Assembly (NCBI RefSeq): GCF_963921235.1
Contig: NC_086107.1
Coordinates: 99,884,001 to 99,948,000, forward strand
Direction: 5' to 3'
Length of the DNA stretch: 64,000 nt
Source of the DNA: Mobula hypostoma
Lineage: Eukaryota
In this document: piece by piece, positions 1 through 64,000 of the stretch
Layout of the letters: every line of letters begins with the position of its first letter
Position numbering within the stretch: position 1 is the first letter of the stretch
Program-made: the position numbers and the translations under genes
The notes under the pieces: generated by a model
Database searches by the model: none
Told to the model about the DNA's origin: nothing
The model's input: only the letters and a program-made list of their open reading frames with translations

Positions 1-275
1 TTACATTAAAACGGAATATTCTTTTATCCTCGTGCAAGCCTTTGTGTTCTATTTGTTTCTACCTCCTCCTTTTGCAGGAGGCTACAGATGTTATTTGACT
101 CCTAGGCAAGGCTAGGGTTACCCAACACCAGCTTAGTAACCCATCCCATTTCCACCCACTAACCCGCTCTTTTAGAGTTCTCCTTTCTGGGCATCCACTA
201 GAATCAACACCCCCCCCCCCACCTCCCGGAGTCTTCCATACGCAGTTATGCCCCTCTCACATTTATTTCCCTTAC

Positions 276-366
276 CCTGAACAACCGTACGTTTTCGGAT
301 CTCACTGTCATGTACAGGGCCGTTTCTCTCTGACCCAGAGCTCAGTCTCTGGAGTTCACTGAAAAC
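276..366 (-). CDS. HMOX1: HMOX1 exon 4b
   Basis: tttgcag|GTT TTC AGT GAA...CAG G|gtaagg; 91 bp; [30 protein letters not shown]; phase-1 end as in canonical HMOX1 exon 4. Confidence 0.9.
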
Positions 367-3300
367 CTGCAAAGAGAAATGAAGAGATGTTTTTATTCCA
401 AAGGATGCACAGCAGCTGCCACTTGGGGGGGGGGGGTGGTTAAAGGAAAGGTGGGAAGGAACTCAATCGATGTGAGATAGTCCGAAAAGGCTGGGCTCCA
501 ATCCCCAAAGAGGTTTGGAGCAGCTGATCTTTAAAATAAGTAAAAGGAATACAATTGACCATTATTCTTCAAATTGGCAGGAAATATTCCATCACCTGAC
601 TGCCGGGAAGCTATGGTTAAATATCTTGATGGCTGGGCTCATGCAAGCCTGGTCACTGGAGTGAACCTTTAGCTGGGTGGCAGCTTTCCTACCTCTGAAT
701 CCAAGTTGCAGTGGTGGAACTCCCTTCTGGAAGGTCTTAGTGAGAGGAGTACTGAGCTGGATGTCTTGGTGAATGGAGGAATGAGTTGGAGTTCTGGACT
801 AGCTAATTGGACACTTTGGCTTGATAAGTTGACTTGAGCTGGGTAGCAGCATACACACCTCTGAATGAAAGGAGCAGTGGTGGAACTCCCTTCTGGAAGG
901 TCTTAGCAAGTGGAGGATGGGTAGGACTTCTGGACCAGCTAAATGGATACAATGGTTTGATAAATTCACTGCATCCTCTCTGCACTGTATGTGAGAGACC
1001 ACACAACATCTTCCCATACCATCAAAAAAAAAGTTTAAATAATAACAAAAACTGAAAAAGAAACTCAGTAGGTCAGTCAAATCTTCATGTCTGTGACTCT
1101 TTCCCAGAAATGTTGATATTTCAGATTTCCACCATCTGTAGTTTTTTTTTGCATCTGTAATTATTTTCAGAATAACTTAGTTGTCGGTTAGAATGGAGGT
1201 GGTGCAGAGAGGATTTGTGACATGTTCCATCACTGTATTAGTCAGATTGAGGTTACATCCTCTGCAGGGTTTGAAAAAAAGTAGAACATACGGATATGAA
1301 CAGAACCACCACTGCACACTGCCAGTCTTAAATGATTTGCTGACCCACAAAGCGTACAAATTTAACCAGAAACTGTGGTTACTGGTTTTGTAGCATTCAG
1401 CATGTCTTACCTCCACGTTCAGCTGAAAGGCCCGATTTGCCTCTTCCAGGATCCTTTGCTGCGTCTCTCCGACGGCTTCCAGCGTGTTCATGCGCGAGCG
1501 GTACAGCTGCTTGAACTTGTTTGCGCTGGTGATGCGGTCAAAGGTGAAGAAGGCGCTCCCCTCGCCCGTGCTCGGCAGCTGCAAAGCTTTCTGGGCCACC
1601 TTCTTCAGCACCTGCCCCCCCGACAGGTCACCCAGGTACCTGATGTAGGCGTGAGCGACCAGCAGCTCGGGCTCCTCGCGCCCCACGTGCTGGATCCGCC
1701 TCACGTATTTCTCAGTGGCCTTCGGACACTTAATGTGGCTCCTCCACTCCGGCCCATGGAAGCATTCCAGGTCCTTCTCCAAGGCTTCCTTCCGATTCAG
1801 TTCAGAGGGAAAGTAGACGGGGGCGAAGGCCGGGTGGTCCTTGTTCCGCTCGCTCTCCTCTTCCAGGGCAGTGTAGATGAAGTACAGAGAGTCCAGTAAC
1901 AGCTGGAGTGGGGAGGGAAGCAAATGGCTGGTGAGCAAGGTTTATCTCATGACTGGAGCATCAACACAGGAGGGGACGGAGGGAGAGGGTAGAGCAGACA
2001 TTGGCTCGTCTCAGTGAGCTTGTCAGCAAGATGATGATACTGAAGGGGAAGGTAGAAAAAGAACTCCCATGGTTCTGAGTGCATTGGAGAGATACGAGAG
2101 CCAGGTTTCCAACCTACATTGAAAGAGCGCTCGTTCGAGGAGCATTTGTCTTACCACCCAAGGCAAGAAAGCAGCAAGACCAACTGAACTCCCCGCTTCC
2201 AGCTTGGTAACGATAGGGAAGAGAGATGTGGGAAGGATGGAAAAGAGGAGGGATGGGCCAAGTGCAGGCCAAATAATGAAGAAAATATGAAACAGGATAT
2301 TCAATTACAGTCCAACTTCAAACTGAAAGGATGGTACATTCTTGCATCCTTACCGTAAATTGATCTTTGGTGACCTGGCCCTTCTGGAAGTTCCTCATAA
2401 ACTGAGAGTTCTCGGCCAATTCATGGGACTCCTTTGTGGCCAGCTTCAGGGCTTCTGACAGGTCACTGGGCACGCTGAAGGAAGAAGTCAAAAGGGAATT
2501 AGTTTGGACGAGTCCAGTGTTAGTTCAGTCTCCACAGACCAACTCCTCGGTTCAAACAGACCCATCTCCAAAATACATGCACAATTCCTGATTAGTTCTT
2601 TCAACCAAGAGCTTTATGGAGGGAAATAGAAACTCTTTCAGCTGTGAAAAGCAAGCCCTTCCCCAGTGTACACTTCAGGTTCACTGCTCAGTGTTTTCAA
2701 GCCCAGAGTTCAATTACGCCTCTGGTTCAACCCAGGGCAATCTGGTGTCTCGTGCTATACTATCCTCCCCAGTCCATGACAGGGAATTAATTCCCTCTGC
2801 CTATCCCAACCCAGAGCAGTGCGGGCACCCACCTTCCCTGTCAGCTCGCTCTCCAACCCAGGATATTGTATTAGATTATAACCCCTACCCACTTCCTCTC
2901 CAACTCACATTGCAGTAGCTCAGTCACCTGCTGCTTGGCCACCTCGCTACCAGGAAATGCTGGGTTTACCAACATTAAACCCCAAAGTGTGGCTAGTGTG
3001 GAATGGGGATGGACTGCTGTATAGCAGATATCAATTTGAGGACGGCAATCTGATCCATGGGGCCTGCAATGCATGAAGAGCACTTTGATCTAAATCTGTA
3101 TCGGGACATTTTTAAGTGACTAATTTGGGTTTGGATTGAGGAAGCTCTTCCTCATCCATCTTGTGTGCTTCCCGAGTCCAACAGGTTTGTTGTCATTGTG
3201 CTCCAGTTGGCCAAAGGACAGAGAACGAGTGATATTTGTACAGTACTATGCAAAAGTCTTGGGCATATATAGGTAAAGTACCCAAAACTTTTGCACAGTA

Positions 3301-6300
3301 CTGTGGTAATTTTATGTATTGCACTGTACTGCTGCTGTAGACAAAGAGAAAATAAATTTCATGACATCTGAGTGATGATAAACCCAACTTTGATATGGGT
3401 CTCTGTGGCGGACTGAGAGTGGGAAGGGGGCAGGGAGAGGGGAAATCATGGTTGGGAAAAGGGGAAGGGAGCAGGAAGCACCAGAGAGACATTCTGTAAT
3501 GATCAATAAACCAATTGTTTGGAATCAATTAAGCTTGCCAGATGTCTCGGGGTTGGGCGTGTCTGGACTTGTGCCAACCTCTGTCCCCGGCACTCCTTCT
3601 CCACCACCTGCCCACAACCCTTCCGTGGCACTCCACCCTCGCCATTCCCATCATCCCTTGCTCCCACCAGATATACAAACTTGCTCTCCGCTCCAGGTTG
3701 ACAAATCTAGTACTGTGCAAAAGTCTTTGGCATCCGAGCTAAGACTTTTGTACAGAACCATACTTATCAGCTCAGTTGTTAAACTGTCTTTATGGTATCC
3801 TGTTCACTTTCCTTTTTGTTTTTGGCGCGTGCATGCGTGTGCGATGTTGGTGAGATGATGTCTTTTTCATGCCTTTACAAGGCGCGGAGCAAGAGAGAGA
3901 CTGTGTGGATGGCCACTCCTCACACAGACATTTCGCAGTATTTTTCCCTTTATCTTACGAGGTCGAGTTGCGATCCCGACACTCAACCCGGCACGGATGG
4001 AAAGTGTACTCGGGAGCGGCCCTGACCGGGTTCGAACCCGGGATCCTCCGTTCCAGAGTCCAGCGCTGATGTCATTGCGCCACCAGCCGGCCCCTGCCCA
4101 CTTTCTCAACTAATCACATCCATCACATGTTCCCCAACCCAATATTCTGCTGGGTCACTAACTGTAACACCCCCCCCAATTAAATACTGAAGGAGTGGCA
4201 CATTTTTTGGCTTAGGAAGCTGGAGCATCTCTCTGCATGTAACTGTGTTACAAACTGCAAGTGTCTTACCTGCCATTCAGGAGGTTGCTGTTCTTCTGGT
4301 CTTGAGCTCCCAGCTGCAGCAACTCGTCGAAAACCTGCAGTGTGGAAATAAATTGAGGTAGTTTGAGACCAAGACTGAAGTACAGACAAGCCTCAAGGAC
4401 CAGGCCAAACATAAACCCTCAGTATGAAGCTAGTGAGCTATTCGTACCAAGGACGAACAACTTTCCTACTAAGGCTGAAGATGCAGCAGAAACAAATCCA
4501 AACAACCTTTGATAATATTAAAAACACCCAGTGAAATACTCGACCAGGACCTCTCCCTTACCTCCACATTCAGCTGAAAGGCCCGATTTGCCTCTTCCAG
4601 GATCCTTTGCTGTGTCTCTCCGACGGCTTCCAGCGTGTTCATGCGCGAGCGGTACAGCTGCTTGAACTTGTTCGCGCTGGTGATGCGGTCAAAGGTGAAG
4701 AAGGCGCTCCCCTCGCCCGTGCTCGGTAGCTGCAAAGCTTTCTGGGCCACCTTCTTCAGCACCTGCCCCCCCGACAGGTCACCCAGGTACCTGATGTAGG
4801 CGTGAGCGACCAGCAGCTCGGGCTCCTCGCGCCCCACGTGCTGGATCCGCCTCACGTATTTCTCAGTGGCCTTCGGACACTTAATGTGGCTCCTCCACTC
4901 CGGCCCATGGAAGTATTCCAGGTCCTTCTCCAAGGCTTCCTTCCGATCCAGTTCGGAGGGAAAGTAGACGGGGGCGAAGGCCGGGTGGTCCTTGTTCCGC
5001 TCGCTCTCCTCTTCCAGGGCAGTGTAGATGAAGTACAGAGAGTCCAGTAACAGCTGGAGTGGGGAGAGAAGTGAAAGTCTGATAAGCAAGCTTGACTCAC
5101 TATTGAAACAATGAGGCACATGGGGAGAGAGAATGAGGGTGGATGAATAAGATGACTCAGGGTGAGGAGGTATGGGAACTGACTGTAGGGAGCATAATAT
5201 TAAAGAGGGCACAGGGACAAAGAAGGGTGGGGTCAGCGAGTTCTTAGATATCAGATTCTGCCTTCTTTCCAAGCTTTACAAAGGAAACACTACATTATCT
5301 CAGTTGAAATAGAATCCATACAGTTTCCATGGGAACCTGGCCCAATATTTGTTGCTCAATCAACATCACAAGGATAGAAAATCTTATCTATGACGTGGAT
5401 CATGCCTCTGTCAAATTGGCTGCCTTTTTTCCCCACATTACTACAGACTCCATATCAGAAGTGTCTCTGCAGTGAGGGACTGGGTTGAGAGAACAGGTTA
5501 CACAAATTGGGCGTATTTGCTGAAGGCAGGAGATTGGGAGATCACACCGTAGTACTTCGAAGAAAGTAAAGCAGTGTTGGCCCTGACCAGATCTTTCACC
5601 TTGTCCTTAGAAGCTGACTGAAAGGTTATGGCCTACATTTGAAGGGAGACCGTCAAAACTAGTAGGAATAACACTGAGCAGAGGACTATCCACATTTGGG
5701 GTTCTACTGACCTGGTGCCTGGATTCTGAAGAACACTTTGGAGATTGGTTGGAGTGGTTAATAAAGAACTCTGTTACTGTGTGTGATTGCCTCAGAAAGC
5801 AAGTTTGGTGGATCTTAATCTTTCCTGCACTCCCTTTTAAAACGCTCTAAATATGTTGATTCCCTCATTGATTACGAAGCTTGAGATAAACTCTGGAAAC
5901 AGAGGTAAAGTGTGACACATAGAAACGATTAAAAGAAAGATTCACATTATCAGTTGGAGGTACAGAAGAGTAGGGTTTCAATTACTGGATTGGTAGTCAA
6001 AGGTCTGAACCACGACTTAGATTCCCAGCAGAACAACTAGCAAGTTTAAACTCAAACAATTAAACTCAAAATAAAAAAAAACTATGCTGATGATCAGAAT
6101 CGGGTTTAATGTCACCAGCACATGTCGTGAAATTTGTTGTCATTGCAGCAGCAGTACAATGCAATATATAATGGGAAAAAATAATTGAAGTAAATATGTA
6201 TACATTTTTATTGATATAAATTAGTTACATTAAATAAGTAGTGCAACAATAGAAGTAAAATTGTAGTGAAGTGGTGTTCATGGGTTTGATGGCTATTCAG

Positions 6301-9300
6301 AAATTGGATGGCAGAGGGGAAGAAGCAGTTTCTGAATTGTTGAGTATGTGCCTTCAGGCTCCTGTACCTGGTAGCAATGAGAACAAGGCATGCTGATCAA
6401 TCCACCAGGGTCATGCTGTCCTTTAGGGACAGAAACCTGCCTTCTTTACTCTATCTAGCCTACATGTGACTCCAGACCCCTCAACGTAATCTCACACCTC
6501 CTGAAACAGCCTAACAAGCATTCAAGTTGAGGGAGATCAGTTATGCCAATGATTTCTGAATTTAGAAAACCAATTAAAACAACAGTAATTTCTTGTAAAG
6601 ATTGACCATGGTGAGCTGGGTAATGTCCTCATTTCAAATGATTGGAGTGCTCCACAATCAAGTGCACAATATGTTCCTTAATTGCTGATAAGATTTGCCA
6701 GGCTCTTTAAAGCCATAAAATCTCCTCCCCTTCAGCACAGACTGAGGTTGCCCAGTATAACACCTGTTGTTTTGTAGGTGCCCGACTCCCGATTGGGAAA
6801 CTCAATGTTGTGACCAGTGTTGTGCAACTGAGCAAAACTGACAGGGCAGCTGTAAAACAACACACTTCACGTTATCCAAGTCAGCAATTGTAAATCTGAT
6901 TCTGAAATTCTGTAATCTGTCAGGTTCCAGACTTGTTGCAGTAGATGAGACTGGGCTGGCTAACTCATCCGTAGGTGAGACAAATGAAGACTTGTCTTTT
7001 TCAAGTCTGTGTGAAGAATTATCTCAAGATTCAATTTTATTAAAGGGCAGTGGGTTTCTCCATGGAACCCATAGCTATATTTATAAACACAAGAGTCTGC
7101 ACTAAATGCTGGAGGAACTCAGCAGGTCAGGCAGCATCTATGGAAAAAGAGTAAACAGCTGACATATTGGGCTGAGACCCTTCACCAGGACTGAGAAGAA
7201 AGGGGCAAGATGTCTGAATTAAAGTGTGGAGGGGGAGAGGAGAAAGAGGCTAGCTGGAAGGTGATAGGTGAAGGGCTGGAGAAGAAAGAATCTCATAGGA
7301 GGGTGGAATGTACTTCAGCACTAACAAGCTATTTGCTGTGCACAAGTATTTCCTACATAATAAACGTAACTATCTTTCACCTAGTGCTTAACAGCCAACT
7401 AAATGCTATGGAGGTTGTGAAAGAAGCAGTAAAAGTGATCCTTCCTTACATGTGCAGATGTATGGCTCTGGCCTGATGTCTATACCCAAAGCCTTGCCTA
7501 TCTCACAGGTTCCAGGTCTCACTGCCTCCCACCAATTCCCTAATCACCATCTTCCCCAAGGCCATGGTCAGTGAACTTCATCTACTTGTGGAGACACAGT
7601 GTGGAACAGGCCCTTTCAGCTTCGCTGCCAGCAATCCCCGATTTAACCCTCGCCTGATCACGGGACAACTTACAATGACCAACTAACCTGCCAACCGGTT
7701 CGTCTTTGGACTGTGGGAGGAAACCGGAGCACCCGGAGGAAACCCCACGAGGTCACGAGGAGAATGTACAAACTCCTTATGGACAGTGGCAGGATTGTAC
7801 CTCATTTTGTAAGCCACCTCAAAGATTATAATCTTCTGGTACATTGCAGTATGACAACAGGGAATCTGTGCTCATTCCTCTTAGATTGGGAAGGTTAAGG
7901 GGAAATTTAACAGGGGTATTCGTAAATGAGTTTAAACAGACTCGAGGTTGGTAACCAATGGACACAGATGGAGGATAATTGATAAAACAGCAGAGGAGAT
8001 GAATTCAGTTCAGATATATAATGAAAGACATTATTAATAACTGTGATAACTATTCGAAGAGAAAACATTTATAGGGCTTGGAAGAAGAAAATGATGGAAT
8101 CTAACTGGATAGCTCCTTTGAAGAGCCAACATGGACATGAAGGACCAAAAGATCTCCTTCAGCAGTGAAAGATCCACGATTTTATTGCTGGGACAACTAT
8201 TGAAATATGGATAAGTAGCGCAAAGATAGATGATTTCGAGAAGTTCTCAAGCATAGTTCCATCCCACTTAACCCCCATGTATACTAGGTTGACCAAATTG
8301 TCAAAGGTAGATGCTTACTGTAAACTGATCCCTTGTGACTTGACCCTTCTGGAAGTTTCTCATAAATTCGGAGTTTTCAGCAAGTTCGTGTGACTCCTTT
8401 GTGGCCAACTTCAGAGCCTCTGATAAGTCGGTGGGCATGCTAGGACAAAGAGGTCAAATTGGGTCAAGTACAGCAGTACACAGGGAGTTTTCCGAGTTAA
8501 ACACATCCTGGGGCAGGACAGGAGGAGTTAATCAGGTTGAATACGTGCCCCATTCCTGTTCTAACTCCTGGGTTGCCTCACATCTGGTTCCCAACCCCCA
8601 CTCTAACTCCCAGTTTCAATCCCATCCCCATGCTCTAACACCGGGGTTTCCCCCATTCCTGGGCTCACACACTCCTTCTGTAACTCCTGGCTTCCACCCC
8701 CCACACTCCATCTCCTGGGTTAACCCCCCTCCTCACTGTTCCATTCTCTGGGTTACCCCCCATCACCACCATTCCATCCCCTGGGTCAACCCCCATCACC
8801 CCCTCACTCCATCTCCTGGGTCACCCTCATCACCAAAACTCCACCCCCTGGGTCACCCCCCATCACCCCCTCACTCCATCCCCTGGGTCACCCCCCCATC
8901 ACCAAAACTCAATGCCCTGGGTCACCTCCCATCACCATCACTCCATCCCCTGGGTCACCCCCCATCACCAAAACTTCATCCCCTGGGTCACCCCCCCATC
9001 ACCATCACTCCATCCCCTGGGTCACCCCCCCATCACCAAAACTCCATCCACTGGGTCACCCCCCCCCCATCAACATCACTCCATCTCCTGGGTTAACCCC
9101 TCCTCACTGTTCCATTCTCTGGGTTACCCCCCATCACTGCCACTCCATCCCCTGGGTCACCCTCCCCATCAACATCACTCCATCCCCTGGGTCACCCCCC
9201 CCATCACCCCCTCACTCCATCCCCTGGGTCACCCCCCCATCACCACCACTCCATCCCCTGGGTCACCCCCCCCATCACCACCACTCCATCCCCTGGGTCA

Positions 9301-9772
9301 CCCTCCCCATCAACATCAGTCCATCCCCTGGGTCACCCCCCCATCACCCCCTCACTCCATCCCCTGGGTCACCCCCCCCATCACCACCACCCCATCACCA
9401 TCACTCCATCCCCGGGGTCACCCCCCCCATTACCACCACTCCATCCCCTGGGTCACCCCCCCCATCACCCCCTCACTCCATCTCCTGGGTTAACACCCTC
9501 CTCACTGTTCCATTCTCTGGGTGACCCCCCCCCCCCGTGCTCCATCTCCTAGGTTAATTCCCCCCCCCAACCACTACGATTCCTGGGTCCCCCCTCCCCA
9601 CAACAAATCTTCGGCTACTACTCCCGGTTCCAACCCTCTGCTCTAACTCCTGGCTCTGCCCAGTTCCCCATCTGCTCGGAAGCTCGGATCACTTTTCCCT
9701 CTAACTCTTCACGCCCCCAATTCCAGCTTCAGTCTTGGGTCGTGCTGCTCTCTCCTACCTTTCAGTATCCAT
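276..9772 (-). CDS. HMOX1: Heme oxygenase 1-like gene with internally duplicated catalytic domain; coding exons 9759-9772, 8319-8439, 4562-5053, 4270-4334, 2354-2474, 1411-1902, 276-366; terminal exon expected beyond the left edge
   Basis: All introns are GT-AG with consistent phases (2,0,0,2,0,0,1), giving 1396 nt of open frame. There are two copies each of the ATKESH proximal-His motif and [17 protein letters not shown]. Exon sizes 121 and 492 match vertebrate HMOX1 exons 2 and 3. No HMOX2-type CP motif in exon 4b. Confidence 0.85.
1411..1902 (-). CDS. HMOX1: HMOX1 exon 3b (domain 2 catalytic core)
   Basis: ctccag|CTG TTA...GTG GAG|gtaaga; 492 bp; lies within ORF 1177..1938. Confidence 0.96.
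2354..2474 (-). CDS. HMOX1: HMOX1 exon 2b (domain 2 N-terminus, proximal heme His)
   Basis: ccttcag|C GTG CCC...TTT ACG|gtaagg; 121 bp; [40 protein letters not shown]. Confidence 0.95.
3805..4095 (-). mobile_element. tRNA-derived SINE
   Basis: Minus strand begins GGGGCCGGCTGGTGGCGCAATG (A box) ... GGGTTCGAACCC (B box). Confidence 0.75.
4270..4334 (-). CDS. HMOX1: HMOX1 exon 4a (shortened exon 4 homolog, inter-domain linker)
   Basis: ctgcag|GTT TTC GAC GAG...GGC AG|gtaaga; 65 bp; [21 protein letters not shown]; ends in phase 2. Confidence 0.88.
4562..5053 (-). CDS. HMOX1: HMOX1 exon 3a (domain 1 catalytic core)
   Basis: ctccag|CTG TTA...GTG GAG|gtaagg; 492 bp; lies within ORF 4469..5272; carries [15 protein letters not shown]. 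Confidence 0.96.
8319..8439 (-). CDS. HMOX1: HMOX1 exon 2a (domain 1 N-terminus, proximal heme His)
   Basis: cctag|C ATG CCC...TTT ACA|gtaag; 121 bp; [40 protein letters not shown]. Confidence 0.95.
8700..9545. repeat. C-rich minisatellite (about 36-38 bp unit, ccatcccctgggtcacccccccatcacc...) in HMOX1 intron 1
   Basis: About 20 imperfect tandem copies are directly visible; they explain the Pro/His-rich spurious ORFs. Confidence 0.95.
9759..9772 (-). CDS. HMOX1: HMOX1 coding exon 1 (MDTE-S)
   Basis: ccccATGGATACTGAAAG|gtagga: good Kozak context, phase-2 donor like vertebrate HMOX1 exon 1, TATA-like element about 85 nt upstream. Confidence 0.75.
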
Positions 9773-9829
9773 GGGGAGCGCCTTCTCCTCTTGATCTTTT
9801 CCCCCCTCGATGCTTCTGATTTTCGGACT

Positions 9830-9935
9830 GCTGGAAGCGGGCAGCTTCACTCTCTTTTATCTCTCGTTCGGGTTCAGTGACGTGCCGAGGGGTTGTCTTT
9901 GTGGCCAGGTCCCTCCCACCATTCACATGACGGTG
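9830..9935 (-). promoter_or_regulatory. HMOX1 proximal promoter
   Basis: On the minus strand: GATAAAA TATA-like (9855-9861), CACGTCAC (9877-9884) and GTCATGTGA E-box (9923-9931) in a CpG-enriched stretch just upstream of exon 1. Confidence 0.6.
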
Positions 9936-10449
9936 CCCGCACAATGAGGCCGCCCTGCAAGCCGGTTGACTCCATTTCCTCACGGACTGTCCGCTGCTCC
10001 CCACTACTGCTCCTCTGTGGCTCTAAGTGAGCCGCCCAACTCAGGCAGGCTGGGGTAGTGCAAACAACAGAGTCAGCATCGGCAGAACTCTGCCCGGGGT
10101 TTAACCCCTTGGTTGCTGTTTACAGAGCATCAAGATGAGGAGTCTGTGGAAAGTCACGCTGGGGCTCAGGAAGCAAGATGGAGCTTGCAGTTATATCAGG
10201 ACGTGAGACATTTCACGCCCACTGAGGTTTTCTTGCAGTGCAGTCAATCTACGAGCGGCCAAATTCCTCATGGAGCAAGTACTTTTGTGATACTGATTAC
10301 AAGCTGGTGCGCAGAGAACTCTCCTTTCTCTGAAACAGTCCCCCAAGACCTTTTGCACACAGAAAATGCCTGGGACCTGTTTCCCATCAACAAATGGCAC
10401 CTCTGATAGTGACACAAGCCCTCGGGCAGAAAAGTTGTCTGCAGAGTAA

Positions 10450-10850
10450 AGCCCAATTTATACTTCTGCGTCAAATATACGCGTACCCTATGCCATACCC
10501 TACGCCGTAGGGTGACGTGCACCTCCCCAAAAATGTAACACACGTCGTGGCGACACAGACCGCAACAACTGTGATTGGTTCGCTTGGTAGCGTCGCATTT
10601 CCCGTTGCTGTTCTCCGCCATGTCCGTACACTGATGCGAAATAAATGGTTGGAGACGATGAACCAAATCGTCAAATCTACCTGCTGACATCCGAAAATAT
10701 TTGAAATGCATTTCCCTGTCCATGTCTCTCACGAAGAAACTCAACACAGTGGCATAGCAACCCCACCGCCAACTAGCGTTTTGGCGGTGAATTGCAGAGC
10801 GACGCATGCTTGCTACGGCGTAGCCCGTACGCACAAGTATAAATCAGCCT
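10450..10850 (-). mobile_element. PIF/Harbinger non-autonomous element
   Basis: Terminal inverted repeats AGCCCAATTTATACTTCTGCG / CGCACAAGTATAAATCAGCCT; internal remnant [16 protein letters not shown] resembles the Harbinger transposase N-terminus. Confidence 0.75.
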
Positions 10851-13800
10851 GAACCGTGTAGGTGGAAGAGTCCAATGTTCCTATGCTGGTCATTTTCTCT
10901 AAAGGAACGTAGTCGGTAAACGGGACCTCTCAGAACAGTGTAGAGACACTCTCCTCCCTCACCTCCTCCTCCTCTCCCAATCTTTGTCCCCTGTCGTTCT
11001 TGTTGTCACTCCCCACAAACCTAATTGCTGTCTCTCCCGGCAAACTCATCCCCATGACAAACCCTTCTGCTTATTATCCCATCCCCTTCATTTCATGCAC
11101 CCTCCTTCCTCTCACTCTGCATTTCCCTCCATCATTCCTTCTCGCTCTCCTGTCACACTCCCCCACTCTTTCCCTCCCAGTGACATGCTCTGTCCACACT
11201 ATCCCTTCTTGTTGTTTCATTTCTCCATAATCCCTCAGTCCCGCTCCCCTCAATTCCGTCTTCCCCACTCTCCCAACATACCTGTATTTTTCTTTAGTGC
11301 AGCTTCTCCCCGCCCCCCAGTCTCCATAAACAATGAACTTTGAACGTTGAATTGCATTAATCTTTAGTCGAAGAGCCACAAAGTAATACAGCATGGAAAA
11401 ATGGGCCCTTTGTCCCATCCCGTCCACGCTGAACAAGGTGCTAGCCCCTGCTTGCCTGCATTTGGCCCATATTCTTCTAAATCTTTCCAGTCCCCGTACT
11501 TGTACAAATGTCTTCCGAAGCCTATGGACCCTCTGCCTTTAGTTACTCGTGGATTATTTCCTAACACATGGCCTGGTTCCGAGGATCGCACAGCAGGAAC
11601 TGACAGGATGCCCAGTCCCTCCACCTTCCTGCTAATCCCTCCACATAAACCCTCACTGCCCCTGCATCAAAATAGAAACATTAGGCAATAAAATGGGAAG
11701 GAAATGAAGATTCTCATTTTCCACCCCCAGCTGGTCATCCCAGCCTTGGGTCACCTGGTCAGTAGCTTCTTGGCATCCTCCTCCTCCTCCTCACTGAGTA
11801 GGCCTTCTGTGAGGTCCTTTCTGCATTGGCTGTCTGATCGGTGGTCCCCTCAGTTCCGATGCTCCTTTCTTTGGTGGGCTCGCCTTCCTGACCTTTCAGC
11901 TCCTTGAGCCGGCTTTTGATCCAACTCACGCTGAAAGGAGCCCCACCTATCCTTCCACCTTCCATCCCATCATTGACTCTTGCACAATTAAAGTACACAG
12001 AGAAGCAAAATAATGCTGATACTAGAAATGTTATTTTTATTATAGAGAGATACAACACAATAACAGGACCTTCCAGCCCAATAAGCCTGCGCCACCCGAT
12101 GACACTCATGTGACCAATTAACCCACTAATCGTACGTCTTTCTGGAATGTGGGAGGAAACTGGAGTACTTGGAGGAAACCTACATGGTCACAGGGAGAAT
12201 GTACAAGTAGACATCCCCCCCCCTGCAAAAACTCATTTCAGGGAGGTAGCACCATCAAATTGCGGGAGACTCCCGGAACTTTCAGGAGAGGTGGGATGTC
12301 TGTACAAGCCCCTTACAGACAGTGGAGGAGTTGAACCCGGTAGCTGGTGCTACATGACTGTGCTGCCCTAAACTGAAACAAAGGGGAATTGGAAGGGCTC
12401 TTGAGAGAGTGAGGAGGGAGAGGCATTAATGGGAGAGAAGGGATGGGCAGTTGAAGCTAGCAGGGCTACAGGGACAGAGCTGGAAAAGAGATGATGAGTT
12501 TGCCTAAATAGGGCCAGCACAGCCTTAAGTAGCATCTTCTCTACTGTTAACCATTCTTTGCCAGAAACACTCAGCAGGTAGGCAATATCTGTAGAAAGAG
12601 AGGCATGGGTGATGCTTCAACTCAATAATCTGACATCATTATTGGAAAAGAGAAAGGATATCACCTCAGAAAAGAAGGATGCCCCTCTAGAACGGTGATG
12701 AGGGGGAATTTCTTCGCCAGAGGGTAGTGGATTTGTGAAATTCATTGCACAGGTGGCTGTGGAGGCCAAGTCATTGGGTACGTGTAAAGCAGAGGTTGAT
12801 AGGTTCTTGATTAGTAAGGGTATCAAAGGTGTGAGAGAGAAAGCAGGAGAATAGGGTTTAGAATGATAATAAATCAGTCATAATGGAAAGGTAGAGCAGA
12901 CTCAATGGGCTGAATGGCCTAATTCTGGTCATAAAACAGACGTTAAGCTGCATAGTGAGAAGGCAAGGAGACTACAAAAGGGATTTTTTTTAGCATATTG
13001 GAAGATATGACAAAAACAACTGTAAGGAAAAAAAAGCAAATTAAAAAAAGATAAAGGATCTATTTACCAGATAGGTAAATGTGTGAACCCGAATCACTGT
13101 CTAAAATTAGCACAGGAAATCACTGTTGACACCATAAGTTAGAAGAGAAACACTCAGTTTTCAGAAGTCAAGGTTATAATATGCCTAATCATAAAATGAG
13201 AACTGTTCCTTGAACTCGGTTGTGCTTTGTAGAGGAAGAGGATGGAGTGGGAGGCAGGAAGAGATTCAAAGTGAGAGTGGATCAAAAGTTAAGGGTTACT
13301 GTTCAGCCTGAATAGTGGTGTTTTGTGAAATGGTCACCAAGTCTGCACTTGTTCTCCCCGGAAGGGAGGGAACTACATTTTGAGCAGCAAACCTAAATGC
13401 TGAGTTAGAAGTTCAAATTATTTACTAATCGTGTGGAAAGGCTTGTAGAAGCATGGAAGGGAGTGGGTAAAAGAGAAAGGGGGCAAGTACGGGAAGAGAG
13501 AACCCGAACTCCCTGATGCTGAAAGGTAATGCCGGATGGAAGACGTATCTCAAGGAGAGCTACAGAAGGAAGCTATGGAATCAGAACAGATGTGACATAA
13601 CCACTGGAAGCAGGGTGGGAGGCAGTGTGACCCTGATAGCTGTGGGAGTTGGTGGGCTGCGGAGAACACAGGACGATGGCTTATTGTCAACACACATCAG
13701 AGATGGACCAAAGTTGAAGAGTGGCAGCGAAGATGAAGATATTTTCTGGTTCAGAGCAAGAGTGGGAGGTTTCACTCATATAGTGAAAAATAAAGTGGGA

Positions 13801-16800
13801 AAAGGGATCTGAATAGGGCTGAATAGAAAAAACAAGTTCCTCAAATTCCACCAACGGTAGGAGTTGGCAAAGCCTAAATAGATTCATGCAGATCAGATCA
13901 GCAGACTAGGCAGCATCTGTGTGGCAAGATTTGAACTAAAATATAATTACAATTTGCTCTTTTTTTTACCAGAAATGGCCAGTTATGACCCAGGCTAGAA
14001 AGGATACTATCTGAAGTCGTTGAGTCCTGATGTGTGTATGGTGATTAGTTGAGGTGCTGTTGCTCAAACTTTCCTTGGGTATGTTTGGAACAATAGAGTG
14101 TTCAGAGTGACAGTAGGATGGATAATAAAAGTAATAAGCAATTGAAAGCTCAGGATTACCCTTGCAGCTTGAACTGAACAGTCCTACAATGGTCGCCTAT
14201 TCTTCATTTGGTTTCTCCCTTGTAGAAGAGACTACATTGTGAGCACCTACTGCATTGGAAGAATTTTACTGTGTCATAATGTGATCTCTTCAAAAACATC
14301 GTCTAGATTTGTGTTTGGCTTCCTGTATGGTGACAAAGGAAGAGGTATAAGGGCAGGCATTGTATCTGCTGTGGGATGGAGTATGGATATTGGGGTTGGT
14401 AGAACACTGAATTAAGGAGTACCTTTAGATGTTGAAAAGGGAAGGAAAGATGTGTTCCATAGTAGCATCTCATTGAGGAATGGAGACAGGTGAGGATAAT
14501 ATTAGAATCAGTGTAGTTGAGATCTCAGTCAGATATAGTGGAGGGAAGCTACAGTGTGGGGCGGGGAAGGAAGACGTCAAAAGGACTGGTACAGTAAGAA
14601 CATATTATCATTGTGAAAGATGCTGGAGAAACTGGCTGTGTGAAATGAAGTTTTTATAGGAAACAGGGTGGGAGGAGTTATGTGGGCTTGTCATGTATAT
14701 TAGCCTCGAACTGATTTTCTAAGATAGAGGTGGAGACGTCAAGAAAGGGGAGGAAAGAGTTAAGGATGGATGATGTGAAAGCGAGAGGAAGGTGAAATAT
14801 AGCAGCAAACCAAGATAGCAAATAGCAGTCCTGAAGAGGGGTCTTGGCCCAAAACGTCAACTGTTTACTCATTTCCATAGATGCTGCCTGACCTGTTGAG
14901 TTCCTCCAGCATTTTGTTGGTGTTGCTGGTTGACACGACAGGAGTGCCCTGGTGTAACCTTGTCCTCATCACTAGAGATGTAAATGTCAAAAAAGGCAAA
15001 GGCTATTCAACCCCTCAGGCCTGTTATACAGTTTAAATAGATTAGGTCTGATTGGAATTCATATATAATCAGAGAGACGTAAGAGACTGCAGATGCTGGA
15101 ATCTAAAACAAAAGCAAACCACTGGAGAAGATGGACTCCTGACCTCACAGCCTACCTCATTATGGCCTTTCACCTCATTGTCTGCCTGCACTGTGCTTCC
15201 TCTATAACTGTAACACTTTATTCTGTATTCTGCTATCACCTTTCTCTTGTACTACTTCAGCATACTGATATGATGAAATGATCTGTATGGATGGCTTGGA
15301 AAATAATGTTTTTCATGCGCCTCAGTACAGGTGGCAATAATAATCCAATTTACCAAGTTGGTCTTTGCTTTTTCCAGAGCAATATCATCAGAACTGCAGG
15401 GCAATAGAGGTCACTCAGCCCCTTAAAACTATTCCAGTCACCACCTCCTTATATTGAACTCTTAACCTCTCGAAATGCTTTTGAATTAGGAGGACATTTG
15501 AATATTTCATGATCAGCAATGGAGATCCAATTGCAAGGACTGTCATTCCCCATTCCTGACCAAGAACACTTGAGGAAAGAGCTCCAAATTTCTAATCATT
15601 TCAGTGTGAAGCACTTCCTGAACAGCCTACTGTAACTTTGTTATAACTTTTTGTTCTGGACTCGTCCATCATGGTCTCTTTCCATTAACCATACTACTTC
15701 TCTGAACAACTTAATTAGATCACCCGGTAATCAAAAAGCCTGTTTCAACCTCTAAGCCTCCTGCTGCTAGGATCTAGGGTTAGCACAGCACTGGCCAGCA
15801 ACTTTGTGCCCAGGTCTAACACCAGTAAGTTGCTAGCCAAGCCACAAAGAGCTGAGGGGAATCCCACCCTCCATCCAAACCCCAGGGCGGCGGCAGAGTC
15901 CCAAATAGCATTTCTGTTATATCTTTATTCAACTTCTGAATAATAGGACTAACTGTGATCACATGTCGTGGACAGTGAGATCAGGGTAGCAGACTGATGG
16001 ACAGTGCAATCAAGCGGAAAAGTCATAAGTGTTTTAAACAGAGAAAGTGGAGAATTCTACAGCTGGGTGGTTTGAAAGAGCAATCAAATTTGGGGAGCAT
16101 CAGAGGACTAAGTTAGGGTATGGCTGCTTGGTAAAATCAAAGCAGAAACGTAGTTTGAAATGTTCAGGTGAAGGATGGGAATTGCAGGGCAGTAGCTCAA
16201 GGGGAAATGATTCAAGGAGTTGCCAAGGGCAACAGAAAAAATGGGTGGGTTCAAGGAATGTGCTCAGGAAGTTCTGGATCATTAGCCCATCCAAGAAACC
16301 TCCACAGCTTCTTAGATTGTCTGAAGCAGCAAAATGAGAGACATTTTGTGCACAGGGGCTCCCAGTAAGATGAGCAGTGAGGTAATAGCCTCATTGCCAC
16401 AACCAGTTTGGCAGAGTGGGCATCCAGTCACCACAAGCTGGTGGACAAGGCATGCTCGTCCTAAGGCAGCAATGTGGCACTCACAATTTTGGGTAAGGCT
16501 TCTCTGTTGACGTCCGGCTGAGAACAAACGAGGTGGGATGCTGGTGGGACTGGAGCCAGACCCAGCAAGAAGAGAGGCTCCCTGTTGTTTCATTGCCACC
16601 CTCTCTCCCGAGATGCAGGTCTGAGGGCGGGCTATTTTGTTGCACACAAACAAACGAATTGCGAAACATTTTTATCGATTCTGCAGATCAGGAGTGGGAA
16701 ACAAAATATTGTGACATAATATGGAGAGACGTGCAGGCTGTTCTTTCTACAGAAGAAGACAGCTTTAATTGAGGTTATGAAAATATTTTGAGTAAATAGG

Positions 16801-16859
16801 GAGTAAATATTCTTACATCCATATGCCAAGCTAACAGACTCCAAACATCCCTATTGTAT

Positions 16860-17487
16860 CAGTCTCTATTGCCAATCCCAGCAATGTATTTCAGGTACCT
16901 ACCTCTCTCTATAAAAGAAAAACCTACCTCTGACATTCCCCAAACTTTTCTCCACTCACCTTGAATGGATATCTTTGGGTGTTGGTCTTTGCCACCCTGG
17001 GGTAAAGGGACTGTCTGCCCACTCTATCTATGCCTCTCATATTGTTATCAAGTCACCTCTCAGCCCCCTTTGCTCTAAAGAGAAAGGGTAGCATCCTGGT
17101 AAATCTCCTTTCACCCTCCCCAAAGCTTCCACATCCTTCCTATACTGAAGTCACCAGAACTGAGCACAATACTCTTAAGTGTGGTCTAACCTGAGTTTTA
17201 TAGAGTTGCAACGTTATCTCACAGCTCTTGAACGCGATCTCCCAACTAATGAAGGTCAATACACCTGCTTAACCACCCTATCAACTTGCACAGCAAATTT
17301 GAGGGGTCTATGGACGTGGACCCCAAGGTCCCTCTGTTTCTCCACACTGCCAAGAACACCACCCTTAACCTTGTACTGCATCTTTAAGTTCAATCTTCCA
17401 GGGACTATTACTCCACACTTTTCTGGATTGAACTCCATCTGCCACTTTTCTGCCCAGCTCCGCACCCTGTCTATATCCCGCTGTAGC
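16860..17487 (-). mobile_element. CR1 LINE 3' fragment
   Basis: WAEKWQMEFNPEKC...VEKQRDLGVHV, the C-terminal RT region of CR1. Confidence 0.85.
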
Positions 17488-17667
17488 CTCCCACCCAAAT
17501 GCCTTTTAAATGTTTCTGACTCTGCCACCTCATGTGGCAGCTCATTCCATCTATTCACCACCCTTGTGTGAAAAATATCTTGCTCAGGTCTCCTTTAAAT
17601 TTTTCCTGTGTCACCTTAACTCTATGCCCTTTAGCTAGTTGCTCAGCTCTTAAAGGTACACTCCAGC

Positions 17668-18590
17668 TTTAAGTTCCTTGGCATAAACATCACCGAGGAT
17701 CTCACGTAGTCTGTACATACTGGCTGTGTGGTGAAAAAGCACAACAGTGGGCACGTGGCCAAGTGGTTAAGGCATTGGACTAGCTACCTGAAGGTCATGA
17801 GTTTGAGCCCCAGTCGAGGGGACGTGTTGTGTCCTTGAGCAAAGCACTTAATCACACAGTGTTCTGCGACGACACCGGTGCCAAGCTGTATGGGTCCTAA
17901 TGCCCTTCCCTTGGACAACATCGGTGTCGTGGAGAGGGGAGACTTGCAGCATGGGCAATTGCTGGTCTTCCATACAACCTTGCCCAGGCCTGCGCCCTGG
18001 AGAGCGAAGACTTTCCAGGCGCAGATCCGTGGTCTCGCAAGACTAACGGATGCCTCTTTCACCTCAAACAGTTGAAGAAGTTTGGTATGAGCTCCCAAAT
18101 CCTAAGAACTTTCCACAGGGGCACAATTGAGAGCATCCTGACTGTCTGCATCACTGCCTGGTATGGGAACTGTACCTCCCTCAATCGCAGGACTCTGCAG
18201 AGAGTGGTGCGGACAGCCCAGCACATCTGTAGATGTGAACTTCCCATGATTCAGGACATTTACAAAGACAGGTATGTAAAAAGGCCCTGAAGGATCTTTG
18301 GAGACCTGAGTCACCCCAACCGCAAACTGTTCCAGCTGCTACCATCCGGGAAACGGTACCACAGCATAAAAGCCAGGGCCAACAGGCTCCGGGAAGTTTC
18401 TTCCACCAGACCATCAGACTGATTAATTCATGCTGACATAACTGTATTTCTATGTTATATTGACTATCCTCTTATACATACTATTTATTATAAATTACTA
18501 TAATTGCACATTGTACATTTAGACAGAGGTGTATTGTAAATATTTTTGCTGCTCATGTATATGAAGGATGCAAGTCATAAAGTCAATTCC
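17668..18590 (+). mobile_element. Rex1/Babar-type LINE 3' fragment, interrupted by a SINE
   Basis: IESILTVCITAWYGNC...LQRVVRTAQHI motif followed by an AT-rich 3' UTR. Confidence 0.8.
17749..18056 (+). mobile_element. tRNA-derived SINE
   Basis: GGGCACGTGGCCAAGTGGTTAAGG A box, followed by a B-box-like motif; near-identical inverted copy at 31099-31404. Confidence 0.85.
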
Positions 18591-19139
18591 ACATGACAAC
18601 TAGACACCATCCGTTACAACTGCCAGTCCAAGCTCCCCCAGGAGTCTGGAGGCCGCTGTCTCTTTGGAAGCTGTAAGGGCTCAACAACAATCCTGTCACG
18701 GAGCTGACTGGCTCAGGTGAGTGGCAGACAGAGCCTGCACTGCGTTGCATCCACCACACGAGCAGCTTGAAGCTCTTCAGGAGCAGTAACAAACCATCCG
18801 TGCCTCCCTTCACTCTGAATCCATTTGATTCAGTTCATTGCCCCTCATGCGCAGATTGCAGTCCCGTCTGGAAATTAGGATGCTATGTGTGACGGGAATG
18901 CTCCTCCCAGTACGTGCAGGGATAGAGCCCGTGAGTGCTCACTGTTCCCACACGCACACAAATTCATGTTAGCAGGACACAGATCCAGCGTGAGCAAACA
19001 TGCCGGGTAACTCTCCTGCTCGATCAAAAATACAGCACCCAGTTTCTATTTCCATTTACATCACAGTGAATTATAATACATCAGAGTGACATATTCCCTT
19101 CCACCTCCATTCACACTTCTCTTCCTTGTGAGCGGTCAT

Positions 19140-19516
19140 GCACAGATTGCTTGAGCTGTCTGTAGTGAGCAGAGTCACGCGTAGATTGCACGAGATGTCA
19201 CTAGTGAGCAGAGTCACATGTAGATTGCACGCGACGTCTCTAGTGAGCAGAGTCATACGTAGATTGCACGAGCTGTGGCTATTGAGCAGAGTCACTCGTG
19301 GATTGCACGAGCTGTCTCTAGTGAGCAGAGTCACGCGTAGATTGCACGAGCTGTCTCTAGTGAGCAGAGTCATGCGTAGATTGCACGAGCTGTCTCTAGT
19401 GAGCAGAGTCACGCGTAGATTGCACGAGCTGTCTCTAGTGAGCAGAGTCATGCGTAGATTGCACGAGATGTCTCTAGTGAGCAGAGTCATGCGTAGATTG
19501 CACGAGATGTCTCTAG
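19140..19516. repeat. 39-bp tandem repeat (about 9.5 copies)
   Basis: Unit agtgagcagagtcacgcgtagattgcacgagctgtctct; 13-aa periodicity in ORF 19138..19548. Confidence 0.97.
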
Positions 19517-21635
19517 AAGGAACCGTCGAGATAGCAGGATCCAGATGAAGGGTCATGCCAAAAAAAGTTGACTGCCCACCTCCCTCCATAGGTGACAGCA
19601 TCTTGAGCCTCTTGTGTCTCCAGGGACCAGACAGATACCTGTCAGGTGTCTCAGCTCTGGATGGTGAAACATCAGTAGGGCAGTGTGAGTGCCAACAGGA
19701 TTGTCATCCAATGCCCAATGGAGTCACTTGGTGTCCAGGTTCAGGACCTCGATGCATCCTCCTTGAGGGCACCATTTCACCTCCCACAGCTCTTGAGCAG
19801 CACCCTTGCCCATGCCTCACATCCAGACACACAAAGTTTCTCCTTCAGTTGGCCCAGGGCAGCTATCTGAGGCTGTCAAGGTTTTGTGGGTCATCGCGGA
19901 TATCTGCTAGGACACAAAGTGAATGGAAAGAGCCAGACTGCAGGGGACCCTGGGATTCGGACATCAAAACCACAATTAAGGTCGTGAAGTGGAGTTAATG
20001 TTTTGGATAAATGCCAGTATTTTCCATTTTTATGTATTCCAACATCGAGGGAACAGGCCTGGGTTCTATTTCTGTGCTGTAATGTTGCAATAGTTGTTCT
20101 ATAGCTGTGTTACTAGGGCTAGGGCAGTTGAACTGATCTAACTGTGGGACGACCATCTCTTTGAATTTACCACTGCAGCAGATGGAAGTGGGGAAAAGTT
20201 GGCTCTGCAACTGCAGTTTTTATCAGATGCAGACAACAGTTGGGCAAAGGGCTCAATTGATTGATTGCCTAGTTACTGGTGTGTGGGTAGTAAGCACGTC
20301 AGCTTGCTTGAAGTCAACAAGGCAGATTAGTCTAGGTAGGAAGCCAAGGGCAATTCTCATAAATTGTAACGAGAAACCTTTATTTTCTCCAACACATTTA
20401 TTGGGAAGGAATAGATTACTGAATATGTTCACTACTAATTAAAGTTACCCCAATTTAACCCTAGCCTAGTGACCAATTAGCTTATCAACTGCTACGGCTT
20501 CGGACTGCAGGAGGAAACCAGAGCACCTGGAGGAAACACTCGTGTTTAAGGGGAGAACCTGCAAACTCCTTACCAACAGCATTGGGAGTGCGGCTGGGTT
20601 CAAATCCCTCCATGCTCTCGCACCTCCATCGTCCACCATCAAACCTCGTCACCACCAATGTTCCCTCTGAGGTGTGCGCGTGGGCGCGTGCACACCCCTT
20701 TTGCTGGCAGCGCACAACGGAATTTAAACTGCGCACAAAAGTTTGTCACCCTCTACCTCATCGGCACGTTAAGTATATTTCATAATCGTACACAATCACA
20801 TTTCCGTTCCCTGATGCGTACGGTGTTGACAACGTGGAGTTTGTGATGAATTGTCTGCAGATTTTAGAACTGGCTTATTTACACTGTTTTTATTGAAGAA
20901 ATTTTTCAGTGTGTACAAAAAATTGCACAGCAGAAGATTTTGTGCTCCTGCATCAGGCTCCTGAACTAAAGGGGCTAACTATACTCATTAAAGGACTCAA
21001 ACAACAGGAATTCTGCAGATGCTGGAAATTCGAGCAACACACATCAAAGTTGCTGGTGAATGCAGCAGGCCAGGCAGCATCTGTAGGAAGAGGTACAGTT
21101 GATGTTTCAGGCCGAGTTCACCAGCAACTTTGATGTGTGTTGTTTCATTAAAGGACTATTTATTTTGTTATTTCATGCTCGTTATTTATTGCTATTTATT
21201 TAAATCTGCATTGGCACAGCTTGTTGTTCATTGATCCTGTTTACAGTTACTGCTCTGTAAATTTGCTAAGTATGCCCGCAGGAAGAAGAATCTCAGGGTT
21301 TTACGTACAGTATGTAGTTTGATAATAAATATTATTTTGATCTTTTGAACTTTGAACCACACTGAAGCTGCCTACATATCCAGATCTTTGCATCTCCCCT
21401 TCTCCAGCCTTTTGGGGATTCCTGATTTTCCTAATTGGGCCTTAAGATCTGGATTCTTAAATGCCTTCTACCTTTTATATCTCTGCCCTTTTTTATGAAC
21501 TTGTTTTTTTTCTTTCTTTTTAAATCTTTTTATTAATTATTATTGAAAATCAACAACAGAAAAGAATACATCAAAATAAGCAAGATAACATATCCATATG
21601 TAGAGTAAAAGTTAAACTATCAACCAGGTTAAATA

Positions 21636-22149
21636 CAGACATCCCACCTCTCCTGGAACTTCCCGGACTCTCCCGCATATTAATAGTGGCTCCCTGATGG
21701 CCGCAAATTATATACAATATCACGGAAATCAATTTTTTTGACAGCGAGCGAGTGAAAAGCAAGCGAGAGCGCGCGAGTGACCACGAGAGAGAGAGAAAGA
21801 GAGCACGCCATGGCAGAGCTGTTCCAAAAAAAATATAAAACGTACGTCACCCCAGACTACCCTAAAGTGTACTCCTGCCTAATATGGGTCAAAATAATGA
21901 CAGTGTTGCTCACTGCACTGTTTGCAACACTGACTTTTCTATTGCCCATGGTGGGTTAAGACTGTAAAAGACATGTTGAGGTGAGTTTAACAGGTGTCAT
22001 TCGTTCATTAGTATAGCTAACGTCATTTAATCTAGCTGGTCAGCTGCTAAGGAGCTACTCTATTGCAGACATCCCACCTCTCCCGGGAGTCTCCCGCAAA
22101 TTGATGGTGCTACCTCCCTGAAATGAGTTTTTGCAGGGTGGGATGTCTG
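21636..22149. mobile_element. Non-autonomous DNA transposon (hAT-like MITE)
   Basis: TIRs CAGACATCCCACC / GGTGGGATGTCTG; other copies at about 12210-12302, 51763-52303, 53943-54398 and partial 57480-57750. Confidence 0.8.
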
Positions 22150-22478
22150 TAAACAGTATATCAATAATAATCAAAAAACAAAGTATTAAAGCTTTTTTTT
22201 TATGGAAAAAAGGAAAGAAGGAAAAAAAAGAACCCCTACTAACTAAAACAGAGAAAAACCCCTAAAACCCCCTGTTTTTTTAACCCAGAATCTTGCTCCT
22301 GTGAGATGTTTCCGAGCAGCTTCCTATGTTAAGAACGTGATAGAATACTGCAAAGCTTGAGGTGAAATGTTGTGGAAAGTTACTGCAGTAACTCAACCCT
22401 CCAGAAATCTCTATTGACACTGGCTGCCTGCCAAAGCAGCTTGTGACTGGAACTGGAATAAAATCAGAACTGAAACAA

Positions 22479-22632
22479 TGATTCAGCACAAAGTCAAAGC
22501 CAAAGGTTAGTCAGCAGTTTCCTGTTGACAGGACTTTGGTCCATCGTGACTCAGCAAAGTTTGCTCAGCTGCCATTGACTCAGCAGAGCAAGATTTTGAT
22601 TAGTATCGTGTTCAGCAAAGAGTGACACAGCA
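22479..22632. promoter_or_regulatory. Clustered StRE/MARE/ARE enhancer (Nrf2/Bach1-small Maf type), putative HMOX1 distal enhancer
   Basis: TGACTCAGCA at 22547 and 22576, TGATTCAGCA at 22479, TTAGTCAGCA at 22507 and TGACACAGCA at 22623, all in the same orientation within 155 bp of apparently unique sequence. Confidence 0.8.
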
Positions 22633-23019
22633 AAAATAATGCCTAGTAATCTTTGTTAAATAAAGTTGCTTAAACAGTGAAGCAATCAGAGCATATCATA
22701 TATGGGAGGGTTCTTGAACGTTGCATGCAAACATATTTGTGAGTGTATCTGTGAATGATGTGTGTGTGTGTACATGTCTGTTTCTCCCTTTGTATGTCGA
22801 TGCCTAATTTTCACTGTGCGTCCTGTGTCCACATGTTTCTTCCTCCAGTTGTTTCTGTGTAAGTGAGGGATAAGGCAGGCCAAGTAATTGAAGTGGCAAT
22901 TTAGGGAGTGGTGATCCAGTCACTACAATTCTGCTAGCTTTCAGTAAGTCCACAGGAACAGGGTGACCTTGAGGACATCAGACAGGATCTAGTTGGAGTG
23001 GACCGGATGACTCCATCTA

Positions 23020-26000
23020 CTAATAACAATAATGACTTATTTATAGAGCACTTACCATACAGAAGATGCATTTCAAAGAGCTTTACAATGGGATAAACAT
23101 AAAAACATGAAAAAAAATAAAAATTAACATGAAAATAAAAGGCAAGATGTTGGTTAAAAGCAAAGGCTAAATAATTAGGGTTTTGAGCTGGCATTTAAAA
23201 GTGTCAACTGAGTCTGCATCCTTTGTAATTTTAGGTATTGAATTCCACAGTTTAGGGGCGTCATTCAATAAAAGCTGACCTGCCAGTTATCTTTTAGGGG
23301 AGATTGTTTAAATTTAATAGACCAGCGAAGGAGATCTCAAGCAGGATTACAAAACAAAAATAATCCTGTGATGTACTCCTGTCCCAGACCATTAAGAGCT
23401 TTAAAAACAAGTGAGAGAACTTTAAAATCAATTCTAAAAGATACAAGAAGCCGATGCAGATCAGCTGGGACAGGATTGATATGTTCCCCCATCCTGGTTT
23501 GGGTTAAAAGTCTAGCAGTAGTGTTCTGAATGTGTTAAAGTTTGTCAGTAGTTTGCTTTGCAAGGCCAGTACAAAGTGCATTGCAGTAATCTAATCTATT
23601 TGATATACAGGCATAAATTAGCTTTTCAGTACTATTATGTGACAGAAACCGACGTACCTTTGCAATATTTCTTAAGTGTAGAAATCTGTTCTGGTCACTA
23701 TCTTCATTGGGATTTAAAATTCAAATCTGAATCAAGGCTAACACCCAGGCTAATTACTTCTGATTTTTACAAGTGGAGCCAAATTCCGAAGTTTATCAAG
23801 TTTATCTCTTTTGGCTTTGGGGCCGACCAAAAGTATTTAAGTTTTATATTCATTTAGTTTAAGAAATTACTGCTCATGCATTTGTTTATTGCAGTCATTT
23901 CAGAAGTCAGAGAAGATAGAGTGTTATTATCATTAGGCTCAACTGAGATTTACAATTGTGTGTTATCTGAATGACTGTGAATCAAGTTTATGCTCTCTAA
24001 GGGGAACATGTATCAGGGCAAGTGCAGGGAACCAAGACAGCTTCCCTGAGCAACAGCACAAGGTATATCATATCTCTCAATAGATGAGTCACCAAGACGG
24101 ATAAAAAATTTCTCTCTAAGATATGTGAGCAAAACCAATTAAAGGCACTACCAGAGACGCCAATCCAGTTCTCAATGCAGTCTAGAAGATTGTTGTGGTC
24201 AATTGTGTCGAAGTCAGCACTTAGAGCTAGAAGGATTAGAACTGAAGCAACACACATCAAAGTTGCCGGTGAACGCAGCAGACCAGGCAGCATCTCTAGG
24301 AAGAGGTACAGTCGACGTCTCGGCCCGAAACCTCGACTGTACCTCTTCCTAGAGATGCTGCCTGGCCTGCTGCGTTCACCAGCAACTTTGATGTGTGCTG
24401 CTTGAATTTCCAGCATCTGCAGAATTCCTCGTGTATACAGGATTAGAGCTGAGACTCTGTTGGCACCAGTGCTGAGCCCAAGGAAGCTGACAATTTTAGT
24501 AAGGGCTGTCTCCATGCTGTGGTTTGCTCTAAAACCTGACTGAAACTTCTCTGGAATATTGTTCTCATTCAGAAAGTTGTTGAGTTAGTTGAAAGTAACT
24601 TTCTCAAGAATCTTGCTCAGGAAAGGAAGATTTGATTAGCTAGTACCTCACTACAACACACATCAAAGTTGCTGGTGAACGCAGCAGGCCCAGGCAGCAT
24701 CTTTAGGAAGAGGTACAGTTGACGTACCTCACTATCAAGGTTTGACTGCTGCAGTTTTGAAGGCGTCTGGAAAAACTCCAGTTTCAAGGGATAACAGAAT
24801 TGAAAACACTTTGGAAAGAGTTCTTAAACAAGTGTGGTAGGGACAGGGTTGAGACAGTTTACTCTTTATTACAATCTTATAGAGTTCTTAATCAGAAATA
24901 CTTGCAAATTTTGACATGTTTGCCATTTTTTATGAGGTTGGCTGTACAGGTCACTAGAATCTGTAGCTATACTCTCCCTAATGGAAGCAATTTTCTTGAT
25001 ATAGAAAATATTGCAAATTCCTCACATTTTGTGGCAGATGCTTGACTGAGGACATAATAGGTTGGGGCAGTTTCAAAAATAACAATATTCTTGAATCGCC
25101 TTTATTCCCTATAATAATCTTGGGAAAAAAAAGGGGGTTTTCTTGCACAGCATATTGCAATGTTGACGGAGGCTGGTTTTTCCTTGGAAATATACTTCTA
25201 GTCCAGCTTTTCTCCATTTTCTCTCAGCTACTCTGCATGATCTCATGAATTTGCAGACAGAATTGTTTAACTTTATTACTAAGTGATTCTTTTTAACCCT
25301 CAGTGAGGCCACTGTGCTTAACATATTTCTCAAGTCATTGTTGAAAGAATCAACTATTTCATTTACCGAGTAGTTTAAGTCACATGGGTCAGATAAACCA
25401 GCCAACTCAGAGAATTTAAGTTGTATGAAACAGTATCTTTTGTGGTCTTGGTTACAAGCAGGAGGGCATCAAAAAGTGCACAAAAATGAATCAGAGTTAG
25501 TGGTGTCATGCAGAGCGACATTAATAATACTTAACCCTTTAGTCATTACTAAGTCAAATGTATTTTCAAGTCAAAGGGTGGGCTCAGTGACATCCTGGGT
25601 AAGATCTAGGCTATCTAGTAAGCTCACAAATTAGCTGCCATAGAGTTCACAGTTGAGAAATCATTAATATGAATATTGAAATCGTCAGCAATGAAAATCC
25701 TGTCATAGTTCAACAAAATAGAAGATAAGAATTCCAAAAGAAAGCTGGCATTGGATTTAGAAGGGTGACAAATTATAACACAGAGGACCACAAATTTTAA
25801 ACAAATGCACCTCAAAACTTGAAGAAAATAGTTGGCAGACAGTAGATTGCACCTAAAATGCTTTCTGAGCATAGTGGTAAGCCCACTACCTCATTTTCTA
25901 GGCCATGGCACACTGAAACTGTGAGGGGGGGAATACAGTTCAGATAACTGGCTGTATTCATTTGGCTACAACCAGGTCTCAGTTAAGATCATAAAATCAA

Positions 26001-26720
26001 AATCTGGAAAGGGAATAAAATCATTTACGATAAGTCTTATTTGAAAGGGATCGCACATTTAGAAGTAGCTTGGAGAGGAACAACAGATTTAAATTTAAGA
26101 GTAGAAGTTTATTTCTGTTAACACCTTTAATAGGATAGTTCAATCTGGGGACCCTTCCAGTGACAATGGTCTGAATAGGATGGGTAATGTTTACAGAACT
26201 GGTGGACGGTGAGGAGGAAGTCATTAGGGATTGATCGCACACTCTGTTGATAGTGAATAGTCAGTAATGTTAGTGTGCAGGGGAATATATCTGTAGACAG
26301 CATCCATGAGTCCAGTCTGTTTGGGTGAAGAACATCAGGTTTGAAAAATGTGGCATGTTCCTAAAATAGATTAAAATGGTCAATAAAGCCAAAGTTCAGC
26401 ACCCTACATTGCGTCTGAAGCCAATCACGCAGACCGAGGAGCCTGCTAAACCCCCCAGAGCTGCAACCCAGTGTGGGAATTGGTCCGGAGGTTTAAAAAA
26501 TGCCTTTGCCACAGATTTTTAGACATTCAAAGAGACCACTAAAGTTACTTTCCAGCAGCTCAGATTGCTGCTGAAACATGTCATTTGTACTAACGCAGAC
26601 AACGATCCTTTTTACAGCGGGGTAGTCAGTTGCGGGCAAGGGAGTTTGTACATTATATCAGAGACTTTAGTGCTGGGAAAACAAAACAGTCACCCTTAGC
26701 TTTGACTCAGTTTTGACTTG
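23020..26720 (-). mobile_element. Degenerate L2-type LINE (ORF1, endonuclease and RT remnants)
   Basis: Remnants LLNVRSLSNK, IADDFNIH, METALTKI and LLALSADFDTIDHNNLL; many stops and frameshifts; interrupted by Penelope fragments. Confidence 0.8.
24245..24438. mobile_element. Palindromic Penelope terminal fragment
   Basis: Inverted copies of the Penelope end, flanked by aggattagaactga / aggattagagctga duplication. Confidence 0.75.
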
Positions 26721-27329
26721 CCCATGATGGAGCACTGGCCTCCGTAGTACCCAGGACATCTTCAAGGAGCGGTGCCTCAAAAAGGCAGCATCCATCATTA
26801 AGGACCCCCACCACCCAGGACGTGCCCTCTTCTCATTGATACCATCATGGAGGAGGTACAGGAGCCTGAAGGCACACACTCAACGATTCAGGAACAGCTT
26901 CTTTGCCTCTGCCATCCAATTTCTGAACGGACATTGAACTAATGAACACTCATCACTACATTTTTATTTCTGTTTTTGCACTACTTATTTAATTGAACTA
27001 TATATTTTTTTTACTGTAATTCAGTTTTATCTATATTATCATGCATTGCATTGTACTGGTGCTGAGTTAACAAATTTCACAAGATATGCCGGTGATATTA
27101 AACCTGATTCTAATTCTGAGTTTCCTAATGATGGAGTTGCTAATTATCAGCAATGTTGGAGGCGGGGGAGAAGACTTCAAAGGCAGTGGAACAGCTGGCA
27201 AATGTGAGGCTTTTAAAAGGGTCCTATCAAGAGACTGGGGCAGTATGTTCCCGGGTGAAAGGAAGCTATACCAAGTTCACGGAACCCCTGGCTGATGGGA
27301 GATGTCAAAACTCTAGCAAGGAACAAGAA

Positions 27330-29760
27330 GGAAGCGTTCATCACGTCTAGCACAGGGTGCAAATGAATCCTTCAACAAATACTGTATAAAAGACCAGGCT
27401 TGAGGAAATCGGTGGGGGGGGGGGGAAGAAAAGGGGTGTGCAGTCAGGCAGGGTTAAAGATAATCCCAAGAGGCTGTTCAGTTACTTGAACAGTAAGTCG
27501 GGTGCCTAGGGAGAGACCAGATCCTCTTAATGACTATGAAGTCATGCATGAAAAATTGTTTGGAGTTTTTTGAAGCTGTATCTAAGGGAGCAGATGAAAG
27601 TAGGGCAGTGGATGTCGTCTATATGGACTTTACTGTGGCCTTTGACAAGGTCTAACATGGCAGGTTGATCTGGAGGTTAAGTCTCTTAAATAGGCTGAAT
27701 GATAGGAAACAGAGGATGGTCGTTGAGGGTCAACTGAAAACCTGTGACAACTGAGGAGCCCCAGGGGTCGGTATTGGGACCTCTGTTATTCATGGGATTG
27801 GATGAGAATGTCCATGGCATGATGCGCAGTTTGCTGATGATACTAAATTAGGGGAACTTACTGACAGTGAAGCAGGTTACAATGAATTAAGAGTACAAAG
27901 TAAATTTATTCTCAAAGTAATATATGACACCTCATACGACCCAGAGATTCATTTTCTTGTGGGCATACACAGTAAGTATAAGAAACCACGATATAATCAA
28001 TGGAAGACTGCACCCAGCAGGATGTGGGAACAGTTCGGTGATGGGGAAAGTGAAGCTGAGTGAAGTTATGCCCTCTGGTTCAAGAGCCTGATGGTTGAGG
28101 GGTAATAAATGTTCCTGAACCTGGTGATGTAGGTCCTGAGGCTCCTGTACCACCTTCTTGATGGCAGCAGCGAGAAAAGAAGATGGCCTGGATGGTGGAG
28201 GCCCTTGACGATGGATGCTGCTTTCCTGCGACGGCGTTCTTTGTAGATGTGCTCAAAGTTGGAGGGGGATATACCTGTGATGAACTGGGCCGTATCCACA
28301 ACTGTTTGTAGGTTTTCCATTCGTGGGCATTGGTGATTCCATACCAGGCGTGATGCAACACCAATGCCCTTGAGCAGGAAGTCTACAAAAAGTAGTGGAT
28401 ACGGCCTAGTCTATGCTGGAATCATCGAATGTGATTAGTTAAGGAGATGTGCAAAGGAATGGCAAATGAATTTCAACTCAGATACGTGTGAGGTAACACT
28501 ATGTGAATAGTCAAAGCAGGGGGTGGCTTATACAGTGAGTGGCAGGTCACTGGTAAGTGTTGTGGAATAGTTGTTTTACTGTGTACTCTACCAGCAGTTA
28601 TGGTCGAAATGACAATAAAAAGTGACTTGACTTGACTTGAGAGCTGGGAGTACGTGCACAGTTCCCTGAAAGTGCCCACACATGTAGACAGGGCGGTGAA
28701 GAAGGCATTTGGCATTCTGGCCTTCATCAGTCAGGGTATCAAGTTTAGGAGTAGGGTTCATTAAGTTGCAGTCATATAGGAGATTTACACGGATACTGCC
28801 TGGGCTAGAGACCCTGAATTATAGGGAGAGGTTGGCCACGTTGTATCGTTATTCAGTTTAGAAGATTGAGAGGTGAACTCATAGCAGTTAAAAAAATTAC
28901 AAGGGGATATAGATCAGTTGACAGTCAAAGCCTTTTCTGAAGAGTTGGGGAGTCCAAAACTAGAAGGCACAGATATAAGAAAGATTTAATAGAGACCTGA
29001 GAGGTAATTTCTTTACACAGTGGGTAGTGAGTTCCTGGAATAAGCTGCCAGGGGATGTGGTTGAGGTCGGTACTTCTTTGGAGGCCCTCCGTTTGTTGAG
29101 GTTGACCGTGGACGTTGTGCCCTAGCTGTCTACGTGATACACAAGCCAGGGCTGTACGACATGGAGAGTGAGCTGTTGCCCACGCAGCGGACTCCCCCTC
29201 CCCACACAGCTGATGAACCCAAAGGAACGGCCGAGACCGGTACAGTCTGGCACCAGCGGTGGCGCAGGAGTTGCCAGTCAGCGTTGAACCCAGGCCTTAG
29301 GCACTCCAGCTCCGGATCTTCCCTCGGGGTTTACTTCTGAATCCTTCGCCACGAGCGGCTAGAGCCGCAAGGCAGCCGAGGTTTGAGATTGGAGTTTCCC
29401 TTCTCCTAGATGAGCTGGCAACAACGGCGGATGAGCCCCATCTGCCCGAAGCGACTGGTTTAAGCACCAGTGACCGGCCTTTGCCCTTTCTGTCAGTAGA
29501 AATGATTCCTTGGGACTTGGTACACGCATGAAAGCCAGAAGCTGGACTTGTCGGCGGCTACTTGAGGCGCATGCCATTGGGAGCATTTAATAGCAAGGTG
29601 GATACGATTGCAACATTTAAGACACATTTGGATCAGGTACGTGGATGGAAAGGGCTTGAAGGGTTATGGGCTGAACATGGGCGACTGGGACTAGCAGGGA
29701 GGATGCTGTGGTCAGTATAGACCAGTCGGGCTGAAGGGCCTTTTCCATGCTATATGAGTC
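27330..29760 (+). mobile_element. Old fragmented CR1 LINE with nested Rex/Babar (about 27890-28365, minus) and RTE-like (about 29075-29590) fragments
   Basis: AVDVVYMDF..AFDKV and [11 protein letters not shown] remnants; AWYGITNA motif in the nested piece. Confidence 0.7.
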
Positions 29761-29787
29761 AGAGTACATCCACCTGGTTAGTCGTGA

Positions 29788-29794
29788 GTGTGTG

Positions 29795-29830
<36 letters not shown>
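29788..29830. repeat. (GT)n microsatellite
   Basis: Directly visible. Confidence 0.95.
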
Positions 29831-29832
<2 letters not shown>

Positions 29833-30489
29833 GTGTGTCTGTGACTGTGAATGTGTCCACAGACTTTAGGTGTGTACAGTGTAAGGGTGTAAGTGAGAGT
29901 GCTGGCATATTCAAGTGCAATGTTTGTGTGATGTTAGTCACATTGGGCCTCAATCTGGGAAGATTTCTAGAGGGCAAGATTAGAATGCCCCCAAAAATGG
30001 GTGTGGGTATAGTGATGTATGATTAATTTACTCCAATTCACTCAACAAAACAAGTTCAGGCAGCCTGTTTCATTTACATGACTATTATCACAGACTATAT
30101 ATGGGATTTACATGTCGGCCATCACAAACTATAGTGGTATTGCAGCTAAAAACAAAAGAGCTGATTGTGGATTACAGGAGGAACAGAGACAGACTCACCC
30201 CGTTCAAAATCAATGGGTCTACAGTTGAGAGGGCGAGTAGTTTCAAGTACCTCGGTACCTCGCCTGGACTGGACACACCGGCTTTGTGGCAAAAAAAGCA
30301 GAACAGCCCCATGTCCAAGTTATTAATAAATATTAGGAGAAACAGTGGCCCTTCGTGTCAACCCCAGGAACTCCTCTGTAAAATTCCCTCCAGTCCGCAA
30401 AATTGTTCTGCACCATCCCTATTGTTTCTTTGTTAATTTTCTGCCTATGGTGTAAGAGGGACTTTCATCTCAAGGGCTTCAATCTTTAT

Positions 30490-30890
30490 GACAAGCTTGT
30501 ACTCACTAGCATTCAGAAGATTGAGGGGTGACCCCTATCAAATGTTGAAAGGCCTCGATAGAGTAGATGCGGAGAGGATGCTTCCTATGCTGGGAGAGTG
30601 TAGGACCAGAGGACACAGCCTCAGAATAAAGGGACATCCTTTTACAACAGAGATGAGGAGGAATTCCTAAAGCCAGAGAGAGGTGAATCTGTGGAATTTG
30701 ATGCCACAGGCACAGGCAATGGGCATATTTAAGGCAGAGGTTGATGGATTCTTGACTAGTCAGGGCATGAAAGGATACGAGGAGAAGGCAGAAGAGTGGG
30801 GCTGAGAGGGAGAATGGATCAACCGTGATGAAATGGCGGAGCAGACAAAGGGCCAAATGGCCTGATACTCCTCCTACATCTTATAGTCTT
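30490..30890 (+). mobile_element. CR1 3' end fragment
   Basis: LYSLAFRRLRGD...RTRGHSLRI. Confidence 0.8.
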
Positions 30891-31098
30891 ATTGGGTGAA
30901 ACCTTAGCAGATGCCTTTTGGAAGCTCATTAATGCCACATTGACCTCCCCTGTTACTCACCAACATATTCTAAAATTATTTAGACACCATTTACCTTTAA
31001 TAACTCCATTCTGCTCTCCTCCAAACCTTCCATACGCGTCCGAGTATCAGCTGATTCGGTCCCTCATTGTTCCTTCACTATGTGGTTAAACTGATAAA

Positions 31099-31404
31099 GG
31101 CATCCGTCAGTCTTGCGAGACCATGGATCTGCGCCTGGAAAGTCTTCACTCTCCAGGGCGCAGGCCTGGGCAAGGTTGTATGGAAGACCAGCAATTGCCC
31201 ATGCTGCAAGTCTCCCCTCTCCACGACACCAATGTTGTCCAAGGGAAGGGCATTAGGACCCATACAGCTTGGCACCAGTGTCGTCACAGAGCAATCTGTG
31301 ATTAAGTGCCTTGCTCAAGGACACAACACGTTCCCTCGGCTGGGGCTCGAACTCACGACCTTCAGGTCGCTAGTCCAATGCCTTAACCACTTGGCCACGT
31401 GCCC
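31099..31404 (-). mobile_element. tRNA-derived SINE with target-site duplication
   Basis: Reverse copy of the 17749 SINE, flanked by aaactgataaa on both sides. Confidence 0.88.
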
Positions 31405-33727
31405 ACTCAAACTGATAAAATCGACCATTTAAAAAATATTAAAATAAGGACAAAAATTGTCAGGAACACTCAGCAGGTCAGGCAGCATCTGTGGAGAGGG
31501 GAATAGAGGTAACACTTCAGGTTGAAGACCCTACATCATAACTGTGAAATGAGAGGACAAGCTAGTTTCGAGTCAACCTCAATATTGCCTATCACTCGTC
31601 CCCAAAGTCACACGTTTCCACTCCTCAGCCGACTGAGCCCTTGGACATGGAATCATGAACTACCTCATTCTGGAAGCAATAGGCAGGGGCGTTAGTGAGC
31701 GTGTTGCAGCTTTTACGAAATACATCCCATGACTGATGCAAGCTGCACATGTGTGTACACAGTGAAATGTGGGTATGTGTAAGACTGTTGGAGAGACGGT
31801 GTGAGAGAGTGGATTTGGTACAGGTGGGACCTGTTGTTGTTTCTACTGACTTTGACCACAAGTTAGATCATTAAACTTAAGAGTAATACAGTAGTTTGAC
31901 GGAGAGATTTAGCAGAGAAACAGGCACTATAGCACACAGAGTCTGAACCAGTCACCAAATGCCTTTTAACACCCATCCTATCCACTTTATTCTCCCCTTG
32001 TTCTCTCCAGATCAGGGGTTCCCAACCTTCTTTTATGCCGTGGACCCCTACTTTTAACCGAAAGGTCCTTGGACCTCAGTTTGGGATCCTCTGCTCCAGA
32101 TCAACTTCCCCTAGATTTTCCCGCTCACCCGCCTTTTGGAGCAATAGAGCTGCCAGCCTACATGTTTTTTGGAAAGTGAGAGGAAATCGGAGCACCCAGG
32201 GGAAAGCCATGTGATCGTAGAGAGAGCTTGCAAACTCCACACAGACAGTGCCCAAGGTCAGGATTGAACCCAGGTTACTGGAGCAGTAAGGCAGCAGCTC
32301 TGCTCGCTATGCCATTGTACCGTCCTAAAATTCTTAGTGCACTGGGGTCAAGTTCCAAGAGCTTCTACTTCCCTGGTATAAACATCACCAACAGCCTGTC
32401 CTGATCGAACTGTATGGATGTTGTGGCCAAGAAAGCACACCAGCGCCTCTCCTTCCTCAGGAGGGTGAGAAAACTGGGCATGTCCTCCTCCACCCTCACC
32501 AATTTTTATTGATCGTTCGTTCATTATGTGCCGTGATACGGGCAATCGTGGTCTTTCCATGATCATGATTGTTCTTGGCAATTTTTTCGACAGAAATCGT
32601 TCGTTTTTTTTGTTCTGTCCTTCCAAGTAATTGGGTATTGCTCATTCCACACACCATTGGTCATAATCTAAAGTTTACAAATCTCATTAGATGGATTGTA
32701 ACTACCGTTATCCAGCTTTTCCTTTTCCAAGATGTATTGGGATGCAACAGAGGTTAGCAGGAAAACAAGAACAATGGCTCACAGATTGTTATCCAGGTGG
32801 GCAGATAACTTGACCAGCTGGGAAGTAACACATGACCAGTCTGAACAGACGGGTGCCATATATTCAAACACCGCAAAATGTTGTGTAATCTGTATTACAT
32901 GTAAACACTTTAAATGTGTGTTACTGAAGTGGCCTGTGGCAAGATGAAACTTTCTAGTACTTTTTACCATCCTGACTACTGAGCAAATTGAAACTACCCG
33001 TACCTGTTCCGTGTTTTGCTTCTTTTCTGTTCTACCTGATGCAGGCAGGTTGGTATTTTTATTATAGTTGAATGAAACTTTGATTTAAAATGTGAAAGAA
33101 AAAGAAATAGTTTGTTTTTCCTCCTCCTGGCCAGTGTCTTATACCAACAACTGCTCTGCCCAAGATCACAAGAAACTGTAGGGAGTTATGGACACAGCTC
33201 AGCGCACCACAAATAAAAAGTCTCCTTTCTGTCTTCACTTCTCACTGCCTTACTAAGGCAGCCAGTAATCAAAGACCCCTGCCATCCTGCACCCCTCATT
33301 TCTCCCCACCCCTTTGGGCAGCAGATACAATAGCCTAAAAGCTGGTACTACTAGGCTCAAGGACAGATCCTATCTCACAATTATAAGACTATTGGATGGG
33401 CCTCATACAATAAAATGACTCTTGACCTCACTCTTTACCTCAATGTGGCCTCACACTTTGTTATCTGCTCGCAGTGCACTTTTTCTGTAACTGTGGCACT
33501 TTAATTTGCAACACACACAAAATGCAGGAAAACCTCAGCAGTTCATTTGCATTCTGTTACTACTCTCCCCTTGCACTATCTCAATGTACTGATGCAATGA
33601 AATGGTCTGCATGGATGGTATGCAAAGTTTAATGCGTGTGACAATAACAAACCAATTACTTAGTGCAATGCGCACAAAATGCTGGAGGAACTCAGCAGGC
33701 CAGGTAGCACCTGTGGAAATGAATAAA

Positions 33728-33765
33728 CGGTCGACGTTTCGGGCCAAGACCCTTCATCAGGACTG
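33728..33765 (-). ncRNA. Type I minimal hammerhead ribozyme motif in a Penelope-related short element
   Basis: Minus strand CAGUC-CUGAUGA-AGGGUCUUGGCCC-GAAAC-GUC-GACCG: intact core, stem II, palindromic ACGU stem III, stem I with one mismatch. Confidence 0.7.
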
Positions 33766-34205
33766 GAAAGGAAAGGGGAAGACACCACAATAAAAAGCTG
33801 GGGTGAGGGGAAGGAGGATGGCTAGAAGGTGACAGGTGAAGCCAGGTGGGTAGGAAAGATAAAGGGCTGGAGAGGAAGGAATCTGATAGGAGAGGAGAGT
33901 GGACCATATTATGGCCTTTAAGTACTTTCTCTGTCTTTAGACTGTTCCTGGATCTTCTGGAGTGAAGGTTCCTCCTCTGTCCACCAGAACCTTGAGGTCA
34001 GCATCCATGATTTATGCCTGTCCTACCAGAGGTTCTGCTAATCCCCACACTGCCCATGACTTCCAGTGCAAATCAGATTCACGGTTCTCATCTCTTTGGT
34101 GTGGAAGACTTCAGTCGCTCCTGGTCAGTTTTGGCAGCTGTGTAGGATCACGAGGTGACTTATGCTTCTGACACAGTCCTGGAAAAGGAATGGCAGTAGA
34201 AGACA

Positions 34206-37115
34206 TTAGAAACATAGAAAACCTACAGCACAATACAGGCCCTTCGGCCCACAATGCTGTGCCAAACAAGTACTTACTTCAGAAATTACCTTGGGTTACC
34301 CATAGCCCTCTATTTTTCTGAGCTCCATGTACCTATCCAGGAGTCTCTTAAAAGACCCTATCGTATCCGTCTCCACCACCGTCGCCGGCAGCCCATTCCA
34401 TGCACTCGCCATACTCTGCGTAAAAAACTTACCCCTGTCATCTCCTCTGTACCTCCTTCCAAGCACCTTAAAACTGTGCCCTCTCGTGTTAACCATTTCA
34501 GCCCTGGGAAAAAGCCTCTGATTGTCCACACGATCAATGCCTCTCATCATCTTATACACCTCTATCAGGTCACCTCTCATCCTCTGTCGCTCCAAGGAGA
34601 AAAGGCCGAGTTCACTCAACCTATTCTCATAAGGCACGCTCCCCAATCCAGGCAACATCCTTGTGAATCTCATCTGCACCCTTTCTACGGTTTCCATATC
34701 CTTCCTGTAGTGAGGTGAACAGAACTGAGCACTGTACTCTAAGTGGGGTCTGACCAGGGTCCTATATAGCTGTAACATTACCTCTCGGCTCTTAAACTCA
34801 ATCCCATGATTGAATGTCCTATGCACTCAGACCCTAAGATCCCTCTGATCCTCCACACTGCCAAGAGTCTTACTATTAATACTATATTCTGCCATCATAT
34901 TTGACCTACCAAAATGAACCACCTCACACTTACACGAGGAAATCTGCAGATACTGGAAATTCAAGCAACACACACAAAAAATGCTGGTGAATGCAGCAGG
35001 CCAGGCAACATCTATAGGAAGAGGTACAGTCGATGTTTTGGGCTGGGACCCTTCGTCAGGACTAACTGAAAGAAGAGATAGTAAGAGATTTGAAAGTGGG
35101 AGGGGGAGGGGGAGAACTGAAAGAAGAGATAGTAAGAGTCCCAGCAATGCCTGCCTTTTTGTCGGCTTTGTGGAACAATCCATGTTCCAAGCCTATACTG
35201 GTATCTGTCCCCCTCTTTTCCCTCGCTACATCGACAACTGCATTGGCGCTGCTTTCTGCACGCATGCTGAGCTCATTGACTTCACTAACTTTGCCTCAAC
35301 TATCACCCTGCCCTCAAGTTTACCTGGTCCATTTCCAACACCTCCCTCCCCTTTCTAGATCTTTCTGTCTCTGTCTCTGAAGACAGCTTATCTACTGATG
35401 TCTATTATAAGCCTATGGACTCTCACAGCTACCTGGACTATTCCTCTTCCCACCCTGTCTTTTGCAAAAATGCCATCTCCTTCTCTCAATTCCTCCTTCT
35501 CCGCCGCATCTGCTCTCAAGATGAGGCTTTTCATTCCAGGACGAAGGAGATGTCTTCCTTTTTTAAAGAAAGAGGCTTCCCTTCTTCCACCATCAACTCT
35601 GCTCTCAAACGCATCTCTCCCATTTCACACACATCTGCTCTCACCCCATCCTCCCACCACCTCACTAGGAATAGGGTTCCCCTGGTCCTCACCTACCACC
35701 CCACCAACCTCCGGGTCCAACATATTATTCTCCGTAACTTCCGCCACCTCCAACGGGATCCCACAACTAAGCACATCTTACCGCCCACCCCCCCGCTTTC
35801 CGCAGGGATTGCTCCCTATGCGACTCCCTTGTCCATTCATTCCCCCCAATCCCTTCCCACCGAACTCCCTCCCGGCACTTATCCTTGTAAGCGGAACAAG
35901 TGCTACACATGCCCTTACACTTCCTCCCCCACCGCCATTCAGGGCCCCAGACAGTCCTTCCAGGTGAGGCGACACTTCACCTGTGAGTCGGCTGGGGTGA
36001 TATACTGCGTCCGGTGCTCCCGATGTGGCCTTCTATATATTGGCGAGACCCGACGCAGACTGGGAGATCGTTTCGCTGAACACCTACGCTCTGTCCGCCA
36101 GAGAAAGCAGGATCTCCCAGTGGCCACACATTTTAATTCCATGTCCCATTCCCATTCTGATATGTCTATCCACGGCCTCCTCTACTGTCAAGATGAAGCC
36201 ACACTCAGGTTGGAGGAACAACACCTTATATTCCGTCTGGGTAGCCTCCAACCTGATGGCATGAACATTGACTTCTCTAACTTCCGTTAATGCCCCACCT
36301 CCCCCTCGTACTCCATCCCTTATTTATTTATTTAATATATATTTTATATATTTTTGTTCCCCCCCCTTTTTTTCTCTTGCTCTCTCTTTTTTCTCCCTAT
36401 GTCCCTCTCACTATAACTCTTTGCCTGCTCTCCACCCTCTGGGCTCCCCTCCCCCCTTCTCTTTTTCCCCAGGCTTCCCGTCCCATGATTCTTTCCCTTC
36501 TCCAGCCTGGTATCCCTTTTGCCAATCAACTGTCCAGCTCTTGGCTCCATCCCTCCCCCTCCTGTCTTCTCCTATCATTTTGGATCTCCCCTCCCCTTCC
36601 CACTTTCGAATCTCTTACTATCTCTTCTTTCAGTTAGTCCTGACGAAGGGTCCCGGTCCAAAATGTCGACTGTACCTCTTCCTATAGATGCTGCCTGGCC
36701 TGCTGCATTCACCAGCATTTTTTGTGTGTGTCACCTCACACTTATCTGGGTTGACCTCCATCTGCCACTTCTCAGCCCAGTTTTGCATCTTATCACTGTT
36801 CCGCTGTAACCTCTGACAGCCCTCCACACAATCCTCAACACCCCCAACCTTTGTGTCATCAGCAGATTTATTAACCTATCCCTCCACTTCCTCATCCAGG
36901 TCATTTATAAAAATCACAAAGAGTAAGGGTCCCAGGACAGATCCCTGAGGCACTCCACTGGTGACCGACCTCCATACAGAATATGACCTCTTCTACAACC
37001 ACTCTTTGCCTCCTGTGGGCAAGCGAGTTCTGGATCCACAAAGCAATGTCCCCTCAGATCCCATGCCTCCTTACTTTCTCAATAAGCCTTGCATGGGGTA
37101 CCTTACCAAATGCCT
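34206..37115 (-). mobile_element. CR1 LINE 3' part, split by a Penelope insertion
   Basis: ORF 34296..34826 (LYRTLVRPHLEY...TRGHSFK); continues after 36732 (LQRNSDKMQNWAEKWQM). Confidence 0.9.
34933..36731 (+). mobile_element. Penelope-like retroelement (RT end plus GIY-YIG endonuclease) with inverted 5' pseudo-LTR
   Basis: ORF 35415..36290 contains GVIYCVRCSRCGLLYIGET...RFAEH...LQPDGMN; RYIDNC RT remnant upstream; 13-bp TSD cacctcacactta at 34920 and 36732. Confidence 0.93.
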
Positions 37116-39049
37116 GCGTTATTCCTGAGGCACCTTTTGCCAAAACTCCCCATTTTACAACTGCTCGGTGAAAAGTGAAACCCAGCAGACTGTAAAACCT
37201 GCAGCTCTCTGGAATCCCTCCAGGCAGTGTTTGCTGTCCGAAACACTGGGAGAAGCTTCAACAGTTACTTCTGGTGGGAAGGTGGATAAGAATCAACCCA
37301 AAGAGATGAATAAACGCTTCTCGGGCTTCAGGCCAGCGTTTTGATGACAAACTCTGCCATCTTTTTAACTTGAAGCCAGAACTGGGTGAATTAGGCAGCT
37401 CGTTCAAAGAGATGTCCCAGGCAAGATGGTTCAATGTCTTCCTTCAGCGTTGGCTGAAGTTGTTGTACCCTTAGTTCTGAGCGAAAAAGTAGTTCAATCC
37501 CCACTCTCAGACCACAGGGTAGTCTGATGTTTCAGAGCAGTACGGAGGGATGTGCTGGCATTCAAATGAGACATTAAGTCAAGGCCACACCTTTTTCTCA
37601 GGTGGCAATAAAAGGGGAGGGATATTCTTTTTGGTGACCTGGCTAACATTTACTCCTATATTAACATCACTAAAACCTTATGATAGGCCATTGAACATCA
37701 AAGTCAAGTTTATAGTCATATGCACAAGTATAAAGAACATAGAACGGTACAGTATATGCCCGCTGGTCTATGATGTTGTGCCAATTTTTCAACCTACTTC
37801 AAGATCAACACACAGAAGCTGCTTGAGGAACTCAGCAGGTCAGGCAGCATCAATGGAAAAGAGTAAACATTTGACGTTTAGGGCCAAGACCTTTCTTCAG
37901 AACTGGAAAGGAAGGGGGAAGATGCCTGGGTGAAAATGTGGGGACAGGGGAAGGAGGCTAGCTAGTGACTCCAACCAACATTGCAATTGCCTCCCTGGGA
38001 AATGTGTGCACAGGCACAATTGCAGCAGCTCACATGCACAAAACATCAAGTACGCAGCATTCACAAGGAAACGTAACTTATATACAACTTTAACAAGAAA
38101 GAACACAATTAGAACAAACAAAAAGGCCACAGTAGGACATTAACTCTATTCATTATAAACACAAGAAATTCTGCAGATGCTGGAAATCCAAAGCAACACA
38201 CAACAAAATGCTGGAGGAACTCGGCAAGTCAGGCAGCATCCTTAGAAATGAACAAGTAGTCAACATTTCGGGCCAAGACCCTTCACCCCTGAAGATGGTT
38301 CTCAGCCCAAGACATCGACTGTTTATTCATTTTCATGGATGCTGCCTGCTCTGCTGAGTTCCTCCAGCATTTTGTATGTGTTGCTTTGCATTTCCAATAT
38401 CTTCTTTTGTTATGCCACTCAAAATAGATCATCTCATCATTGTCCTGTTGCTATTTCTGAAACGGTACTAAGTCCAAAACCAGCTGATATATATCCTGCG
38501 ATGCAATAATCCTTCAAGAATAGTTTTCAACCTTGTATACCACCTACTTAACACCCTCATTTACTGTTGACACTCTTGCAAAAGTCGTCTTCCCAAGTAG
38601 CTCCCCAAAATCACTGGCGCTCTCCGCACCCGATTATGGACCCTTATATTGCACCACCCAAGTTACCCATCTTCCTCCATGCATAGACAATCCCCACACG
38701 CTCCAACCCATTCTCAACAAGACCTCTGCGGTAATGATGGGGGCGGCACTGTCAGGGAGGGGAGCCAGTCAGATGCAACACCAGCCTTGACTCTGTGCAC
38801 GCCGGGAGCGTTCAGCAACCCAGTCTCCCCGTGTACCGTCCTGCAGAGCCGTCATCCTGTTCAGTAAAGAGGTGGCACTGGCTCTTGATTCTGCTTGAAC
38901 CTTTCAAGATTGCTTAATGTCATTTCCAGATCATAAGTGTGTGGCGCGTGGCCAAGTTGTTAGGGCATTGGACTAGCGATCTGAAGATCGTGGGTTCGAG
39001 CCTCGGTGTGTGTCCTTGAGCAAGGCACTTAACTACAGAATGCTCCAGT

Positions 39050-39580
39050 CTCCCCACCCACTCACGCTCAATGGCTGAGTGATATTATGTCCTGTTTAGA
39101 CCTTGAAAAGATGCGTTATTCACTTCTTAATTCGGACATAAAGTTTCATAAGGTGTGGGGAGCTTTTCTGGGGGTTAACTCCTCTTTAGGTTAAGTTGAT
39201 CTTTTTTTTTTGTATGCTACAATCCCTTACTTTCAGCTTTTTTTCCCTGTAAGTTTTACAGTTTTTTGTTGTGAATTACATTATAGTTTTGGTAGTCAGC
39301 ATTATATTTTCTTTTTTCTTATAAATATTTACAGCTCTGTGGGGTTGAATGCTCCGATTAATTTTTTTTCTTTTATACACAGAAATGGTTGGTCTGGGTT
39401 TTTTTTTAAGTGGGAGGTTGGGGTGGATTCTAATCTTACGTGATTTTATGTTAGGTGCTTTTTTTTATTGTTATGAATTGTATATTGGACATGTTTGTTT
39501 TGCACTGTAAAAATCTCCATTTTGTTGATGATTTTTTTTTCTGTAGCTCTATTGTAGAAATGCATAAAAAAAATTAATTT
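39050..39580 (+). mobile_element. L1-type 3' fragment inserted in a tRNA-SINE (about 38943-39770)
   Basis: QWLSDIMSCLDLEKMRY ORF2 C-terminal remnant, T-rich UTR and A tail; SINE head lies before and SINE body resumes after. Confidence 0.65.
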
Positions 39581-40230
39581 TTAAGAAAAACAGTGCTCCA
39601 GCTGAGAATGGGTACCGGCAAAAATGCTGGGGGTTAACCCCGTGATAGACTGGCGTCCTATCTTGGCGGGGGGGGGCTGGCGGGGGAGTTTCGTACTCTC
39701 AGTCTCTTCACTCCACGGAAACCGGCATAAACACCGGCCTGATGGGCCACAAGGCTCGTGACAGACTTTAATCTTAATCAGAACATAATTGTAAAGGAGA
39801 ACAAAATAATTCTTACTCCAAAGCAGCACAAAAAAACATAGTGAAATTAAAAAATGCAATAATAAAAAACAGAATAAACATGAATTCAAAAGATAGCCTA
39901 CTGTATATAGATAGATTGATTATATGCCCATAAAGTGACACTAGACACAGGAGCTTTTATACATAAGGTGACTCTGACAGGAAGTGATAAAGTCGTGGTG
40001 GTGAGGGGTGTGCTGGGGTGGGTTAGTGGGTGGAGGTACTGATCAGCTTTACTACTTGCCAGCCAATCAAAGCACTTCATGAAGATTGACGAGTGTGCCT
40101 CCCGGCGGTGGTCGCTTAGTTCTGAAGATGTAGATTTCTTTGGTACCGGGATGGTGGCGGCTGATTTGAAGCACGTGGGGACAGCAGCCTGGATGAGTGG
40201 AAGTGCTGAAGGTGTCCGTGAGCCGCTGTG

Positions 40231-40452
40231 TGTGGTAAACCATGTATATATGTTGTAACTGGGTAACCTGTCTGGACACGCCCCTCTGCTGACTGCTCCT
40301 GTGGTTCCTCCCACAGACCCCTGAATAAAGGCGATTGTGCCACTGCTCCTCCTCTCAGTCCAGGGCATGGACGAGGTCCCATTTTACTGTTAATAAAAGC
40401 CTTTCAGTATTTACTCTACTTCCAGTCTTTTAGAGTAATCGATAGTGCATCA
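40231..40452 (+). mobile_element. Solo LTR (222 bp)
   Basis: TG...CA termini, 5-bp TSD CTGTG, internal AATAAA; inserted in a Rex/Babar fragment. Confidence 0.8.
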
Positions 40453-41101
40453 CTGTGCACACCGTCTTCTTCGTTTTCCTCTCCCTCCGTCATTCCAAAG
40501 GTCCAAAGCACTGAGTGAAGAGATTTCTCCTCTAGTCTGTGTAGAGATCTCTTCAGTCAGAGAGCAGTGAGTCTTTGGGGATATTCTGCACCCTGTTGGG
40601 CTGCGGAGGCTCAGTGATTAGGTTTCAGGAGATTAAAGGAATAGAGGGCTCAGGGGAAAGGGCAGGAAAGTGGTGTGGAGGTACAAAATCAGCCATGGTG
40701 AATTGATGTTGCAGAGTTGAACCTCCTCCCTCTCTTTTAATTGGTTTATTTATTGGCACGTGTACCAAGATATAGTGAAAAGCTTTGTTTTGAATGCCAT
40801 CCAGACAGATCACTGTGAATAAAAGACAGCACAAAAGAACGTAAGAAATAGGATCAGGAGTCGGCCATCTGGCCCACTGGGCCTGCTCTGCTATTCGATA
40901 AGATCATGGTTGATCTGACCATCGACTCATCTCCACCTACCTGCCTTTTCCCCTACTCTGGGAAATTCCCTTACTATGCAAAAGTCTATCCAACTTTGTC
41001 TTAAATATATTTACTGAGGTACCCTCCACTGCTTCATTGGGCAGAGAATTCCACAGATTCACCCCTCTTTGGGAAAAGCAGTTTCTCCTTATCTCCATCC
41101 T

Positions 41102-42402
41102 TGTCATAGAGCAGTGGCTAGGAACGGACCCAAGTGCAAGACACAGACACTGAAGTACTAGGGACTGGACTAGGATACAGAGCGAGGGCAAGGTCATGGA
41201 CACGAAAACTGGGAACCCGGAACAGGACTGGACAAGAGAGCTAGGAGCCCGGGCTTTTGGACTCTGAGCCAGAGACTGGACAAGGACCCAGAACCTGGGT
41301 CTTGCCTCTGGTTCAGACCCCAGAACCAGGCAAGGACGAGGCTGGAGTCTTCAGGCTTGAGGCTAGGCAGGAGGCTGGAGTCTTCAGGCTTCAGGCGAGG
41401 CTTGGCAGGAGGCTGGAAACGAGACGAGGCAAGGCTTGGCAGGAGGCTGGAAACTTGAGACGAGGCAAGGCTTGGCAGGAGGCTGGAGACTGGAGGCAGG
41501 AGACTTGAGGCGAGGCGAGTCGAGGCTGGAGGCAGGAGACTTGAGGTGAGGCAAGGCTGGAGGCTGGAGTCTTCAGGCTTGAGGCTAGAGGCGAGGCTTG
41601 GCAGGAGGCAGGAAACTGGAGTCTTCAGGCTTGAGGCTAGATGCTAGAGATGTGAGGCAAGGCTTGGCAGGAGGCAGGAGGCTGGAGGCTGGAGTCTTCA
41701 GCAGGAGGCCGGAGTCTTCCGGCCTGGGGCTAGGCAGGAGGCCGGAGTCTTCCGGCCTGGGGCTAGGCAGGAGGCCGGAGTCTTCAGGCTTGAGGCTAGG
41801 CAGGCTCCTCCTGGGCAGGGCGTGGTTCACCTGGGCAGGGCGCGGTACTCCTGGGCAGGGTGCGGATCACCACCCCACCGAGGCATGGAACAAGAAGGGA
41901 CAGAACCAACCACAGGTAATGGCAAGACGGCCTGGCTTACCCGACGGAGGCAAGGGACAGGAAGGGACAGAACCAACCGCAGGTAATGGCAAGACTGGCT
42001 TACCTGGGCAGAGGCAAGGGACAGGAAGGGAGCTAGGTACAGGGTGGCTCCAGGACAAGACTGCAGGCGAGATGAGGTGAGAGTTACCAGCACGACAAGG
42101 CAAGGCTTCAGGCAATGCAAGGGTGAGACAAGAACTTCAGGTGAGGCGAGAGTTACCGGCAAGACAAGGCAGGGCTTCAGGCCAGGAAACAGAAGGCAGA
42201 AGAAGGGATACAGGGAGTAAGGACAAGAACAATCCAGCAGCCACGCCCTGGTCTCTGAAGGTATTAATGCAGTCAGCCCCAACGAGCTGCCTCAATTAGA
42301 GCTCAACAAGAACAGAAACAGGGTAGACAGGAAAACCAGGAGCAAGGGTCAATGGACTGGACTGTGAACCGGAATACGGAGTTCACGGACCAGACCATGA
42401 CA
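41102..42402. mobile_element. Solo LTR-like element (1.3 kb) with internal tandem repeats
   Basis: TGTCAT...ATGACA termini and 5-bp TSD ATCCT; splits a CR1 fragment (about 40835-42680). Confidence 0.8.
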
Positions 42403-44814
42403 ATCCTAAATTTACTCCCCCAAACCTTGAGGCTATGTCCCCTAGTTCTAATCTCACCTACCAGTGGAAACAACTTTCCTGCCTCTGTCTTATTTATCCC
42501 TTTCAGAATTGTATATGTTTCTATTAGATCTCCTTTCACCCTTCTGAATTCCAGTGAGTACAGTCCCAGGCAGCTCAATCTCTCCTCGTGGTCCAACCCT
42601 CTCATCTCTAGAATCAACCTAGTAAACCTCCTCTACACTACCTCCAAAGCCAGTATATCCTTCCTCAAGTAAGGAGACCATTCTCGCTTCCCTCTTACTT
42701 CTCTTCTTCTTACCTGTCTAAAACCTCCCTCTAGTGCCCCTCCTCCTTCTCTTTCTCCTCTCCTATCAGATTCCTTTCATCTTCAGCCATTTACCTTTTC
42801 CACCTATCACTTCCCAGCTTCTCACTTCATTCCCCCACCCCGACCCACCTATCACCTTCCACCCTGAACTCCTTCCCCCGCCCCCCCCATACCACCTAAT
42901 TCTGGGTTCTACCCCCCTCCTTTCCAGTTCCGATGAAAAGCTCTTGGACCAAAAGGCCAACACTTTATTCATTTCCACAGATGCTGCCTGACCTGCTGAG
43001 TTCCTCCAGCATTTTGTATGTGTCACTGCAGAATATAGCGTCACAATTACAGAAAAAGATGCTGTAAAGGTAGACAATAAGGTATGTGAGGTCACGATGA
43101 AGTGATTTGAGTGATCGGGAGTTCATTTCTGTCGTACAAGAGGGCTTTGCTTTCACTTCTAAAGTACTTTGTAAAGCCCATTCAGTTCTCTATAAACAGT
43201 CATATTTCCTGTCTCTGCCATAAGGCGAGCTTACAACTGCTAGGTTCTTAATGGGTTAATGACAAATGAGTGCTTCTGGAGGGTAGCACTGTGTCTTTTG
43301 CTTTATATGTGGAAAATTGACCTTCTAGGACCTTCTGGCATATCCTCTATCCTACCAGGCTGAATCATGGTTATTGCTACTGAGTTCCTCTTCCCCTTCA
43401 TTTCATGCTGAGACCGGTTTTGGAGAACTGCCAGGCTGTTGTCCCTTCAAAGTGACTCAACCATGGGGAGAGAGGTTTGTACCTCATGCACATGCCTGAT
43501 GCTGGCTTGGTGCCCACAGTCCCCTGATGTCCTGTGACTACTGAAGAAGTCGGGAAGAGATGAGTAATGCTTCAGTTTTATCGCTGACTCACCTCTGGCT
43601 CTCCCCACCAAACCGACAAAGGATTCCAACCCAAGGCACACTGGACACGTTGCACGTCTAATGAACTCGCCCTGTGGTTACGCGTATAATGAACTCGCCC
43701 TGTGAGAGCACTGCCTTGCTGGCCTTTGAATTACAAACAGAAGCAAGGGTTTATTTACCAAAGTGCCGCTGCTCCCATCATGGTACAATGAACCATGTAC
43801 GTTCTGGTGGTGCCTTTTTGACCCTTCAAATTATTCATTTCCAATTTCATAATCCCTCCAAGAGGATCACAACCTTGTCATTAGATTTAGAGGCTTGCGA
43901 GCCTCAAAACCCCAGGGAGCCATGTTGGCTGGAGTCAGGGCTTTTCGTCTTGGCTCTTGGTGGGGTCACCCATGCCAAACAGGTCAAAGGGTTAAAGGTC
44001 AGACTAAGAGTGGACCACTGCTCCGCCAGTTCAGGGGGTGGGGGTGGGGCTAACAACCCTGACTGGCAAAACAAACTGTTACAGAAACAGCAATGAAAAA
44101 TTCTTCTACATCTGAGTGTGACAGTATTCCTGAGTCTCCACCTGGGACTCACATGACTGACAGGAGTGAAAACCGAGAGGAAGCTACTGACACGACGAAG
44201 GAAGCCCTGAACATCACCAGGGACGGCAAACCTTCATTGCTGCCCTAAACACCAGCGGCGTAATGGGCAGTAAGTCATTTCATTATTAGGCACATTTCCT
44301 CAGGTTTGAACAAATTTTCAGCAAATGTACCTGCTTGTTTCAATAAATGACCTCAAAGGAAATGGAACTGATAAAAAGATAGAAGGTTCAGCCACTGCAC
44401 CTGCCATCGGTTTCATTTTCCACTAGATACGTGGAAAATTAAACCAATGGTGAGTGCAGTGGCTGAAAGCTCTGGCAGGCACGGCACACATCGAGCGGCG
44501 TATTGAATGGGACAGCTCACTAACGATTGGTAGTGTGGGCATGGGGCAGGCAGGAGGTTCTCATTTCTCAGACAGTCCCCTGGGATGACACTTCTACTCC
44601 AGTTCTAGGCAGTGGAAGATGCCTGGGTGTGAATACCGGCAACTCTGGGTGACTGTTCCACACCTGACTGGCTGCATCACTGCCTGGTACGGGAACTGTA
44701 CTTCCCTCGATCGCAGGACTCTGCAGAGAGTGGTGCCAGGCGGGCGGCTGGTGAATCCCAGTTCAAGATTTCCCAGCTTGATTCATCTTGTAGAAGGGGG
44801 AACAGCTTGTTAGG

Positions 44815-46470
44815 TGCTGGGGATTAGAGCAAGTGGGCCATTATTCTGGTGGGGTTGGAAAGAATGGGACTTTATTCTAGTGGGGTCAGAGCGAGCGGGA
44901 TATTATTCTAGTCGGGTTAGAGCGAGTGGGACGTTATCCTACTGGGGTCAGAGCGAGCGGGACGTTATTCTAGTGGGGTCAGAGCGAGCAGGACGTTATT
45001 CTAGTGGGGTCAGAGCGAATAGGACATTATTCTAGTGGGGTCAGAGCGAATGGGACATTATTCTAGTCGGGTTAGAGCAAGTGGGACGTTATCCTACTGG
45101 GGTCAGAGCAAGCGGGACATTATTCTAGTGGGGTCAGAGCGAGCGGGACGTTATCCTAGTGGGGTCAGAGCGAGTGGGACCTTATTCTAGTGGGGTTAGA
45201 GCGGACGGGACGTTATTCTAGTGGGGTTAGAGCGAATGGGACGTTATCCTAGTGGGGTTAGAGCGAGCGGGACGTTATTCTAGTGAGGTTAGAGCAGACG
45301 GGACGTTATTCTAGTGGGGTTAGAGCAAACGGGACGTTATTCTAGTCGGGTTAGAGTGGACGGGACGTTATTCTAGTGGAGTTAGAGGGAGCAGGACGTT
45401 ACTTTAGTGGGGTCAGAGCGAGTGGGACATTATTCTAGTGGGGTCAGAGCGAGTGGGACGTTATTCTAGTGGGGTTAGAGCGAATGGGACATTATTCTAG
45501 TGGGGTTAGAGCGAATGGGACGTTATCCTAGTGGGGTTAGAGTGAGCGGGACATTATTCTAGTGGGGTTAGAGCAAGTGGGACATTATTCTAGTGGGGTT
45601 AGAGCGAGTGGGACGTTATCCTACTGGGGTCAGAGCGAGCGGGACATTATTCTAGTGGGGTCAGAGCGAATGGGACATTATTCTAGTCGAGTTAGAGCAA
45701 GTGGGACGTTATTCTAGTGTGGTCAGAGCGAGTGGGACGTTATCCTAGTGGGGTCAGAGCGAGCGGGACCTTATTCTAGTGGGGTTAGAGCGGACGGGAC
45801 GTTATTTTAGTGGGGTTAGAGCGAATGGGACGTTATCCTAGTGGGGTTAGAGCGAGCATGGGGTTAGAGCGAGCAGGACGTTATTCTAGTGAGGTTAGAG
45901 CAGACGGGACGTTATTCTAGTGGGGTTAGAGCAAACGGGACGTTATTCTAGTCGGGTTAGAGTGGACAGGACGTTATTCTAGTGGAGTTAGAGGGAGCAG
46001 GACGTTACTTTAGTGGGGTCAGAGCGAGTGGGACGTTATTCTAGTGGGGTTAGAGCAAATGGGACATTATTCTAGTGGGGTTAGAGCGAATGGGATGTTA
46101 TCCTAGTGGGGTTAGAGTGAGCGGGACATTATTCTAGTGGGGTTAGAGCGAGTGGGACATTATCCTAGTGGGGTTAGAGCGAGCAGGACATTATTCCAGT
46201 GGGGTCAGAGCGAGCGGGACGTTATTCTAGTGGGGTCAGAGTGAATGGGACGTTATTCTAATGGGGTTAGAGCGAGCGGGACGTTATTCTATTGGGGTTA
46301 GAGTGAGTGGGACATTATTCTGGTGGGGTTAGAGTGAGCGGGACATTATTCTAGTGGGGTTAGAGTGAGTGGGACATTATTCTAGTGGGGTTAGAGTGAG
46401 TGGGATGTTAGGTTGATGAGAGTTAGAGTGAGTGGGACAGTCTGATGGGTTAAAGTGAATGGGACAATAG
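44815..46470. repeat. 31-bp minisatellite (about 50 copies)
   Basis: Unit gggacgttattctagtggggt(t/c)agagcgagc. Confidence 0.97.
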
Positions 46471-47485
46471 TCTGGTGGAACAATTAGTGACTGACAGTCA
46501 CAGCAGGCCATTTTTCGGTCACGTCACATTTACCTGTCTCTTTACCAGTTTGCTGTGATCCTGTTGAAGCCCCAACCAGACCTATCAGGCAGACTATGCA
46601 TTGTTCAGCAAATATCAGTGGCACTGGGGAGGAGGGGGGAGGGGGGATGTGTCCATTTCCCATGCAACCACAGCCCGGGGATGTCAGCAGTAAAACCACA
46701 TCACTACTGCTGATCCTCTGTGAGCCCAAGGTCATCGTCTGCACAACAATTTGTTGGTAACGAAACCTATCATAATGGAAGGCTGTATTATAAATGCAAG
46801 TTCATTTTAACTTCAGGGTCTTCATAGGTTACAGTAGGGGTTTCATTCCTGTGAAGTGTTTGTAACCCAAAGTTTGAAATGCAGCCTGAAGATGCCTGCA
46901 GCATGCAGTAGTTGGCAAAGTCATCCCACCGAGCTCGCAGGCGCTAACTCATACGCACGGGCTTTTCATACGTCAAGCAGGGGAAGAGCTGAAATCAGAT
47001 TTTCTACATTTAAGGTGCCGTGGATAAGCATCACGTGTTTTTAGTTCTGCCTTCTTCTTCGTGGGGGTTCGTGTTTCTCAGCTAGTTAATCCAGTGACAT
47101 GAAAAATAATGCAGAAAGTTGAGTTCAGCTCTCACTGGGGCTTTTGGGGAAACAGGTTAAATCAGCTATTTCAGTTAAAATAGTCGTTTCACATGTCTCT
47201 TTTTTTGGGGAAGGAAGACCCTGTTCTGTGCTGAGCTGGCTCCCGTGTGACTCCAACTCCGAGTGGAAGCTTTCCTGCTGTTCTCTGTCTGAACTACACT
47301 TTCATATGCACAAGACCCAGTATGGATGTTTCTCTGAGGAAAGGAGCAGAGCCTGGAGAGGTGTGTTTAATGACTGCCTATCAAGATAGATGGTCGGTGG
47401 CCTGGGGTGCAATTCTTGGGACTTTAGTTAGTTATTTCTTTGGGAGAAATGATAGAATAGTTCATTCTGTTCTTTTCTTTTTTTT

Positions 47486-48090
47486 TATCTACAGCACATT
47501 ACAGACCCTTTGGCCCACAATGTTGTGCTGACCATGTAACCTACGCTAGAAACTGCCTAGAATTTCCCTACCGCATTGCCCTCTATTTTTCGAAGCTCCA
47601 TGTACCTACCCAAGAAGCTCGTCACCACCGCCGCCAGCAGTGCATCCCACCACTCTCTGTGTGAAAAACTTACCCCTGACATCTCCTCTGTACCTACTTC
47701 CAAGCACCTTAAAACTCGTGTTAGCCATTTCAGGCCTGGGAAAAAGCCTCTGGCCATCAACACAATCAATGCCCCTCATCACCTTATATATCTCTATCAG
47801 GTCGCCTCTCATCCTCTGTCACTTCAAGGAGAAAAGGCCGAGTTCTCTCAACCTATTCTCATAAGGTACGCCTTCCAATCCAGGCAACATCCTTGTAAAT
47901 CTCCTCTGCACTCTCTCTGTAGTATCCACATCCTTCCTGTAGTGAGGTGACCAGAACTGAACGCAGTACTCCAAGTGGGGTCTAACTAAGGTCTTATATA
48001 GCTGTAACATTACCTCATGGCTCTTGAACTCAATACTACGGTTGATGAAGGCCACACACCGTATGTCTTATTAACAACACTGTCAACAGT
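47486..48090 (-). mobile_element. CR1 3' fragment
   Basis: LYKTLVRPHLEYCVQFWSP. Confidence 0.88.
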
Positions 48091-48866
48091 CCTTAACAAC
48101 GGTTTCAACAGTAGGTTACAGTAGGGTTTCAGTTGTTAATCTCCCAAGAACAAATTAGCTATCCAAACTTAGAGAAATAGGACTATTATCGGCTACTTAC
48201 TGTGCCCATGGTTTGTTCTTCATCAAATTATGGTATTGCTTTGCACTGCTGTAACTATATGTTATAATTATGTGGTTCTGTCAGTGTTAGTCTTTGGTTT
48301 GTCCTGTTTTCTGTGCTATCACTCTGGAGAAACATTGTATCATATCTTAATGCATGTTAGCATTTCTAAATGACAATGAAAGAGGACTGAATGTTCTCAT
48401 AATCTAAAGCAGAACATGAAGCTGCATGATCGTGGCAAAAGTACAACCGGTTCCTTTGAGTCCCTGAGTTTAAAATCCATTTTCCTCTCCCGGTTTGGCC
48501 TGTTTGTGACTCCTGTCCTGCAAGGAGCAACCACCCACCTAAAGCGGCTTCAAGAAGGCAGCCCTCAGTCATTTGGGGGACCAGACTGGTAACGTTCACA
48601 ACCAATGAACGATTATTTTTTAAAATAATTATTTTTAATATTTTTTTCAGATACACAGCACAGCAACCAGTTCGTGCAAGCATTTCCTGGGACACGGGAG
48701 GATGCAGATGCTGGAATGTGGAGCAAACAATTCCAGAGGGGTAGTCGACATTTTCCTCGGCTCCGTAGACGGCTGTCAGACCTGCCGAGTCTCACCAGCA
48801 GTTTGGTTTTGCAGGTACAGGTAGTCATAATGGCCGGGCTGAGAGCAGAGTTTTAAAAGTGTTCTA

Positions 48867-48885
48867 CAGCAGCACCTAGTGGCCA
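48867..48885 (-). promoter_or_regulatory. Candidate CTCF site
   Basis: Minus strand TGGCCACTAGGTGCTGCTG resembles the CCAC(T/C)AG(G/A)(G/T)GGCGC consensus. Confidence 0.45.
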
Positions 48886-49293
48886 GAGTTTGGGCGTGCA
48901 GATACGTTAATCCGAGCAATCTCACTGCCAGCAGTCACCCCAAACAGGACCCCATCTGGTCAGGATGCACCTGGCCTATCTTGCTGCTTGAACTGTCCTG
49001 GACTACAGTCGTGAGACCTTGGCTGTACCATTCAAGAGTTCCCTGACACCTTCGAAAGTTGTCAATCTAAAAAAAATAAAAGTAATTCAAAATGAAACTT
49101 CCTTATAATTTTTTAGAAGATAGCAAATCAGCTAAAAAGTTTTAAATAATTAAAAACAGAAAATCAGAAACAAATAATCAGAAAAACAAAACATAAAAGG
49201 ATCTTCTTGCCTTTACCCCTGTCTGCTACAGGATCTGAGAACCACATGAATCACAGCAAGATGGACTCCACCAAAAACGGCAGTCCAGATGTG

Positions 49294-50812
49294 GACAAGA
49301 GGAATTCTGCAGATGCTGGAATTTCAAGCAACACGCATCAAAGTTGCTGGTGAATGCAGCAGGCCAGGCAGCATCTCTAGGAAGAGGTACAGTCGACATT
49401 TCGGGCCCAGACCCTTCGTCAGGACTAACTGAAGGAAGAGTTAGTAAGAGATTTGAAAGTGGGACGGGGAGGGGGAGATCTGAAATGAAAGGAGAAGACA
49501 GGAGGGGGAGGGATGGAGCCAAGAGCTGGACAGGTGATTGGCAAAGGGGATATGACAGGATCATGGGACAGGAGGCCCAGGGAGAAGGAAAAAAAGGCGG
49601 GGGGAACCCAGAGGACGGGCAAGGCGTATAGTCAGAGGGACAGAGGGAGAAAGAGGGGAGTGAGAGAAAGAATGTGTGTATAACAATAAATAATGGATGG
49701 GGTATGAGGGGGAGGTAGGGCATTAGCGGAAGTTAGAGAAGTCGATGTTCATGCCATCAGGTCGGAGGCTACCCAGACGGAATATAAGATGTTGTTCCTC
49801 CAACCTGAGTGTGGCTTCATCTTTACAGTAGAGGAGGCCGTGGATAGACATGTCAGAATGGGAATGGGATGTGGAATTAAAATGTGTGGCCACTGGGAGA
49901 TCCTGCTTTCTCTGGCAGACAGAGCGTAGGTGTTCAGCAAAGCGGTCTCCCAGTCTGCGTCGGGTCTCACCAATATATAGAAGGCCACATCGGGAGTACT
50001 CATGCCATCAGGTTGGAGGCTACCCAGAAGGAATATAAGGTGTTGTTCCTCCAACCTGAGTGTGGCTTCATCTTTACAGTAGAGGAGGTATAAGGTGTTG
50101 TTCCAAGGTGCTCCCGATGTGGCCTTCTATATATTGGCGAGACCCGACGCAGACTGGGAGACCGCTTTGCTGAACACCTATGCTCTGTCCGCCAGAGAAA
50201 GCAGGATCTCCCAGTGGCCACACATTTTAATTCCACATCCCATTCCCATTCTGACATGTCTATCCACTGCCTCCTCTACTGTAAAGATGAAGCCACACTC
50301 AGGTTGGAGGAACCACACCTTATATTCCGTCTGGGTAGCCTCCAACCTGATGGCATGAACATCAACTTCTCTAACTTCCGCTAATGCCCCACCTCCCCCC
50401 CCCGTACCCCATCAGTTATTTATTTTTATACACACATTCTTTCTCTCACTCTCCTTTTTCTCCCTCTGTCCCTCTGACTATACTCCTTGCCCATCCTCTG
50501 GGTCCCCCCCCTCCCCCTTGTCTTTCTCCCTGGGCCTCCTGTCCCATGATCCTCTCATATCCCCTTTGCCAATCACCTGTCCAACTCTTGGCTCCATCCC
50601 TCCCCCTCCTGTCTTCTCCTATCATTTCGGATCTCCCCCTCACCCTCCCACTTTCAAATCTCTTACTAGCTCTTCCTTCAGTTAGTCCTGACGAAGGGTC
50701 TCGGCCTGAAACATTGACTGTACCTCTTCCTACAGATGCTGCCTGGCCTGCTGCATTCACCAGCAACTTTGATGTGTGTTGCTTGAATTTCCAGCATCTG
50801 CAGAATTCCTGA
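49294..50812. mobile_element. Two Penelope 3' ends in inverted orientation (about 700-bp arms)
   Basis: GIY-YIG C-terminal coding sequence plus pseudo-LTR on minus (49294-49995) and on plus (50107-50812). Confidence 0.88.
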
Positions 50813-51762
50813 TGTTTCCATCCAGATTCCACTGGGAATGTCAAATCTGAAAGCATCCAGCGGACAGGGGATTTATTTTCTTGCTAATAGGAAGGCTGAG
50901 CAATGCACACAAAATGCTGAAGGAGCTCATTAAGTCAGGCAGATGTGTGGAGGGGAATAAACAGTCGGCGTTTTAGCCCAATGCCCTTCATCAGGACTGA
51001 AAAGGAAGCGGGCGAGAGCCAGAATAAGGATTTGGGGGCAGGGGAGAGAGTACAACCTGGTGGGTGATAGGTGAGACTAGGTGAGGGGTAAAATGCCTCT
51101 CACCTTTCACCTGCAAGCTTGTGCTCCTTCCCTTCCTTCCCCTCCCTCCACCTTCGTACATCTGCCTTCTTCCTTCCCCTCCCTCCACCTTCGTACATCT
51201 GCCTTCTTCCTTCTCAGTCCTGACGGAAAGATGATGGATGCTGGCTTTCTATGACAGCGTTTCACGTAGACGTGGTCGATGGTTGGAAGCGCTTTATCGC
51301 TGATGTGCTGGGCAGAATCCACTACCTTTTGCCGGATTTTCCATTCAAAGGCATTGGTGTTTCCATACCAGGCTGTGATGCAGCCTGTCAGTATACTCTC
51401 CACCACACATCTACAGAGGTTGACAAAGTTTTAGGTGCCATGGCAAATCTCCGTAGACTCCTTATCACAATTGCACTTACATTTGGGTCCAGGACAGGTC
51501 CTCTGAAATAGTAACACCCAGGAATTTAAAGTTACTAAACCTCTCCAACTCTGATCTTCCGATGAGGACAGGCTCATGGACCTATAGACCATAAGATATA
51601 GGAGTGTAATTATGCCACTTGGCCCATTGAGTTTGGTTCTCCATTTCATCATGGCTGATCCAGTTTTTCCTCTCAGCCCCAATCTCCTGCCTTCTTCCCG
51701 TATCTCTTCACAGCCTGACTAATCAAGAATCTATCAATCTCTGTCTTAAATATACATAAAGG

Positions 51763-52303
51763 CAGATATCCCACCTCCCCGGAAGTTCCGGAAGTCTCGC
51801 GCATATTGATAGCGGCTCCCTGACGCCCGCAAGTTATCTACAATTTCCCGGAAATTGATTTTTTTTGAGAGCCAGCGCGCGCAAGAGAGCGCAATACATC
51901 TCATTCTCTTGTGTGTGAAAGAGAGAGTGAGAGAGAGAGAAAAACACGGCATGGCAGAGTGTTCCAAAAACAGAAAATATAAAACATACCTCACCCCAGA
52001 CTACCCTAAAGTGTACCCCTGCCTAATAGGGACCAAAAATAATGACAGTGTTGCTCGCTGCACTGTTAGCAACAGCGACTTTTCTATTGCCCATGGTGGG
52101 TTAAGACTGTAAAAGACATGTTGAGGTGAGTTTAACAGGTGTCATTCATTCATTGGCACAGCTAACGTTATTTAAACTAGCTGGCTAGCTGCTAAGGAGC
52201 TACTCTATTGCAGACATCCCACCTCTCCCGGAAGTTCCGGAAGTCTCCCGCAAATTGATGGTACTACCTCCCTGAAATGAGTTTTTGCAGGGTGGGATGT
52301 CTG
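51763..52303. mobile_element. hAT-type MITE
   Basis: TIRs CAGA(T/C)ATCCCACC / GGTGGGATGTCTG with perfect 8-bp TSD CATAAAGG. Confidence 0.88.
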
Positions 52304-55300
52304 CATAAAGGCTTGGCCTCCACAGCTGCCTGTGGCCTGTGACCTCTGGTTTCCCTTTCCTGAAGTCTATAATCAGTTCCTTGATCTATATTGAATGAGA
52401 GGTTGTTGTTATGACCCCACTCAGCCAAATTTTCAATCTCCCTCTATTATGCTCGTTTGTCACCACCTTTGATTCAGCCCACAATAGTGGTGTCATCGGC
52501 AAACTTGAATATGGTACCGGAGCTGTGCTTATCCAATCATAGGTGTAAAATGACTTGAGCAGGGGGGTGAAGCACACTGTCCTGGGGTCTACCTGTGATA
52601 CTTTATACTTTATTGTTGCCAAACATTTGATAATAGAACGTACAATCATCACAGTGACATTTGATTCTGCGCTTCGTGCTCCCTGGAGTACAAATCAATA
52701 GTAAATATTAAAAATTTAAGTTTTAAATCATAAATAGAAAACAGAAAAGGGAAAGTAAGGTAGTGCAAAAAAAAAACCCAGAGGCAGGTCTGGATATTTG
52801 GAGGGTATGGCCCAGATCCGGGTCACGATCCATTCAGCAGTCCTATCACAGTTGGAAAGAAGCTGTTCCCAAATCTGGCCGTATGAGTCTTCAAGCTCCT
52901 GAGCCTTCTCCTGGCGAGAAGAGGGATGAAAAGTGGGTCGTGTCCTTGATTATCCTGGCAGAACTGCCCTGACAGGGCGCGGTGCAGCGTGAGTCCATGG
53001 ACAGAAGATTGGTTTGTGTGATGTGCTGGGCTGTGTTCATGATCTTCCGCAGCTTCTTCCAGTCTTGGACAGAACAACTTCCATACCAGGTTGTGATGCA
53101 CCCTAGAAGAATGCTTTCTATGGTGCATCTATAAAAATTAGTGAGGGTTTTAGGGGACAGGCCAAATTTCTTTCGCTTTTTCAGGAAGTAAAGGATCTGA
53201 TAGACTTTCTTGGCAGTGGACTCAACTTGGTTGGACCAAGTCAGGTCGTTTGTGATATTGACCCCGAGGAACTTAAAGCCGATTGACTAAAGCTCTGTGA
53301 TTTTGTATTACTTATATATTTTATATTTCTTATTGTGAACTATTTAAAATTTTACGTATCTCACTGTGCTACTGCCGCAAAACAGCAAATTTCATGACAC
53401 ATGTCGGAGATAATAAAATTGAGTCTGATTCTCAGTGGGCCTGTTCTGTGCTGCCTCACTCCCTGCTGTCCGGGGCATCGGTGTCCCGTCCCCTAAATCC
53501 CAGTCACGGCGCCGGGGAAGAGGGGCAAAGGCAACCCGCGACCCCCACACCGGACCAACCTGCTGCCGCCGACCGACTCGCCCCGTCACGGCTCCAGGCC
53601 CGGCGCCGTCACCGATTGCGTCAAACGTCACTTTCCGACGCTGCGTCGCCAACCGGAGCGCGGTGGGGAGGGGGCGGGGGTCGCTGGAGGGGTGGGCGGT
53701 GAGTGGGGGGTTGGGGGGGGGAATCCGATTGCCTTAGCGCTCCCTCTACAGGCTGATCTCCACATCACATCGGCTCCCTAACATCGGGGTCGTGTCTTCG
53801 TCGGGTTCGTCAGGCGCGGCTCCAGGGAGCCCTTCACCGTTCCGAACTATTCTCTCTCAATGCATCCCCTGCCGAATCCCTTTCAGTTTGGTTTTTCCAT
53901 GAACCCATTCTACCCGACTATTTACAATTGCCGGTTGATCTGCAGACATCCCACCCTGCAAAATCTCACTTCGGGGAGGCGGCATTTCATACATCTCATT
54001 CTTCTCGTGTGTGTGTGTGTGTGAGAGAGAGAGAAAGAAAGAGAAAAACACGCCATGGCAGAGTGTTCCCAAAAAAGAAAATATAAAACGTACCTCACCC
54101 CAGACTACCCTAAAGCGTACCCCTGCCTAATAGGGATCAAAAATAATGACAGTGTTGCTCGCTGCACTGTTTGCAACAGTGATTTTTCTATTGCCCATGG
54201 TGGGTTAAGACTGTAAAAGACATGTTGAGGTGAGTTTAACAGGTGTCATTCGTTCATTAGCATAGCAAACGTTATTTAAACTAGCTGGCCAGCTGCTAAG
54301 GAGCTACTCGATTGCAGACATCCCACCTCTCCCGGAAGTCTCCTGCAAATTGATGGTACTACCTCCCTGAAATGAGTTTTTGCAGGGTGGGATGTCTGCA
54401 TAAAGGCTTGGCCTCCACAGCTGCCTGTGGCCTGTGACCTCTGGTTTCCCTTTCCTGAAGTCTATAATCAGTTCCTTGATCTATATTGAATGAGAGGTTG
54501 TTGTTATGACCCCACTCAGCCAAATTTTCAATCTCCCTCTAGTATGCTCGTTCGTCACCACCTTTGATTCGGCCCACAACAGTGGTGTCATCGGCAAACT
54601 TGAATATGGTACCGGAGCTGTGCTTATCCAATCATAGGTGTAAAATGACTTGAGCAGCGGGGTGAAGCACACTGTCCTATATACTTTATACCTTATTGTC
54701 TTCAAACAATTAATACTAGAGCGTACGATCATCACAGCGATATTTGATTCTGCGCTTCGCGCTCCCTGGAGTACAAATCGATAGTAAATATTAAGAATTT
54801 AAATTATAAATCATAAGTAGAAAACAGAAAAGGGAAAGTAAGGTAGTGCAAAAAAAACCGAGAGGCAGGTCCGGATAGTTGGAGGGTACGGCCCAGATCT
54901 GGGTCAGGATCCATTCAGCAGTCTTATCACAGTTGGAAAGAAGCTGTTCCCAAATCTGGCCGTATGAGTCTTCAAGCTCCTGGGCCTTCTCCTGGAGGGA
55001 AGAGGGATGAAAAGTATGTTGGCTGGGTGGGTCGTGTCCTTGACTATCCTGGCAGCACTGCTCCAACAGCGTGCGGTGTAAAGTGAGTCCAAGGATGGAA
55101 GATTGGTTTGTGTGATGTGCTGGGCTGTGTTCATGATCTTTTGCATCTTCCTCCGGTCTTGGAGAGGACAACTTCCATACCAGGTTGTGATGCACCCTAG
55201 AAGAATGCTTTCTACGGTGCATCTATAAAAATTAGTGAGGGTTTTAGGGGACAGGCCAAATTTCTTTAGCTTTCTCAGGAAGTAAAGGCGCTGGTGGGCC

Positions 55301-56245
55301 TTCTTGGCAGTGGACTCTGCTTGTTTGGACCAAGTCAGGTCATTTGCGATGTTGACCCCAAGGAACTTAAAGCTGATTGATTAAAGCTCTGTGGTTTTGT
55401 ATTACTTATATATTTTATATTTCTTATTGTAAACTATTTTAAATTTTATGTACCTCACTGTACTGCTGCCGCAAAACAGCAAATTTCATGACACATGTCG
55501 GAGATAATAAGATTGATTCTCATTCTCAGTAGGTTGTTCTGCGGTGCCTCACTCCCTGCTATCCTCCCTCCAGCCTGTAGAGGGAGCGCTCAGGCAATCG
55601 GATTCCCCCCCCCCAACCCCAACCCCACCCCCCCCCCCACTCACCGCCCACCCCTCCAGCGACCCCCGCCCCTCACCGCGCTCCGGTTGGCGACGCAGCG
55701 TCGGAAAGTGACGTTTGACGCAATCGGTGACGGCGCCGGGCCTGGAGCCGTGACGGGGCGAGTCGGTCGGCGGCAGCAGGTTGGTCCGGTGTGGGGGACG
55801 CGGGTCGTTTGAAATGCCTTTGCCCCTCTTCCCCGGCGCCGTGACTGGGATTTAGGGGACGGGACACCGATGAACCAGGTGGTGATCCCGGGCCGCCGCG
55901 TCCCCCACACCTTCGCAGAACTCTCGGTTCAGCCGCGCCTCCAGACACCTCCCGTCACATTTTCCCCGCGCCTTGCCTTGACCTTTTACCGATTTCCCAC
56001 AGTCTTCATCCCGTCTTCCGTAAACGTCCACATCAGATCGGCTGCCTTGCATCGGAGTCGGGTTCGTCAGGCGTGGCTCCAGGGAGCCCTTCACCGTTCC
56101 GAACTATTCTCTCTCAATGCATCCCCTGCCAAATCCCTTTCAGTTTGGTTTTTTCCATTAACCCATTCTACCCCACTATTGACAATTGCCGGTTGATCTG
56201 TAGACATCCCACCCTGGAAAAACTCACTTCAGGGAGGTGGCAGCA
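51890..56245. repeat. Tandem segmental duplication (about 2.1-2.25 kb units: about 51890-53985 and 53985-56245)
   Basis: Same order of MITE end, Rex/Babar fragment, CpG segment and unique tail in both units; the CpG segment is inverted in unit 1. Confidence 0.88.
55570..56100 (+). promoter_or_regulatory. CpG island, probable promoter and first non-coding exon of a plus-strand gene
   Basis: High GC and CpG density, GC boxes, CGGAAAGTGACG and TGACGCAA motifs, candidate donor CAG|GTTGGT near 55780. Confidence 0.6.
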
Positions 56246-56276
56246 CCATCCCGGCCCGTCGACCTCAAAGGGTGTA

Positions 56277-57168
56277 CAGGTTTCCCCCGCTTTTCAAACG
56301 TTCGCTTTACGAAACTTCGCTGTTATGAAAGACCTATATTAGTTACCTGTTTTCGCTAACAGAAGGTGTTTTCACTGTTACGAAAAAAAAGCAGCGCGCC
56401 GCGCGCCCCAAGCAGCCGCTTTCCCCCGGATTCGGAACTGCATTCTCGCCGGCATTGCTTAAACACGTGCCTGTGAGCAGCCGTTTGCAAGGTGAGTTCT
56501 AAGGTATCAGAAAAGCCTGAAAGAGCTCGTAAGGGTGTTAGCGTAAAACTAGACATAATTAAGCGTTTCGATCATGGTGAACGAAGTAAGGACGAAGTGA
56601 GTTTGGCTTGTGGAAGTTGAAGAAGATGATGTTGAAGAGGTTTTGGCATCCCATGACCAAGAACTGATAGGTGAGGAGCTGATACAATTGGAAGAGGAAA
56701 AGATAACAATCAAAACCGAATGTAGTAGCAAAAGTGCAGTGGTTCAGGAACTGAACGTGAAGCAACTGCGTGAGATTTTCACTGCAATGATAAAGTACGA
56801 CTTTTTTTTATTTGATTTGGCAGCTTCATAGTTTAAAGGTTACTGGAGAGCACTTGCGCCGTGTTTCTGCCGAGAGTGCTTGCGTGAGATTTTCGCTACA
56901 AGAACAGTGTAGGCAATCGTTGTAGAGAAGTATTTTTAATTTATATAGGCTGTGTATTTATCACATCATTCCTGCTTTGACTATATATTACTGTTATTTT
57001 AGGTTTTATGTGTTATTTGGCATGATTTGGTAGGTTATTTTTGGGTCTGCGAATGGTCACAAATTTTTCCCATATAAATAAATGATAATTGCTTCTTCGC
57101 TTTACGACATTACGGCTGACGAACCGTTTCATAGGAACGCTCTACCTTCGGATGGTGAGGGAAACCTG
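56277..57168 (+). mobile_element. Tigger/pogo non-autonomous transposon
   Basis: TIRs CAGGTTTCCC / GGGAAACCTG, TA TSD, remnants VKLDIIKRFDHGE and VEEDDVEEVLASHDQEL. Confidence 0.85.
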
Positions 57169-57841
57169 TACGTATATAGGACATTTGATTATGAAAGAAC
57201 ACAACAATTTATTTGATCACATATTGAAACTATTTACAGACACACACTTGAGTATTTTGTTGGCAGTCTCAATGCTAAATAGCTAAATGCTGACGCAAAT
57301 AGCTTTTCTATTTCTTTTTCAAACTTTCCTTGTACTGTGATGTGGCTGGCTTGGCAGATTTGAGCATTTTGCCAGAAGTCTCAACCTCATAAAATATGTA
57401 CTTATATTATCATGGACTCATTTCTTATTCTATTACAACTTTATGCAAGTCTACAGGGAGTTTGGCCTCATCACGTAGGACATCAATAGAGTAGCTCCTT
57501 AGCAGCTAGCCAGCTAGTTTAAATAACGTTAGCTATGCTAATGAACAAATGACACCTGTTAAACTCACCTCAACATGTCTTTTATAGTCTTAACCCACCA
57601 TGGGCAATAGAAAAGTCACTGTTGCAAACAGTGCAGCGAGCAACACTGTCATTATTTTTGACCCCTATTAGGCAGGGGTACACTTTAGTGTAGTCTGGGG
57701 TGACGTACGTTTTATATTTTCTTTTTTTGGAACACTCTGCCATGGTGCTGCAGGACACTAAACTGAACTGATGGACAAGGAAAGAGAGAGAGGGATCGAC
57801 TGTAAAGCCCGCCCACAGAGAAAACTGATAGGTCTACTTCT

Positions 57842-60135
57842 TTTGGATCGGGACAACAGAGCAGCGTGGGAGCTGAATTCTGAAGGAAGGCAGTTTTTAA
57901 AAAAAACTGCTTTGCAAGAAGGAGGAGACTGCGCAGGCGCGTGACGTAACAGGACAGCGTGGAGAGTTTAAAAAGGAGGCCACCCTATACAGCGGGCAGC
58001 TGATGGAGCGGGCAGCGGAGTGAGTGGTAGCAGAGTGTAGGGCTTTGGCTTCAACGGGCTTCGGCGGTGACGGGAAGAGGAAAGAGCGAGGCACCAACTC
58101 TTTGTTTCCCCCCCACCCCCTTGGCGAATCAGCCCGGACAGACAGGATCAGCAGGGCTCACACAGCTAACGGTACGAGCTAACGGTTTAAAAAGTTCATC
58201 TGTTTGGCAAGGTAAGTGGGTGAGTAGACTTATTATTTTTCCTGTTTCATTCCTGTAGAATTAGCTAGCATGCCTGCAGGGTTAGTACTTTATTCAGGGT
58301 GTCAGATGTGGGAATCCTGGGAGACCTCCAGCCTCCCTGATGGCCACATCTGCGCCAGGTGCACCGAGATGCAGCTCCTCAGAGACCGTGTTAGGGATCT
58401 GGAGCTGCAGCTTGATGACCTACTGCTTATCAGGGAAAGTGAAGAGGTGATAAACAGGAGCTACAGGGAGGTAGTCATCCCTAGGCTACAGGGGTCAGAA
58501 AATCGGGTGACTGTCAGGAGAGGGAAGGAAAATGCCCGGAGAGTGGAGAGCACACCCGTGGCTGTCCCCCTCCACATCTTGTTCTGGATGCTGTTGAGGG
58601 GGATGACCTGACAGGGGACGCCCATAGTGACCGGGTCTCTGGCACTGAGCCTGGCGCTGTTGTGCAGGAAGGAAGGAAGGAGAAGAGGAATGCGGTAGTC
58701 ATAGGGGATTCCATAGTCAGGGGAACAGACAGGAGATTCTGTGAGCCTGATAGAGATACCCGCATGGTGTGTTGTCTCCCAGGTACCAGGGTACGGGATG
58801 TCTCGGATCGGGTCCAGAATATTCTGGAGGGAGAGGGTGAGCAGCCAGTTGTCTTGGTACATGTTGGTACCAATGACATAGATAGGACAAAGGAGGGGGT
58901 CCTGAAGAGAGATTTTTCCGGGAGTTAGGAAGGAAGCTGAGAATCTCGGGATTACTACCTGTGCCACGTGCTAGCGAGGGCAAGAACAGTAGAATCAGGC
59001 AGATGAATGCGTGGCTGAGAGACTGGTGCAAGGGGAAGGGCTTCAGATTCTTGGATCATTGGGATCTCTTCTGGGGGAAGTATGACCTGTTCAAAATGGA
59101 CAGGTTACACCTGAACCCGAAGTGGACCAATATCCTGGTGGGAAGGTTTAATAGAGCTGTTAGGGAAGGTTTAAACTAATTTGGCAGGGAGATGGGAACC
59201 GGAATGGTAGAGCAGAGGAAGGGGAAAACAGAAATAAATCTAAGATAGTGAGCAGTAAAGATGTCAGGAAAGACAGGCAGGTGATGGGGCAAATTTGTAG
59301 CCATTGGGATGAGTTGCAGTGAAATCAAAGCGGAAGGTACCAAATACTGGTCTTAAGGTGTTGTACTTAAATGCACGCTGCATAAGAAATAAGGTGGATG
59401 ATCTTGTTGTACAGCTACAGATTGGCAGGTGTGATATTGTGGCCATCACTGAGACATGGCTAAAGGATGCATGTCTCTGGGAGCTGAACGTCCAAGGATA
59501 CACGGTGTATTGGAAGGATAGGAAGGTAGGCAGAGGGGGAGGCGTGGCTTTATTGGTAAGAAATTATATTAAATCATTAGAAAGAGGTGATATAGGATCG
59601 GAAGGTGCAGAATCTTTATGGGTTGAGCTAAGGAATAGCAGGGGTAAAAGGACCCTGATGGCAGTTATATACAGGCCTCCAAACAGCTGCAGTGATGTGG
59701 ACTACAAATTACAACAGGAAATAGAAAAGGCTTGTCAGAAGGGCAGTGTTGTGATAATTGTGGGGGATTTTAACATGCGAGTGATTGGGAAAATCAGGTT
59801 GGCACTGGATCTCGAGAGAGAGAGAATTTGTAGAATGTCTGCAAGATGGCTTTTTAGAGCAGCTTGTTGTTGAGCCCACTAGGGGATCGGCTGTACTGGA
59901 TTGGGTATTGTGTAATGAACTGGAGGTGATTAGAGAGATTGAGGTAAAGGAACCCTTAGGAGGCAGTGATGATAACATGACTGAGTTCACTGTGAAATTT
60001 GAAAAAGAGAAGCCGAAATCCGATGTGTCGGTATTTCAGTGGAGTAAAGGAAATTACAGTGGCATGAGAGAGGAATTGGCTAAAGTTGACTGGAAAGGGA
60101 CACTGACGAGAAGGACGGCAGAGCAGCAGTGGTGT
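57842..60135 (+). mobile_element. CR1 LINE 5' part (5' UTR, ORF1 zinc finger/SGNH esterase, ORF2 APE endonuclease), frameshifted
   Basis: GCQMW...ICARC; VVIGDSIVRGTD; VHVGTND; LYLNARCIRNK; AITETW; VGDFN. Confidence 0.92.
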
Positions 60136-61180
60136 TTCTACGAGAAGTGAGGAAGGGAGTACCGCCCCTGTCTGCAAATGGAGTAGCAGTAATTTTGTGC
60201 CGCTCTTAGTTTTCTTTCTCCCCGCCTAGTTTAAACTTCGAATTTAAAATTTTTATTTGCTGATTCTTGAGGGGGAACAACATGTCTATGTCTGCGAGAA
60301 GTGGGAAGAATTTACCTGACTCTGGTGATAAAGGTAATGGGAAAGGAAAGGTGCAAAAGGAAAGATCTGATGAAATGCCATCGCGGGCTGAAGATATCAT
60401 TCGGACACTGAATTCAATTAAGGATCAGAATGGATCAATTAAAGACCAACTGGAAAAGAATAGTAATGAAATGAAGTCATTTCTGAGAAAACTTAAAGAC
60501 CTGGAAACTCAAGTTATTACACATGAAGAGGAATTGAAGATAGCTAAGCAAAAGTTGTCTGAAGCTACAACTCATTTGGAAAGATATCAAAATAAGATTA
60601 TAGACCTGGAAACTAGGTCTCGACGAAGGAATATAAGAATTGTTGGGCTGCAGGAAGGAGCTGAAGATGGAGATCTAACAGCTTACTTTGGTAAGCTTTT
60701 CCACACTTTATTTCCTACCATTCTATCAAAGCCGCCTGCTATAGAAAGGGCACACAGGGCGTTTATCTCGAATTTGAAAGACTCTAGTAAACCAAGATCT
60801 GTTCTGGTTTGCTTTCATCACTTTAAAATTAAAGATCAAATAATGCGACAGGCAAGAAAATAGAGAGTTTTTAGATTTATGGAATCTGAGCTCCGCTTTT
60901 ATGAAGATTATCCAAGAGAGATAATGGAACAAAGATCAAAATTTGCCCTGGTAATGAAACAAGCATATGATTAAAAAAAAACTCTTTCCCTCTTTGAGGT
61001 ATCCGACACGAATTAAAGTTTTTCCTGCTAATTCTCCTCCTCGTACTTTTTTTGGTCCAAAAGCTGCACTGGACTTTGTTCAGGCTATACCCGCCGCTGT
61101 TACTGACGCCGCTGCTGAATGAACTATCTGAAAGGCTGTTTGGCTATCTGTATATTATTCGCATTTTGGAAAGAAGATTT
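60136..61180 (+). mobile_element. L1 LINE 5' part (ORF1p, disrupted)
   Basis: ORF 60267..60863: coiled coil followed by LETRSRRRNIRIVGLQEGAE...IERAHRA. Confidence 0.9.
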
Positions 61181-61324
61181 ATATAACCATATAACAATTA
61201 TAGCACGGAAACAGGCCATCTCGGCCCTTCTAGTCCGTGCCAAACTCTTACTCTCACCTAGTCCCACCGACCTGCACTCAGCCCATAACCCTTCATTCCT
61301 TTCCTGTCCATATATCTATCCAAT

Positions 61325-62678
61325 TTAATTTCATGTTTTATTGTTTTACAACAATGAATCACAGTGGATTTAATTTGGCTTTTTTTGACACCAATCAACA
61401 GAAAAAGACTCTTTCGTGTCAAAGCGAAAACAGAACTCTACAAACTGATCTAAATTAATTACAAATATAAGATCAAAATAATTGACTCCTTAAGTATTCA
61501 CCACTTTAATATGACACACCAAATCATTACTAGTGCAACCAATTGGTTTGAGAAGTCACATAATTAATTAGATGGAGATCACCGTGTGTAGCCAAAGTGT
61601 TTCAATTAATTGTAGTAAAAATACACCTGTATCTGGAAGGTCCAACTGCTGGTGAGTCAGTATCCTGGCAAAAACTACACTCTGAAGACAAAAGAACACT
61701 CCAAGCAACTCTGCGAAAAGGTTATTGTAAAGCACAAGTCAGGAGATGGATGTAAGAACATTTCCAAGTCACTAACTATCCCTCACAGTACAGTTGTCAA
61801 TCATCAAGAAGTGGAAATAATATGGCACAGCTGTAAATCTGTCTAGAGAAGGCCGTCTTCAAAAACTGAGTGCCTGTGCAAGAATGGGGCCAGTGAGGGA
61901 GACCACCAAGTGACCTGTGACATATCTGGAGGAGTTACAAGTTTCAGAGACTGAGATGGGAGAGACTGCACATACAACAGCTGTTACCCAGGTGCTTTAT
62001 GAGAGAGTAGCAAAGAGAAGGCCACTGATGAAGAAAGCTCATATGAAATCTCTGCTAAAGTTTGTGAGAAGGCATATAGGAAAATCTGAAATCAGTGGGA
62101 AGAAGGTTCTATGGTGTGATGAAGCCAAAACTGAGTTTTTGGCCATCAGACTAAATGCTGTGTCTGGCTCAAGCCAAACATATAATCAAAAACACTAAGC
62201 ATGGTGGTGGCTGCATCATGCTGTGGGGATGGTTCACTGCAGCAGGCCCTGGAAGGCTTGTGAAGTTAGAGGGTAAAATGAATGCAGCAAAATACAGGGA
62301 AATCCTGATGCAGTCTGCAAGAGAACTGCATCTTGGGAGAAGATATGTTTTCCCCAAGCATAAAGCCAAAGCTACACAGGAATGGCTTAAAAACAACAAA
62401 GTTAATGTCTTGGAGTGGCCAGGTCAGAGTCCAGACCTCAATCCAATTGAGAATTTGTGGCTGGACATGAAAAGGACTGTTCACTTATGATCCCCATGCA
62501 ATCTGACAGAGCTTGAGCAATTTGTAAAGAATGGGGGAAAATTGCAGGTGTCCAGATGTGCAAAGTTGATAGACACCTATCCACGCAGACCAACGCTGTA
62601 ATTGCTGCCAAAGGTGCATCTACTAAATACTGACTTGAAGGGGGTGAATACTTATGCAATTAATTATTTTGTGTTTTA
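61325..62678 (+). mobile_element. Degenerate Tc1 transposon
   Basis: VLWCDEAKTE, KHGGGCIMLWG and WPGQSPDLNPIENLW across frameshifted ORFs. Confidence 0.92.
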
Positions 62679-62683
62679 CCATA

Positions 62684-63100
62684 AATAATCATATAACAAT
62701 TACAGCACAGAAACAGGCCATCTCGGCCCTTCTAGTCCGTGCTGAACACTTACTCTCACCTAGTCCCACCGACCTGCACTCAGCCCATAACCCTCCATTC
62801 CTTTCCTTCCATTTTGCCATCCAATTTACTTTAAATGACAATATCGAACCTACCTCTACCACTTCTGCTGGAAGCTCGTTCCACGCAGCTACCACTCTGA
62901 GTAAAGAAGTTCCTCACATGTTACCCCTAAACTTTTGCCCCCTAACTTTCAACTCATGTCCTCTTGTTTGAATCTCCCCTACTCTCAATGGAAACAGCCT
63001 ATCCATGTCAACTCTATCTATCCCCCTCATAATTTTAAATACCTCTATTAAGTCCCCCCTCAACCTTCTATGCTCCAAAGAATAAAGACCCAACTTGCTT
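62684..63100 (-). mobile_element. CR1 3' end
   Basis: VAAWNELPAEVVE; the same 3' tail occurs at about 61185-61325. Confidence 0.8.
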
Positions 63101-64000
63101 GTCAGTCATTAAGTATGGGAGAGCAAGCCACACTTCTCCAGTAAAATGTTTGTACAACTATGGGGTAGCTCTACCCAATTTCCTCAATCACTGGTCAAGC
63201 TAAGCCTAGATATTTGCAGACCTTGCTTTGTTTACTTTCTGCTGAGCTCCAAATCTCACATTCATTCCTTTACAATTTTATTTCTATATAACTTCATCTT
63301 GGAAATGTTACCAGTCTCACCCCATACCTACCTGTACACATTTTCCAACTAAAGGTTGTGTGCACCCCTGCATATTTTCAGATCCTCTCCCAAAGTTTCA
63401 CTTTTCCATAGTATCTCACTCAGAACTCTTGCAACTCCTGACACAATCTTCATTTCTTCACTGGATACCAGTCCTCATGGTTCAAAGTAATCAAAATCTT
63501 CAACATTTACAAATCTTTACATTTTATTTCTCAGAACTTTCTTGCCTGTATTCTAGTTTGCATCCTCTGCGTTGGGGTGGTTGTACATGCCAGTGTCTTT
63601 GCTTCACCACTCTTGATGCCTTTACCTATAAGCTTATGTGTCTTTGAACACATCTCAGATTACTCCATCTACTGCTGCTGCTCCCACTCTAAGAAGCATT
63701 GGCTAACGATCTAAATAAATGTCCCTGCTGTCTGCTTCCTATTTTACTATTCCCCTATTCCTTTATAAGGAGGTCTTGTTTGATTCTAGCAGTCTCTGAT
63801 CAGGCTGTGGGTGAAAAGAATGGCTATTTTTTCTGTTGTTGGGGGTGGGTGGAATTTATTTCCTTTACTTAGAGCGGGGGTTCCCAACTTTTTTTTAATC
63901 CCATGGACCCCTACCATTAACCGCGAGGTCTGTGGACCCTAGGTTGGGAACAGGTCCTTCGGCCCAATGAGATGGCACCTGCCCAATTGCAGATGTTCAG

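Follow-up and report, generated by a model that had tools for sequence, protein, structure and literature searches.

Few stress enzymes have been studied as much as heme oxygenase 1 (HO-1), which in vertebrates is generally regarded as a tail-anchored protein with a single domain. Mammalian HO-1 (6EHA, 1N3U and 1NI6) has one core per chain, whereas in the ray gene analysed here a cassette of exons 2-3-4 occurs twice in frame and encodes two cores. We analysed a 64,000-nt stretch of Mobula hypostoma contig NC_086107.1, referred to as the window; all positions below count from its first letter. Each half of the window product aligns with mammalian HO-1 over the whole core (phmmer 3e-92, query 4-226 to chain 7-229), and the exon borders presumably match those of human HMOX1; the position of human Thr135 is Ile in ray HO-1. 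Among the matches, the only solved larger single chains with an HO-1 core are the HO-1/cytochrome P450 reductase fusions (6J79, 6J7A and 6J7I), but these are engineered proteins in which the core is joined to the reductase and not to another HO, and nothing natural corresponds to them here. Our literature search, which worked at abstract level and covered mostly open-access sources, found no published description of a doubled HO domain. The sequence-only reading of this DNA had stated that no vertebrate example was known: this stands for published descriptions but not for gene models, which exist for at least 13 species of elasmobranchs and for around twelve of bony fishes.

The elasmobranch gene models (NCBI and UniProt; at least 13 species among the matches listed) contain either two domains (506-532 aa) or three (737-748 aa), the latter in Pristis, Heptranchias and Cetorhinus. 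Neither length class among the best 120 of the matches includes a named elasmobranch HO-1 model of single-domain length. The nearest of the matches listed is the Mobula birostris protein P0005 (511 aa), with 456 of 465 residues identical. These models, annotated as 'heme oxygenase 1a' or '1-like', have their architecture and linker exon in common with the window gene; they are automatic predictions with ordinary names, whereas the window junction was checked in RNA-type contigs. The linker exon, its phase and the two-domain frame are kept in all 14 elasmobranch models examined; in each of them the linker is 20-24 aa long and has a conserved motif of its own, unlike the terminal exon 4. By the same measure the window linker has 24 aa, as in the batoid and squalomorph models. 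By these features the window gene can be placed as one more member of the elasmobranch tandem-domain HO-1 set.

Concerning the early-branching ray-finned fishes, two-domain HO-1 models are found in eels, tarpon, bonefish, bony-tongues and bowfin; the genera are Megalops, Albula, Anguilla, Conger, Gymnothorax, Synaphobranchus, Brienomyrus, Arapaima, Scleropages and Amia. As in elasmobranchs, they contain two full HO cores with near-identical domains and one C-terminal anchor. The teleost linker differs from that of elasmobranchs in its length (41-52 aa against 20-24 aa) and in that part of it resembles the N-terminus of the protein itself, which means that the unit duplicated in teleosts is not the elasmobranch one; the Amia linker has 20 aa. 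Callorhinchus (278 aa) and Erpetoichthys (287 aa) have one HO domain. Also, four HO repeats are seen in one non-vertebrate-like transcript, P0004.

All exons of the window gene lie on the minus strand. The coding part of exon 1 (9759..9772) starts with the ATG at 9772, comprises 14 nt and ends with two bases of a codon before the donor GTAGG. The first cassette consists of exon 2a (8319..8439, 121 nt), which holds the start of HO domain 1 with the proximal His, exon 3a (4562..5053, 492 nt, 164 codons), which holds the core of that domain with the GDLSGG distal helix, and exon 4a (4270..4334, 65 nt), a linker exon which is a shortened relative of exon 4 and also ends with two codon bases. The inter-cassette intron (2475..4269, 1795 nt, GT..AG) is rich in interspersed repeats and is followed by the second cassette: exon 2b (2354..2474, 121 nt), with the start of HO domain 2 and a second proximal His; exon 3b (1411..1902, 492 nt), with the core of domain 2 and 7 of 492 nt unlike exon 3a; and exon 4b (276..366, 91 nt), an ordinary exon 4 which ends with one codon base and leads to the anchor exon. 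All six acceptors are AG behind a pyrimidine tract, and all seven donors start with GTA or GTAAG. The sequence-only reading had proposed one start exon followed by exons 2-3-4 twice, and every one of its coordinates checks out. It had also held that the phase of exon 4a fits exon 2b in a continuous frame of 465 aa, which is borne out by exon joining: the seven exons give 1396 nt and 465 residues, stop-free within the window. The donor phase of exon 4a is that of exon 1 (two bases of a codon left), so exon 4a joins exon 2b without a frame shift.

A tblastn search of the 64-kb window with three elasmobranch proteins returned only the six exon pieces of the two cassettes; neither a further HO piece nor an anchor-like exon 5 was detected, and the exon for the membrane anchor is located beyond position 1, outside the window. 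Intron 1 contains a minisatellite (8704..9396, no strand assigned) with a period of about 35 or 67 and about 20 or 10 copies, which is G-rich on the gene strand and matches itself. A pattern-only candidate for an exon 1b at 3654-3608 was rejected, as it lies in repeat-rich sequence and no junction to it is found in the RNA-type contigs. ARAGORN detects no tRNA in positions 1-10500; a repeat near 4000-4090 looks tRNA-like.

For the transcript evidence, assembled public Logan contigs of four runs (X1, X4, X5 and X19) were compared with positions 2300-8500 of the window, a stretch which excludes exons 1 and 4b and leaves the joints 1-2b and 3a-4b outside the view. The run type of all four is given as 'RNA? 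(a guess)', and such contigs show presence rather than proportions, with rare variants dropped, so that minor or even sizeable single-domain isoforms may go unseen. The runs behave as RNA, because four introns are removed in the contigs and the depth differs between exons and introns: unique intron bins have a depth of 0 in X1 and 0-6 in X4, against 105-933 for the exon bins of X4. The joint from 4270 to 2474, with GT..AG ends, is found in three of the four runs, from two studies and two organisms; X1, X4 and X5 each contribute one contig with it, at depths of 13.5, 485 and 198.7, respectively. This junction had been set beforehand as the decisive check of the two-domain frame. The 708-nt contigs of X1 and X5 contain exons 3a, 4a and 2b in one piece, and that of X1 continues past exon 2b into the first 30 nt of exon 3. 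These 30 nt are identical in exons 3a and 3b, and the joints of exon 2a or 2b with exon 3 do not name the copy; the joint 8319-5053 (2a-3a) is seen in X1 and X4. The joint 3a-4a (4560/4562 to 4332/4334) is present in X1, X4 and X5. Exon 3a is covered by contigs of all four runs; X19 has no cover at exon 4a or 2b and hence is uninformative on the junction. The contig depths in X4 are 174 for exon 2a, 485 for 4a-2b and 840 for exon 3; they would fit a single message with two copies of exon 3, but depths of this kind cannot rank the parts of a gene, and no conclusion is drawn from them. A 541-nt contig of X4 carries 388 nt of sequence upstream of exon 2a. The tandem-domain HO-1 is seen at the transcript level, in contigs guessed to be RNA.

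The same contigs bear on how the cassettes are used. Cassette skipping (1-2b or 3a-4b) would yield mostly a single-domain HO-1, with the two-domain message as a minor by-product: the codon phases permit both skips, three NCBI names are labelled 'isoform X1/X2', and both skip joints fall outside the compared stretch. However, the contigs of three runs pass from 4a to 2b unbroken, which makes this the main path at that node; the sequence and phase of the linker exon are conserved since before the shark-ray split, purifying selection acts on both copies of exon 2, and the matches listed include no named single-domain elasmobranch HO-1. We consider predominant skipping unlikely.

Another arrangement would be two adjacent genes, an anchor-less HO ending after exon 4a and an anchored HO with its own start, with the junction as a read-through chimera; conjoined transcripts of tandem genes are common. 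If the donor of exon 4a is unused, the frame stops after one further codon (R, stop), and an anchor-less enzyme of 231 aa is predicted. Against this, no poly(A) hexamer (AATAAA or ATTAAA) occurs on the gene strand of the 1795-nt inter-cassette intron which follows exon 4a, no start exon was found for copy b (the sole pattern candidate being the one rejected above), and exon 2b has Val at the position of the in-frame Met of exon 2a. Also, the unique intron parts have depths of 0-6 in X4 against 148-485 on exons 4a and 2b, and all 14 elasmobranch models examined keep the linker in frame. Two separate genes are thus very unlikely. A route to two products is not visible in the window, because it contains no anchor-like exon, the intron has no hexamer and Val replaces Met in exon 2b.

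The two cassettes differ in how far their exons have diverged. Exon 3 together with about 40 nt of the upstream intron is 97.2% identical between the copies over 537 nt; this putative gene-conversion tract spans 4557..5093 in copy a (minus strand), with 1406-1942 as its partner. The exon 2 copies are 79% identical over 148 nt, and the exon 4 copies and the introns do not match between the cassettes. Silent sites are saturated in exon 2, and substitution proportions (pS and pN) were used: pS is 0.805 and pN 0.053 for exon 2a vs 2b, against 0.044 and 0.005 for exon 3a vs 3b. These values point to exon 2 copies which diverged anciently under purifying selection, and to exon 3 copies which are homogenised and apparently kept near-identical by gene conversion. 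The 97% identity of exon 3 is also what an assembly artefact would produce, if haplotypes or collapsed reads had been placed in tandem. But 25 of 121 nt differ between the exon 2 copies, with the high pS given above, the exon 4 copies and the introns are unrelated, the inter-copy junction is transcribed in independent runs, and a like structure is modelled in the assemblies of 13 other species. Copy divergence, pS and the RNA-type junction refute an artefact, whose remaining probability is negligible.

In most species with two domains the exon 3 identity between the domains is 157-164 of 164; the domains are less alike (146-151 of 164) in Synaphobranchus, Anguilla 1a, Conger 1a and Narcine. 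In the tree of the catalytic core, the units of one and the same protein cluster together for 20 of the 25 proteins, with starred support in 19 cases, and five proteins are unresolved. This tree cannot date the duplication, for which the linker was used instead; the linker points to an old cassette duplication, apparently older than the shark-ray split.

Concerning domain identity, the Pfam profile PF01126 (Heme_oxygenase) matches exon 3a at 1.8e-64 and exon 3b at 1.9e-64 (profile positions 40-199 of 204), and exons 2a and 2b at 6.6e-09 and 4.4e-09 (profile 2-37); P0005 matches it in two stretches (3.5e-159). Across 22 two-domain proteins, neither domain shows any variation at the equivalents of human His25, Tyr58, Arg136, Gly139-Gly144, Lys179, Arg183, Phe207 and Asn210. 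We take the roles from human HO-1, where His25 is the proximal ligand and Gly139-Asp140-...-Gly144 the Gly-rich distal helix. H22, H248, G136-G141 and G362-G367 (human numbering is offset by +3) are invariant in the same 22 proteins. The earlier observation that both domains keep the proximal His and GDLSGG thus applies to the window product and to this whole set, and none of the catalytic residues checked has been lost from either domain. Tandem repeats in enzymes often specialise, and the fusion could be made with only one catalytic domain, the other acting as a heme-binding, regulatory or scaffolding module; the greater divergence of the domains in the four lineages named above would fit this, though not as direct evidence. 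However, no catalytic or heme-contact position that was checked varies in either domain of the 22 proteins, and the homogenisation of exon 3 in most species keeps the domains equivalent, which leaves such a division of labour only a very slim chance.

The fold and the anchor were studied on the orthologue P0005 (98% identical, 9 of 465 residues differing) and not on the window product. In its AlphaFold model, two domains of helices (pLDDT of the blocks mostly 80-96) are separated by a linker (221-233) and followed by a tail (446-489), both with pLDDT below 50, and by a terminal helix (489-510). The pTM is 0.47, and the model gives no confident mutual orientation of the two well-folded domains; the idea in the sequence-only reading that the fusion is a covalent version of HO-1 oligomerisation is a conjecture. 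The best Foldseek match is human HO-1 (1NI6/1N3U), with a target-normalised TM of 0.96-0.97 and an rmsd of 1.1 over 213 columns; none of the 50 PDB chains listed spans both domains (query-normalised TM at most 0.42). The proposal of one chain with two catalytic domains and one anchor is supported for its single message and frame; the anchor is not visible in the window and is seen only as helix 489-510 of P0005.

Taken together, we hold it highly probable, on the evidence of the gene structure, the splice junction in RNA-type contigs, the conservation across species and the fold prediction, that the window carries a conserved tandem-domain HO-1 gene whose one message encodes two HO domains. 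The proposed course is that a tandem duplication within the ray's HMOX1 (HO-1) gene doubled the exon 2-3-4 cassette, and that the upstream copy of exon 4 became a short linker exon with the codon phase of exon 1. The main message would consist of exons 1, 2a, 3a, 4a, 2b, 3b, 4b and the anchor exon, and is probably the dominant isoform. The predicted protein of about 510 residues comprises two complete and presumably catalytically competent HO domains connected by some 13 flexible residues; a disordered tail follows, and a single membrane anchor closes the C-terminus. An anchored chain would have two active sites, each with a heme of its own and with electrons supplied by cytochrome P450 reductase, and gene conversion would keep the exon 3 copies nearly identical.

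A natural HO-1 with two or three cores offers a ready experiment on the cooperation of neighbouring cores and on reductase sharing, and raises the question why tetrapods and most teleosts have one core only. The gene is also a clean vertebrate case of a cassette duplicated within a gene, with gene conversion homogenising one exon (pS 0.04) while the neighbouring exon has reached saturation (pS 0.81). HO-1 antibodies, primers and expression estimates which are transferred to sharks and rays meet a doubled target. More tentatively, and with more doubt than confidence, multi-domain HO-1 may be an old and actively maintained design, in which two to three cassettes on one anchor predate the shark-ray split, have re-arisen or been retained in early ray-finned fishes, reach four repeats in P0004 and are kept alike by gene conversion. 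If this is true, selection would favour chains with several heme-degrading sites on one anchor, for instance through one shared reductase docking event or a higher local capacity in blood-recycling tissues, and these fishes would provide a natural test of the role of HO-1 self-association in activity and stability.

The seven HMOX1 exons found in the window by landmark search and translation all lie on the minus strand. Exon 1 holds the start codon at 9772 and 14 coding bases (9772-9759); the first cassette comprises exons 2a (8439-8319), 3a (5053-4562) and 4a (4334-4270), and the second exons 2b (2474-2354), 3b (1902-1411) and 4b (366-276). All acceptors are an AG after a pyrimidine tract and all donors begin with GTA or GTAAG. 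Two codon bases are left over at the end of exon 1 and of exon 4a, the phase required by either exon 2, and the seven exons spliced in genomic order add up to 1396 nt, an open frame of 465 residues. Since the phases fit and the join is stop-free, the coordinates, phases and frame proposed by the sequence-only reading are correct. Exon 4b ends with one codon base and requires a further exon, and tblastn with three elasmobranch proteins against the 64 kb matched the six cassette exons alone, with nothing like the membrane anchor, which places the last exon past the start of the window. Intron 1 contains a minisatellite (8704-9396; 80-82% matches), G-rich on the gene strand, with a period of about 35 (20 copies) or 67 (10 copies).

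Public runs were sought with the exon 3a-to-4a stretch, giving 22 rows from 8 studies. In four organism A runs roughly half of the sampled words were present, which is what spliced RNA should give, because exon makes up 71% of this stretch. Contigs of X1 and X4 (organism A, study P1), X5 (organism B, P2) and X19 (organism F, P8), runs labelled as RNA by guess, were aligned to 2300-8500, a range without exons 1 and 4b and with the skipping joints 1 to 2b and 3a to 4b outside its view; contigs indicate presence, not proportions. The junction on which the proposed fusion depends, 4270 to 2474, is spanned by one contig each in X1 (depth 13.5), X4 (485) and X5 (198.7), so that the outcome given by the sequence-only reading as refuting it, no spanning reads, did not occur. 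Its ends are CT..AC on the plus strand, that is, GT..AG on the gene strand; X19 has no cover in this region and the joint is absent there. The joint 4332-4560 (exon 3a to 4a) is found in X1, X4 and X5, and the joint 5053-8319 (exon 2a to exon 3) in X1 and X4; a joint that goes back, 5053-2354, is exon 2b to exon 3b aligned on the near-identical copy 3a. As the first 30 nt of 3a and 3b are identical, the copy following a joint into exon 3 is ambiguous. A single 708-nt contig of X1 (record 1) runs through exons 3a, 4a and 2b into exon 3, of which it has the first 30 nt, and X5 has an equivalent 708-nt record. Four introns are cleanly spliced out in the aligned contigs; depth over unique intron bins is 0 in X1 and 0.6-6 in X4, where exon bins have 105-933, and the X4 intron contigs show zero differences from the window.

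There is no sign of two separate genes. Neither AATAAA nor ATTAAA was found on the gene strand of the 1795-nt inter-cassette intron, read-through of exon 4a meets a stop after one codon, and exon 2b has Val at the position of the in-frame Met of exon 2a. The sole candidate for a second start exon (3654-3608) is pattern-level only, lies in repeats and has no joint in the aligned contigs, and was rejected.

Record 22 of X4 (541 nt) contains exon 2a and 388 nt further upstream of 8441. Collinearity with the genome would put the start of the message near 10146, well ahead of the ATG at 9772, with short upstream reading frames in the leader. The sequence TGCTGACTC at 10070-10078 on the minus strand, some 300 nt before the ATG, is by its likeness to the consensus a candidate for half of the Maf/stress-response element of mammalian HMOX1 enhancers. 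Between 10 and 64 kb, 46 open frames of at least 125 aa were compared with Pfam; no neighbouring cellular gene was found among them, and the matches are only mobile-element fragments (17901-18287, 35289-36287, 52894-53286, 54907-55380 and 59313-59870). These are ALKBH8_N-type matches (E 8e-4, 4e-08 and 4.4e-14), a kind of match also seen on retroelement fragments, an Exo_endo_phos endonuclease match (1.8e-11) and a weak GIY-YIG match (3.4e-4, below the Pfam cut-off). In each of the four runs, a great many contigs align at 90-95% likeness to the intron repeats at 3128-4162, 6026-6439 and 7061-7888, with depth up to 240,825 at 7061-7267 in X4; the repeats are abundant transcribed interspersed repeat families.

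In the self-comparison of the window, the copies are 97.2% identical across 537 nt for exon 3 and some 40 nt of the intron before it, and 79% identical across 148 nt for exon 2, and no match was found between the exon 4 copies or the introns. Codon counts give a proportion of silent differences (pS) of 0.805 (20.0/24.8 silent sites) and of amino-acid-changing differences (pN) of 0.053 for exon 2a vs 2b, and pS 0.044 and pN 0.005 for exon 3a vs 3b. The exon 2 copies are thus saturated at silent sites and conserved in protein, and the exon 3 copies are recently homogenised, a gene conversion signature. An assembly artefact, which cannot yield saturated exon 2 copies beside homogenised exon 3 copies, is ruled out; the cassettes are a genuine and ancient duplication. 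At three of the seven exon 3a/3b difference sites (4613, 4673 and 4727), contigs of organism A or B show the other copy's letter, which fits ongoing gene conversion or copy collapse in contig assembly.

Related proteins were collected with exon 3a among longer proteins (586 matches at E ≤0.001 of 1511 candidates) and with the Mobula birostris protein (677 matches at 1e-60 or better), the best 120 being examined in each case. Among the matches listed, models of 506-532 aa with two HO cores are found in Mobula birostris, Narcine, Amblyraja, Rhinoraja, Heterodontus, Pristiophorus, Chiloscyllium, Rhincodon, Mustelus and Scyliorhinus torazame, models of 737-748 aa with three cores in Pristis, Heptranchias and Cetorhinus, and a low-quality model of 402 aa in S. 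canicula. Against the Mobula birostris model, the window product has 9 changed residues among 465, which marks the window as coming from a close relative. No named elasmobranch HO-1 of single-domain length is among the matches listed in either length class, although such a protein, if present, would top either list. The linker between cores has 20-24 residues in all 14 elasmobranch models (14/14) and its own conserved motif, of the form VF.EL.QL..Q.Q.., distinct from terminal exon 4 (…LSSGSERNG…RKR..Q), so that the linker exon and its phase predate the shark-ray split. The chimaera Callorhinchus has a single-core protein of 278 aa. The three-core models (P0001, P0002 and P0003) each have two identical or near-identical linkers, and cores 2 and 3 of Pristis are identical; they reflect either a real change in cassette copy number or a model or assembly artefact. 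P0152, a Logan protein of 221 aa, is 84% identical to exon 3a with unrelated residues flanking the exon-3 part, and appears to come from unspliced or genomic sequence of a skate-like HO-1 gene, not from a short isoform.

Two-core models of early-branching ray-finned fishes (set P0015-P0028 and P0121) are also listed among the matches, namely for Megalops, Albula, Anguilla, Conger, Gymnothorax, Synaphobranchus, Brienomyrus, Arapaima, Scleropages and Amia (partial); Megalops, Albula, Anguilla rostrata, Conger and Synaphobranchus are each represented by two distinct models, two-core or partly two-core. Teleost linkers have 41-52 residues with an N-terminus-like stretch, whereas those of elasmobranchs have 20-24 and that of Amia 20; the bichir Erpetoichthys has a single-core protein of 287 aa. 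The bony-fish and elasmobranch forms may have one origin or separate ones. The Bagarius model P0029 differs in having a mid-protein anchor-like segment and looks like two merged genes. P0004 is a protein of 985 aa encoded by a Logan contig of 5028 nt. It contains four HO cores, with GD[LI]SGG present four times, linkers of 29-41 aa between them and a hydrophobic C-terminal tail, and shares 55% identity with ray exon 3; it suggests that jawed vertebrates may not be the only group with a repeated core.

The cores evolve in concert: in each of the 25 multi-core proteins, adjoining cores are identical at 146-164 of 164 positions of the part encoded by exon 3; overall identity between elasmobranch species is about 76-83%. 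In a maximum-likelihood tree of 59 units, those of the same protein form a clade in 20 of the 25 proteins (19 with starred support); the other five, without a resolved clade, are two skates and three anguilliform '1a' proteins.

The sequence-only reading was aware of no described vertebrate example. No paper on doubled HO domains was found in a full-text literature search that mostly did not reach subscription journals, but gene models of the same architecture are already public under ordinary names, and the window gene adds one to a set that annotation already contains.

Each half has a Pfam Heme_oxygenase match, and in phmmer against solved structures residues 4-226 of the Mobula birostris orthologue (P0005, 511 aa) align to human HO-1 7-229 (E 3e-92; numbering offset +3). 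Both cores of all 22 aligned two-core proteins keep, without variation, the equivalents of human His25, Tyr58, Arg136, Gly139-Gly144, Lys179, Arg183, Phe207 and Asn210, residues to which the HO-1 literature assigns catalytic and heme-contact roles. AlphaFold2, run on the orthologue with the alignment of these 22 proteins, gives a mean pLDDT of 79.5, two helical cores (block values mostly 80-96), low confidence at 221-233 (linker) and 446-489, and a predicted terminal helix at 489-510. With a pTM of 0.47, the model predicts no fixed packing between the cores and has no inter-core interface. The best Foldseek matches are human HO-1 and HO-2 (target-normalised TM 0.96-0.98, rmsd 0.8-1.2); no chain covering both cores is among the matches listed. 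The fusion may mimic HO-1 oligomerisation, as the sequence-only reading proposed; in the oligomerisation known for HO-1 the membrane segment takes part. The enzyme is proposed to be a single chain with a tail anchor, in which a short flexible tether carries two independent heme-degrading cores. Each core would bind heme via its own His and be reduced by cytochrome P450 reductase, and the two-core design would double the sites per anchor.
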